In this document: positions 1 to 64,000 of the stretch, piece by piece
Numbering within the stretch: the stretch's first letter is position 1
Layout of the letters: the number at the start of each line of letters is the position of its first letter
Assembly (NCBI GenBank): GCA_047495785.1
Contig: JBLDXI010000009.1
Span: forward strand, 1,860,001-1,924,000
Source: Lepidodermella squamata
Taxonomy: Eukaryota > Animalia > Gastrotricha
Length of the DNA: 64,000 nt
Direction: 5' to 3'
Made by a program: the position numbers and the translations under genes
The notes under the pieces: model-generated
Seen by the model: only the letters and a program-made list of their open reading frames with translations
What the model was told of the DNA's origin: nothing
Databases searched by the model: none

Positions 1-427
1 GCTTGTCAAGCTTGAAGCTTGAAGCACATTTCACTCGAAATTGCACTTGAAACGATATTTGTGTTTATAGCGCAGGGAATCCTAGCCCAACTCCTGAAAC
101 GTGAAACATTGCATAACTTTCTTATTGCGATTCTAGAGGCTTTCTCGCGAGAACGAGAGCTGAGGCATGATAGCAATTTTCTTTTAAATCACGAGCTTTA
201 TCCCATCCAAGCGTTTTTCCCCTTAAGTGTAATCCAAGTCTTATTCAGTCTAATTCATAAGAACTTACCCTCTGCCTTTTGCGCTATCCCATTTTTCCTT
301 GCGATGTCGATGATCAGTCATTTTAACATTTCTAGAATTGTTTGGCGCCTTTATCCTGCCTTAGCCAATCAGCTAATAGCGAGCGCTGTTAGACAGGTTG
401 GTGACTAAGCTCGCCCTCCCCCTACCC

Positions 428-435
428 TATATAAA
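428..435 (+). promoter_or_regulatory. TATA box, probably of the SBNO gene
   Basis: TATATAAA at 428-435, followed by a plausible 5'UTR intron (donor GTAATC ~503, acceptor TTTAG ending 761) ahead of the SBNO ATG. Confidence 0.4.
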
Positions 436-795
436 GCACTAAAATAGCGAAGTTTTTATACATTTTGTTGAGAGAAAGCAGTTAACAACTCGAAGGAACG
501 CGGTAATCTAAGAGGAAGGAAAGATTTAAAAAATGAAATCTCGACTTTCTCCGACCTTTATCCTATCATAGATGGCAGGATTAGAAAAATTTGCTACACT
601 GAGTTGAGGCGACTGAGATCTGAGATGGAAACGTCTGATTATCAATCTGATTATCAATGATTAACCATGATTCTTATGAGTTGAAAATTGAAAATATTAC
701 CTGAGAGATTGATTAACATACGTGCTACGTGCTCATTATTTTATTGGCATTCATTGTTTAGATACTTTATGGGTCGCTTCCACGCACCCTAATTG

Positions 796-3700
796 ATGGC
801 GGATTTCTTTGATGCATTAAACGTTCTCGAAGAAGTAAATAAACATGTCGATGAGGTAATTAATTAGCGTAAGCTTCCAATGCACTTTTAATATGTTTCA
901 CTTTTTTCAGATCGCCCCTGACGCAAATTTAAATGAGGACAACGCTGGTGACAATGATGAACCTGTGCGAAAACGATTGAAGACGGAAGAGCCTTCCGAT
1001 GTTTATACGATTACTGTTGATCCGCCACCTTTTATAACAATACCTGTGGCGGTTAAAATTGATCAGGACGATGTTCCCAAATTAGTGATTCCATCCAGCG
1101 CTCTTCGTGCTCGACTAGCTATTTCACGGCCACAAATACCAGCAGTACAGGATATAACAGAGGAGCAAGTGGATGAAGAATTAGGCGTTGCCGAAACTTA
1201 CTCGGATTACGTGCCTGCCAAACTTAACGTTGGCTATCGGCATCCAGATCCAATTGTGGAAAGCGCGTCACTCGCTAGCGTTGAAGTCCCTGATGTCTGG
1301 TATGAGTTACAAATACCAGAATCCATCATACAAAAGCGTCTGCTGTCTGGCTTACAACTTGAGGCAATCGCCTACTCGTGTCAGAGACATGAAAAGTTTC
1401 TGCCTAACGGACAACGCGCCGGTTTCTTAATTGGCGACGGCGCCGGTGTTGGCAAAGGCCGCTCTATCGCTGGGATTATTTACGAAAATTATCTCCAGGG
1501 ACGGAAACGGGCTGTTTGGTTTAGCGTCTCCAATGATCTCAAGTACGATGCGGAACGCGATTTACGTGATATCGGCGCAGATCGGGTGAAAGTCCATCTG
1601 CTGTCGAAGCTTAAATACGCGAAAATTAGTTCGTCAAACAACGGAAAGATTAAAAAGGGCGTTCTTTTCTCGACATATCTCTCGTTAATCGGCGAGAGTC
1701 AACGCCCAGGCTCAACATACGGAACTCGCCTGAAACAAATCCTGGAGTGGTGTGGTTCTGATTTCGATGGCCTTATTATTTTCGACGAGTGTCATCGCGC
1801 TAAAAATCTTATTCCTTCAGGTTCGCAAAAGCCAACGAAAACTGCGTTGACAGTGATTCAGTTGCAAGAAGCGCTTCCAAACGCTCGAATAGTGTATTCG
1901 AGCGCCACCGGGGCTGTCGAACCTCGACACCTCGCCTATATGACCCGTCTGGGCTTGTGGGGTCCCGGAACAACCTTCCCTAGTTTTATGGACTTCCTCA
2001 ACGCCGTAGAAAAACGTGGCGTCGGTGCTATGGAAATGGTCGCCATGGACATGAAACTTCGCGGCATGTACCTCGCTCGCCAGCTCAGTTTCAAAGGCGT
2101 GACCTTCAAAATCGACGAGGTGAAATTGTCACCGTCTTTCGTCACGCTCTACAATATGTGTGTGAGATTATGGAGCGACACTCATGCTTGTTTTGAAGAG
2201 GCTTTGAACCTAATAAAACTGCAAAAGCAAAATGATCAACGCGCCTGGTCAATGTTCTGGTCGGCTCATCAGCGTTTTTTTAAACATTTGTGCCTTTCGG
2301 CAAAAGTTGAAGAGTGTGCCAATTTGGCGAAACAAGCCGTCGAGGCGGGCAAATGCGCCATCATCGGCCTTCAGTCTACCGGTGAAGCTAGAATTCTGGA
2401 GGCCGTTGAGGACTCAGCTGATGCCGATGGCTATATGGAGGATTTTGTTTCGACCGCAACAGGTGTCTATCAGAATCTTGTTGAAAAACACTTCCCTGGC
2501 TTGACATATCAGAAAGCATCAGAGGTTCTTCTTAAACAAACACTTCAAGGTATGCCTAATTTAGTAAAATAAAAAACAGTGATTATTGTTTGGTCAATTA
2601 AGGCGTTGCATCGACTCGCAAGGTCACGTTACCAGACTGGGTCACGCGAGGTAGTTTGAAAACTCCGCCGCGAGAAAAAGAGCCACCACCCCAGCAGCAA
2701 GCAGCTTCTGCTACCCCTCAGCATCCTTCAGATTTCGTCTTTCCTCCATCTACCCATTCGTCGGAATTTCCCGAATCGTTAGATGATGCTATTGATGAAG
2801 ATAACGAAGACACCAATCCATTTGCGCTATTCAACGATGACGACGATGCTGACGATCCTTGGATCAGGCGCGTTCGAACTTCGGCGAAACAGCGGAATGC
2901 TGATCAGAGTGTGTCGAAAGAATCTCCTCAGCTTGAAGAGCAGGTCAAAGTGCCTGTTCAGGAAAGTGCAGTTCTGCAGACTTCCTCGTCGATTTTTGGC
3001 AATCGAAAAGGTCGGCGAAATCAGAGAAGTTCAAAGCCGTGGATGCGCAAACGTCGCGCGACAGTCTTCGAGGAGGATGAGGCGAATCGTGGCGCTGATT
3101 CAGATTCTGATGACGATGAAAATTCGTCTGACGACAATGAAACCGGAGCTGATACTGAAGATGTGGGCGACGATGAAGATGAAAACGAAGACGGAGAGGT
3201 ATGCCAATTTTTAAATAGCTGGGTGAAATTGATATTAGATTTTAGTGAAATTTGATCGCTTTTGGCATATACCTCAAATGGGCGTGATTGATGGCGTTTC
3301 GCCAAATCAACATTTCCATTAGGTAGAAGTTCAAAGTATCAGATTAAAAAATTCATGTAAATAGATGATAAGGACATCGTTAAAACTGGTTGTTGTAAAT
3401 TTTTCTTCTGTTGTTCTCAGGGCAGTGACGACGATGATGTGGTCCACGATGACGGAGACGATGACGACCAGAACAGCGAACTGATGGGTGCTTTGAAGGG
3501 TTCTGTCAATTTGAACGCAGAAACGTTGGCGAAACTCAACAAAATGCGGACGGACCTGCTGAAGCGCTTCCAAGATATCCAAGACAAACTGCCGCCTAAT
3601 GCGCTCGATCGGCTGGTTAATCTGCTGGGCGGGCCGAAAAATGTGGCTGAAATGACTGGGCGACGTGGTCGTTTGGTAGCAGATTCGCCTGTCTTAACCT

Positions 3701-5348
3701 CTGGGACGGTCACGATTTCGCACCTTCAACAACACGGCGCCGTGAGATATGAAGTTCGCGGTGCTGATGAAGACATGCCGCTCGAGGTGTTGAATATTGT
3801 GGAAAAGCAGCGGTTTATGGATGGAACCAAGCTGATCGCAATCATTTCCGAGGCGGCTAGCGTTGGTATTTCTCTCCAGGCCGACCGTCGTGCGTCTAAC
3901 CAGCGTCGCCGTGTGCATATCACCCTCGAACTGCCGTGGTCTGCCGACAAGGCGGTTCAGCAGTTCGGCCGATCGCATCGTTCAAATCAAACAAGTGCGC
4001 CCGAATATGTTTTGCTAATCTCAGAACTAGCCGGTGAACAGAGGTTTGCATCTGGGGTAGCGAGGAGGCTCGAATCTCTCGGCGCTCTCACCCATGGTGA
4101 TCGAAGAGTTGCCGATACCACCCAGGATCTTTCGCAATTCAACTTTGACAATCGATACGGCCGAACTGCCCTCGACCGGCTGATAAAAGCTGTAGCTGGC
4201 ATTGAGCCGAGCCCTATCGCGCCGCCGCCAGGTTTTCCGAGCCCTGAGGCCTTTTTCAACCAATCGAGACGCGCCTTTTTCGACGTTGGCCTGCTTATCA
4301 AGCCGTCGCCGTCTAACCAGCAATCTAGTCAAAACACGCTGGCCATTCTCGAACGCGATCACATGAACGTCTCTCGCTTTTTGAACCGCCTTCTCGGGGT
4401 TGACGTCCGCCTTCAAAACTCGATATTTTCGTACTTCAGCGAGCTCATGAAAATCGCTATTCAAGAGGCTCGCCGCGCTGGGCTGTGGGATACCGGCATT
4501 TTAGATCTGAATCCTGGGTGCGACAATGCTCAGCTCGTCGAAGAAAGAACGTTTTTCGCTCAAAACGCTGCGAATGAGCTTCAAGAATTCAGCGTCACCC
4601 TTTTCACTGTCATGGTTTGTTGAATTTACTAAATATTAGACGTTTATTAAAAAAAGTTGTTATATTAAGGTGGATAGAGGAATTTCATGGGACGCTGTGC
4701 TGTCGCTTTCGCGTTCCCTCACTGGTCCGCATGATGGTTTCTACATTTCGTTGGACCAACGTGCCGCAAATACACTGCCTATAATGATCGAAGCTGTTTC
4801 GCTTATTGCTGCTACCAGCGTGGCCGAAGCCAACGCGCAGATGTACCGCATCTATCGTCCTAACCTCGGCCTTCAGACTCGACGCGAAAGCCTTGCTGAT
4901 CTGAGAAAGCGTTATCGAAAAGTCACCGCTAATGAGGTATGTACCGGATTTTTTGAGATTTTCTTATATAATTTTTCTTATTTTTCAGATTCGCCAATAT
5001 TGGGAAATTCAATACGATTTTTGCGCCGCCAAGTGTATCCACAAGTTTACAAGAGGCTATTGCCCGAATATGCAAGCCGGCAGCCATAGCGTGTGCGATG
5101 TCGGCTTGAGGGAACGTCGTTATTACATTCTTTCCGGTGCTGTTCTCGGCGTTTGGTCGGCCATTGAATCGTCGCTGGCTCGGGTTGCGCCGAATGTTCG
5201 CCTTCAAATCGTGCGAACCCGCCTATCGGATGGCCGGCGTATCGTCGGTTGCCTCATTCCGCAAATGGCTGTCAACGAATTTGTTGAGGCTCTACAAGCC
5301 GAGGCTGCACTTCAAGACGAAGAGCTGTTAGACAATGATTTGATGTGA
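796..5348 (+). CDS. SBNO1: Strawberry notch homolog (helicase-like transcriptional co-regulator); exons 796-855, 911-2549, 2603-3198, 3421-4614, 4670-4936, 4989-5348
   Basis: Sno-family motifs [77 protein letters not shown]; all GT-AG introns restore the frame. Confidence 0.95.
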
Positions 5349-6308
5349 AGAGATAGGAAAGATTCGGATAATTTTACTAGTTTTCAGTCACGCAGCTTCG
5401 TAATAAATTGAAAAATGAATAAAAAAGATGATGGAGCGTCGAGAGAATCGATCTAAAAAAACTACTAGTCTCAGAATAACAATGGAGAGGAGAACTTCAT
5501 TTTATCACCTGATGAATATTTTGTATAGATAATGCGATCATGTGAAATGCGAATTGTAATAAAACGTCAACATGTATCCTGTTGAGAGCAGCAGCCGGCT
5601 TTAGGATGATATACTGCGAGAAAAACCTGCTATTTCGTTATTTCAAGTCTTACTGTATTGTAGCCCTCTGACCTGTTCATCTGTGTTCTTTTTTATCAGA
5701 TTCGGAAAATGAAAGCTGAATTTTGCAATAAAAGTGAATTGAAAGATATCTGTCTGTTTTGAGGCTCGGGAAGCCTGTTAGTCTGGAATGTACCAGAAAA
5801 ATGAGTGAAGAGGCTGTATTGTCGTAGACACGGATTATTATCCATCTCTGTAGCCCCGCCCTCGGAGCAGTTCTCGTATCTAAAAGCTTGTCGTGGACAA
5901 GACGCGGAAATGTTAGTCCCTCCTCCTTTTTCCGTCAATCATCAATCAGCTCTTAGACAGGTTATTTCCTGAGGGAGGCTCCCACCATCAGCACAGACTT
6001 AACAAAACACGTCAAGTCCAAGCAATCGACAATATTTATTCATGGTAATTTATTGTTGAACGAACATTACTGAGAAGGAAAATTCAAAATTCAGCGAATT
6101 AGAAATTGAAAAATTTAGATACACATTTAAATTGATAAAAACTAAACATGCAGATACGTTCTATTGGAAAGAACGCTTCGCGCTTCCAACGTCGGGCGTT
6201 TTATTATGAAAATGAAATCATCATGACGATAGAACAAATAAGAAGCTAGATATAACTTCGCCACATCCCAGAAGTGAATAGAATATTATTTATGACGTCC
6301 GAATTACT

Positions 6309-6587
6309 TTAATCGGAAAGATTATCTTCCTCGTCCAGAAGCGCCAACTCCGAGGCGGGCGCAAGTTTCAAGAGACCAGACTCGCGGCCATCATCGCCGT
6401 CGAATTCAGAATCGCCTTCGTCGTCGTCATGAAGCTTCATACGGTCATTGATTCGGACGCGCCACCAGTCACCTTGGCTGCCTCTTGGAACAACGACTAC
6501 TGCAGCTTGAGCTTGAAAATTGTTCGCGACCAGAAGAACCATAGCCAACACGACCGCCATGAAGAAAGAATATGTGTTGAATTTCAT
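6309..6587 (-). CDS. Small secreted peptide precursor (92 aa): signal peptide, basic Trp/Val-rich core, acidic C-terminal tail
   Basis: ATG in AAATG context, hydrophobic signal ending AQA, TATAAA ~60 bp upstream, AATAAA downstream on the minus strand (~6200-6205); intronless; no family recognised. Confidence 0.75.
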   Translation of the reverse strand: MKFNTYSFFMAVVLAMVLLVANNFQAQAAVVVVPRGSQGDWWRVRINDRMKLHDDDEGDSEFDGDDGRESGLLKLAPASELALLDEEDNLSD

Positions 6588-6645
6588 TTCGTTTTAGTGA
6601 TACTCGAAAAGTCGAAAGTGTGATTGATTGCTTTAAAACTTCTAA

Positions 6646-6651
6646 TTTATA
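6646..6651 (-). promoter_or_regulatory. TATA box of the secreted peptide gene
   Basis: CCCCTATAAATTAG on the minus strand, 59 bp upstream of the ATG at 6587. Confidence 0.6.
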
Positions 6652-8986
6652 GGGGAACGAGAAAGATGTAAACAAGAGGATTAACATGACAATGAGGAGA
6701 ATCGTAGTATCTTGCGCGCGAAATCCGAAGAGCGATGCGAATCACGCGACTTGGCTTCTGCATATAAGATAGCCACGCCTTTCAGACTTGATTAGGGTTA
6801 CCTGCATGAGCGAATAACCACGCAAACCACGCTCCACGCAAATAAATGGGCGTAGTGCCGAGATGACTTCAGGCCAGATGGATCGTAAGGGAAATGCAAT
6901 GTTATAACATTTTTATAGGTTGTTTACCCTATAAATCACACAGACAGTCTCAAAAACTGTGCGCGCTCGAAATTGAATTTTAAAGCAATAAACCTCCATG
7001 TTATATACAGTCGACTGCGGGGGAAAGGCGAGACAAGCGCAATGCGGAAACAATTTTTTGCTGGTAAACTGAAACAACAAGCGGGGGAAATTGTTTGACA
7101 TTCAGAACTTGCATGATTAATCGTAGCGCAACGGTGTCGTGTGGCAAACAGAATTCTAAAGGCAACTGATGGACCTTCTGCAGATGCCTAGAGGATCATC
7201 ATGCTATCAAGTGTCCTTTTAAATTGCTTTCAAAAATTTCCGGTGACAACAATAGCAGGAAGTCATTAGTAGCAGCGTGATACTGAAGAGGCAGGAGTTG
7301 AGAAAATTCTCAAATAATCAGTGAATGTAACCTTACTGACATGCTTATAATGCCGGCATTAATTATTTTAATGATGTTATAAAGGAATTATTTTCATCGA
7401 AAAATGGGTAGCAAAAATATCTGAAGAATTTGAACAACATTGTGAGTGGAATGCGCTGGCGAATGCTTTGGACCAGAATGCGTCACTATTTGCTAATTGA
7501 AAGCAATCCGTTGATTTTAAGGACCCGTTGTCACCCTTTTATCAAAATTAAAATCGCAGCACCGGCCTTGCTTTTTTTACTCGAAGCAAATCCCTGCTGA
7601 CTTCAAATACGCGGACGCAACGTAACAACAGTGCGGTCCGAACTGTCTGAAATTTTACACTAGACTGTATTTTTTTTCGCCTACGCAAATAAATGACCAC
7701 GCGTTGACCAAGCAACATTTTAAATTATATTTTAGCTAGCAATAGCAACTGACAATTCCATTTGCAAGAATCGATGAGTATTAGACTTGCGTTCACAAAG
7801 ACCTCAAGTAAGCGGCGAATATGTCTCAAGATACTCAGCATGGCGTCCGCGTTTTCGGAAATTAAATTTGGAAAATGATGGAAATGACACAATGCGGTGT
7901 CATGCTGGCTCGTCCAGGATAAATGAATTAAGAAAAATATCAAAATGCACCCCCTACCCTGCAGCTGGGAACTCAAATTTTGTTCAAATTCGCCAAACCC
8001 TTTTACGAGCCCCCTATCGTGAATCAAATTGCGGATGGCTAGCAATGGCTCGCATTTGGACAGGATGTATAAGTGTAGGTGGATTTTCGCCGGCAAGCTA
8101 AGTGTGTTTTTGTGTTGAAATTATTCTAAAAAAATGATTACATTTTGCAAAATAATGGGTGTTGCTAATTGCATCAATACGCTGGTGGGAAATGACGTGT
8201 GGCCACGGATGAAAGTGCGCACTCTCCGTCCAATTTCCTCATCTCGTAAACAATTTTTCGATTGAACAAACACAGTGCAATCGATGCCAGAGCCGGATTA
8301 GCTCGAGAAGTCAGTGGATTTTTTAGGACAGCTCAACAGGATGCATGGACGGGTCCCTAAATATTGAATCAGCCAACCTGAATCAAGCCCATTCAGTAAT
8401 AAAAATCGTTGAAATATCCAACCTCTGCTGTATTTATTCATCTAAGCTTTCTTCAGGCATTATCGCAATTAACATAAACATACGGATCAACACAAATCCG
8501 ATTCGTCATCAGCCAACTATAAACGAAATACAAATGTGGAGATTTCGGCTCATTAGGCAAGAGAGTTAAATTTAGAAGCAAGTTAATACCATTTGTTTTT
8601 CACATACAACTGTAATCCCGTATTGGGGCAAAGCCAAGAGATCATTTCAAAATGTAAACCTGGTTTAACTTGTTATTCATTTTCCAATGCATTTTTCTTA
8701 GAAAAAAGACACACGCTGACGTATATTATCAAAACGAGATCGAATTCTGAGTACAAAATCTGGAACATGCAAAGAAAAATATTACGCAAACCAAATTTTA
8801 CGAATATCCCCGGGACAAATATTGCAGACATGTATCAAGTATCACGAAGTACAATAAGTATGATTAAAATTTTACAAAATAGAATTTATCGTCTTAGGAA
8901 TTGAGGAAAATCACACCGCGCATTAAACGGAACACTCAAGAGTATATCATAATATGAAAACTAATCAATTGGTAACGACTTCAGGT

Positions 8987-11900
8987 TCAGTTACCGCGGT
9001 CTTTCCGCTCCTTGTTCGCTTTCACACGACCCATCCCGGCGAGGTAAGGCGATGAAGCGATAGGGATAGCGTTATTCCCGAGGGCGGATGCAGGTACCGA
9101 AGCTATTGTTTGCCCAGCTATAACAGGATACGGAAATTGAACTTGGGTCAGCTGAAGCCGAACCGTTGGCAGAGTCATAGGCGCAAAGCTGACTTGACGC
9201 TGCAGCGTAGGAACAGCAGACTGCAGACCAGCCGCACCGGTAGCTGAGTTATTGAAGCTGTAGCGAAGCGGCTCAGCCGAGACCGGATTAGAGGCAGCCG
9301 GCTCGTCGACTACTTCGCCGTTGTTATTTGATACGCGAACTGTCGCAACTGCGGTTGATAGGGTCTGCCGGACCGTTCTAGGCCGCGGGGTGATAGTCGG
9401 CGGCTGGTTAGAGCTCATTTTCGGCGACGGCGGATTCGCCTGAGGCCGTTGGAACGGCGTTGTCGAGCTCGAATTTGATGATGAATTGTTGTTACTTGCA
9501 GCGTTATTTGAGTTGCTACTCGCATTTCCAGCTAGGCTGTTGTTAACTTTGACCGGGCTTAAACTTCGCGTCCGACGCACGGATGAGGAGCGATCAGGAA
9601 TCGGGGAGGTGTTATCTGTAAAATATTGACAAATTATGAGAGGTTAATAAAAAAGCGATTTTAACGTCATGTCACGCCCACACGCGTATTTTGTGTATAA
9701 TCAGTAGTTGGTTATTTTTAGGGGCTATAGGGAAAGGTTGTGAGAAGCCACGCTGTTAGTCTCGAAGCCAAGCTGTTGGACGATTTTAGAGACCGACCTT
9801 CGACGTAAATGACGCGGAACGGCTTGAATAGGTTGTCCACAGATCGTCCAAGTTCGATTTTCAGATTTTCCACAATCACCGGATGTGATATTAGTTCTTC
9901 ATCGTCACTAGCTGAATTGCCAATAGCTGTTTTCACCGAGCGAGTGCTAACCGGGGGCGTGTTCCACACGGGTTTTAAATTGCTATTATTGACAGTTAGA
10001 TCTTGCTTTCGCTTGACTTGCTGGCTAACCGGATCACGGGCGGGCCAATTATACGTTCGATACACTTTATTCGAGCCCAATACACTGGGAGTTCGATCCC
10101 AATTACTCGTGCTAACTTGCCGAACAGGTCCCATTGGACGATTCCCCTCTTCATTTGCGTTCATAGAGCCCGTGGCTATTCCATTCTCTTCATCACTAGT
10201 CGATGGAGCAAATGCGAAAAATTCTCGGACTGCTCCGGAAGTTTTGGAAGCGTGACTTGAGGTACTGAATTTCAGAGGCACTCGCGCTGAATTATTTCCG
10301 CTTTGACTATTATTACTATTATTATTTCCCGTTTTTGCAACGTTATTGTTAGCGTTAAAAGAAGTCCCGCGTTGAATTATTTGCTGCTGGAATCGTTGAA
10401 GTGCGGTTTTAGATTCGAAGGCAGTGTTAGGCGGCTTAGGCGACGCAAGGGCCTGTTTCAAGGTGGAATCGAGAACACTGTTTGGGCGCAAAGGTAACTT
10501 GGGCCAATTGTTATCTGATTACACAACACGCGTATAGACATGACAATAACATTTCAAGAACGCAAATTCATCTATCAGCTTTCAGCCTAATCAATGGCAT
10601 GTGTCAATAAGGGGGCTCAAGAATTTTAGGTCATTTTGTTATGAAATTCGAATCCAATGGACATGGAATTTTCAATACGATAAAAAGCTTCTTGCTGCGG
10701 ACATTATCAGCTCAAATTTCAATCGACAAACCCCTGGTTTTTGTTCAAAATTTTTCTTAATGATTTTCGCACTTACGATGCTTGTGCAACGTGGGAGCTA
10801 AATTTAGGTTTCATAAATCCCAAAATCTACTCTTCAGGTGGATAAATGTGGAAACAAACCATTAGCATCATCGGCTTCGGCCTGTGAGTCGCCAGGGCCG
10901 AAGTCGATCGTTCGCCGCTGACCGTGAAAGACGACATTGAAGCCGTTGAGGCTTCGCAACGGCATCAGTGGTTGGCCCTTTCGCGATTTATCAAAGCATT
11001 CTATAGCCAGGTTGACCGACTCGGCTACGACCCCAGGTATGACATCGGCCAACGGGCCGACATTAGTCGACAGCGATGGATTCGTGTTAACTTCAATGAG
11101 GTACACCTTCATGTTGTCGTCGATCATAAAATCGAGCCCGTACAGTTCGAAGTAGCCGACTTTTGACGCTAGCTTGTTTTTCACAGCGCTGAACATGTGC
11201 ACGACGATGCGCTGGATTTGCTTCGTCATCGTGTTGTACGCCCAATCCCGTTCGATGCCTTTGGTCGGCGCGACGTGCTCGTTGATGTACGTGTTAAACG
11301 TGTCCATGCTCCAAGCTGTGTTTTCTTTCACGTCTTTGTAGGCAGAATCTTTCTTCTGGATATATTGATTGGTCAGATGAACAGTGACTGAAAAGAAGAA
11401 TCACATTTCGAGTTTAATTTCGAAAAAAACTATTAAAATTTGACCAATAAAATTGTTCGAACGCTAAAATGATGAAAAACAGGGGCGTAACCAGGAAACC
11501 TTTTTTCTAGTTATTGTTGATCAGAATGTGAAATTATCATTTTTTCTCAAAAGAATCCAAAGTCGAAGAGTGCCGATTTTCAATAGGAAATATCGATACT
11601 ATTGGGTTTCCGAGCGAAGCGAGAAATTTTTTGACAATTTTGCAAACATTTCCTACACGTCATATGCAATTAGAGCCATTTTCTAAAGAAAATAGGCCGA
11701 AGAGGGGTTTTTGATATTTCACTTTGGTAGTTGTTAGAACAACCAAAACAACCAGCTGGTTACGCCACTGAATGAAAAAAGTGTTTACGGTCCCGGAATC
11801 CTGAAACTTGAATACTGAAAGCTCAGGAACAAGTTCGAAAAAGTTCTCTGGTCCTGGATCATCGTCAAGCCAACGAAAACTGGTTATACATCCGTTTGAC

Positions 11901-14900
11901 CCAGGAAATTCCTTGTAGACACCCTGCAAGAAGTTAGGGTGGCTATAAAAGCTGCCAATGGGGTTTCACTGGGACAGAGGCGTATCGGGGGATAGATTTT
12001 CTCCCAAAAATCCTGTAAGCTACAAGTTTCCTATGAATCCTCCAACTTTTTCCATTTTAAACCCATTTTCGGCTTGAAAATGCTCAAGAAAGCGTCCGCT
12101 AAAGCTCGTTTCGCTCACAAATATACTTTTTCCAAGTGGTTATCAGGCCGCCAAAAGGCGAAAAGGCTGCCTGACCGCCAAAATGTTGAACATAGGGGGG
12201 AAAAATTATCAGAATTCCTGGCTACGCCACTACAATGGGCTGAGACAAATCGTGAAAGAATCTGAACCAAAATATGCAAAAAGCAAAAATCATGACGATC
12301 TAAATCTAATTCGACTTCGAAAATCGAAAATTCGAAATTCGAACATGGGATTGATTTCAAAGCTGGACCTTTTTCAATTATTCCAGCCCATTAAATTTCC
12401 GAGATTCAACTGATATTATTAAAAGTTTCAACGAGTAATATAACTTACGATTTGGGCTATCGGGGTGATAGTGATGTATTGAAAGTCGAATGTAGCCTTT
12501 GTGATAGAGCACCAGCCAAGGCGCCGTACTTGCTATAAGCATGTAGCAGCGAATGTCGAATTTCCGACCATCCAGCAGCAAAGGGCGGAGTATGTAGCGC
12601 TGAACAATTCGCGTCATCGGCTGGCGAACCTGCCCGCGAGCTTGTACCATTTTATTCTCGCGATCGTCAGCTAACGCTCGCGCTTCTTCAGCCGTTCGCA
12701 CGAGGTGAATGCCGATGCCTTGGTTGAGGCCTGTCGGTTTGCAGATCCAAATTTCGCCGTCCTTGTATATCTGGAGAAACGCCTCGCGGTCGTTTTTATC
12801 GTCTAACCGGTATGTTTCAGGGTAGAACTGGTTCAAACGCATTGAATAGCGCCGTTTCGATTGCGCCAATTGCCGGTCGTAGTCTTGCAACGAGTTCAAC
12901 AGACCGAGTTTATTCGTTAACAATTGACTGTTAGGTATGTGATTCACCATTTGTTCACCCTCGCGGAATGCTGAGTAATTAATCGAAGCTTTGATATCAC
13001 ACCATTTGAAGCGAAATTGATCTGAGTTTTTGTCGGTGATGCGTTTCCAACCTAGAGCTAACAACGGCGCTTCGACAAGCGCCGAGCCGTTGTGGCCACC
13101 GATGTAATAAGTCGGCTGCTGGTTATTCATCATGTGGACCGATGGACGCGGGGCGCGAGTTGCGGCTGGTCTGCGGCCTTCATCGGGCGCATCGCCCATA
13201 TCGTCGCCACCTTAACACAAAAATGAAACTTTCAAACTCGAAGTCAGCTTTGCGAGGCTAAATCATCGTGGCGATGATATTATATATGAAATTTGAGAGG
13301 GACTACACAGCTGCTATATACCACGAGAAGGAGATGAGGAATGATAAAAAATTTATAGTTTTTCGATCAAATGCGGCATCAACGATCTACAGTCAAGTTT
13401 TGCATGCGTTGTAAAACATTTTTAGCCGGGTGTGCGAACAATTTGTGCATGTAATATAAGAGAAAACAGCGGCTGCGAAATTGGCTCATTTTTGCGTATA
13501 AAAGTAAAATCAATGCTTCGCTGCTGTATACACAAAATCGATTCAGGTGACGCCATTACGGCAGCATTATGTAACCCCTAATAAATGCGAATTATATCAC
13601 CATAAAACAACACAAAACAGAACACATTAAACACCTGGGAACGGCAGCAGGTTGTGTGTTTTCAATTTCACAAATTGTCGAGCGTGATATTTTTTTTAGC
13701 ACAGTCCTACATTCATACGCACAGGTGCGACACATTATTGAAGCAACGAAGTAGTCTCATAAATAAGAAGCGGAACTGTGGGGCTTTAAAGTAATTATAG
13801 AGAGCGCTTTTAAACCATAAAGAGGAATGCTTTCGAGAAATTGAAAAACAATATTATCATGATTCTGGCCGAATTTAATGTCTCGCAAATCAAATGATAG
13901 AGTTATTCCACGGTTCTTACCTTGATCATAGCCGCTACGAAATCGATTGCGGCTGTAAGAATACGGTATCGGCGTTGGGGCCGAAACTTCAACATGTTTA
14001 GGCCCGTTACTAGACGAGCCGGAAGAATTGTTGCGCTGATTTATCGAGGTACTTTTTGGCCTCAAAGTCGCAGGGGCGTGATTATTGTGATGGGTATTGT
14101 GGTTAGTCACCGGGCGATGAGGTTGGACCGGAGCGTTCGAAGCTTCAGTCGACGACTCCCGTTGCTTTACATTATTTCCGGCGCCATTTACGGGTGACTG
14201 CGTGAAGCGTTTGACAAACATTTCTCTTATGTTTTGAGCCAGCGCGACGCCGTTATCAGAACCAGGATTTTGGCTTCGATTCTGAGCAAGGCACGACAAG
14301 GTGTTGCTAACCGGTATGGCAGGGCTAGTTTGTAATTGGCGAACTTTGAGCAGGGAAGTGAGGCTTTCAGATGAAGCGTCAAACGTCATTCGGATAACGG
14401 AATCAGGCGACAAGATTCGCTCGAGTGGCCGCCGAACAGCTGAGTGAATCGCACGGTCCCTATTTCGGCGGTAGATATTCGCCGGATCTTCAGCACCATC
14501 TTCCGGCGCGATGATTTTTATCCCGAAATCGTCATCGCTAGAGCTGTTTATCACCGAGCCGCTTTCAACATCGGAATAACTTGAGGAAATCGTGGAATCA
14601 GGCACATTGCCCGATCTCTTCGATTTCCGGCGAGGATGCAACTTTGGCGTAGTTAACACGGCTGATTGCTGACCAGCTGTTATCACGACCTGAGGCGTAG
14701 CTGGCGTGGCTGGTCTACTCGGGATTGTTATTCGGTACTTGACGTTACTCTCCATCTGTTGATCAGAGCTATTTTGTTCGGCCAAAGTTATCATGGAAGG
14801 TCGTGGTGATAAAAGATCGGTCAAACTCGTGTATAGTACAGCTAATGGAGCCGGTGGTTGCTGATCGAATCGCCGCCCAGTGCCGGCTATTATCGGTGTT

Positions 14901-15325
14901 AGCGAAATTCGGTGATAGTCGGGCGAGGACGGCGCTTTCTGAACACGTTTACGACGATAAAGTTTAGCCAATTTTTTTCTACCCGAGCCTGTTGAAGGCG
15001 CGCTACGAATTTTTCGAAAGTCTTCATCATCTGTCAAAAATTGTGCTGGTTGCTCTTGTTGTTGCTGTTGCTCTGTGCTGGCCGATGAACGCAAAATTGG
15101 AGTGGTGAGAACGGAACATAAACGAAATCCAGTTTGAGTGCCGTGAGTAAAATTGCCATCGAAACTTCGCGACAGCTTCAACACTTCATCATCATCAGAA
15201 TCACAATCATCAGAATTTGAGCTTTCATCATCACTTTCGGAGGACAAATAATCAATTTTCGCCAGATCGATATCATCAATAGGCATGTAATCTTCGTCAT
15301 CTTCTAGGACTTCAACTGTCGTCAT
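8987..15325 (-). CDS. TTLL10: Tubulin polyglycylase TTLL10; exons 15325-13921, 13210-12449, 11387-10860, cassette 10514-9798, 9615-8987
   Basis: TTL-domain motifs WICKPTGLNQGIGIHLV, VQRYILRPLLLDGRKFDIR, HLTNQYIQKK, FELYGLDFMIDDNMKVYLIEVNTNPSL match the TTLL10 subfamily. Phase-1 GT-AG introns join five ORF-track fragments in frame. Long low-complexity N- and C-terminal extensions. Confidence 0.88.
11480..11770. mobile_element. MITE (non-autonomous DNA transposon) in TTLL10 intron 2
   Basis: 15-bp TIRs CAGGGGCGTAACCAG / CTGGTTACGCCACTG (14/15); flanks gATGAAAAA / aATGAAAAA form an 8-9 bp target-site duplication. Confidence 0.8.
11975..12232. mobile_element. Degenerate related MITE in the opposite orientation
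   Basis: Ends CAGAGGCGTATCGG and TTCCTGGCTACGCCACTA resemble the TIRs at 11480/11770; internal CTCGTTTCGCTC is a near reverse complement of GAGCGAAGCGAG in the first copy. Confidence 0.5.
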
Positions 15326-18300
15326 CGTCGGAAATTGAAACTTCACAAAGAAATGAAGAGATAGGAGCAACTTAACGATGAGTGCTTTTTTCACAAAAAT
15401 TGAGAGATCGCAGGACAATAAAATCAAAACAAGCCGTCACATTCACGACGATGATGACATTTTTGGTGCGATTTCACAAGTCCATAGAAGTGCAGGTGGG
15501 GAGAAGCTGTCAGCAAAACAAAAAAGAAAACGAAATGAGACGCTCCTCCAAAAACAGGCCTAATATTATAATTTATGATGGTGTTATTTATTTTTGTCAA
15601 TCGATTACAATATTTTAGCTGCGTTTGGCTGAGCGCTTCTGTATAAACAATCAGAATCGCGAGGTGTGGAATTCGGACGAAATTATTGAAGCATGACAGA
15701 GTTTCAAAATTGCAGAACGTAACGTTGCGAAAAATAAACTGTGTGACTTTTCGGTGATTTAATTTCGATTATTTTTTTATCATTCACTTTCTCTCTTCTC
15801 GCGTGTTAATTTTTTGTGTCTTGGCAAAGCATCGACAAAGAATTACAATTAATCAATAAAAAGTACCATTTCGCTGATCTGAATCCAGGTTCTTGGTCGA
15901 TGTTCTGATAAAATCGATCGAGGACGCTGCTCTTGGGTTACTTTGGCTCTGAGTTTGATCAACTGTCATTACATCACCATTTTCTTCGAGTCAGTATTTT
16001 GCATTATATTATAACAACGCAACGTCCTATTGTTGACAAGGACAAATTGTAAACATTTTTCATCAATTTTTCGTAGCCCGAATTCTAGCCAAAATATCGA
16101 AACAGCATGCGAATCAATTGCACTTTAAAAAATCGTATTCGACGAGCTGTGTCGGCTGTATCCATCTCAACCTAACAGTATTAGTGAGGCTTATAGATAT
16201 GGCGCGTTAGGGCCACATCAAAATATTGGACCACCAATACCGAGAGGTAAGACGGAAACTGCGCGACAACGCACAAGTAGTAGGCTGGAATGTAAAAGCA
16301 AGTGCAACTTGAAAGCAGCTGTAAATTTGGCAGAATGACAAGAATTGGCAACAGCAAGTGGTTAAATATCTAAAAGCCATGTCCGGTTGTAACTGGTTGT
16401 AACAGCCAAATCGAGGCGATTGTGTTGAGATAGGGCGTTGCGAGGGTTTAAGTAATACCCGGCCGAGCGGGTGTTTACACGGCAAAAATTTGAATTACTG
16501 ATGCAGAGCAAATATTTATCGAGAGCGCCAAAGAGACCACAAGACACCGACACGGCGAAAACGCGCGATACAAGCGCCTCGCGCGGTGAGTCAGCTGGGC
16601 GCGGGCGACTGATACGGATAAGCGCTCATGCTAATTCCTACTAATAATTTGTATCGGAGCTCGCGTGTCGCACGTATCCGGAAAATTATGCGACACCGCG
16701 GCACATGCCTATCTTATCGCGTTATCTAGCATATCTTGACGCTAGTAATAATAAAAATAAACATTCACACACAGGTGGATAATAAATTATGTGCATGACT
16801 TTTATCTAAGGCTCGCGCTTCACAGCCGGGATAACCTTCTGTTGCGCATAACTGATTAAGCACTCGAGCGCGTCTTATCAGGCCGGCAAATTTTTCGAAT
16901 ACGACGGCGCCATTTCACACCAATATCTCAGCCGTTTGTGGCGCAACACCTGTCTTGCGCTTGGCCCGGCGCGGCATTTAGACGGCAGGGCTTTTAAGAT
17001 AAGGCTGATTTTTGTCGTGTAAAAATGTCACCACCGCGCGCGTTTTGGCGAAGCAAGAGGAAGTGAAAAACAGGGCGAGATGTGTGGAGAATATCATGCA
17101 AAAATATATGCAGAATACGAAAAACGTATTCGCATGACGCGTTCCGCGAGGAAAAGAGCACACGCACACATTTTAGTCACAGCTCGTTGAATATTTCTCA
17201 CAAAGCGCGAGATGTTTGAGGCCGGGGTTTTGATATAAATACTCATGTAATAATATATATTGGTAATAGCCTTATTTGGCGATCTTGACTAAATACTTGA
17301 CAAACGACAAAAGCGTTGGTACGTGTCGGTGTCGGGCAGAACCAGACTTGTCGTATGCGGGTAGGTAGGTATAATATCACAGCATACTGCGTGCCTGTGT
17401 ATGATACATCGAGAAAAGAGAAGACCACGAGATGTCTTTTTGTCGCCCAAGTACCTGCGCTCTTCGCCGCGTCGGCTTTCTCTTTGTGCATTATAGTGAG
17501 TGTTAATAAAGAAATAAGGGTTGTGCGTGATAGACTATTTGACTAGGGCGACAAACTCCTTATACAGCGGTTATACATGTACTTATTACCTGCTTTTCGT
17601 AGGGAAGAAAATAGCTCCATAACGTATATATTTATACCAGCTATGATGTATGCGAAAATAGCCAAAAGCAAAAGTCGCGAGTCTAAAAACGCAATAATGC
17701 GCTACTCAGATATACCTATGTCGCCAAGCCATGCGCGTGTATATAAATTGTTATAAAGGCGGAATAATTCTCTGTTGACTGTGTTACTTTAATGTGTTAG
17801 CTAATAACCGCCCTAATTTTGTATTCATGCCACCTGGAAACGAATGCCAAGACGAAAAGCACCTTCCATTACCACCGCAACCACTACTACCGCCGTATTA
17901 GCTGCCCGCTGTAAATAGCTATGGCATGCTAGAATTATTGCTAGATGTATCACATCCATCCACAACACGTCAAAAAGCGCACTAGTCTGACCGGCTGTCT
18001 CCATTGGTCGCGCGCCTGCATCCCAGATATTCGCGTCAAACGTAATCACGATGTGGCAAAAAAGCGTGGAAACGCATATCAATGGCTATAGATATACCAG
18101 TGGAATTTTTCTTTATAGCCATTTTTCACGGTGACATAACACATAGCACTATAATACCTGTTTGAAATGTCTGAAGGAAGGGCGGCGCACTATGATTTTT
18201 TTGCCAACTCGCACCAGCACTTGCTTGTAGTTTTTGGGCGCTCATGCTTTCAGATGATAGCATGAAGCGTGGCACGTCGCACAGCCATATGGGTGGTTGT

Positions 18301-21300
18301 AGGGTGACCGATGAAAAAAAGCCCAGCAATGGACAGATGGTTTTAAAAGCGTGGCGAGTGCACTAATGCCATGTGACCCATATATACCTAGCAGACCTTT
18401 ACGAAAAATAATGCGCCACATAAAGCAGTTCTGCGATAAAACTTGAGTGGCCTGCCAGAAGTGCTGCGTGTTCGGTTAATAGAAAAGTTGCTTTCCGCTC
18501 AACACATTTTTGCGCGGCAACTATTTTTTTACGATCCGCAAGGCAATGCTGTTTTTTATACGCATCATAACACTAAGGCAATAAATGAAGTGGCAAATTC
18601 TGAGCTTGAAATTCATAAATCGGTACATTGAGAAATATACGTATGAGCCACTCATCTCCATTTTTCATGCCTAATTCCATTCGATTTCTAGGTCATTCTA
18701 AATTATGGCTTTCGGTTGTTAACTTCAAGCGGGTAATATCACCAAATTTTACGTAGGATTCGAACATAACAAGCCATATATTGCGGATATTAACTGAACT
18801 TGCACTTCAATGATTGCAACATTATTTACCAGTACAGGCGACTACAACGATGGTGCCATTAAAGAAATTCGTTGCAGGGAACCTTTGCTAAAGCGAGAGT
18901 AGCAGAGGAAAGCCGTCAATTATCCAGCCCGAATCATTATCATACGCCTTATATGATCGTGACCTTCAATTATGAGTGAGTAATAATAAATTTGATAGAA
19001 GAATTCCGGATATAATTTTCGGCGCTACTTTATTGCAGCTGAATCGATTGCAAAATACAAAAATGGCTTGGTAATGCTAAACGCATACACGTGCAAAACG
19101 CGGTATTCAGTGACCGGTTGCCCAATCTGACAAAACTTCGAAGCCTAATTTGCATGATTAATGCAAAATAATAATATGGTGGAATATATCAGATAACTTT
19201 CTAAGCCAATTACTGAACCTAGTATGGGATTAAACTGAAATTTTAAAATTTTGGTCATCTCTTTCAAAGAAAATAATATGTGAGTGTTTCTAGCGAATTA
19301 GCATGGGTACAAGTTGAAAATAAAATAAATCTGATCTGCAGTGGTTAACAAGGTCAAAGGCAGGAACTCCCCAAAACCCTTTCGGATAGTTACACAAACT
19401 CGCGTATCTGAGACGTATCTAGAAGTAGCTCGTCCACAAAATTGTGGGTTGAAGCTCAATTACGAGAGCCCTACTGAAGCCTTTCCAGTAGGTACCAACT
19501 AATGACTTGCATAAAAACCACACATTTGATTGGTGATTGTTGCGCAAAATCAGCTGATAGAATGAATATGTAGAATACAACAGCCCATCTGATGATAAAT
19601 TCTGAACTATCCAAATTTAACCATTCATTAAAAGCTTTTCTCGTGGATCCAACAACAATCTGGTCAAGGTTCTATCATTCAGCCGCCTTCAGGAATATGA
19701 AATAAAATGATTATAACAGGGCAAAATATTCGGCTCTCGAAGGCTGCACATGTGGTGTAAGATATGTTGAGTTTTCAGCCAGCAGTCATAAATAACGATA
19801 TTAATTAACCTAACTAAAGTTCTAAGAAATTTTAAAAGTCCGCATATGAAAAGGATATAAAGCCGAGAAAAACAAAAGATCAAATATACTAAATGAATCA
19901 CATGGAATCACAAAACTTGGGATCAACTGCCGAAATTTCATTATTAAGTCAAGCACGAAGGTGAGTAAGGTGTGTTAAGTTTCTGGAAGATCGCACGAGG
20001 TTTGGAAAATGAAATGCTTGTCATATCCAATATGCGCACAAAATCATTGTTTGCCCCATAATGTAACTTTTTGCAAGGGACATCACTGATCAGAACAAAG
20101 TTTGTTTACAGATTTCTTCATTTCCAAGCTGTTTTAAGACCTAAATATGCCGATAGGGTTCTCCAGATTACAAATTCCCAAAAAGTAAAAAAACAAAAAG
20201 ATACATTTCTTTTAAATTAGGTAGCTTTCGCATGGTTCATTTGATGTTGAATCAAGGCATCAGGTGTACCTCGAAGAAAGCTCCCTTGTAGGGCGAAATA
20301 AGTGACATACTATTCGAAATATGAAGTCATCATGAGTGTAATTAAACTGTGGGTCAACATCTCAAGTTGAATTTACGCAAGGCAAAAAAGACTAGTTTAT
20401 ATAGCGATTTACCCAGCCTTTGAATATTGGATAGTCCACAGCCAGTTTATCAGGAACCTAAATATGCACCTAAACGTGTTAAAATGAAGCATTGGTTGGC
20501 GGTACAAGCCTGAATTATAGTCTAATAACATGGGAAAGAAAACGATTCATTCAGTTATACAGATATACATCCCACATATCGGTATTCAGGACTCCGCATT
20601 TGCCGTCTCGCTTCATTGTTGCGGAAATTCATCACCAAGGAGCATATAGCACGTGGAGTGCGTGTTGCCAAGGACAAATAAACGTTGCTAAGTATTTTGT
20701 TTACAGCCTATTTATTTTAGGTTATTACATGTAAACAAATTTAATCTTTATTTTAAAAAATGTTTCAAAACCAGGAAACTGCAGAATAAAACCCGCTAAT
20801 GAGGATCGAATTCCCGAACGAGCGGCCTATCCCGTTGACGCATCAATACGGTTCATCACCGTAAAACAATTACTGCGATGCGTTATGCGTTATGCGTTAT
20901 GCCTGGATGAACTCATCTCGGTAGTCGACTGTTACAGAATTCTTAATACCTTTGTCATCATCACTGTTAATCTATACTATATACGTGGCCTGTGGACACT
21001 TCTGCACCGCTTCACAAAAATTTTGTAATAAATTGCTTAATAAAAGTCTAAGGTCTAGGGGCTTAATTACTTTTCAAGAATTGAGACTCGCATTCACGAA
21101 TTGCCGATTGCAAAATTGGGATCCTGTTTTTATCCTCTTTTATTCCATCATCAATATCACTGGATTTATGATTTGTGATGCTTATTTCAAATTTCTATAA
21201 CTGGCAGCGGTTCCCAATGCCCTTCATTTATAATACCTATGTAAATTGTGACAGTTTTTGCAGTCTCAAGCTCCAATCTCATGCCTCAGCATTGTGTGCC

Positions 21301-22339
21301 TAAAACAATATTTTTTCAGGGTCAATTCGATTATCCCTTGAGGGTGACTTCAACTTTTAATTTTTTCGCGAATCAGTAACTTACAGGATAAAGTTTGTAT
21401 TCAAATAATCGACTTCTCGTTGATGTTTCTATTTTGCTGGTTCATTCATTGATTGTTTTACCGAATGGACGGTCACTGCTTTGATTTTGTTAGTCTAGTC
21501 TAGTGTATAGCAATTTCCATGTTTGTTCAGTCCCCAGTGGTATTTCTTTCTCTTTGAGCTTTCTCTTTCTCCAAATAATGCATAATGTGCATTAAAAGGT
21601 AATGCATAGTAGTATTGAACACTACCTGATAAAATGAGCTGTCCAAAATCCTAAACGTAACGTTTGCATGTAGCGGTAGTCTGAACAATAGACAGTTCGT
21701 TGCATACTTCACTATGAGCTATGAGCCTCTCCCCTAACAGCCTAGTGTGGAATCTGTTGATCTACCTCTTCCTCCATAACCCTTCAAACAAGCGTAATGT
21801 TGAGTGTTGACATTTTAAAGATTCAGAAGCTGTACCAGGATGTCTCTAATTGCGAATATATAACTCTGTCGTTTTGCGAAATTATCCGACGGTAGTGACC
21901 ATCAGCTGAAAATGTTTCGAGCAATTTAGGATCCAGCACGTAAAGATTAATAATATTCCTAAATTTTCCCATTAGTTAATAAAGATTGAAGTTGTTTATG
22001 TGGCTTTTCAACCTCTCCTTTTCTGTTGTTTGTGAGGTTTTGCGTCACCCGGCTTTTAAGATTACCGCTTGTATCCAAATCATTCTCTGTACCTATATCT
22101 TCTCCTTCCTTTGATTGATCAAAGGCGAACCCCATTCCCGTTTATCGTCGTCCTTCCCTATACCTACCGGTATATCGGTTCCTCTAGCTATTTTATGACT
22201 ATCAAACTCCAACTAACAACAAATAAGGCTAAAATAAAACGTTTAATCGTTTCCGTTATCCGTTATTTATTTGTGCCTTTTCACTGCAGCCATTTACTGC
22301 TTGTTCTAATAACTTTCATTTATTAATAGGATTTGAATA

Positions 22340-25300
22340 ATGAGTGCGAATCCGACACCCTCAAAGTTGTCTGGGCTTCGGCCGCCCTCAAAAATCACGC
22401 GGCCGTCAACCGGTGGACCAAGTTCTCATCTAAGCGTCAGCAAAGGTAAGTGAAATGGTGGCAAGTTTATTATTTGTCCAATGTAAATAATATTCGTTTA
22501 CTCATACTTCTGGCAATTTTCCTAATAGGAGACAAGGGTTTGTCACCGTAATATTATTGTAATATAACTGTTATTGGTGGATTCACGGTTATGTTTGTTA
22601 TCGTTTAGCAGCGTGCTTGTGAGCAGTGGTATAGGGTGTAAGTGGGTAAGGTAGTTGGGGAGGATGGTATCTAAACAGTAACGCGCCCATATGTGTTAAG
22701 TAAAGTAGCTTCATCGGTTCCGGTCAGTGATGGGCGTTATTTTCATTGGCATGTAATGGGCTAAATGAACCGATGCGCGAGCGCGCTAGGACCGGAGTGC
22801 ATCCGCCACTGCGCGCGGCACTGTGGTACGTTGAGTTTGATTGTGTTGGTCCATCTGTGCAGATTGTTTCATTTCCTTCAGTGCTCTTTGCTCTAAGGGC
22901 GTGTGCTTTTTCATTGTCTAGAATCCGTCTCGAGTGCGGCAGGCGCTGCGGTAATGGCGTCTGCTACCCGCCCGGCCCCGCCTGGTGGTCACGCACAACA
23001 GACTACGGCAAGCCCGACGCCATCAACTTCATCACTCGCCAACGAAAGTCTTATTATCGGCGACAAAGTTATAGTGGGTCAACGTTCCGGCAAGGTGGCG
23101 TTTATTGGCGAAGTCAAATTTGCGAAGGGTGATTGGGTTGGTGTTGTTCTTGACGAAGCAGCTGGTAAGAACGACGGATCAGTTGGCGGCGTTCATTATT
23201 TCCAGTGCGAACCGAATCACGGCCTTTTCGTAACCTTGCAAAAGGTCCAAAAGGTTGGACCGCCTTCACCGGTACCGCAATCAAAAATGGCACCTCCTAC
23301 ACAGCAAGCGACTCGGCACGAAACTCCACTCCAATCAAAAGCGGCCCCTCCACCTGTCGAGTCTTCCCTACCTCCCCATCCACCCGCAGAGGCTAATAAT
23401 GCGGATTTTACTGTCGCGATCGGAGACCGAGTTATGGTCGGTGGTCGCGTTGGCACTGTTCGATTTGCTGGTACCACTAGTTTCGCCCCTGGCGACTGGG
23501 TTGGCGTCGAACTCGATGGCCCTCTTGGAAAAAACGATGGTTCAGTGCAAGGCAAACGTTATTTCGAATGCAGACCTCTTTTTGGCTTGTTCGCGCCTCT
23601 TCAAAAAGTTCAAAAAGTCGATGCAAATAACCCGGTTCCTACTCCTGTTCCTGGAAGCGTTGTACCACCCCCTCCAACATCGGCACTCGCCAAAGGTAAT
23701 TTCAAACTTGAAATAAGCCGAATCATAGTCATATTAATTTATTAATTTATTTAGGAGCTATTCCTCGTGGTGGCATCCCCGTTCCAGGTGGCCTGCGCAG
23801 ATCGGATTCTAATGAGTCAGTTAATTCCGTCGCTTCATCAGTCATGTCGTCAGCATCGCGCTCAGCGAGACCAGTTAACCCGGCCATGATATCCAGTGCT
23901 TACCAGCAAGCGAAACAACCTGCAGAAAGGCGCATGTCTGGTCAGTTGGAGACTTTGCAGAAGGCACTCCGTGAGAAAGAGGAGCATGTCGATCAGCTCC
24001 TGAGAGAAATTGATTCGAGTCGCAACGAAATCGCCCGCATTTCAACTCGCGCTGATAACCTCGAAGCTGCTCTAAGCAAAACCAACACCGAACACGAGCA
24101 ATACGTTTTTGATACGAATGAACGCATCGTTCATTTAACTGCCGCTATTGCCAAGTTGGAGTCGGAGAAGCAAGCAGTTGCCGCTGCGGTTGACGACGAA
24201 AAGCGAAAAGTTGAGGATTTACAGTTCCAACTCGAAGAGCAAAGCTTGACTACGGACGAAATTTTACAAACACCGAAACAAGAATCGAGTGGCAGATCGA
24301 ACGCTGAATTCGAGGAGCAAGCACGAGAAATCGAATCGTTGAAAAATGAGTTGCGCAATTCAACCGAAAAATGCCGGTCTCTTGAAGAGAAATTACACGA
24401 AGTCGATGCGCTGAAAAGTGACCTCATCAAGTCAGCCGAAACCATTCGCGAGCTACAGTCTCAAATTTCGAAATTGTCGAGCTCAGCCGAAACCGAAAAG
24501 AGTCAAGTGGCTTCTTTAACTACCGAATTAGCCGCGTTAAGATCTCAGCTGGATGAGAAGCAGGCTTTGCTAGCCAATTTCCAACAACTGGCGTCTAAAC
24601 AAGAAGCTGACTCAGCCGCCTCGAAAGACGTCGAGGGGCAATTGAGGGCTCAAATTAACGAGCTGTCTTCTGCGAAAAATGGCTTGTCGCTTGAAATCGA
24701 ACAACTCCGCGCATCTAGCAGCACTGTCTCCGCTGAAAAGTCGCAAATTTTAGCGAGAGAGGCTGATCTCAATGCGAAGTTACTAGCCGCTCAGAATAGT
24801 CTTGCTGAGCTTGAATCTACGATTGCGAAGAAGGATTCGGAGAACGAGTCCGTTAAAGGCAAGATCTCGCAACTAGAAGGCCAGCTTGCTAAACTCACCG
24901 GTGAAAACGAGTCGCTAAAGAGCCAAGTTTCTGACCTTGAGGCAGCTATCCGTCGAAGCAGTCAGTCGGAATCAGCTGCTGTCAAGGAAATGGAGGAAAC
25001 TTTGAATAAGCAGTCGGAAGAGTTGCGGGCGTTGAAAGCCAAGGCCCACGAAGCTGAAGAGGCCGCGCGGCAACGAGAAACTCAGCTCCAGTCTACAAAC
25101 CAGTCATTGGTTCAGAAAACATCAGATCTTGAGAATCTTCTGAAAAAAGCCACAGAATCCGAGGCTGAAATTGCGACAAAGTTGAAGGAGATTCAAGAAT
25201 CATTCGGTAAACAAGTGAGCGAGCTGAAATCATCTTTTGACGACGTTAAGAAGGCTGAGGAGGACGGACGTCGACGTGAATCGGAATTGCAAGCAACCAA

Positions 25301-27286
25301 AGCTGAACTTCTTCGTAAGATCGAGGATCTTGAGGGAACAATTCGGCGCAGTTCTCAGAATGAATCTGCTGCTTTGAAGGACCTGCAAGAGCAGTCAGCA
25401 AAGCAAGTTGAAGAGTTGAAGGCTCAGATTGCGAAAATTGAATCGGAAAGCAAGCATCGCGAATCGGAACTTCAAAGCAATATCTCGGAATCGGCGAAGA
25501 AATTGGCCGAATTCGAGACGAATATTCACGAGAAAGAGGCGGCGCTTGCCGATTTGGCGAAGAAATTATCTGAGAAGGATGCTGCCTTGTCGCAAAAGGC
25601 TAACGTCGAGTCGCAATTGGCTGGGCTGACGCAGCAGTTGACCCAATTGCAAGTGAGCTACGAGGAAATTCTAAAATCTGCCGAGGCTAATGTGAAACGC
25701 GAAAACGACCTCAAAACTACCAACTCGCAATTATCTGAAAAATTAGCAGCCCTCGAAACTGATATTGCGAATTTACGTTCGGGTCATGTTAACGGCGCCG
25801 CAGAACTGGAGAAGATGGATAAAGAGCTATCTGAGCTGAAACAAGCCAAATCTGCGCTTGAGGCTGTGGTTGAAACTTCGAAAAAACGGGAACAGGAGTT
25901 GTTAGCGAGTCAAGACAATTCTGGTCAAAAAGTATACGAGTTAGAATCAGCGTTGAATCAGAAGAGCGCCGAGAGCGAGACTCTTCGTAAAGCCGTCGAA
26001 GAACTCCAGCAAACAGTCACTCGGCTACAAAATGAGGCCAGTGCTAAGGCTTCGGCCGAGAAAGCTAAGCTCGAAGATGAAATTTCGGGCTTGAAACGAA
26101 CTAATGATTCCGTAAGACTTTTCCGATTCAACTGACTCGAATTTAATCGGCTATGTTTAATTTCAGCTTCATGGCAAAGTTTCTGTTTTGGAAACCCAGC
26201 TCACGGAATTGAAATCAAGGTATGTGAATTGCAATGCTCATTGGGATATGTTCGAAATGTTTATTAACAATTTTTGTTGTTGATTACTTATCGCTCGTTG
26301 AAATCTCAACTTATAGCCTTTGCCAAGTAATCTTTGACCTGAGCTTTGAACCCGCGTTCAACCGCAAACTCGCGGTTGCCGCCGCTTCGTTCATGTTACC
26401 CCGTGTCTGTCCGGTCTCAAAACCGGCTGCTGTTGAGCCGAAAGACGAGAAATTACCTTTAAAGGCTTGTGAACAGACGCGGGATCGCCCGCCGATTCCC
26501 CCGCGGCCTCCGAAAAGCCATTCGATCATGGCTATGCTTCGTCAACAGCTGCCTATTAAGAAATACTCTTCAAGGTTTTTAACCGCCTCGAACACGCGTG
26601 AAGTGAGCGCCCTCTCAACGCTTGTTTGATATTAACAAAAACAATCCACTTCATCGCCATTCTTCGCAGCAGAGAGAACCGCTTCTCTATGAAATTCTTG
26701 CTTTATTCCGATCATTTTCCCTCGTTTTTCTCTTTGACTTGACTTGAATTAGCGACTGTTATTATATCCCGTTTTTTCCTAATTTTTCAGAAAGTCCGAT
26801 GAAAATGATGTTGCCAAGAAGCAGCAATTGGGAAGTAACGGGGAGTCTGATGAGGAAGTGCTTAAAATTCAGGGCCAACTCGAATCGGCCAATAAAATGA
26901 TTGATTTTCTTCATTCTGTCATTGCCGATCAACAGAAACGATTGGAGATGACGAACTCCGTGGGTAGCCCCCTCAGCGAATCCAGCCCTAACGATCCGAA
27001 ATTGCCCTCTCGCCCGCCCCGTCTCTACTGCGATATCTGCGAGTGTTTCGACCTGCACACGACTGAAGACTGCCCGCAACAAGGCGACAACGATGCGGAT
27101 CATTTGACACTGAACAACAACAACCATCGTGCCTCACCGCCCAGCAGTGAATCTGCTGTGTCGAATACTAGCAGTGGCATCGGAAATGGTAAACGGAAGG
27201 CCCCGCCACCCCCGCGGCCCTACTGCACCACCTGCGAGGTATTCGGCCACACGGCCGAGACGTGTGTTTCCGACCTGACCTTCTAG
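22340..27286 (+). CDS. CLIP1: CAP-Gly domain-containing linker protein (CLIP-170/CLIP-190); exons 22340-22445, 22922-23695, ~23755-26111, 26167-26219, 26791-27286
   Basis: N-terminal SGLRPPSKI, two CAP-Gly domains with GKNDG, ~750 aa coiled coil, two CCHC zinc knuckles ([16 protein letters not shown]; [15 protein letters not shown]) and C-terminal DLTF (EEY/F-type end). Confidence 0.93.
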
Positions 27287-28179
27287 ATCAGTGAACTCGT
27301 ATTGGATTGAGTAGCTCCGAGTCAAATTTATTATATTGCAATTGTTGTATCGTATCAAAAAATATGATTAAATTACCGCATCTCTCTTCCACGCTCATTA
27401 TTGAATTTGCCTTTCTGGAAAATGGTGAAAAAAGTGACGCAAAAAGGCCTATTTGTTTTTCTAAATCGTGTGAATGTAGTAACACCCCTTTGTTACAGTT
27501 GATGGGATTATCGATGGACATGATATTTTGTAATATTGTTATTTAGCTTTATTCGAGAGCAATAAATACTTGAGTATGACATGTTTAACTCTTTGGACTT
27601 GTTTCTTTCTCTTTCTCTCGTCTTCTCTATTCTCTCTCTTGTTTTAGCCCTGGTGCGTTTTTCGGCAATGTCATCCCCGCTTTTTGAAAGCATGTCCAGA
27701 TATGGAATTGCAATAATATTGATACCCTGAATATTGTTAATTTTTGCTGTTTCTCGCTGTTGCAATTGAGTCTACAATTATTCCTTATTATTATTGACTT
27801 GTCTGATTTGATTGATGCAAGAATTATTGAGGAAGTAATAATTGCACTTGCACGCTATTCCGAGATGTTATCAGACGATTTTTGTCTGTTTCTCCCCACC
27901 TGACGCAAATTTATTCTTGTTGCATCGATAAAAAACAGTTATTATCGTTATTACCTGCGCGTTAACTCTATATAAAAGAGTACCTATGTGCTGAATGGGA
28001 CTTGATGTCGCATTTCGCGCTCCTGTTGATAACATTTTGTACTGAAACGAACAAAAAATTCGATCTTTTGAATGATAAAAATAGACTATTGGTGAACAAA
28101 TAAAACACAACGTGTGCCTCTGATTTTCGTCAAGTTTAAGTTGTTTCACCTTATTTAGGGTTAATTTCTAAGCTAGAAG

Positions 28180-28777
28180 ATGTCGAACCAAGGTGGAGCG
28201 CAACAAATTGACCTCCTTCAGCTGCCGTTGCCCCAGCTGAATACCCTATCTCAACAACTAGACCAGGTATTTTATCGGCGTAATCTACGTATTTCGGGTT
28301 GAATTTTGTTGAATTTTCAGGAGTTGGAATTTTTGAATTCGAGCGTCGGCCGACTTCGAGCAGTGCAGCGACGTTTCGCCGAGTCGCTCGACGCTGTTCA
28401 GTCGGTGGGCAAGACGCCGAAAAGCGCCGAGGTCTTGGTACCCCTGACGTCTAGCCTGTACGTCCCGGGCGAGATTGTCGAAAACGAGAAGGTCGTCGTC
28501 GACGTAGGAACCGGCTTCTTCGTCGAGAAAACTGTCGACCAGGCCGTTGAGTATTTCCAGAAGCGGATTGACGAAATCGGCAAAGAGATCGACCAAATCG
28601 CGCCCGCTCTGCGACAGAAAGCACAAGTTAAATCAGGTATTACTTTCTTCGCTTTATTGAATTCATTCTGATTCAATGTTATTTTCGCTAGTCGTGATGG
28701 AAGTTTTGCAAGCGAAGGTTCAGCAGCATCTTGCCAATCTCCAGGCTCAAAAGGACGGAGGAGCCGTGAAGGCTTAA
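28180..28777 (+). CDS. PFDN5: Prefoldin subunit 5; exons 28180-28266, 28321-28636, 28692-28777
   Basis: IDLLQLPLPQL...QLDQELEFL, VLVPLTSSLYVPG, VVVDVGTGFFVEK alpha-prefoldin motifs. Confidence 0.95.
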
Positions 28778-30752
28778 ACTAATGCAATCGAAGTGATATT
28801 GTGGCTCATCCTGAATATCGTTGTTTTGCCAATATGAAATAACAAATGTCATAACTGTGTTATGCGCACCATGTCTAGTTCACCTCAAAGTGTGATTTCG
28901 CGTGCCTGAAAGGCTGCGGTTATTTTGCCTTGTATTTAACCAATTGAAGCGTGAAAAGGTTGAAAAGTAAAGCCTGATTTTGGTTCTCACCTGTTTTTAT
29001 CTATTTCTGCACAAGCCGAATTTCATGTGGCATGGTAGGTGGCGACTGGCGATCGACCTGAAAACTGGGATAGTTTGGTCTGATACAATTGGGTTTGTTG
29101 GCCACGAATGAAATCTTCTCGAATGTATCTGCAAGTAGCAACTAGTGCTTGGGAAATGAAGCTAACGATAGGTATCAAGACGGATATTAAGAAAAACAGT
29201 GAAAAATGTGCGCAGGCAGATGAAGCAATCGTGTTCTTCCCCTTTTTTATTATCAGCTTATTATCAGCTCCGCCTGCGAGTCGTTTGCGAACATTTGATT
29301 GAAAAATTTGATTTTATTTGGACATTCTAAAGCTAGTTTCTTCAATGATTTTATTCGATGATTCTAGTCTTGCGTCGCATGCTGAAAGACGCTTATTGGA
29401 AGACCCGCCAGAACGGATAGACCCTTGTGCTGACCCATTGTTAGCTAAATCGCCGAAAGTTGCTAAAAATTAAACAGGATTTCATTATACATAGTTACGT
29501 TACTCTAATACCAAGTGGATGTAGGTAAAATGCAGATGTAAGATAAATTTCAAGTATTTTGAGTAGAATGTTTTCCAATCTGACTCAAGTAACGTAGTAA
29601 TCGCCTTCGGTTCAAGCTTTACACTTGCGCGTACAAATATCTCGTCGTGAATGTGTGTCATCTCGCACATGACACATTTCGGCACGCAGCAGCAACAAAT
29701 AGTTACATTTTCTAGCTTAATTTTCACCTCGGTTTATTTCTGATTTTATTTTTACTACTATCGCCTGTTATGGTGCTCTCCGCGCGATTACCGAGCCTCA
29801 TAGACTTCAAAATTTATGATGCAATCAACAATGTAAAAAGGCGATACAAAATTAATGGTGGAAAAGATAATATACTGCTTCTCTAAAAAGTGTGCTGGTT
29901 ATAAAAAGATTTGTAGCCGCTCCCGTGGGTCATGTGAGAGGCTCTGCTGGTTAGGTTTTGGTATGTCGCCTAGATGCCAAGCTGGGCATTTATCGGCAAG
30001 AACGTTGCGAGCGTCTTCTGACGATGGGCGAATACCGCGGACGTAGTTGATGTAGCCCGCTGTATCGAGACCTGCTGCTAAGCCATAGCGCCATAGCGTT
30101 TTATGGTATCAAGGAAGACATCCTCAATGGATTCGACTCCGGCGTAAGCGATTACGTCAATCATTTCCGTTTCGAAGGGCAGATCAAACAAGGCTCCGAA
30201 GGCAGTGGGCTTGAATTTCCAACAGTTTTAAAACAGATGAGGGCGCAAGGCAGCGAAGGGCAGGGGCTCCATAGGCAACCAAGGACTCCAGGACTGTTTT
30301 ATTAAAGAGGACACACAGGTTTTTAGGCAAAACGTGTCGCTTGGCCAGGGCGCAGAGGGCGCCAAGGCGAGGCTACAGTTTTGAGGCAATCACCGGAAAA
30401 ATTCCAAACAAATCCGCGGTAAACAAAAGACATATTAATTTAAATTGTAATGTTAAAAATTGTTTAAAACTATTTATGTGCAATAAAATTGTTAAGTTAT
30501 TTTATTGCATCATGTTCTTCACAATTGTTTCGGCAAAAATATCCGAGCGCGCGAGTTGAGTTAGGCGTCTTCTCGAGAGTTTTACCTGGAGCTTTCATCT
30601 TCTCCTTCATCCTGGTTTCGCTTTGTTTCTTCGAGAGTCGAAAGAATCTCAAAAGATCTGGAGTAGCTAGACTTTGTGCTTTGATAATCTCTACATTTCG
30701 CACCCTTTCCTTAGCTTCAATTTGTGTTATTTCATTAGTATTCGTTTATTTC

Positions 30753-31274
30753 ATGTCTAACGCCGTGATTCCGGGGGATTTTGTGCGACATGCGTTGTCC
30801 AATGGCCTTGGGCGTTATGTTTGCCAATTACAGCGGTTGACATTCCGTTTCTGCAAAGAATATTCTGGTAGCTCCGGTGTTCGTGAATACATCGAAAAAC
30901 AGTTGGTTGGATTTGCTCATCACAATCCTGGAGTTGTAGTCTACTTGTTACCTCAGCGTCATACTCGGGCTTACATAGTGGCTGAATACTTGAATGGCAA
31001 CAAAGAGGAGTTCTGTGTTGACAAAATGTCGAATGAAAACATCTCGAAATGGGTCGAATTGTTCAAGTCACGATCTGGCCAACCCATATCACGCATACGA
31101 AAGCCTTGGCTCACAAACCATCCTTCAATCCAAGGATCATGGACACCTGATCTTTCACGGCCCTCGGAGTTGAATGTTGCAAAATTTCCCAATCCCAGTC
31201 GCTCAGATGCGTTTCAACTTGAGAAGTCAGCAACTGATGTTGTTAAAGATATGTTGAACAATCTGAAAAAATGA
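30753..31274 (+). CDS. MRPL43: Mitochondrial ribosomal protein L43 (intronless)
   Basis: NGLGRYVCQLQRLTFRFCK, AEYLNG, TNHPSIQGSW; likely start at MSNAVIPG, after a TTTCATTAG acceptor. Confidence 0.93.
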   Translation: MSNAVIPGDFVRHALSNGLGRYVCQLQRLTFRFCKEYSGSSGVREYIEKQLVGFAHHNPGVVVYLLPQRHTRAYIVAEYLNGNKEEFCVDKMSNENISKWVELFKSRSGQPISRIRKPWLTNHPSIQGSWTPDLSRPSELNVAKFPNPSRSDAFQLEKSATDVVKDMLNNLKK

Positions 31275-31376
31275 TTTTCAACTTCCTCCTAGCTCTTTAT
31301 TACAAGTGCCAAAAGCAAACATCTTCATTTCTTTTTAGATTCAAGTTTAGTTTAAATTTTGTGTCAACCTTTCAAA

Positions 31377-33668
31377 ATGTACGGTCCCCAAGTCCTCGTC
31401 CTGAAAGATAAGACCAAGCGCGAATCTGGCCGTCGCGTTCAGCTCAATAATATCTCAGCCGCTAAGAATATCGCCGATGTCGTCAGGACCTGCCTCGGTC
31501 CTCAGGCTATGCTGAAGATGCTCATGGACCCTATGGGTGGCATCGTTATCACCAATGACGGCAATGCTATTCTCCGTGAAATCACCGTGCAACATCCGGC
31601 TGCCAAGTCGATGATCGAAATTGCTCGCACTCAAGATGAGGAAGTCGGTGATGGCACAACCTCAGTGATTGTTCTTGGTAAGCAATTGATTAATTTCTCA
31701 TGTTGTTTACTAAGTTGTATTGATTAGCCGGTGAGCTCCTCAGCCAATCTGAGCAATTCCTTAGCCAAAACATTCACCCCACTGTTGTGATTGCCGGTTA
31801 CCGTCATGCCCTCGATGATCTGTTGGGATATCTCGCCGACAAAGTCGCGTATGTTCTATTAATTATCAGTGATCATCTAAACCATCCTTCACAAAAAATT
31901 TCAGCTTAACCATCGATGTTAAGGATGATGCTCAAGTCACTAAGGTTGTTCGCAGCTGCATCGGCACCAAGTTTATCCACAAATGGTCTGACATGGCGTG
32001 TCAAATCGCCGTAAAAGCCGTTCGCACCGTTTATTTGGAAGAAAATGGCCGAAAGGAAGTTGACACCAAGCGATATGCTCGCATCGAAAAGCTTCCAGGT
32101 TAGTATTCAAATAATTTAAAATACTGTGGGTTACACTAATATTTAAGGTGGAAGCGTCGAAGATTCGTGTGTCTTGGATGGTGTTATGATCAATAAGGAC
32201 GTGTTGCACCCGAAGATGCGTCGTCGCATTGAAAACCCTCGAATTTTGTTGCTGGATTGCGCCCTCGAGTACAAGAAGGGAGAGTCTCAAATTGAGATGG
32301 AGTTGTCAAAGGAGGAAGATTTCACCAAGGCCCTCCAAGCCGAGGAAAACTTCATCCAGAAGGAGTGCGCTGATATTATCCGCTTCAAACCCGATCTGGT
32401 CATCACCGAGAAGGGTATCTCGGACAGTGCTATTCACTATCTGTTGCAGGCGGGCATTTCTGCCATTCGTCGCGTGAAGAAGAGCGACAATAACCGTATT
32501 GCTCGTGCCTGTGGGGCGCAAATCGTCAACCGTACCGAGGAGATTCGCGACGAAGACATCGGCAGCGGTTGCGGCCTGATGGAAATTAAGGAAATCGGCG
32601 AGGAGTTCTTCTGCTTCCTGACCCAGTGCAAGAGCCCCAAAGCTTGCACCATCATGCTTCGAGGAGCTAGCAAGGATATTCTCAACGAGGTAACTGGAGA
32701 AATTTATATACATGGTGTGAATACTAAGTGGATGGAGGTTGTGGTGATAGCTGGATTGGGAGCTGAATTTTCTTTGTAGTACGAACTTTGAGGCTTCTCG
32801 GGGTGGGCGCTGCAAAACCTTTTCGTAGACATGGTTCATTCCATTCAGCAATGCTGCTCTATCTTCCCTAGGCTAGGAAGTTTGCAGGATAAATTTGTTT
32901 TTTTGATCCTAGTTTCTCCCTTGATCAAATGAGATTACTTATTCGATTTCAAATCGCCCATACTGACCATGCATTATCGGTTGAAAATTTCCTTTAGCTT
33001 ATGAGGGCTCGAAATTCATCAATATGCAGCATATTGGAATTCAATCAGTGGAAAAGAATCCAATAATTTCTAGCAGAAATAGGATAAGTCATTGGTGGCA
33101 ATTGAACACATTTCACCAATCATCAATGGCAATATCTAATTACGATCAATTTTTGTGTTAATAGGTTGAGCGCAACTTGCAAGACGCGATGCACGCCGCG
33201 AAGAACATCATTCTGGATCCGAAACTGGTCCCCGGCGGCGGTGCCTCCGAAATGGCCCTCGCCCAGTTCTTGCAAGAGAAATCCGCCTCTATCCAGGGCG
33301 TTGAACAGTGGCCATACCTGGCTGTTGCGAAATCGCTGGAAATCATCCCGCGAACCCTGATCCAGAACTGCGGCGCGAACACGATTCGCACGCTGACAGC
33401 CCTGCGCGCTAAGCACGCAACTGCTGGCAACACAACTTTCGGCGTCAACGGAACGACCGGCGAGATCGTCGACATGAAGGAGTACGGCATCTGGGAGCCG
33501 TTGACCGTCAAGTCGCAGGTCATCAAGTCAGCCATTGAATCGGCTGTTTTGCTGCTGCGCATCGATGATCTCGTTAGTGGCACCAAGAAGCAGGCTGATA
33601 TCGACAACCCGTCGATGAAGAAGGAGGAGGAAGAGAAGCCTGAACCTGCCGGACCGGGCCAGGAGTAA
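31377..33668 (+). CDS. CCT3: T-complex protein 1 subunit gamma; exons 31377-31677, 31728-31848, 31905-32098, 32148-32689, 33165-33668
   Basis: KRESGRRVQLNNI, RTCLGPQAMLKMLMDPMGG, TQDEEVGDGTTSV, LEYKKGESQ, LLLRIDDLVSG. Confidence 0.97.
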
Positions 33669-34570
33669 AGCTAGTCCCAACAGCTAGAATCTTTTAAGGG
33701 AAGAAGCGAGAGGACAGTCGCCAAAAAAATAACTTTTTCTAGGCAATTTTTGCGTTCTTTGTGTGTGTGCGTGTTTCTGCTGCAAAAACTTAATTGTGAT
33801 AAGAAATTTTGGTCTAACCGAGACATTCTATCGAGTGATGACACAAAACAGGAAACGACCCAAAACACCCGAGTTATTAAGTTGTGTGATCATGATTCTT
33901 ATTATTACTACCGAGCACGTGTAATACAGCAAAAGCTATATATGTATGTTTATCGATAATAAAGTTGGAACGAAAAATATTATTGCATCTTGTGATGATG
34001 ATGATGAAGTTCGTTTGCAGACAACCGTGACAGCGTTGGATGAAAAATTCAATAAATTTATGACACTGCATTCGAGTCTTTTGTTAACCTCTTTTTTCTT
34101 TCAGCATAGATCGTTAAAAAAATGGTAATTCATTCAAGATTCAAGGTTGGAATTAGTTGAAGATGAGTTCGAGGCAGCGCCGTGGCTGATGCGGGGATAT
34201 CGGCAAGCTGTGTGAACAGTTTCAAATTCTTAGTTTCTTTAGTTTTTGAGATAAACTATTTCATCTCTGTTATCGGCTTAGCTGTTGGTAAATTGTGGTT
34301 GGTTTTTCGGAGTGGGAATTCTAAAAATAAGTTTGTGAAGCCGCCCTAAGCATGATTCATGCCTCGAGCAGAAAAGCGAAATCGCTCCTAAATTTTGCCG
34401 TTAATTACCTCAAGGTAGAGTTTTGTAACTTTTTGGTAAATTATCCGAGCTATTTTAAATCAGCTTAAGAGCCTTTTATTGTTAACTGGAAAACTGGCGC
34501 ATTATTTCGTCGAGATCACATAGGAAACTGAATTAAGCTTTATTTTTCTGTTTAGGCTTAATTGACGAAA

Positions 34571-37500
34571 ATGTCCGAACAAATGGATTTTTCACTCGAT
34601 ATTTCTATCAGGGAGCAGGCTCCTGAAGAGGCTAATCCAGCCGAGGAAAATGACACCAGCGGTGGCTATTTCGGTGAACTAACTGGCTATTTAAACGAAT
34701 TATTGTCCCAACCCGCGGCTGAGTTGACTATCGATCAGCTAGTTCAGCTAAGTGATTTTCTACGACAAACAAACGATGCTCTTAGATCTGGCCAGTTGGA
34801 CGAGGATATTGAAGCCATCCCTGAAATTTTCGAAATCTCAGCGCTAGGCGCTCAACTCTGCCTCGGCTTCGATCATTTGAAATCGAGTTCTTCCGAGGAA
34901 ATTTTGGCGCAATTGAAGGACATTTTCTACCTATCTAACGAATTATTCACCGGGGCCAATTCGAGTTGCGTCCAGAAAAATGTGAAAATCACTCGCTTGG
35001 GTGATATTTTCAATTTTGTGAGGGCGTCGCAAAAACTTGACGTCAAGATATTCCTTCACGCTTCGAAAACTTTCATTGCAATCATCGATAAAAATTACGA
35101 TAGAAATGACCAAAATTTTCATCCGTACGAACTCGCCGAATTTTTGCAAACCAGCGCCTTCTCTGAATTTTTGGCTGCGGAGAAGCGATCTCAAACCGCT
35201 ATTAAGGTGGTTGGCTTTATCATGCGGAATCTCGGCTTGCTATACACTAGCCAATCTGGTGTGATGTTCGGCGGTCTAAACACGGCAAATTTAGTGAAAT
35301 CTTGCCAGTTTCTGTTTGATTTGCATTCCGTGTTTTGGGAATTCTCGAAAGCTGGCGATTCCGAGCCGTTGATTGCTGCGTACAATCAATACATTTTGTC
35401 CTCGTTTTCACCGATCCTTCAATCGCTATTGGCCCACGAGGATTTTCTACCGGCATTAGTCGACCTGGGCTTGAAAGGTAATTTATTGCTTTGGTACTTT
35501 GGTGCTTTGGTGCTTTGGTATCTTTGGAATTTATTGCTGATCAGATGCAAATAAATTGAAAGTCTCCCTTAGATATCAGTTGCTTAGGAGAGCCTTTGAG
35601 TAAGGCATTAGGCCTGGGTTTAGATTGGTGTAGATTAGAGTAGAAAGCCTTGCAAGATTTGTCCTGATTTCTGTTGGCCAAAAGGATAGGTTCATAATAG
35701 GGTAAATATTTCCCATTGAAAGGGATGAGATATCAAATTTTGGATGTACACATTTTCTAAAAATCTGCTAATACATATTGAAAATATAATTTTATTTTAG
35801 AAAAACCAGTGGCAACTCAGGGAGCATTGCTGTGCCTGGTTCTCAATGTTTTCACCGTACTTATCGATACAAAAGCAATCAGCGCAACTACTCATATCGA
35901 GCCACTACTGGAGTCTTTCTTTCTCAATTACAGCGGTAAATTGAGTTACTTCAATACAGTTTTTCTGTCTAATTACTTGTATGCATGTTCTGTTCTGTCG
36001 AGTAATTTAATGATTTCTCATTACAACCATTATCAGAAAAACGCTTCCCATTCTCGATTAAACCTTTCGATTTTTCAGGCTGGTCTGCTGTAGAAAATTC
36101 AGTTCAGTTCTGGCCATGGCCTCTGGTTGGTAATCCTCCCAAAACTCAATCGGCCTATGAAACAAGCGCATTCATAATCGCTCGACTTGTCCTTCGCAGT
36201 GCTTTCGAAGAAGCGTCTCAGTTCTTCCAGTTCGAGCGGCTTCTGCTTCTGTCACTTACCGGAAAATCAGAAGAGCCGAACCCCGCGTTTAAACGCGTGT
36301 TTATCAGCGATGTTTTATGCATTATGGCGAAATCTAGCCAGCGATTATCTCTTAGATACACCCAAATTTTAGCCGATTTCGTGGCGAAAACCTCGGAAAA
36401 TGACGAAGTAGCCGCGTTTCTGGTACCAACGTTACTGCGGCGAATTTTCGACGCGATTCCTGACGATCAAAAAGCTCGAATTGTCGAACAGGCCATCGAT
36501 GAATTAGTCCGGTCTTTTCCATCGATTTCAAACGGGAAAAAGTCTGCGGGTGTTCTATCGATGAGCGAAGCCTTGAGAATGTTGGATAACTGCTCCAATG
36601 CCCTACTGAAAAATCCGTCGCAACCGATTTCATTGCTGATAACCACGATTCGATTGTTTTCTTACCTGACCTGGTGGACTTCGGCAAATCCGGATGCGTT
36701 GAAAAGTTCGAAGCAAATGTTGGAAAAGTTGACATTTTCAATGTGGCAAATTTTGTCGATGGTAGCTGTTAAAACTGAGGATAATTCGTACCATTCTTTG
36801 TTGGTTCTATTTGCACTGTCGATTTTTGAAGCGAGTCGAGCTGTGATCATTGGAATTCAGAACTACGAGGCTAGTGCTAAATTTTGGGCGGCTGCTGGCG
36901 AGTTCATCGAGCAGTCGTCAATGCCGGCGTATGTGAAGCAGCTCTTTTTATGTAAGTTTACGTAATTGGCAGGAATATTCGATTTTATTAACGTATTTTC
37001 ATTCGAAGCTTGGATGCTCAAAGTCATTGATTCGAACACGCTGGCTAACAGTCCCGGTGCTCAAAAAGTGAGTTTCACTCCTTGAAAATTGTGTAAGCAG
37101 AGTGAAAAATGACATATAATTGTTTGATACGACTAGTCGAATATTAGATAGCACTGGAACGAAATAGTTATATAGTTTTCGAGGCATGCGGTCATCCAAA
37201 ACAGCCACATTGTTGTCCAGTAGATTAAAAAAGCTCGAGAGCGCGATGTCATTAGTTAACCGATTTCAACGACTTCCACCTCATGTTCTCGACGAGGTGC
37301 CAGCTAATGGGGTGGAGAGGGCCTGCGTTAAAGTTCAGTAAAATTCAGAGCGTTATAATCGTAATCTTGAAATCCTACCAAATGGAGTGAATCGGAATTT
37401 CTAATTTCTATATCACACCCTTGAATCATCGAAGAACGCATTTTTTCATTTCCTTTTTAGGTTCTGGAGACGTGTCTGATGAAAGGATTTAGCGACAATC

Positions 37501-37682
37501 GTTTCAAGGCATCTCATGTTAGTCTTCTATCTGGCGTCGTGCTGTCGAATCTCGCTAACCGGTTGAGCCTTAAAACTGGCCCTGGCGCTGCTTTAGCCGC
37601 TAAGCTCAATCCAAAACTGCGTGCTCAAGCTGAAGCTTTCAGCAACCAACTTTTTTGCATTCCTTTTTCAAAACTTTCATGA
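34571..37682 (+). CDS. FIRRM/C1orf112 (FLIP)-like alpha-helical protein; exons 34571-35477, 35801-35935, 36079-36951, 37009-37067, 37461-37682
   Basis: In-frame spliced model. The segment FERLLLLSL...ISDVLCIMAK...RYTQILADFV...LLRRIF resembles, from memory, the conserved DAWCFLARY...LLKRLF block of C1orf112; divergent, so the assignment is tentative. Confidence 0.55.
35488..35527 (+). repeat. Short tandem repeat (CTTTGGTR)x5 at the start of intron 1 of the FIRRM-like gene
   Basis: gctttggtactttggtgctttggtgctttggtatctttgg. Confidence 0.8.
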
Positions 37683-37797
37683 GAAACTTGAATACCGCAT
37701 TTTATTGAAACCCTGAAGCTCGTTGAACAAAATTTGTATCGTTAATTGAAGTTTTACAGCCTGTGTGCAGTAGATTTATTAATGCTGTGCCTTTTGT

Positions 37798-39015
37798 ATG
37801 GAGAACGGTCATAATTCTGTGTACGCCCGTGGCAATAAGACTCAATCTGAAAGCCAATCTCTCCTCGACGATTCTCACCACGACGAAGCAGTGAGCAACG
37901 GTAACGGAAACGGCCATCACGCTAACGGAAACGGTAACGGCCACAGCTACTTGCGAAAGGCTGGTAGATCCCCGTCCAATATGCCCTCTTATTACCCGCT
38001 GAACAGCGGGCCAGTTACGCGCGGCCCGCGACGATTCCGCTGCACATTCAACTGCTGCTGTTTTGTCGTCGCTTTTCTTCTGATTGTCGGCTATGCCTTG
38101 TCTTTCCTATTCTTTCAGCCACGGCCAGGTTTGTTTAAATGAAAAATTTGATATCGCGAATTCTGCGTCCATTTGTTTAATTAATTCTAATGGTTAGAAT
38201 ATACGGTTGAGCGTCATAATGGCCGATGGCGCCGGGGCCCTATCGTCGAAATCCCGCAGCACTTCATCGATGCGCAGGAGAAAGTAGAAGTTACAGAAGG
38301 CTACGTCACGATCAGCGTCGAGAAGGTCTGCCTGCGGATTAATTTTGTAATTGCTTAGCACTTGATCGATTTGCAGAACCTGCACGCGCATGCTCTTTTC
38401 GCGCTTCCTCCTGGCAAAGCGGATGGCCGCTATGCTGTTCTCTTTCTCCATGGCGCCGCGTTCACGTCGGAAATCTGGCGGCAGATTGGATCGCTGAAAC
38501 TGGTTGCCGCGCTCGGTCTCCGCGCAATCGCTATCGACCTACCCGGGCACGGCAAAACGCCGGCCGAGAGTGATGTCCCTAGTTTTGTCGCTGACGTGGT
38601 GAAAGCGCTGAAATTGGACCGCCCTGTTATTGTCACACCCTCAAAATCAGGCACTTATGCAATGCATTACGTCATGACGCCAGACCCCGATACAGCAGAG
38701 GACAGAATTCGCGGCTTTGTACCGATCGCCCCGGTTGGTACGGGGGCCTATCACCACGGTGATTTGAATAGAATGAGTGTTCCGACTATGATTTTAATGG
38801 GGGAAAAGGATTATGACCTGGGTCGCCACGCTACTGGCGACTTGAGGGCTATGTCCAACGCTGAGCCTTTGATTATAATGGGCGCTGGTCATGCGTGTTA
38901 CGTTGAGAAGCCGGACGTATTCCATCGCTTTCTCTACAATTTCCTAGCCAATATCGACCCGGCTATTGTCGAGCCTGCATCTCAGCCACCGGTGATTCGC
39001 CCGACAGAGGGTTAA
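37798..39015 (+). CDS. ABHD14A: ABHD14-family alpha/beta hydrolase with a type II membrane anchor; exons 37798-38128, 38198-38325, 38377-39015
   Basis: VLFLHGAAFTSEIW, AIDLPGHG, TPSKSG nucleophile motif, GFVPIAPV, GAGHACY; TM segment FVVAFLLIVGYALSFLFF preceded by CCC. A versus B paralog is uncertain. Confidence 0.85.
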
Positions 39016-39507
39016 ATTGTGTCCCATTCTCATTCCATACTTTGGCAATAAAACCGAACTTGAGATCTTGAGAACACTAGTCGTCAAGTTTTACGATCTT
39101 GCGGAAACACTACACATTGAACATTTCCGTATTTATTTGGCTTGCTTCATGGACAACATTTTGATTCTCTTTTTTGAATAAAACTGCTTATTAATTGCGA
39201 CGAGTTTTAACAAAACCATGGCTTAATTTGATCTGGAAGACAGATTGCTCAGGTAAATAGGCTGCTGAAGATGGGGTGAAAGAATATCCTCTTCTTAGGT
39301 TGTTGAACGCGCACAATAGGAGGCAAAGTAAACACTTGACGCCCGTTCTTTGAGGCTTGTTGGCAAGCCTCCAGCATTGCACCGCTAAGAGCAAGTCGAA
39401 TGCATGGAAGTTCCGGGGCAGATTCTTAGAAGTGAATTAGTGTAAAAGAAACATTGACCTGGTTAGCCAAGACAGGAGACAAGAGCGAAGTCGGCTCGAA
39501 AAAGATG

Positions 39508-39905
39508 CCGTCAACTGGGGTGACTTTGACGTACCAAATTGGGGTGACTTTAGTGTACCAAAAATCAAAGATGGTAAGGTAAATACCCCGCGAGTGGGGC
39601 ACCGTTGGATAGCGTGGAGGAAATGCAGTCTGAAAAATGGCATACGATTTTAATTTTGATCAGACGGCTTCAGTCACCAAAGTTTTAATAAAAATAGGTA
39701 TCAACTTTTCGTAATTTTCCCAAAACTTCACGTGCCATTATATGGCCTTAGATGGGTTGCATTGATGTGCATTGCACACATTCAGGCTGGCCTTTCCTTG
39801 GGCTATCCAACGGTACCCTACCATGTTTGATTTTTGGTACGCCAAAGTCACCCCATTTCGGTACGTCAAAGTCACCCCACTGCCCAAAGTCACCCCAGTT
39901 GACCG
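39508..39905. mobile_element. MITE with long TIRs, Tc1/mariner-pogo-like
   Basis: ~120-bp imperfect inverted repeats starting CCGTCAACTGGGGTGACTTTG / ending CAAAGTCACCCCAGTTGACCG, with repeated GGGGTGACTTT subunits; TA on the right flank, TG on the left. Confidence 0.88.
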
Positions 39906-40519
39906 TACGTATATGAGACTGCTCTTGAACTTTATAGCGTCGTCTCTAAAACGGAAAACTCAATTTGTAGGTAATATCTTCGGGTCACTCCAAATCAATT
40001 GGACCCAAGTCCCAATCATTATATCAAAACTATTGCGATAGAGCTCGAAAAATTAGGGGGCTAACTCTTGTTACTTTTATCCACTACGTCATTGCAGAAA
40101 TCAACACCGAAAGTCGACGCTTTATCATAGCAACAGTTGCCAAGCTGCCAACTCACAGCAGGTAGGAAAGCTCGATAGGAATCCTCGCCATCCTATCTTT
40201 GTGTGAAAAAGAGCTAATAATTATGAATCATCGCTGGATTTTTTGCTTGTGATGATTCATAATTTGTGCAAAAAGATCACTCCAAGATGATCGCTATTGA
40301 ACCTTAGCCGGAAGCCGGAACCACTGAAAATGAATGAAGTGAATGAAGATCACAATTCGCCTAACGCAAACACAAACAGACACCCAGTTATTAATTCTTC
40401 ACTTTTTATTAGTTGGGTCGAATATAATTGAAACGTAAAATTATGACGAAAGAATTCAAGCATAACAAAAAATTATAAATGAAATGGTTGAACCAATGCG
40501 TTAACACTCGAATGAAAGT

Positions 40520-41895
40520 TCACATGGATGGTGGCAAGGCGGATTGGCAGCGACGAGCGTCGGCGATCTTCACCAAGTCGATGCGCATACCAACGTCGAG
40601 GCACTTTTGAAAACGACAGAACTTGCATACATTGCGAGTCTCTGAAAATTAGTCGAAAAGATAAAAACATGAAAACTAAAAATCAATGAGTAATAAATTA
40701 CCTTTAGTAATAGGGCAATTGCGGCTTTTATTGTAGCAGTCGCTGAAAGCACGTCGTTCAGGTCGGCGAGATGCGGCGTTGATGACGCGGCGACGGAAGA
40801 AATCCATGCAGGCGAAGCAGGAGATGACGCCATAATGCAAACCAGCCGGATCGGCGCCGCAAATAATGCAGATTTTGCCGTTCGACTGAGCCGTGTTCAT
40901 CAGGTGAGGAGGCGCGATTTGCAGCAGACCGGCGTTGCTATTCGAGGCGAAATTGCACGACGGGCGCTGGTGGTTGATGAGCGCGAGTGGCGAGGGTGAT
41001 TGTGGCAGTGAATTTTGAGGCGGATTAACCGGAAAGACGCCTGTAATGACAGGGCGAGTGGGCGCACCGCAAACCGGGGACGGGGTGGGCGTTGGAAACG
41101 AGGAAAACGTTGGAAACATTCCCGGAGGAGCCGGCGGGAGCATCGAGTTCGACGCCGCATTGACAGCACCGAAAGGACCCTGAATAAATGGCAGATAATC
41201 GAGAATTAAAAATAATAGAAATAACTGTTTAAAAAATTAATTTAAAAAATGGCAGGATAACAAACCTGCGAAAAATGAGGCCTGGCTGGAGGCGGCATCT
41301 GATTGTTCGAAGAGGCCAACTTCGTCGCCATCAACCGGCTCGAAGCTTCATTGAGTTGTCGCAGCAGCTCGGGGTTGACCATAAGTTGTTGAAGCGTGTG
41401 CTGGTCGAGCGGCTGGCTGCCCAGGCTTGTAATCGACGGCAGCGGCTTTTGCGCGGGCATTTGCGGGCCGTAGTTCGGGCAAAACTGGTGCGAGAACGAA
41501 GGCAAATTGGGCGCAAACGACGGAGGATGCGGTGCCATCATCGGGTAGCTGCACGGCGCTTGTTGATGCTGCGGTTGCTGCTGTTGTTGCGGTGGCGGCG
41601 GCTGTTGCAGCTGTTGTGGCTGTTGCTGGTTTTGAGGGTCTTGCTGATTTTCAGCAGCGACAAACGTTGGCGGTGTCGAAGCGCCCGATGACGAAGCGGA
41701 CGAAGAAGAAGCAGTCGAGCCTGAGTCTGAGTCACCGCCCATTTCGTCATCGGAGACGTTGTCGTAAACCGGTTCCTCGTAAAAGCCGAGCGAAGTCTTC
41801 GCGAACGGCCGCGGAGTTGATGTGTAAAACTGCCCGGTATGCGAGACATGCTCAAACATCCGAGGGTCATGTAGATAATCTTGAGGAGGATTCAT
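40520..41895 (-). CDS. Nuclear-receptor-type C4 zinc-finger protein lacking a ligand-binding domain; exons 41895-41266, 41179-40702, 40641-40520
   Basis: CIICGADPAGLHYGVISCFACMDFFRR, and after splicing [31 protein letters not shown]; stop 21 aa later; long Q/P/S-rich N-terminus; AATAAA at ~40405-40410 on the minus strand. Confidence 0.88.
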
Positions 41896-43216
41896 TTTTC
41901 TCTCTAAAATTATCAAGATGTAGATAACGCGAGATTTAATTTAAAAGTAAATGTTGAAGACGCGGTTATGGACGATGGTAGAAATTCGAAGATATTAGCC
42001 AGGTGTGTGAGACACTTGACGAGACTTTGATGGCGAGAAGGCGGCCGCGCGTCTGCAGTCAAGTGTCTCGAAGAGCCGCACACTGACTCTGATCACATGC
42101 CATCAAGTAAATTAAGCTCCACTAGTGTGGTGAGCGCACATGTCGATGAACGACGACGAGGAAAAAAGCAGAAAGTAACGAGGCTGTGACGTAGCGGCGC
42201 GACTTGACTTCAAAACCAGTCGCATGGCTGTGGCGGGAAATTGGGTTCTGTGTTATATTGCGGCTGCACGATAGAACCGTAATTGCACGCGCCGACAAAG
42301 GCCGCGTAGTAGTAGTGGCTATCAATAAAACGGGAACGGGCGGCTGTGTGCCTGGAAAGACCACCAGAAGTCTCCGCTTTGAAAACGACAAAATTATGAA
42401 AAAGATGTAAAAGTGTGGTTGCTTCTGGTGTTTAACATGACTGTCGAATGGGTCAAGTAATTATCACTGCCTCAAGATTGGTTATGTAAACAGCTTAAAT
42501 TCTGCTGTGGACTGAAAATCACCTGGATCACGAAATTAACGCGAAACGGAGACATTTTCCCTGCGATGAAGTGTTGAAATAATTTTAGGCTAGTTTCTTT
42601 CTCGACGTTGCTTTTTCTTTTCGTTTGCGTTTCGAATGAGCGAGCGCATTATTAGTGCAAATATGCCGACGCAGTTGAGGTTTTATTTCCCCAATTTTCT
42701 CGTTTTCGCGTTTAGTGAATGCTTAATTTTTGTTCACAGCCGTAAATTGTCGAACATGATCGACCCTTTTAAGGGATTGACGAGCCACTTTGAATAAACA
42801 TTGAAATCTGGCTGCTGGCTACGGCATTGTCGGCTTTTTCTTATACCTGACCTGTTGCACACGGCTGCTGGCGACACATATTGTCATATTGTTTTAACAC
42901 ACTTCTGGCTCTTGGGCGCGTGCTGCAACGTAAATTCGTTCATAAAATCTCTTTTTAAAAACGCGTGCCCTCTTTTTCAAATTTTTCATTTTAATTTCTT
43001 CACCTAGGAAATTACATGTTTTACTTTGAATAGATACATGTCCACTAACTTTGTTTTACTGTTGTTTTGTTGTTGATAGATATCGGTTCTTCCTTAGCCA
43101 ATTTATTTCTTTTAGTACCGCTTTTGCCGCCCGAGTTGAATTATGGTTGGTCAGCAATTTTTCGGTAATTTACATGCATGTCTACCCAATTTTTTTGTCA
43201 TTATTTTCAGTCTGCC

Positions 43217-45463
43217 ATGATTGCTTATGCTAACGGCGCTGGCTTGCCGTCTGGAAACACGGCCTTGTATGACACGGCCTCGAACGGCTGCCATTCGTCG
43301 TCGACATCCGGCTGCCAATCGAGCCAATCCGGCGCTGACGAGGGTGTCGAACGCTCGCGATCGAGCAGTCCGATTTCACTCGGGGCATTCAGCAATTACA
43401 TCCCTAAAAATGGCGGGCAACTCATTCGGAATCGCATTTTCGTTTGCGGATTTGGCAACAACGTGAGTCATTTTTGTCATTCTGTTATGTGTTAATTAAG
43501 CTGGGTTGGCTTCTATTAGACTGCCGAGGAAGAACTTCGCGCCTTTTTTGAGCAATACGGCAACGTTAAAGATGTCAAGGTCATTGCAGATAAGACTGGT
43601 TCATCCAAAGGGTGGGTTTTATTGCTACTCGCTATTGCAATTTTTTATCAAATTTTTTTATTGCAGTTACGGCTTTATTACCTTCGAAAGCGAAGAAGAG
43701 GCTAAGCGTATCATCAAGGAGGAGGTGTGAAATTCAGTATTAATTCTGATCGAATTTAGATTTGATTTTTTTTTTTAGCAAAATCATAACAAATTGAATT
43801 TCAAAGACCGCACGCTCAACATTGGACCGGCTGTCAAACGAGAAGTGGCTCGTAACGGCAGTCACCTGGCTGCCCAAATCAACCACGTTTTGTCCCAAGC
43901 TTCTGTCCCTGGTTTGATAATTATTTAATCCAGGTTTGGTGAAAAAAACTGTTTTCATTGTAGAGCTCACCGCCGGGCCAGCTCTGTACTATCAGTCGCC
44001 TGCCGCTTTAGCTCAGGTTCTTATGCCGAATGGATCTTGGAATCCAGCTCTGGCGGCTAGCGCTTTGGGATCTCTGAACCTGGATTCAGCTTCGGTAATC
44101 AAGTTCCATTTTATCAGACATTTTTTTAGATGAATAAATTTAAACCAGCCGGCCTTGCAATATGCCGCTTACGCCAACCAAGCTTCGTTTCAGTACGCTC
44201 TCCTTGGAGCTAATCAGCTGGTTAATTACACGTCGACGCCGATGTACACGCAAGCGCCGGCTATTGGCGCCAACGCTCCGCCCTATATTGACCAAAAGTA
44301 CGTTCAAAGTGCCATCAACGGCACGCTGAATACGGCTGAGTGCTTTGCTGCCAACAACAACCAGCAGGTTCAGAACCAGCACATGCAGGCCGCCCAGGCG
44401 GTTTACAGCTCGGGTTACTACGCGCACCCGTCGTATTCGAACATTTACGCCGCTAGTGGCGCCGTTCCGCCGTCCAGCGAACTCATGTACTACAATCGGT
44501 CAATGGGCTACCAGGCGCCGTCACAGGCCGCTTCGTTGTCGTCGCTGTCATCGTCGGTCGACTCGAGCTACCCAATGCCTAATAACCCAGATCAGCAGCA
44601 GCAACAACATCAGCTCCAAATCGATAGCAACGGCAACATGCAGAATTGCTACAAAGTTGGCATGAACGATGAATCGGATATCAGCCAAACTATGTCGGCG
44701 CTGACTCTTGGCAACCAGCAAAACCAGGGTAGCGAAGGACACATGCCGGCTGATAACGGCTGCGGCGATGCTCAAAACGCATATCAGGTAATTTTAAATT
44801 TTGCTGGAATGAGCATACATATTACTGCGAATACTAAATCTGAAAAGGAACATATTTTTTCTTTCCGTGAAATAAAAAAGGGGAGTTGCGTAATAATAAC
44901 TAGCTGTTGCCTCACTCGAAAAAAAGCAAACGTCCTCATGGCGTGCGTCTCATCTTTTTTCAAAGAAATCAGAAATACCGTCGAGCTATTTGTGTTAACT
45001 AGACCACACTCGGATGGTTCTTGGAATCGCGTGCGGCGATTTATTTTTAGCTCTCTGTGAGCCGCTGCGTAGAGAATAAATCGCGCGTTCACCACAGCTA
45101 GCATCAAAATCTGTTGTAAAATTGATGAATAGCAACCGGTCTATGTCAAATTATTCGGTTGCCATTTGACACCTTGAATTTTATGTCAATTTTTTTTAAC
45201 AGCAGGCCTACACGTCTCAGGTTTACAACTCGATCGAGCTTGTTCAAGCGGCTGCTGCTGCTGCAGCATGGACGTACCAGCAAAACCTTCAGAACTACGC
45301 CAAGTCGATTGCTCAAAGCAGTGGAACGACGAACTTTGCGAAGGCTTCGCCACACCAAGTTCACAACCATCCTCAGCAGGTGCCCAACGCGGCCTACCTT
45401 AATAAAGTTCACGCCGTAAACTCACCTCTTAGCGCGCCTATCCGCCAGGTGGCGTACAAGTAA
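43217..45463 (+). CDS. BOLL: Boule (DAZ-family RRM protein), 7 coding exons, last intron 44788-45202
   Basis: Spliced RRM NRIFVCG...TAEEELRAFFEQYGNVKDVKVIADKTGSSKGYGFITFESEEEA...KLNFKDRTLNIGPAVKR is Boule-type; Q/Y/A-rich C-terminal tail. Confidence 0.9.
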
Positions 45464-46551
45464 TCGGGCAAATATATCACTGAAATTGTCGTATAAAAGA
45501 AAACTGCGAAAAAATGATGAAATAACTTCATTGAAAACGCTTGCTTTGATTCTTTGATTCGCAATGATATATAAAATAGCTAGATCTATGTGTAGATTGT
45601 TGTGTTCTGTGTCCGCCGGGATCTGTATAATTTCAATTTTTTGCAGACTGAAATTTGTGGCGGCAGATTTTAGTAGGCTCCAGGTGATTTTTTTGTGAAA
45701 ATGTAACTTATTGATGTGACAAAAAGAAAAAATACTTACATCAACTGTCATCGTTTCTCGTTTGGTCTTTGTGCTTTTGTGCGCAAATTATTTGTTATTT
45801 TGTGCTGTGAAATCGAACAATTTCGTCGTCTTTCTGCGAGCGCCCAGTACGCAGTTGTGCATCTTTCGCGCATTAATTTCCGGTGATTAATAGCGAACTT
45901 TGTTTCGAAGACACGTTTCTGCCAACAAATTGTTGGCCCGAAACCGGTGATCGATATTTAATTTAAATCTCAAACGAAAATTCCATACAATCTCCCTGCA
46001 AAGATTCTCTTTCTTAAATTTTTACGCCTCTGTCCTATACACTCGACTGTCCGTACACCTTAATTTGACGAGATTGTTGTAACTTTTGTGCTCTCAACTC
46101 AAAATGTGGTACTAAAACCAAAATTATAACAATTATTCTTATTATTCATAGCCACAACTAATTAGATTAAAATCGGCTATCATTCAACGCCGTCGCTTTT
46201 TGTGTCAGTAAAAAACAACTGAATAATAAAACAAACTGGCTTACATGGTTTATTTTTTAGAAAAACAATCGTTGCATAAGAAAAATCTCGTTTGATTATA
46301 GGCAGAAAATCACATGATTGTAAAATCAAAACAAAATTAGTGTGGAATATGAAAGATTGGCGAATTAGCAAGCTGATTGAGCTGTTTTAATATCATTAAT
46401 ATTGAGTGACCTCAGCACAACCAGTATTTTTGATCAATAATTACATAATACAACCTCGTCCATACAACGTGCATAGTTTCAAACGTGCAACTGTCACCGG
46501 AATTGCATAAATAGATATTTAGTTATTAAAAAAGTCAGTGTAATGTGGAGG

Positions 46552-49220
46552 TTATTCAGCACTGGGTAGAACGATCAGCGAACTTGCGCAACCATTTCGC
46601 TTGACCTTAATATACGAGTGACGTCCTTGCGATTGAGGCGTAGACGACGACGAGCGACACGGCGCCATTGAATCGTTCAAATTAGTGATTTCCTCGAGAG
46701 GAGGAGTCGCCTCTTTATTGACGCGAACATGGCTAGCCCAATCGCTAAAAATTGAAACAAAAATTAAAAAATCTTCCTTAATGAAATTAAAAATTCCTCC
46801 CTCACCTTATTTGAAGATCTCGAATATTAGGATCTTTGCTGAAAAGACGCTGAATTGCAAAGAGCTGGGTGTCGAACCGAATATCGTTGTTACAAGCCCG
46901 ACATAGCCCAAGTCGATGTAGACGTTGCCGGGACGGTTCAAAGGAAACCACCACCGCTTCATTCGATGTCGATCCTCTTGACTCCGATTCCAAATGCATC
47001 AACAAAGTGCAGACGTCGGCTAGAATCGGCAGCAAGATGTCGTAAAGCCGCCTTAATAATTCTGGCCTCATCAGCGTAGGAGAGTTGGGTAAAAGGGCCA
47101 TCAAGGATAATGGGCCATGGCTTTGAACATACAAAACAGTCTCAACGATTTCGCCAGCGTCATCGCCCAAAAGTTGGGTAATATCCCCAGAGCTGGCGTT
47201 CATACCCGGGTGGGCAGAGTCGGCAGTATGCCTGCCATTCGACGGCTCAGAATCGGCGGTAATATTCGGCTCATCAGTCGAGTCGTGATCGTTGTGATTG
47301 TCTTCGAAGGTGTTCTCGGCACCTTGAAGCGACGAATGTCCCGAATCTAACAAGCCATTAGCCGTGAAGTTTGACGACGTGGCGCCTACATTGTTATCAG
47401 AGGGCCGTCTATTAACTTCGTGATGCTCCGCAACTGATAACCGATTAGCGGCACTCCTAACTGTTTCTGCAATCGAACCGGCTATACCACCGTCACCGCC
47501 CCATTTATTGGGTAAACTCATGAAAGGCTTATCATCAGCAGCTCCTGTAGCAAAGAATTTTTCGTCAAACTCGTCCTCATCCGCCTTCAAAACACGGGAC
47601 AATTTCGAGAACTGGCCAAACGGATCTTGATCACTGGATTTCGGGCGTAAAGCTCGGCGAGGTGATCGGGGAATTGAAGTGCCAGAATTGTCCCACATTC
47701 GGTCGAAATGCGCCGATGATAACGTGTTATTATGATTTGGACCGTCAATACTAACAGAACGAGACCGGGAGTTTCCGAGCATGTTATCCGCCAACGGCGT
47801 GTAAGAGTTGCCATACATTCCATTCAGGTTGACAGCGACGGAAGACATGCTTGACGAACGTGACTCCCAATGGTCGCCATTTTCTTGTCCGCCAAGCCCA
47901 TCTTGACCACGAGGAAAATTTCCGGTGAAACTGTTTTCCAGGTTGAAACTGGCTGATCGATCATGACCAGCAATCGCCCAGGCGAAGTCAAAATAACGCG
48001 ATAAAATCGCGCTACTAGGAGTCTCCGATCCTTCGTTTTCATGATTATTATTAGCGTGGTGGTTATTAGCATCCCTTGGGCTTGCCCAATCTTCCGCATG
48101 TTGGCGGGGCGAAAAAGCCGAATCGGGCATGCCGGGGCTAAATCTGCCGAGAAATAACTCAGCGCCAGGCGGCAAGTTTTTGAGCTGATTTCTGAATTTA
48201 ATCCGACTATCCAATAACTGAGATCTCGGAGCGAATGCATAGCGCACAAATACGCTTTTCGGTAACCGGCTCGAGGCGGGTAAAACATGCGCGGTTTGAG
48301 GCATTGTCCTTTGTAGGCTCGAAGCTAACCAGAGTGTCCTAGTTAACGAGACGTCAAATGTCGATTGAACCAGTTGCGAATCGAATGCTAGCAGACAGCC
48401 GAATGTATTACGGCTGAAATCTGACAGAACAGCGATGATACAGGCGAAAAATAAATACAGCTGGCTTTCGATTTCCTCGCTCACGATGAAATGCGGAATG
48501 TGAGCGATCGGGTGTAATAACTTGTAAGGGGCAACAAGGCCCAACAATTTCGGAAAAATGTGAGCCAAATTGAATTTAAAACGTCCAAGGGCCACGTCAG
48601 CATCATCGTCACGGCACAACTAAAATGTAAACAAAATTATACACTAATTCTTCGAGACTAATTATTTCAATTACCCTTCTCACAAATTTCAAGTCGTTGA
48701 AGTACAGCGAGAAAACACTGTATAAATCTCGGAGACAAGCTTCCAAAGAATGAGCGCAAAGAACTTTCGAAGCCTTCAAAGCGATCGTATACTGGTCGAA
48801 GCAGAGAAGAGCAATTGAGCTATTAGCCAGGTGAATCATTTTAGGCGGCGAATTAGCGAAGGAGGACATGAAGCGTGTGGCCCCTACAATTGGGCCTGTG
48901 AATTCCCACTGTTCGTTCTGAGTGTGGTTTGGTGGGTGAAAAAAACATATCGCGTTGTAAGGATCGTCCGCTTCATCTGTCGATACAGTCCCATCGTGAA
49001 TGAAAAATGTTAAGGAGGACACGCAAGCTCCATAAACAGCCGATGGTGCCGGATGATCGGCATGTGAATGAGGCCCAGTATTCGACCGGGAACGGTTTCC
49101 AGTGGCATTGCGCGATCCTTGCCTCGCGAATGATTTGATGACCGATTGGATGAAAGAACTCGGTTTCACCTGGTCATTCACTTGCGAGGCAGCTTCTGTG
49201 TCTAAATCGCCTGAAATCAT
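46552..49220 (-). CDS. HPS4: HPS4 (BLOC-3 subunit, longin-domain Rab32/38 GEF component); exons 49220-48675, 48619-46806, ~46745-46552
   Basis: FFIHDGT...DDPYNAICFFHP...GPIVGATRF...SPPKMIHL matches the HPS4 first longin domain; long disordered insertion followed by LYVQSHGPLSLMALL. Confidence 0.75.
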
Positions 49221-49352
49221 TTCAACAGTCTAGAAAACAGGCATATACAATTTAATGCATCAGTCGCAACGATGTAAAAGGTGGGTAAGTAAACATAAGT
49301 AAAAAAGATAAAATTTTATCAATGAGTCTTATCGCAAGAAAAGCCTTAGATA

Positions 49353-50306
49353 TCAAGCAGCAGAATGACATTCTAGCCAGCGGTAGTACCACTGTGCCTC
49401 GTCAGGCAAGTTGTTATCGGTGCAAAATGTTTGCAAATCTTTGTATCTTTCAACCACGTCAAACCGACATGCCGCTTGTAGTTTTCGCAAACAAACGGGG
49501 CATAGGTAGCTAGGTCGAGACTCTGACTCGACGCGATGGTTAGATCCGTTCATTAAACAGTTGAAGTAAATGCAGTGGCGCATGCCAAACATATGCCCGA
49601 TTTCGTGGCACATCAAATTTTTGACCAATTTTAACAACTCTGTGCAGTTGAAATCGGAGTCTTCAAAATTTGGAGTGTCCGGAAAAGAAGGCAAAAATCT
49701 GGCCAAAGAATAGACACCACATCGTTGATCAATACTGGCGAGGCCAAACACATAGTTCCAAGCCTCGCTAGGGTATATATCTGAGAGAGTAATTCCCGCA
49801 AGACAGAAAGCGTCGGAGGGTAAAGATTTTGAAATTAGTCGCATGATGTCCCTTGCGTTGACTTGGTCGTTTTCGGTTGAAGGATTTTTTCGAATTGTAA
49901 CATTTTGCGTTGATTTCGCAACCTTGGTCAATTTGACTTCGGCGTTGAAAAATATTGAAGCGTAACGAACCAATTTTTCAAGTATAACGCTCGGAATATC
50001 GGTATTAGGAAAAAATGAGTATGGTCTGATGTATATTATTTCTCGAGGTTTTTCTTTAACATTGCGAGGCGATTGGTAAAATTCCATGAATCCCTGACCA
50101 ACTTCAGGTTGTGAGGAAAGCCAGTCACCAGGCCCCGGCATCGAAATAGGTTGGTAAAGGACTGGATCAGGAATGAAAACTTTGAAGTCGACATTGCACT
50201 TCTTAGAAATCTGAGCATGCGAGTCCACGAAAACCCCGCTCCTTTGTCGCTTTTCCAAACCTATCGCTTTGAGAACTTCTTCATCGCTGGGTCGCTTGAA
50301 TGGCAT
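49353..50306 (-). CDS. AMZ2: Archaemetzincin (M54 zinc metalloprotease), intronless CDS
   Basis: PGPGDWL...GQGFMEF, DIYPSEAWNYVFGLAS, HEIGHMFGMRHC, CLMNGSN, LCPVCLRKL; start MPFKRP after a TTTTTAG acceptor. Confidence 0.9.
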   Translation of the reverse strand: MPFKRPSDEEVLKAIGLEKRQRSGVFVDSHAQISKKCNVDFKVFIPDPVLYQPISMPGPGDWLSSQPEVGQGFMEFYQSPRNVKEKPREIIYIRPYSFFPNTDIPSVILEKLVRYASIFFNAEVKLTKVAKSTQNVTIRKNPSTENDQVNARDIMRLISKSLPSDAFCLAGITLSDIYPSEAWNYVFGLASIDQRCGVYSLARFLPSFPDTPNFEDSDFNCTELLKLVKNLMCHEIGHMFGMRHCIYFNCLMNGSNHRVESESRPSYLCPVCLRKLQAACRFDVVERYKDLQTFCTDNNLPDEAQWYYRWLECHSAA

Positions 50307-51203
50307 GATGACAGGTCGACGCACTACAATCTAAAAATCGATGCAACAATTAGTAATTGCCACGTTACTTGCCACGTTACTAGGTATTAGGAGTGAAATT
50401 ACTAATGAAGTGATCGGGAGATTTTCATGGTAAGAACAAAACAATTAGCTCGCCATGCTCGCTTGATATATGAACATTTAAAATATAGGATGTTCCGTAA
50501 TTAGGTCTCAGGGGTAAGGGCTTCAGGGGTAAGGTCTTAATTAGATTCGGTCGCCACAAGCCAAGAGGCGAGAGCATAGAGTATACAGTGATTCCAGTTA
50601 TTGAAAACCGGTGTAATGACATGTAAGTTCATGTAAGTATTTCATCATTTTGGTGTTCCAATTTTAATCACGCGCCGAAGAAGCTCAAAACTGATGAGCG
50701 CTCAAATATCAACTTCTCGATTCCTCAATTTGTGATGTCGAAGCATCTGGAGAAATGGGTCTCCTAAAATAACGCTTCGCAGCTATGAGTAACTTTATTA
50801 CTAACAATCGTGGCGGAAATTGGCGACGATTCAAGCGCTTAGCAAAAGTTGCTCTATCTCAACAGTCGCCAGTAGCGAACTTTCATTCTAACTTGACACC
50901 GTAGTGGTTCGTCAGAACTCATAACAAGGGTGTACTATATTAGATTAAGCTGCAGGAGTAGAGTAGGCTACAGTGCATGAAATAGCTTCTTTGAGATCTC
51001 AAATCCCAAGATCTTACCACAAAGAGAGTCATTTCTTTTTACAAACCGCAATATACATATTGAAAATTGAAAAATCGAACAAAAATTAAAAAAAATGGTT
51101 TCAGTCACATGGCTCGCTTCTGATTTTGACAAATAAAAATAAATTGTTGCTTTTTTAGTTTGAAATGTTGAAATCAAACTTTTTTGTTGATTTCGTTTTT
51201 CTT

Positions 51204-51217
51204 ATTACCATGACAAC
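51204..51217. promoter_or_regulatory. RFX X-box-like element between the divergent AMZ and ankyrin genes
   Basis: ATTACCATGACAAC (reverse complement GTTGTCATGGTAAT) is a close match to the X-box palindrome. Confidence 0.4.
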
Positions 51218-51881
51218 GCATTATTTTTTACGGCACAGCAGAGTTGTGATCCCCACTGTTAAACCCCTTACCCCTTAGAACTGCGGTCGACTGGTTTCGC
51301 TTCTTTGCGCTGTTTAGCTTAAGGAATGTGGCTGCGAATTTCGATTTAGACCTTCTTAAACGGATACGCCACGGCTTAAAGGCGCAGACGTGTTTGGCCA
51401 TACTCGTCTACGTTTTGAATTATGGTCTGATTCTATTCATGCCTTCGAACCACTGGCTTGTTGTCGCAAATTAAATGCAGCAATACTTTTTTCATAGAAG
51501 ATGTCCGACAAACTGATCATATCTCTAAGTGTATGATTATTCTGCACTAATTTTTGCTGTTGTACCATCCCTGCGCTTAACACCGAATTATTGGTGACGC
51601 GTGAGACCTTTTCCACATCAAGCTTTCAAGCCCTGTTGAATCGCCGGAAGTGGTGGCGTGGCCAATCGTCACAAGAAAGTGGTCATCTTTTTCATCTTCG
51701 GCTTTGAGAGTTTGAAAAGCGATGAATCATTAATCTAGACGTAGAGCTTTATATGCTGTGTACGGTCGCCTTACTTCCGCGCTCGATCCTCTTTTTGCCC
51801 ATTTATAAATCCATTCCTAAATACTGTTATTCTTTTATAAAATTAAAAAAGAAATGGTGCAATCAGAAGGAAAACAATGAA

Positions 51882-51909
51882 ATGATGATGATGATGATGA
51901 TGATGATGA
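51882..51909 (+). repeat. (ATG)n microsatellite
   Basis: atgatgatg run, about 9 units. Confidence 0.9.
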
Positions 51910-52225
51910 GCTCAGCGAGTGGTAAATCGCCAGTTCAGCACAAAACTTAACAACACTCAATCCATGCAATTTCGATATAGCTCGGCCCTTCTTTTGTTAT
52001 TTTCGTAGTTGTCAATCCTAGCAAGCCCAACTTGATAACTCTCAAGCGTAATAGTAATTGTCATGATCAACTCATCTGGCTCGGTCGGTACCTCCTCTAA
52101 AGTATACCGCTCTTTGCATTAACGACTTTTACGGGTGTGATGGTGATGGGATTGCTAACTTCTGACACGTCCATGATCACCGCATGATGACGAGTTCATC
52201 TTTTTTCTAGGTGGTTTTGTACATA

Positions 52226-53706
52226 ATGGAGAACGCTAACTTTTCGCGACAGTCAGACTTGCTGACGGCCGCGTTGTATGGTGACATGGCCACGCTGATA
52301 CGAGAAATAGAGGTAAACCTTTGTTACTCAGTACCTAACATTCCATTTACCTGAGTTTTGCTCCTTTCATTTAGAAAGGAACTAGTTTAACTTCCGTGAA
52401 CGATTATAAGCGATCGGCATTGCACAATGCCGCGATTGGAGGGCAGCTGTCCGTTGCTCAGGTTTGTTAGAATTTCAGAATTTCAGAATGTTCACAATGA
52501 GATTGTTATCGTAGTTGTTGCTTGTTGACCCGACGGTTGTTGACCTAATAAATGCGCCCGATCTTGATGGCAATACCTGTGTGCACCTGGCAGCACTGCA
52601 TGGCCGTACTACTGTAATCTCGTTATTCATCGACAACGGTGCCGATTTCACAAAACCGAACGTCAATGGTTTATTTCCAGTGCACCTAGCCGCTAAACGG
52701 GGCCACTGGGATTTGCTGAAATTACTGTATCATTCACAAATTCGGCTAGATACTAAATGCATAGAATACGAAAGAACTGCAATTCATTATGCCGCAGAAT
52801 CTGGATGTTAGTTGCTCTACTTGAACATGTCTGAATTTTATAAAGTTGACCAATTTTCAGCCGATGAAGTTCTCAGGGGTCTAGTGACACTTAATGCAGT
52901 TGACATGGCCGATGTAGACATCAGTGGAAACCTAGCGACTCACATGGCAGCGCAAGGCAATCAGTTAAAGTGCTTGAAATACCTCGTCGAACAAGGCATT
53001 CATGTCGATCGAATCCCGAATAAACTGGGCAGATTCCCGCTTCATTATGCCGCAGCTGCAAACGCCACGCCAGTCGTCCACTGGATCCTCGAGCACACAT
53101 CTAAAGGTCATGCCAATATTCAGGACCACGAAGGGCTGACCCCTCTGTAAGTTCATATATCATCATCTTTCTTGAAGATTACGTCTATTGTAAAGGCACA
53201 TGGCTGGCTTGTACGGAGCAGCTGAGGCGTTTAATTGCATTGCGACGCACGGTGGCGATCTTTCGTTGCAATCACGTGACCATGAAACACCCGTCGAAGC
53301 AGCGAGACGAGCCGGCCACCCGGTTCTCATCGACAAGGCCGTTCAAAATCAGGTCGAGTGTCCACAGTGCAAGAAAACTCGCGATGCGCAGCTGTGGCGC
53401 AAAAGTCACCCGATTCCGTCGGTGATGCAAAAAATTGCTGTTGATCAGCTGCGAATTTTCCGGCTCAAGGGTAAACAGGATGCGTTGTTCAAGCCGCTTA
53501 GCGAGCAGCCGTCGACTTCTACACCTCAATCGCATTCGAAGCCGCCGAGTCGCGAAACACCGGACAACGCGCGATCACGTGTCATTCACTCGGCGGCGAA
53601 AGCGCGTAATAAGGCGCCATCGACGGAACTTGTTGCTGTCGGTCGTGATCTGCCGACAAAATTCTACGGCGAACATATTGACAAAAGCTTGTACAAACTC
53701 AACTGA
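52226..53706 (+). CDS. Ankyrin-repeat protein; exons 52226-52312, 52375-52461, 52515-52806, 52861-53146, 53196-53706
   Basis: Repeated ankyrin motifs SALHNAA, TCVHLAA, FPVHLAA, TAIHYAA, FPLHYAA, TPLHMA, TPVEAA; in-frame GT-AG introns. Confidence 0.9.
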
Positions 53707-54879
53707 CATTTTAGCGTTGCATGACCACTTTGACCATGATAACTGCACTCATGTATTGGTTTATTCTCCGTTGCTCATTCATGTGCCATTTGCGTATTTT
53801 AAAATAACCATTTTTCACTCATTTGAAGGGAGACACTGATGTCGCTTGGCCTCTGTTGCTGTCCAATATTTGTCAAAATTTCATAGCAATTATTTTTTTA
53901 ATTACATGAGTTCAGCTTCTAACTGTTCCAAATTGCAACGATGACGTGAGAAATTAATAAAAACACGTTTCGGTTCATTGTTTTACTTTTGTATACCGAT
54001 TTGTGTAATCGGAATTATAAATTATAAGTGGCTTTTTGAAACTTCAACATTGCTGATAGGACAGTAACCGAATTGCCGGGAACGAAAATACAAAATTTGC
54101 CCCGTTTTCGTGCCAACGTACCACGTACCAGTTGCAGAGCCATCATCGAAGTAGCTTATGGAAAAAACGCAAATCGCGAACGGGTGAATTGTACCGGAAA
54201 CTTGAAGGCACGAATAATGCCTCCCCTCCGGAATGGACTGATGGTGCCTAAATTGCGATTTTCTGAGTGCACGCTCGTATTTATTCCATTCCTTGTTCCT
54301 AAAAACGAAGCTGAAATTACGAAGCTGAGGGAACAGGGAACTGCGAATATTGAGTACACTCAAAATCAGATAAACTGTTACCAACGTTAGGTTTCAAGTA
54401 GAATTAACGCCTGCGCTTTCCCAATCTGAGATAGTCTGCTTCTTCGATTAGATTCGATTTGGCATTTTTCAAACGGGTGTTTTTCCAACACGACAAAAAG
54501 GCAAAATTAAGAACTTTGAAATCTTTAATCCCCCAAAATGTTGCTTTCATCTTGTCATCCTTCAGACTCATATAACGAAAGTCTTTCAAAATGTACACAA
54601 TACCGATTTAAAGTACAAAAATGCAACTCAAACATATATAATATAATATCTAATGATAGATTCCATCCCGGCAGTTGCCGTCAGATAAAATTTGAAGAGG
54701 AATACTGAAAAGCCGAATCTGAATTATTGTCAGAATTTAATCAACAAAATTAAAGCTGAGTGTCGTTGATAAAAATTACAGTGGTATCGGCTAAAGGAAG
54801 ACCAAATAGGCAACTCGGTTCTAATGATTTCGACTAATTTTTTGGTACTGGCATTCAAAGACTAATATTTACAGTCATT

Positions 54880-57312
54880 TCAAATAATTTCTTCTTGTTC
54901 ACATAGAAAGGCTTGTGTAGTTGTGTAATCCTGAGCAGAGGAGACGATGCCCGGAGTAGATCGGCGAGGAGCAGTAACATTGCCATACGATGATGGAATC
55001 GTCCGTACAGCCTCAACCGGCAGTTTAGCTGATCGAAGATTCTTAGGCGATTTTTTCGGGGTTGGAAAAGCGTCTTCCGGGTCTGGCGATGTATTATCAT
55101 TGTCAGCGTCTTCATCATCATCCACAGCCATACTATATTGGCGCATATTAGGCAGTTGGCCTCTGATCACAGTAGAACGAAATGCAGCGTTGAATGCGTA
55201 GTTTTCCGGCGCAGGCCTTGGAGCCGGCGATCGTCCAGAGCTCGGTCTTCTATAATTTTAGAATAACATTTCAGTTGTATTAGTTTAAAAACCTAATTGC
55301 GGCTTACGCTCTACCATCCACAGAAAAATCTCGCATTTCCATCTGGGGATGAGGTTGCATCGATGAGCTCTGATCTGCACCAGAATAATCGGGGCTTTGC
55401 TCGTGGCTCCGTCCACTCGACGGCGATGGCCTCCGCAAAGTTCCCGGAGAGGTACGCCGAATAACACAAGGGCTGGCCATGGTGACCGTTACAACCGTGG
55501 AAGGCTGAGACATCAAGGTCGAGCCCGGGTTAGCATAAACTATTTCCTGGTGCTCTGTTATACCCCTACTGCCCGATCCTCGACCTGACGATGTTGAACC
55601 GCCCGACATTGGTTGCTGATGCGAAAACGCAGGCCCTGATTCTATTTCAATGCTATATTGGTGCTGTGCTTGGTGAACGACGTGAGGCGGTGGCTGATTG
55701 TGTGGAACGTTGCTTATATATGTGGTAGCAACAGGTGACGAAATATTAACCGGGACCGGCGCGTTTGATGCCGCTGGAATGCTTACGGAAGTCTTCGGAC
55801 TGGTCACCATATTGTTGCCGTGATGGTTCACATAAATATGCTGAGTTGGCACAGGCTGGCTTTGAGTTTGCCGTAGCGCTTTCGGAGTGCCCGAAGTTGG
55901 GGTTCGGGGAGATTTAGCTGGCATCATCGGACCATCTTCACCATCGATTGCACTGGAAAATAATGATGTTTCGTTTAGAAAAGCAATATAGAAGTAATGA
56001 TATCGGATGCTTACCCTGTGCGATCATTTCGATGCTGGAAAACCTCACGTCCCCCGCCTGTGATAAATGCGTCGTCTGGCTCGAAGTCTGAGAAAGTGAA
56101 ATGCTCTTCGTGAAAGTACTGCCTGTGTCGAGCCGCGTTTCCACTTCGTGGAGGTAATGACGGCGATTTATTCACAGACTGGTTGTCACTCGAGAGAACC
56201 TCATTACGAGGCTGCTGGTCCCATACATTCCCTCGTCCTATGCTAGGATCCCTTGACTTGCCGTCATTGTTCTGACCTATCCTAAACATTGGTTTCGCGC
56301 GAATTTTGCCGGACGACTCTTGCTTGGGCGTGATTGGCATCGGAGGGCCACCCGAGGAAGACCTAGTAGAGCATGTTCGACTTTCGGCGACAGGTTCGAC
56401 CGGTGGGTTTATGGCGCTCATTTTTTTCCGCAGCTGCTGCTGGAGGAAGTCATCGCTGTACGGATGAGCGTCCTTGCCGACCTCTGGAGATTTGTCGAGA
56501 ACTGGTTGGTGCTGAGGACGTTCCTAACCGAATACACGTTTAAACACCGAATTAAAGCCATCGTTATGAATAATAACTTACGACTTCAACCCAACCCGGT
56601 GCAGCAGGCTGTCGGACACTTCCCTGCGATTGATTCCGCCGGCGATCAGCCTCGCTTAATTGGTTCCACAATGGAACCACCTCTTCACCAGGCGGAGAAA
56701 ATTTCGGCGAGGTAGCGCTGCGCGGCGGCATTCCAGGGACCGGGTAGTAGTCACCATTTGATAGCAGTGGTTGGTGTTGTTTCGTATCAGCAGTGCCGTT
56801 GTATATCTGAAAGTGGCCACCTGGCAAGTTGGAACCAACTTTGTCCGACTTGTCGCTGTTTGTGTTACTCTTTTGACTTCCCGATTTTTTATTCTCGGGC
56901 TTATTGGCAGGCCGATAACATAGTACGACACAACACGAATGAAAACAAGCTATAATTCCCAATGTCGTCAGCCCGGCGCCAACAGATATGAGTGTAATTC
57001 CAGAAATATTAAATATTGAAGCAGTTCTGTTTGAAACGGAAAAAATCAGTCAAAATTGGATGTTACATTTTTCAAATAGCTTACTCGGGGTCATCCGGGT
57101 AATGCGCGGTAAAAACTTTGAGCACGTAACCAACTGAGAAAAGGGTGGCCCCAATAGCAACGAAGGCCCATATCAAAGCTCGGCTAGCTATCCAATTCTA
57201 TTCGATTAAATTGGACGATTTTTCAAAGAATTGTAATAATATTCTGTGCACTTACCTTTCGATAGCAGCAGAGTTTAGGCTCTTGAAGTCCCTCCGTATC
57301 GTCAAAATGCAT
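54880..57312 (-). CDS. Orphan two-transmembrane protein with a long disordered tail; exons 57312-57256, 57197-57085, 57026-56582, 56523-56015, 55952-55308, 55249-54880
   Basis: Five canonical GTAAG introns join ORF fragments in frame; TM1 ALIWAFVAIGATLFSVGYVLKVF, TM2 ITLISVGAGLTTLGIIACF; Cys clusters flank the TMs; ends EEII. Confidence 0.82.
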
Positions 57313-60054
57313 AGTTATGCATTATATTCGATAATCATCTCAATCCAACTTATTAAATCATGTTTAATAACTAGAAATTATCGTACACCTGGCGGTTAAA
57401 AAAATTATTTCGATTTTTTTTTATATAAACGAGACAGGAATGAGTGAAGCGTGAAAGCTAGATAGTGCCGATATATCAAAATCAAGCAGGGCTGATGTAG
57501 CGTGATAAATGATCGGCTAATAATTTTTTGACAGGTAATAGACACTATAGGGGCATTTGTTTGCTGATCGCGTCCAGAGCCGAGCATAGCTGGCGCGTTG
57601 CATTTTCTCGCCTTGTTTTTTTAGCAGATGGGTAGCGGCTATGACTCATTTACGTTTTATCGGCAAGCGGGAACAATGAAGTGATTGAATGATAGCTTGG
57701 AAACGAGAGAGCGAGAAGACATGCTACATTACTTGCCGCGTTAAAATACTACGAATACTTACTTAACGCAGTCCATCGCATTTTTTCGCGCTTCATCTTT
57801 GAACTGAAATATGCATTCGTATTTTACCGATAGTCGCTTTTTCACCTAAGTTGCATAGGCCGGGAACGATGATAAACACCGTTTAACCAATGATGCCACG
57901 ATGATTATTTCTATGTATTTAGTTGTGGCATAAATCAGGCATGTTAAAATAATATGTAAAACTGCATTTGCGGCCAGTTGCTATGATTGGCTAAGCAAAT
58001 GCCGGCAAGAAGTACTGCTGCTTCTAGAGTGGCGCACCAAGAAGAAGGGGGAACATCCGATTGGGATTTATTATTTTTATAGCTACAACATACGGATATA
58101 AACGGAAAGCGACCGCTAAAAATTGCATGCTATATCCAGCAATTTGTTATTGGTTATTATGCGCTTAATAGCATTATAATTGCAGGCTATTTAATATGTT
58201 AAGCGATAAAAAAGTCGGCGATATTGCGCTGAAAAATTAAACATGCTACGATGGCTCTTGAACATAAAAAATAAGACAAGGCTGGTCGAACAAAGGTATC
58301 GGTATACCTGGATATATATTTTTCAATTGGACTTCCACTTAGTCTCGATTGCACGCCATATCGATAATAGTTCTACGAGTGTTTATTCTTATTATTTGTA
58401 CTTAACGATGAAAAAATTAGGGTATTAGGAAACTCAGCGTCGGATCAAGATATCAAAATAATAATAATACCAGCGTAAATTTGGCTACGAAAATAAACAT
58501 AAAAAACGCTTCAGCGATCATGTCCTTTTGGATGGGCGCCTGTGGCTTCAGGGTGTTTAAAGCTCGGGTTGTAGTAAAAAAAAACCGGGCTGACGGCCGG
58601 TTCCCGGTCTCCTATGGCGTACTAGAGAGCATCAAATCATCGCAATGTGTTATGTGTGCAATATAATTTATACTGGAAATATGCTCTTTCTGTCAACAAA
58701 GCTCAAGAACAATTCAATAGGTGGTAGGTTGTACGAGACGTAAGGCGGGCTTACGAGCATGTAATACGAAGCATCTTAGCCTTGCGGAAATGCGCTACGT
58801 CTATTGGAGAGATGCGCTGGTTTTGTACGACAAGCCTAATATAATAATAATTATAACGCCCGTAAAATTATGAGCGCTAAAATGGAATAGATCTCTATGT
58901 GTAGTTAGCATGGATTCAAGTTGCGGCACATCTGCCCAGCTCGAGTGGTACAAAAACGACACAACAAAAGCGTCATGGCATGTATATGTCACAACTAAAT
59001 GACATCGCCAAGTAGGGTTAATGATCGCGCTATTGTAAATAATTGCGATGTTCGAGCGGAACAATAAACCGCGATAAATCCGAGTCGGTTCGGATTGCTT
59101 GCTTTACACTTGACATTTTTACCATCGCCAACTCTCAATTATACCTACTACGAATCAAGAAAATCACGGTACAATTTAACGATGATGGATGGGTTATTTA
59201 TGCGATTGTCCGTGGCCTATCGAGTGCATTAGGTTGATGGTTAATGAATCAGGGGTTAGATCGCAGTGAGTTCACTTATTAAAGGTCGAATGCGCATGAC
59301 ATGAAAATTATCGACCTAAGTTTTATACATCAAATATTAATAATAGCGAAGGACAAAAAGCTTATACATACGCTGTTATTATTACTACAAAGAAAGCGCA
59401 CTTTCACTTAATAGCGGCAGTGGCAAATTACAGCAATATTAGTGGTGTTCAAAAGCTGTTTACGATTGATTGGTCTCGCAGCCGGCGAATCGGCCCTACT
59501 GCGAGCCTCGAAGAAGTCTCATTGCTCATGCATAGGCCCAATTCTCAATGTTACGGGTTTACGCTTCGTGCCTGCTGTGTACGCGACGCGCTGGTCGTCC
59601 AGAAACAACATCTTGCGCGCTTGCTGTTTTTTCTTTCCAAGTAAGAAGTGGACCAAGCAAATAAGCAAGTGCGAAGAAGGGCGCCATCGATTAAATGCCA
59701 TCGCAATAGCTATTTGAAGGCACTTCCTCACATTAAATATTTTACTACCTACAATTATCGCCTGCTCCTCAATGGATTAGCTAATAAAAAAACCCAATGC
59801 CGAATTTTGGAGAAAATTAAAGCCGGTAATCTCTTAAAAGCTATCGGCGTATAAAATATGTCTAGTATATGCCAATGGCAACTCGCTTACGATTATGCAA
59901 TGATGAACTTGAAATATTGAGATTTTTATCATTCAAGCAGATGTGCCTAACTAGCTGTTGTTTTGGCGAAGTGAGCAACAGCCTCATTTGCCTGTCCGAA
60001 AACCCAAGCAGGTCATGTAACATCCGCTGAACAAATCGGTTATCTGATCTCTTA

Positions 60055-60076
60055 ATATATATATATATATATATAT
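60055..60076 (+). repeat. (AT)n microsatellite
   Basis: atatatat run. Confidence 0.9.
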
Positions 60077-61411
60077 CCGGAGTAAAATACTCAATACTTA
60101 CGAGCACGTGTTGATGAACGAGCAACACACCCGTATATACCGTGTGCGAGCCTTTTTGCCTAATCGCTTCTAATAATACATCGCTGTATTCCGCAATGAT
60201 GAGCTGTAGTCATCCACCAAGTATGGAATTGTAAACAAAGGTGAATGAAAGGCGGGCAGTTTGAAACAGTAACTTGCCGCCGCGCCGCTGCTGCCGATGC
60301 TGCGGATGCGCGAAGGTGATGACGACGCCTAATCGGGAATTGCATGATGCCATTTCAATGACGCATGCAGCAATAAAATGACGCCACAAAATGATGAATG
60401 ACTGGGCGGACGGAAACGATAAATAATCGCAAGTGTTTATCTTCGGTTAATCATAATCGCATGAATCGGTAGTTCCGAAACAAAAGCCGCTTAATTTGAA
60501 TAATTACCTATACCTATGTATGAACTCTTCAAATGTATATTCGTTAATTAGTATGCATATTGGCAAATAACTCGCCACAATTTAGGCTGTTGAAAATTTG
60601 TGGGATGCGAGTGTATTGGCGATTCCTTATAGCAACACTTCTTTTGAAATGGCCATAACACGGTGGGTGTAATTAGCCGCTATCGAAAGTAGAAGTGGCC
60701 ACAAAAAACGAGCACTCATTGATCGTTGATCAAGCGAAACACATCATTATTGTATTGTAAAGAATAACGCATTTTTGCTAGAAAAGTTTTAATGGATGCA
60801 TTATATCATTACTCACTAATAGTCTCGCAACTACAATGATATGTGAATAAATAAGGCATTAAATAAAATATAATCACCAAATAAGTGCAGTAAATGCCGC
60901 ATTTACGATGATACAAACTCGTCGCCCAGTAAAATTTGGTTTGGCCTCCGCCGGATTCTGCCTGGTCAAAAGGCAACGTAAGAAGAAAAGGCTTTCAAAG
61001 CCACCGTGACCGGCGCCGCATTCACCCCGCGAAATGTCTATGCTTTTACACCGAAAATCACGCCGTCGAGGAAGGGGGTATTTAAAAGCATATGAACAGG
61101 CGTAATTTGAACGAAGATATCGGACAGAAACAAAACTGCTGAAAACAACGAGAAAGTTTTATTCGCCGGTGACTTATCACGTTTGCAGGCAGGCATAGAA
61201 TATTTTACTATCTAGGGTTCATTCAAATGCAATCGCGTATTATATTCTTCAAGAAATGATCGTGACTCACAAACAACATTTTGAATGTTTTTAATGGCTT
61301 TAGCCGGAGAGAAAAAACACCGTCAATTATCATTAACACGGCAGCATCAGCAGTCAATCACTTTGAAGAGAAGAGACGGCAAGATGAGGTTCTTCAATGC
61401 GCTGCCGCTTT

Positions 61412-63110
61412 TTACTGCTCGGCTGAGGACAGTTTCTCTCTGAAATGGATATATTCATTAGACGTCTCCGCAGTCGATCATTGACGCCATTCAAAACTTA
61501 CGTCAGTGCAGCGATTTGTTGCGTGAGGCGCTCTGCCAGCGCGCCTTTCGCGCCCCTCAGCTGCTGATTCGCCGCCTTCAATCGCAGCTTCAATTCGCCG
61601 AAAAGTGAGCAAACCGTGACGGCACGGCCGACAGCGACCAGCGCGTACTCGCCAGTCGCGTCCAGCTTAACGCGGTTGATGCAACCGCTCTGAACGGCGC
61701 CGCCCAAATCGTCGACGCGCTCCAGCCGACCGCCGGTTTCAGCCGAGCCGTCGAATGTGTACAGTGAGCGATTTGAGCCGATAATCACAGATTGCACAGA
61801 AATAGCAGGGCATATTGGAAGAGGATTGCCGCGGCTGATAGCTTCAGACGGCAATGTACCGGATGAGAGTAACTTGGGGTCCTGGCCACGCTTGTATTCC
61901 ACTACAAGAGAAATTATTTATGAAACGATATAAATGAAACGCAAAAATTACCATCGACATTCCACAAACGCCAGGCGCCGTCCTTCGAGACAGACACCAT
62001 TCTAAATTGAATGCATAATTTTCATACGAATTTCGGAAAATATGAGAGCTCTCATGGGATTACACTAGCCATTAATTCGCTAAAAAAATATTCATAATTA
62101 TTTTCGCGCTTACCTCTTGCTTTCGCGATCAAAAGCAACGCCAACAGCGCTGGTTGCATGCCCACCCAGCTCGAAAGCTCGTTTCACGTCAACAAAGTTT
62201 CCGTTGTTGTCGAAAATCACCTCCAAAACTCGGATTTCTGACGTGAAACCGTACGTTGCAATCAAGTTCCCTGACGGAGAAATCGCCATGCCGCTTCCAA
62301 CACCCTGCCTTGTGTCGAGGGTGTGGTACAGCTGACCCTTTAGAGACCAAACTTTCAGAGTAGAATCGTCGGCGAAGGCTGCGATAAAGCGGCCGGTGGA
62401 TGAAACTCCGCAGCCAACAAAAGCTTTATTCGGGGAATGGGTGTCGTATTTAACAAAAGGCGTTGCAGTCATTTTTATCGGATTAGTTTCCGGCAGCTTT
62501 TTCGCGACTTTCCACACCTGGAGACCATTTTCAGACTTCAAGCTCGTGACAAAAGCTTTCGAATCAGGGCTGAAAGACACGTGAACAGCTTCGTCAAGCT
62601 CGACATTCACTCGCGAAAATCTAATCAGAAAAATTGTAAAAAAAAAACGGTTGGCTGATTTTCGAAAATTTCTCACTGTTTATCGCTTTGAAGGAGATCG
62701 TCAAATGTCCACAGAAATAGCGCGCGGTCGGGCGAAACAGACGCTAACAAGCAACCATTAGGACTAAGATCGAAATCTGAGACGTCCGAGCCATGGCCTT
62801 TGAAAGCTGCGACAACACAAGGGGACGCAGCAGAGGTAGAGCTATTCTGGGTTCGTTGCCTCGTGTTAATTTTGCTGGCATGGGTTTTGCGTTGGTGTTT
62901 CTCTGAAACATGGCCATTTGTGCCATTTGTTTTGGCTTCATTAACATCGCCGTCGCTTGATTTTTCGTCTTTCTCCGACGATTCATTGTCCGATTTCCGG
63001 CCGCAAAACATGTATAGAATATAGGACACCACGGCAGCAACAACAACAGTGAGCACAATAGTGGCGCTGCTACTTCCGAGAAAAGCCTCAACCTCCAATT
63101 CAGCAGCCAT
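61412..63110 (-). CDS. TBL2: Transducin beta-like 2 (ER-anchored WD40 protein); exons 63110-62677, 62620-62114, 62001-61952, 61901-61502, 61439-61412
   Basis: N-terminal TM, FKGHGSDV, RVNVELDEAVHVSFSPDSKAF, GFTSEIRV...KRAFELGGH, MVSVSKDGAWRLWNVDVEYKRGQDP, C-terminal coiled coil. Confidence 0.92.
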
Positions 63111-63424
63111 AATTTCAGCGATAAAAACTAAAATTCACACAAAATAAACATTGCAATTTATTCAAAAGACCATATCAGCAAGTTTCGTGATAATAATAAT
63201 ATATAATATTCAAGTCAAATGACAAAACATATTTCGTGACGCTATGACAGTATTCCAACCACAAAAAACACAGCCATAGTGTCTATCATACCGGCTCTGG
63301 GAAGCAGAAGCTGCACAATCATATAATAATAAACCTCGCGTGAAGATGCCATTCCAGCGGTCGAATAGGTATCGATAATACTAATTTCAGTGAACAGAGA
63401 TATAAGGAAACGCGCCCTTATCGA

Positions 63425-64000
63425 TCATTGATCAGCAACTTCAGTAAAATACGGCTTAGACTCCTGGACTAGCAGGAAATGACATTGAGAACACACGGCA
63501 GCAGGTCTACGACGAGCACCGGATGCAACCGATTGCGATAGACAAGCATCGCAAAATATCTTGCCACAATGGCGGCAGTGTTGTTTTCGGGCGGCGACCG
63601 GCAGCGATTTCTTACAGCCACGGCACTGGTCTACCTCGTCGTCGAATTCCCACCTCACTTCACTTTGATCGCGTAAGCCTTCCAAGCTCATCTGAAATAA
63701 GTAATATTGTTTAACGAAGTGACTAGTCACAGCAAACTAACCTGTAATGATTGCGAGAGGCGAACAAGATCTTGTTGAACTGACTCTGAAGTGTCTAGCT
63801 CCACTTGTAATCGAGCGCATTGACTTCTCAAACTATGAACTTCGGACTCAAGTTGCGCTTTCGCCTGTTTCATCGATTCAAATTCCACATCTGGAACTGC
63901 TGAGTTGCTTTTTCTCGGCGAATCTTCACTCGCCTGAATATTCGGTCCGGATTTACTCCTTGAAGCAGATCTTTCCCTATTCAGCTCCATGCGAAGCGAG
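63425..64000 (-). CDS. RABEP1: Rabaptin-5 3' end (partial) with C-terminal FYVE domain; intron 63692-63741
   Basis: ELDTSESVQQDLVRLSQSLQ Rab5-binding motif followed by WEFDDEVDQCRGC...RKQHCRHCGKIFC...C; runs off the window. Confidence 0.85.

What the first reader, a model, noticed from the sequence alone, without database searches (positions are those of the whole stretch)
9666..10544. Long-range duplex buries the 3' splice site of a 717-nt cassette exon in TTLL10
Seen: on the minus-strand pre-mRNA, the last 30 nt of intron 3, GUCAUGUCUAUACGCGUGUUGUGUAAUCAG (10544-10515, including the AG), pair over all 30 positions with CUGAUUAUACACAAAAUACGCGUGUGGGCGUGACAUGAC (9704-9666) in the next intron, ~810 nt away. 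Bulges fall only on the downstream arm, and the three non-Watson-Crick positions are all G-U on the sense strand (A-C on the other strand). The enclosed exon (10514-9798, donor GAAG|GTCGGT) is phase 1-1, has a poor pyrimidine tract, and both it and the next exon start ATAAC, so skipping keeps the frame; read-through of its donor stops at 9718. Inference: the duplex loops out a 239-aa Asn/Ser-rich segment of the glycylase tail; it is also a possible ADAR substrate at the acceptor A.
Basis: partly seen in the sequence, partly recalled or inferred. Interest (0 to 1): 0.78.

Follow-up and report, generated by a model that had tools for sequence, protein, structure and literature searches.

The report
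Intron helix bracketing a TTLL10 exon
Two intron stretches on either side of one large exon of a tubulin-modifying enzyme gene (TTLL10) can pair into a strong RNA helix in this small invertebrate. A related species has its own, differently built helix at the same exon, so the pairing is probably functional, most likely making that exon optional, but no RNA data could be reached to show it.

Summary
On the minus (sense) strand, the last 30 nt of the intron before exon 10514-9798 pair over all 30 positions with 9704-9666 in the next intron. The energy is -43.6 kcal/mol on the sense strand and -27.7 on the antisense strand. A window-wide pairing scan scores it 59; 60 shuffled windows reached at most 37-47. 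Both arms are single-copy in the 121-Mb genome, so they are not transposon ends.

The gene is a TTLL10-type polyglycylase. The enclosed 717-nt exon is a real coding exon in phase 1-1 with weak splice sites.

New evidence comes from a related species found on ENA metagenome contigs. It has the orthologous 654-nt exon, also phase 1-1, and its two flanking introns also form that locus's top sense-strand helix (18-bp core, -30.9 kcal/mol; 0 of 300 shuffles reach it). The introns of the two species cannot be aligned. In the relative the helix lies 36 nt upstream of the acceptor AG, so "looping out" is the shared feature and the "buried acceptor" is specific to this species.

No transcript evidence could be reached, so alternative use of the exon is inferred. 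A role in making a circular RNA remains a rival. This is a new member of a known kind. Earlier notes of this scan describe similar exon-bracketing helices elsewhere in the same genome.

The parts
10515..10544 (-). 5' arm of the helix: last 30 nt of the upstream flanking intron, including the acceptor AG (10516-10515)
   Evidence: Sequence read. All 30 nt pair in RNAduplex. Unique in the genome at up to 3 mismatches and with a 141-nt query.
9666..9704 (-). 3' arm of the helix in the downstream flanking intron, 93 nt after the donor and 50 nt before the next acceptor
   Evidence: Unique in the window and in the genome. No competing partner stronger than -24 kcal/mol in neighbouring exons or introns.
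9798..10514 (-). Bracketed coding exon: 717 nt, phase 1-1, 239 codons. It encodes a basic (net +9), Asn/Ser-rich, low-complexity tail segment. Donor is GAAG|GTCGGT and the pyrimidine tract is weak.
   Evidence: Open frame. Single copy. Orthologous to the 654-nt exon of the relative (blastp 3e-10; alignment). No Pfam domain.
10515..10859 (-). Upstream flanking intron, 345 nt (donor AATG|GTTTGT)
   Evidence: with frame arithmetic on the ORFs. The orthologous intron in the relative is 119 nt.
9616..9797 (-). Downstream flanking intron, 182 nt (acceptor TTTTACAG|ATAAC)
   Evidence: The orthologous intron in the relative is 173 nt.
10860..11387 (-). Exon B: C-terminal half of the TTL (ATP-grasp) domain
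   Evidence: Pfam TTL 6.8e-16. 71% identical to P0160 of the relative.
12449..13199 (-). Exon A: starts at the ATG at 13199 and holds the N-terminal half of the TTL domain. It is followed by a 1061-nt intron.
   Evidence: Pfam TTL 7.4e-30. 77% identical to the relative. Best hits elsewhere are named polyglycylase TTLL10.
8987..9615 (-). Exon D: last coding exon, a basic tail with several strongly conserved blocks; stop codon at 8989-8987
   Evidence: 39% identical over 97% of its length to P0159 of the relative. Conserved blocks shown.

Best explanation
A selected intron-to-intron RNA helix brackets the 717-nt tail exon of a TTLL10 polyglycylase gene and promotes its in-frame skipping. The 5' arm is the last 30 nt of the upstream intron and is transcribed first. 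About 810 nt later the 3' arm emerges in the next intron. If the weak acceptor at 10515 has not yet been committed by then, the arms zip into a 30-bp helix. That helix hides the pyrimidine tract and the AG, and loops out the exon. It also brings the donor at 10860 close to the acceptor at 9615: the effective intron is about 365 nt here and about 125 nt in the relative. Splicing from 10860 to 9615 then removes 239 codons and keeps the frame. The result would be two enzyme isoforms, with or without a basic, disordered, fast-evolving tail segment, both keeping the conserved final tail exon. Shown: the helix, its rarity, its strand specificity, its single-copy status, the gene model, and an independent helix at the orthologous exon in a related species. 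Inferred: that the helix forms in vivo, that the exon is alternative, and the kinetic competition.
For: The helix is strong and rare and appears in the MFE and centroid of the whole pre-mRNA stretch. All G-U pairs favour the sense strand. It is single-copy in 121 Mb. Neither arm has a competing partner. Both splice sites of the exon are weak and the phase is 1-1. The related species keeps the exon (654 nt, phase 1-1). Its flanking introns form a helix with an 18-bp core at -30.9 kcal/mol. That helix scores 42 against 21.1 +/- 3.1 (maximum 32, 0 of 300 shuffles), ties for the top sense-strand score over the 20-kb locus, and is present in the MFE and centroid. The introns and arms of the two species are not alignable, so pairing has been kept or regained while the sequence turned over. 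In the relative these two introns (119 and 173 nt) are two to three times longer than the roughly 55-nt first intron. Published work links looped-out exons to lower inclusion (PMC8052449; PMC2724269).
Against: No RNA evidence of any kind was found. There is only one comparator species and no alignable covariation. In the relative the helix does not cover the AG, so the two species may not share one mechanism. The locus-wide significance in the relative is modest on its own (11 of 100 shuffled loci reach 42). From my own knowledge of classic work (Eperon et al. 1988), splice-site-masking hairpins with loops of more than about 100 nt often fail in vivo, because splicing factors bind first.
Confidence: 0.42

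Rival explanations
1. The helix drives back-splicing. Pairing of the flanking introns brings the exon's donor (9798) next to its own acceptor (10514), producing a 717-nt single-exon circular RNA (654 nt in the relative). The skipped linear mRNA may or may not be a by-product.
For: Reverse-complementary matches in the two introns flanking one long exon are the standard cis signal for exon circularization (PMC8052449; reviews listed). From my own knowledge, repeats of 30-40 nt are sufficient, and single-exon circles typically come from unusually long exons. The geometry in the relative fits well, with arms 36 nt from the acceptor and 78 nt from the donor. A helix is present in both species.
Against: In the window species the helix contains the AG and the whole pyrimidine tract of the acceptor that back-splicing would need, so the paired state should block that reaction. 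No back-splice reads are available.
Confidence: 0.15
2. The helix is a neutral relic. A small local inverted duplication or a chance complementarity has no effect on RNA processing, and the exon is constitutive.
For: No transcript evidence for skipping was found. The gapless 19-bp core alone is matched by 4 of 20 shuffled windows. The arms show no sequence conservation between the species.
Against: The full gapped helix lies far outside the null (59 against a maximum of 47 window-wide; 0 of 300 intron against intron). Every non-Watson-Crick position is G-U on the sense strand, which leaves the antisense strand at score 21. A second, unrelated helix joins the same two introns in the relative (0 of 300 shuffles reach it; my Gumbel extrapolation from those shuffles gives a chance of roughly 1e-4). 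That is an unlikely coincidence without selection.
Confidence: 0.23
3. The arms are terminal inverted repeats of a transposon that carried or framed the exon.
For: The layout is an inverted repeat of 30-39 nt flanking an 880-bp segment.
Against: The arms and their 125-141-nt surroundings occur once in the 121-Mb genome, and the enclosed protein segment occurs once. I saw no target-site duplication at the arm ends. The segment is an in-frame exon with an orthologue in the relative.
Confidence: 0.02
4. The helix is functional in some other way. It could be an ADAR editing substrate (for example at the acceptor A), a platform for a dsRNA-binding protein, or a device that orders intron removal or helps inclusion.
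For: The 30-bp duplex is long enough for ADAR (my own knowledge). The genome encodes an A_deamin-domain protein. Conservation of the helix says only that pairing matters, not what it does.
Against: No dsRNA-binding domain was found in the three upstream open reading frames scanned (two of them adjacent to the A_deamin ORF), so it may be ADAT1. In the relative the AG lies outside the helix, so editing of the acceptor cannot be the shared function.
Confidence: 0.18

Closest known systems
[quoted passage not shown] 2009, PMC2724269; human conserved complementary regions, Kalmykova et al. 2021, PMC8052449)
   Same: Complementary segments sit in the two introns flanking one exon, hundreds of nucleotides apart. 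Pairing is stronger than chance and is present in a related species. The expected effect is lower exon inclusion.
   Different: Here conservation means the helix exists in both species with unrelated sequence, not alignable boxes with compensatory changes. The host is a probable gastrotrich with mostly very short introns. No splicing data exist.
Splice-site sequestration by RNA secondary structure (from my own knowledge: Solnick 1985; Eperon et al. 1988; hnRNP A1 exon 7B; tau exon 10)
   Same: In the window species the AG and the pyrimidine tract of the acceptor lie inside the helix.
   Different: The partner is 810 nt away, across the exon, rather than in a local hairpin. In the relative the acceptor is not sequestered.
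Flanking reverse-complementary matches that drive exon circularization (from my own knowledge: Sry; Alu pairs, Zhang et al. 2014; Liang and Wilusz 2014; C. elegans, Ivanov et al. 2015)
   Same: Short inverted matches of 18-30 bp lie in both introns around a single long exon of 650-720 nt.
   Different: One arm overlaps the acceptor that back-splicing would use. No back-splice junction has been seen.
Docking-site/selector-site competition (from my own knowledge: Dscam1, 14-3-3zeta, srp) and earlier notes on this genome (s1-411488, s1-407781, s1-422728)
   Same: Intron-to-intron pairing decides which exons are joined. Other agents report several such helices in this same genome.
   Different: There is a single exon and a single helix. 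I found no competing partner, so there is no mutually exclusive choice.

Membership tests
Exon-looping long-range intronic helix (structure-mediated exon skipping) | Complementary segments in the two introns that flank the exon | tested here: met
   Arms at 10544-10515 and 9704-9666. In the relative, L006 10587-10612 and 11381-11408.
Exon-looping long-range intronic helix (structure-mediated exon skipping) | Pairing stronger than chance and not due to repeats | tested here: met
   Window-wide score 59 against null maxima of 37-47. Intron against intron, 0 of 300 shuffles in both species. Single-copy.
Exon-looping long-range intronic helix (structure-mediated exon skipping) | Evolutionary support: conserved pairing or compensatory substitutions | tested here: inconclusive
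   A helix links the same two introns in the one available relative. The introns and arms are not alignable, so no compensatory changes can be counted.
Exon-looping long-range intronic helix (structure-mediated exon skipping) | The exon is alternatively included (both junction sets observed) | not testable with these tools
Exon-looping long-range intronic helix (structure-mediated exon skipping) | Disrupting and then restoring the pairing changes inclusion | not testable with these tools
   Needs a minigene or genome-editing experiment.
circRNA-forming exon with flanking complementary sequences | Reverse-complementary matches in both flanking introns | tested here: met
circRNA-forming exon with flanking complementary sequences | Both splice sites of the exon remain accessible when the introns are paired | tested here: not met
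   In the window species the AG and the pyrimidine tract are inside the helix. The feature is met in the relative, where the arm ends 36 nt upstream of the AG.
circRNA-forming exon with flanking complementary sequences | Back-splice junction reads | not testable with these tools
   No RNA reads are available.
Transposon with terminal inverted repeats (MITE-like) | Multiple copies with the same ends; target-site duplication | tested here: not met
   One copy only in 121 Mb. No direct duplication abutting the arms.
TTLL10 polyglycylase | TTL/ATP-grasp domain, with closest relatives being TTLL10 rather than other TTLLs | tested here: met
   Pfam TTL on both exons. The best full-library hits with source names (P0003-P0005 and P0010, with cluster members of P0006) are mollusc proteins named polyglycylase TTLL10, at 57-60% identity; the annelid and nemertean hits (P0009, P0011) are unnamed or uncharacterized. 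Other TTLL genes in the same genome are only 30-34% identical.
TTLL10 polyglycylase | Glycine-chain elongation activity on tubulin | not testable with these tools
   Needs a biochemical assay.
ADAR editing substrate | dsRNA of about 20-30 bp or more, and an ADAR (deaminase plus dsRNA-binding domain) in the genome | tested here: inconclusive
   A 30-bp duplex is present. An A_deamin ORF was found, but no dsRBD in the three upstream open reading frames scanned, two of them adjacent to it. A-to-G mismatches are not testable.

The most novel reading that the evidence does not exclude
A tubulin-code enzyme carries an RNA-structure-programmed isoform switch that has been maintained by turnover: each gastrotrich lineage rebuilds a different intron-to-intron helix around the same fast-evolving, basic tail exon of TTLL10. 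The polyglycylase would then be made with or without this segment according to the race between transcription and splice-site commitment. The looped-out exon might additionally be released as a circular RNA.
Probability: 0.3. Interest if true: 0.55.

Novelty: new member of a known kind. Interest (0 to 1): 0.45.

Why it matters
Exon-looping helices are well documented in flies and mammals, usually through alignable, co-varying boxes. Here two species that share no alignable intron sequence each have a top-ranking helix around the same exon. That pattern points to selection on pairing itself. The genome has mostly tiny introns and belongs to a phylum with almost no splicing literature. If RNA data confirm skipping, the locus would be a compact, easily mutated model of about 1.2 kb for testing kinetic competition between acceptor commitment and long-range pairing. 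It would also show that the non-catalytic tail of a polyglycylase is modular. If the exon proves constitutive, the recurrence of the helix would still need an explanation.

Tried and rejected
Whole-window RNAduplex scans timed out.

RNAduplex on 60-nt arms does not discriminate, because hundreds of pairs fall below -40 kcal/mol.

A linear-gap pairing score grew with length and was useless.

The gapless core score of 48 is matched by 4 of 20 shuffled windows, so it is not significant on its own. The affine-gap score was used instead.

The transposon reading was rejected on copy number.

Homology of the arms or introns between the two species was tested and is not significant. A shared GUCAU-GUC motif is not in a consistent pairing register.

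A competing or switch helix was looked for and not found.

No Rfam family matches in 8900-13300.

The cassette has no Pfam domain and no relatives in the word search. Its tail shows no similarity to the 166 TTLL proteins retrieved.

The Mya arenaria TTLL10 isoforms differ only at the N-terminus, so they give no precedent for a tail cassette.

The JGI metagenome scan found no closer relatives; the best was 45% identical.

The recent TTLL10 biochemistry preprint says nothing about tail regions or isoforms.

Full report
**What is there**

Read on the minus strand, the window holds a TTL-family gene.
- Exon A runs from the ATG at 13199 to 12449 and is followed by a 1061-nt intron.
- Exon B is 11387-10860, followed by a 345-nt intron.
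- The exon in question is 10514-9798 (717 nt), followed by a 182-nt intron.
- The last coding exon is 9615-8987.

Exons A and B carry the two halves of the Pfam TTL domain (7.4e-30 and 6.8e-16). A full-library HMMER search with exon A found 107 proteins at E of 1e-30 or better. Its best hits that carry a source name, at 57-60% identity, are mollusc proteins called polyglycylase TTLL10; the annelid and nemertean hits at 55-56% are unnamed or uncharacterized. Other TTLL genes in the same genome are only 30-34% identical. The TTLL10 label is therefore supported. The contig is not human; earlier notes of this scan take the genome for a gastrotrich, which I did not test.

**The observation**

RNAduplex pairs all 30 nt of the 5' arm at -43.6 kcal/mol, against -17.5 +/- 3.5 for shuffled arms. 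The favoured register has one 4-nt bulge on the downstream arm and 13 A-U, 11 G-C and 6 G-U pairs. The antisense strand gives only -27.7 kcal/mol. The helix appears in the MFE and the centroid of the entire 1271-nt stretch.

**Is it more than chance?**

Several first attempts were uninformative, and the gapless core alone is not significant. An affine-gap pairing score in the local regime settles the question. The helix scores 59 on the sense strand, while the best scores of 60 Markov-shuffled windows range from 37 to 47. Only a foldback element at 39.5-39.9 kb scores higher, and on the plus strand this pair does not reach the listed top 12. Restricted to the two introns, the score is 59 against 22.7 +/- 3.1 (maximum 37, 0 of 300); the antisense score is 21.

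**Is it a repeat?**

No. The 30-mer occurs once in the 121-Mb genome at up to three mismatches. The 125-141-nt surroundings of each arm occur once. The encoded segment occurs once.

**Is the exon real?**

Its frame is open for 257-266 codons and fits the phases of both neighbouring exons. All three possible junction codons read GAT, so skipping keeps the frame. The acceptor has a poor pyrimidine tract and the donor is GTCGGT. The segment is basic (net +9), Asn/Ser-rich and has no Pfam domain.

**A related species**

Exon-wise searches found no same-species cDNA. They did find ORFs 71% and 39% identical to exons B and D on ENA metagenome contigs, and these were fetched as L006-L009.

L006 carries the whole orthologous gene:
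- Exon A is 77% identical, followed by a first intron of about 55 nt.
- Exon B ends at 10529, followed by a 119-nt intron.
- A 654-nt exon lies at 10649-11302, followed by a 173-nt intron.
- The last exon starts at 11476.

The 654-nt exon is the orthologue of the bracketed exon. Blastp gives 3e-10, with a shared WP start, a PLK[FY]...AVREFF..APS block and an FKPFRV end, and the phase is again 1-1. It is much less conserved than the last exon, which keeps long identical blocks.

**The key result**

In the relative the same two introns also pair. L006 10587-10612 pairs with 11381-11408 through an 18-bp contiguous core with one G-U, at -30.9 kcal/mol. This helix ties for the best sense-strand score in the 20-kb locus. 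It scores 42 against 21.1 +/- 3.1 for shuffled introns (maximum 32, 0 of 300). It is present in the MFE and centroid of the 971-nt stretch.

The introns of the two species do not align, and the arms show no significant similarity. L006, L007 and L008 are identical here and give no polymorphism. So the pairing recurs while the sequence does not. That is the pattern expected if pairing itself is selected and rebuilt.

The geometry differs between the species. In the relative the 5' arm ends 36 nt upstream of the AG, so only the window species buries its acceptor.

**Mechanism**

I take the shared feature, a helix that encloses the exon, as the functional one, and exon skipping as its most likely output (confidence 0.42).
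- In the window species the paired state hides the AG and the pyrimidine tract, and shortens the path from donor 10860 to acceptor 9615 to about 365 nt. The equivalent path in the relative is about 125 nt.
- The 5' arm is made about 810 nt before its partner, so the outcome would depend on whether the weak acceptor is committed first. This kinetic part is inference.
- Neither arm has a competing partner stronger than -24 kcal/mol, so this is not a docking/selector switch.
- Published surveys link looped-out exons to lower inclusion and flanking pairings to circular RNAs (PMC8052449; PMC2724269).

**Rivals**

- Back-splicing to a 717-nt circle fits the relative's geometry. It conflicts with the masked acceptor in the window species (0.15).
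- A neutral relic is hard to reconcile with the sense-only G-U pattern and with the second species (0.23).
- A transposon origin is essentially excluded (0.02).
- Other functions, including ADAR editing, remain open (0.18). The genome has an A_deamin ORF, but I saw no dsRNA-binding domain in the three upstream open reading frames scanned.

**Limits**

- No RNA evidence was reached.
- Only one comparator species exists in the collections searched.
- The numbering 'intron 3' is uncertain. Exon A has a conserved ATG with an AG 11 nt upstream. Earlier notes report spliced-leader trans-splicing in this genome. The conserved upstream 556-aa ORF may therefore be a separate gene.

**Verdict**

This is a new member of a known kind, long-range intronic pairing around an exon, with cross-species support from an independent helix in a second species but no transcript data. 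Interest is 0.45.

Noticed in passing
window 39510-39903: A foldback-type element of about 390 bp. Its long inverted arms (66 nt at 91% complementarity, plus nested pairs) are built from 24-nt subrepeats. It is the strongest pairing in the window on both strands and lies just upstream of the nuclear-receptor gene noted by another agent.
   Followed up: partly
window 13757-15427 (-) and L006 7370-8920: A 556-aa low-complexity ORF directly upstream of the TTLL10 start is conserved in position and weakly in sequence in the relative (29% identity, E 2e-27). It has no Pfam domain. Whether it is a 5' exon of TTLL10 or a separate, possibly operon-like, upstream gene is unresolved.
   Followed up: partly
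window 11388-12448 (-) versus L006 about 9948-10001: The first TTLL10 intron is 1061 nt in the window species but only about 55 nt in the relative, so a large lineage-specific intron expansion has occurred. I did not examine its content.
   Followed up: no
window 8987-9615 (-) and L006 11476-12176: The last tail exon keeps several long conserved blocks (SVRRTRSLSPVK, RPRTVRQTLST, LTQ.QFPYPVIAGQT, KERKDRGN) between the two species. It has no similarity to the mollusc TTLL10 tails retrieved, so it looks like a lineage-specific functional tail.
   Followed up: partly
P0001 (Logan contig, 904 aa): The top-scoring library hit is a protein from another organism with two complete TTLL10-like TTL domains in tandem on one transcript-sized contig.
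   Followed up: no
G000:C38:75814-76797 (L042 4557-5846) and G000:C13:164004-164707: Two loci have adenosine-deaminase (A_deamin) domains. The first is a complete 329-position match. No dsRNA-binding domain was seen in the three upstream open reading frames scanned (two of them adjacent), so ADAR versus ADAT1 is undecided.
   Followed up: partly

Follow-up and report, generated by a model that had tools for sequence, protein, structure and literature searches.

The 64-kb stretch of DNA analyzed here (the window) carries on its minus strand a three-exon gene whose product has a single, C-terminal DNA-binding domain (DBD) of the nuclear-receptor type, a P-box with the sequence CFACMD and no ligand-binding domain (LBD). 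We consider this gene to be intact and maintained by selection, and its product to be a DBD-only transcription factor of the nuclear-receptor type, which would act by binding DNA; we give this reading a probability of about 0.72. The features of the gene and its surroundings are listed in Table 1.

Table 1. Receptor gene, neighboring genes and repeats (positions are those of the window).
Feature	Position	Strand	Remarks
Receptor gene	41895..40522	-	3 exons, product 409 aa
Exon 1	41266..41895	-	ATG at 41895; 210 aa; N-terminal region Q/P/S-rich, mostly disordered
N-terminal motif STPRPxAKTSLGFY..DNVSDxE	41743..41820	-	Conserved between both species
Helical motif LDQxTLQQLMxNPxLLRQLNE	41308..41409	-	Invariant block compared to L001
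Intron 1	41180..41265	-	GT..AG, 86 nt, 22% GC
Exon 2	40702..41179	-	478 nt (159 codons + 1 base), ends in phase 1; proline-rich spacer, zinc finger 1, P-box, 23-residue linker, D-box
zf-C4 DBD, complete	40586..40870	-	First Cys to GM, split by intron 2
P-box / recognition-helix start CFACMDFF	40796..40819	-	Same in ortholog
Intron 2	40642..40701	-	GTAATT..TTTCAG, 60 nt; within zinc finger 2, between ITK and E-TRN
Exon 3	40522..40641	-	End of finger 2, GM, 21-residue tail, stop TGA at 40524-40522
C-terminal tail motif RRCQSALPP (RRCxSAxPP)	40529..40555	-	Conserved; synonymous changes incl. Ser TCC vs AGT
3' intergenic region	39016..40521	.	1,506 bp; without LBD-like coding capacity
Second short repeat	40204-40397	.	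In 3' intergenic region
MITE-like inverted repeat	39510-39903	.	66-nt terminal arms 91% complementary; internal 24-nt direct repeats
ABHD14-like alpha/beta hydrolase gene	38362..39015	+	Convergent; Pfam Abhydrolase_6; best named matches ABHD14A/B
DAZ/boule-like RRM gene	43190..45060	+	Divergent; start codon ~1.3 kb from receptor ATG

The gene model agrees with an earlier reading made from the sequence only, which had described a protein of approximately 410 aa with both zinc fingers complete after splicing and a stop 21 aa past the GM motif. The exons have a GC content of 53-58% compared to 22% for both introns. Only one public sequencing run was found to hold the stretch; its contigs traverse both introns and are contiguous across intron 1, and the run is therefore genomic DNA. 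That the gene is transcribed, where its introns are spliced and where it ends are predictions from conservation and GT-AG signals alone. Protein searches and folding of the receptor were run exon by exon.

In both the window (approximately 41904-41909, minus strand) and the related contig L001 described below (approximately 9496-9501), a sequence resembling a 3' splice site, TTTTAG or TTTCAG, is located 7-8 nt upstream of the ATG. It could be a spliced-leader trans-splice acceptor or the end of an intron in the 5' UTR. The DNA run also showed irregularities between positions 40462 and 41249. One contig links 40485 to 41229 and skips 743 bp, with a short side of only 21 nt, single contigs diverge into unrelated sequence at 40462 and 41249, and the contig over intron 1 has a depth of 56 compared to 90-100 on the surrounding sequence. 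A structural variant in the heterozygous state, within intron 1 or close to it, may explain these anomalies, as may an artefact of the assembly graph in AT-rich sequence.

An exhaustive HMMER search with exon 2 against 1.84 billion representative proteins gave only generic receptor matches, with the exception of P0004, a 177-aa ORF fragment that aligned across nearly all of exon 2. P0004 was found to be exon 2 of a gene present on four ENA metagenome contigs (L001-L004). A word-index protein search (lengths 87-278 aa) found no match to exon 2 alone, and only P0004 when a two-species profile was used. The gene on L001 has three exons, its exon 2 is exactly 478 nt with the same phase, and intron 2 interrupts the protein at the same position. 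Identity to the protein encoded in the window was 45% for exon 1, 37% for exon 2 and 53% for exon 3. The CFACMDFFRRRV helix is identical, and the L001 protein shares the 23-residue linker with a conserved ERRxF and the C-x6-C D-box. Invariant in both species are the eight zinc-binding cysteines, the HYG motif, FFRRR and a KFCR..C...GM core. Seven genes are collinear between the window and the relative, i.e., Inturned, boule, the receptor, prefoldin, CLIP1_ZNF, a KASH_CCD coiled-coil protein and a CAP-Gly protein, which supports that the L001 gene is the ortholog. The receptor gene is single-copy and is located in this conserved synteny, outside any array. With the receptor traced in two species only, the apparent conservation of CFACMD rests on one comparison.

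Compared to the relative, the window has an extra block of 11.7 kb (28800-40500) between the receptor and prefoldin. It consists of plus-strand genes, encoding a mitochondrial L51/S25/CI-B8-type protein, a CCT chaperonin subunit, two ORFs without a Pfam match, and ABHD14. The block is either an insertion in the window or a deletion in the relative.

The protein was assigned to the nuclear receptor superfamily by the Pfam zf-C4 profile (PF00105), which matched exon 2 (E 1.8e-8, 35.2 bits, profile positions 2-42) and exon 3 (E 9.6e-6, 26.4 bits, profile positions 51-69 of 70), both above the curated cutoff of 21.1 bits. The canonical zinc-ligand spacing comprises eight cysteines in the order C-x2-C-x13-C-x2-C ... 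C-x5-C-x9-C-x2-C. The translations gave C-x2-C-x13-C-x2-C-x23-C-x6-C-x9-C-x2-C; all eight cysteines are thus present by sequence, with the spacing of finger 1 being exact and that of finger 2 being C-x6-C-x9-C-x2-C. From the exon lengths the DBD occupies residues 314-388 of 409, i.e., the C-terminal part of the protein. Only one in-frame C-x2-C-x13-C-x2-C receptor motif was found in the whole window, and the protein does not carry the two or more zf-C4 modules that define 2DBD and multi-DBD receptors. A PDB sequence search with the DBD part of exon 2 gave generic receptor matches (GCNF with 36 bits, LXR-beta, MR) that did not point to any one subfamily. The AlphaFold model of exon 2, made from a two-row alignment and with the DBD cut at the exon boundary, had a pLDDT of 41, which is too low to be informative.

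Residues of the P-box are the classic determinants of half-site choice by nuclear receptors. The P-box is CFACMD in both species and belongs to none of the canonical classes CEGCKG, CEACKA, and CGSCKV; the Glu and Lys of the CEGCKG helix are replaced by Phe and Met. The sequence-only reading had pointed to the loss of these base-contacting residues from CFACMDFF, and also to an extended inter-finger linker and a C-x6-C D-box, all of which could be read from the translation, with a linker of 23 residues where 15-17 are usual. How unusual the single features are was assessed from 226 first fingers taken from the 150 best database matches. Phe was found at the first P-box position in nine of these (e.g., six with CFGCKGFF), and Met for the P-box Lys in three. 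Six-residue D-boxes were present in 29 of 142 related DBDs from the same matches, and the linkers were mostly of 15-17 residues, with a few at 19-30. The combination CFACMD was shared by P0004 only among the 226 first fingers. The search for this P-box that the earlier reading had proposed therefore returned no receptor besides P0004. The string CFACMD was also absent from the 8.4 million papers and preprints that were searched and from the supplementary files of two receptor catalogues (flatworm, 2DBD), and a JGI metagenome scan with the patterns CFACMDF and the start of finger 1 gave 147 pattern matches, none of which was confirmed.

While the CFACMD combination was found nowhere else, loss of the Glu and Lys as such is known. 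Approximately 196 Caenorhabditis receptors have conserved CRACAA or CKACAA P-boxes without these residues, which was interpreted as a different mode of DNA binding (PMC3908500). These receptors retain an LBD and have a basic first P-box residue, whereas the receptor described here has Phe first and Met-Asp instead of Ala-Ala. The FFRR pair corresponds to K160/R161 of RXR, which are conserved basic residues (PMC3908500). Outside the ortholog, the best matches were multi-DBD receptors (2DBD and higher) with P-boxes of the form xACxDFF (CKACADFF, CNACADFF) and approximately 40% identity. They differ from the receptor here, which has a single DBD and no LBD.

Some of the predicted proteins in the database have domain arrangements of their own. 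P0091, P0001, P0006, P0003, P0039, P0007, and P0002 contain three to six receptor first-finger motifs per chain; P0001 and P0006 have five DBDs and an LBD each, while six DBDs in P0091, four in P0007 (Argonauta hians) and three in P0002 (stick insect XP_063216918.1) occur without an LBD. In the literature consulted, receptors have at most two DBDs. P0105 and P0041, from Logan contigs (482 and 301 aa), have a single C-terminal DBD, end 8-10 residues past GM and show no LBD; either may be another receptor of the LBD-less kind or a truncated prediction. P0020 also has a single C-terminal DBD, but may be only a fragment since its cluster includes a PNR-like protein of 1,077 aa.

A zinc module so altered might no longer read DNA sequence. 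The protein would then be a co-regulator, a decoy or an RNA- or protein-binding factor that uses the zf-C4 fold as an interaction surface. The two best-known base-contacting residues of the P-box are both gone, and their replacement might just as well have weakened or abolished sequence-specific binding; further, the linker is 6-8 residues, and the D-box one residue, longer than usual. On the other hand, the parts of the domain that are invariant between the species include the cysteines, HYG, FFRRR, and the KFCR..C...GM core, and the DBD exons are without polymorphism. Receptors lacking both Glu and Lys are considered to be DNA-binding in Caenorhabditis (PMC3908500), and six-residue D-boxes are found in a fair number of the related DBDs. 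We therefore regard loss of sequence reading as unlikely, while giving it some weight.

For the DBD-only transcription factor we propose the following mode of action. The N-terminal region is long and predicted to be mostly disordered, with two conserved short motifs, one of them a predicted helix-turn-helix of a type that docks on co-regulators. AlphaFold, run on exon 1 with a two-row alignment, gave a mean pLDDT of 52.6 and predicted disorder except for helices at residues 165-173 and 175-196 (pLDDT 73-81), which coincide with the most conserved block of exon 1. This block, LDQxTLQQLMxNPxLLRQLNE, includes hydrophobic-x-x-hydrophobic-hydrophobic elements and may serve in activation or docking. 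The exon 1 region resembles a typical effector region of a transcription factor, in which short motifs would serve for docking. A search of the ESM Atlas with exon 1 gave a best score of 0.81, which is under the meaningful level.

Binding to DNA would most likely take place through the recognition helix, as a monomer or by DBD-DBD contacts only. Such monomeric or DBD-mediated binding is expected because the strong dimer interface is missing along with the LBD. The elements that would serve DNA binding, i.e., the eight zinc cysteines, the HYG phosphate-contact motif and the FFRR basic pair, are kept. Since Phe and Met replace the base-contacting Glu and Lys, the half-site is expected to differ from AGGTCA and AGAACA, perhaps through hydrophobic contacts of Phe and Met with the methyl groups of thymine; it is from the P-box residues only that a new DNA specificity is suggested. 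The short, basic RRCxSAxPP tail is a candidate C-terminal extension contacting DNA, and its RRC part may enter the minor groove as in monomeric receptors, for which this role of the extension is established. The protein would be unable to sense a ligand itself, and its regulation would depend on how it is expressed and on the partners that its N-terminal motifs recruit.

A more elaborate scheme is that of a split receptor, in which LQQLM/LLRQL docks in the coactivator groove of separately encoded LBD-only receptors while the Phe/Met helix reads a half-site unlike known elements. The product of one gene would then read DNA and that of another would sense the ligand, and the half-site would be read through hydrophobic contacts with the methyl groups of the bases. 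We consider this scheme speculative and improbable.

The DBD is N-terminal in Knirps-type receptors, and the receptor described here differs from them in having it C-terminally. The insect proteins Knirps, Knirps-related, and Eagle (NR0A1-3) are DBD-only receptors whose action involves no ligand pocket (PMC2225407, PMC7827873). A closer parallel is offered by ODR-7 (NR0A4), known from Caenorhabditis elegans and other nematodes, which has no LBD, a C-terminal zf-C4 DBD and an N-terminal region that is long and not conserved (PMC10698902, PMC2225407, PMC3517510). The background to the sequence-only reading, in which DBD-only receptors carry the DBD N-terminally, thus holds for the knirps family but is incomplete, as the DBD of ODR-7 is C-terminal (PMC10698902). 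To present the architecture as unprecedented was likewise an overstatement, since ODR-7 has the same layout (PMC10698902, PMC2225407). The receptor shares with ODR-7 the absence of an LBD, the carboxyl-terminal position of the DBD and the long N-terminal region. Its CFACMD P-box, 23-residue linker and C-x6-C D-box were set against ODR-7 by published layout only.

From this shared architecture (PMC10698902) one could suppose that the gene is a true ortholog of nematode ODR-7 and not an independent invention of the layout. The exon 2 search, on which the comparison of sequences is based, did not detect a specific relationship, and no protein besides P0004 rose above the receptor background or shared the P-box or the linker, with nematode proteomes present in the database. 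ODR-7 homologues are reported from nematodes only (PMC10698902), while the neighboring ABHD14 gene of the window is closest to molluscan proteins (47% identity), which suggests a non-nematode host. Orthology to ODR-7 is therefore very improbable.

The DBD-only receptor described here would then be a second, apparently independent case of the ODR-7-type layout, outside nematodes, and suggests that lineages with growing receptor repertoires have repeatedly lost the LBD while keeping a stand-alone DBD. The DBD-only layout of the ODR-7 type is known and the CFACMD P-box, unreported elsewhere, is new; the receptor does not represent a new category of system. A natural DBD with a whole zinc scaffold but with Phe and Met for Glu and Lys, selected in two distant species, offers a clean test of the range of the recognition code.

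No LBD was found in the gene or at either locus, in keeping with the ligand independence proposed in the sequence-only reading, and the protein must therefore act without a ligand pocket of its own. By having a DBD and no LBD it belongs with NR0A and not with the canonical receptors, which have both; NR0A is an architectural grouping and not a clade. In both species the frame continues after GM through RRCxSAxPP to a stop, a distance of 21-34 residues. The tail motif is kept by synonymous codons, which indicates that this frame is probably translated and under selection at the protein level. For an LBD HMM, 10 LBDs were taken from the proteins with the most closely related DBDs; the HMM detected the LBDs of other receptors in the match set. 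Against six-frame pieces of the window and of L001-L004 it found nothing (best E 0.49), the orthologous locus covered by the search being 16.9 kb. No Pfam match was found in the downstream minus-strand pieces.

One case that, according to the earlier reading, would overturn it is a transcript in which the VGM codons are spliced to an LBD exon. The gene would then be a canonical receptor with far LBD exons, joined from G/GTATG across the neighboring genes. The codons GGT-ATG inevitably give a site resembling a GT donor. The conserved frame of the tail argues against its use as a donor, and no LBD-like piece was found at either locus. Further, the genes that follow downstream are not the same in the two species, and in both they lie on the opposite strand. 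In the relative, prefoldin starts 480 bp past the receptor stop in convergent orientation, with all further genes on the opposite strand, and the 11.7-kb interval from receptor to prefoldin in the window is filled by plus-strand genes only. The 3' intergenic region of the relative is also full of substitutions and indels, unlike the coding sequence. At the DNA level a distant LBD is therefore scarcely credible.

Selection on the gene was seen from polymorphism. The four population contigs of the relative differ at 2 of 1,122 CDS sites, whereas the 3' intergenic region has 12 variable sites among 481 as well as indels (Fisher p = 2e-5); neither of the two CDS variants is located in the DBD exons. 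The DNA run of the window has two variants in the CDS, both in third positions and synonymous. A decaying, neutrally evolving remnant of a duplicated receptor, another outcome that the earlier reading had considered fatal to it, can practically be dismissed, since the ORF and three-exon structure are intact in two species at only approximately 40% protein identity, CDS polymorphism is depleted and the gene is single-copy in conserved synteny outside any array. We conclude that the gene is real and kept by purifying selection, and that it is neither a pseudogene nor a prediction cut short.

The surroundings of the receptor gene were as previously described: the 3' intergenic region, given as 1.5 kb containing a MITE and no LBD-like ORF and measured here, extends to the convergent ABHD14 gene, and a divergent DAZ/boule-like RRM gene is located head-to-head with the receptor. 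Both repeats in the 3' intergenic region had an approximately 15-20-fold excess depth in the DNA run and are therefore multi-copy families in the genome. The boule ortholog on L001 matched RRM_1 (E 1.5e-11), with DAZL as the best single-domain PDB match. Because the order of all seven genes is likewise conserved, the adjacency to boule is no evidence of shared regulation or of a role in the germline, and a regulatory or germline link that is based on adjacency only is given no special weight. Rfam had no match over 38900-43300. The intergenic region between the receptor and boule contains a GC-rich segment (42040-42350), perhaps part of the 5' UTR or promoter, that carries seven of the variants seen in the DNA run.
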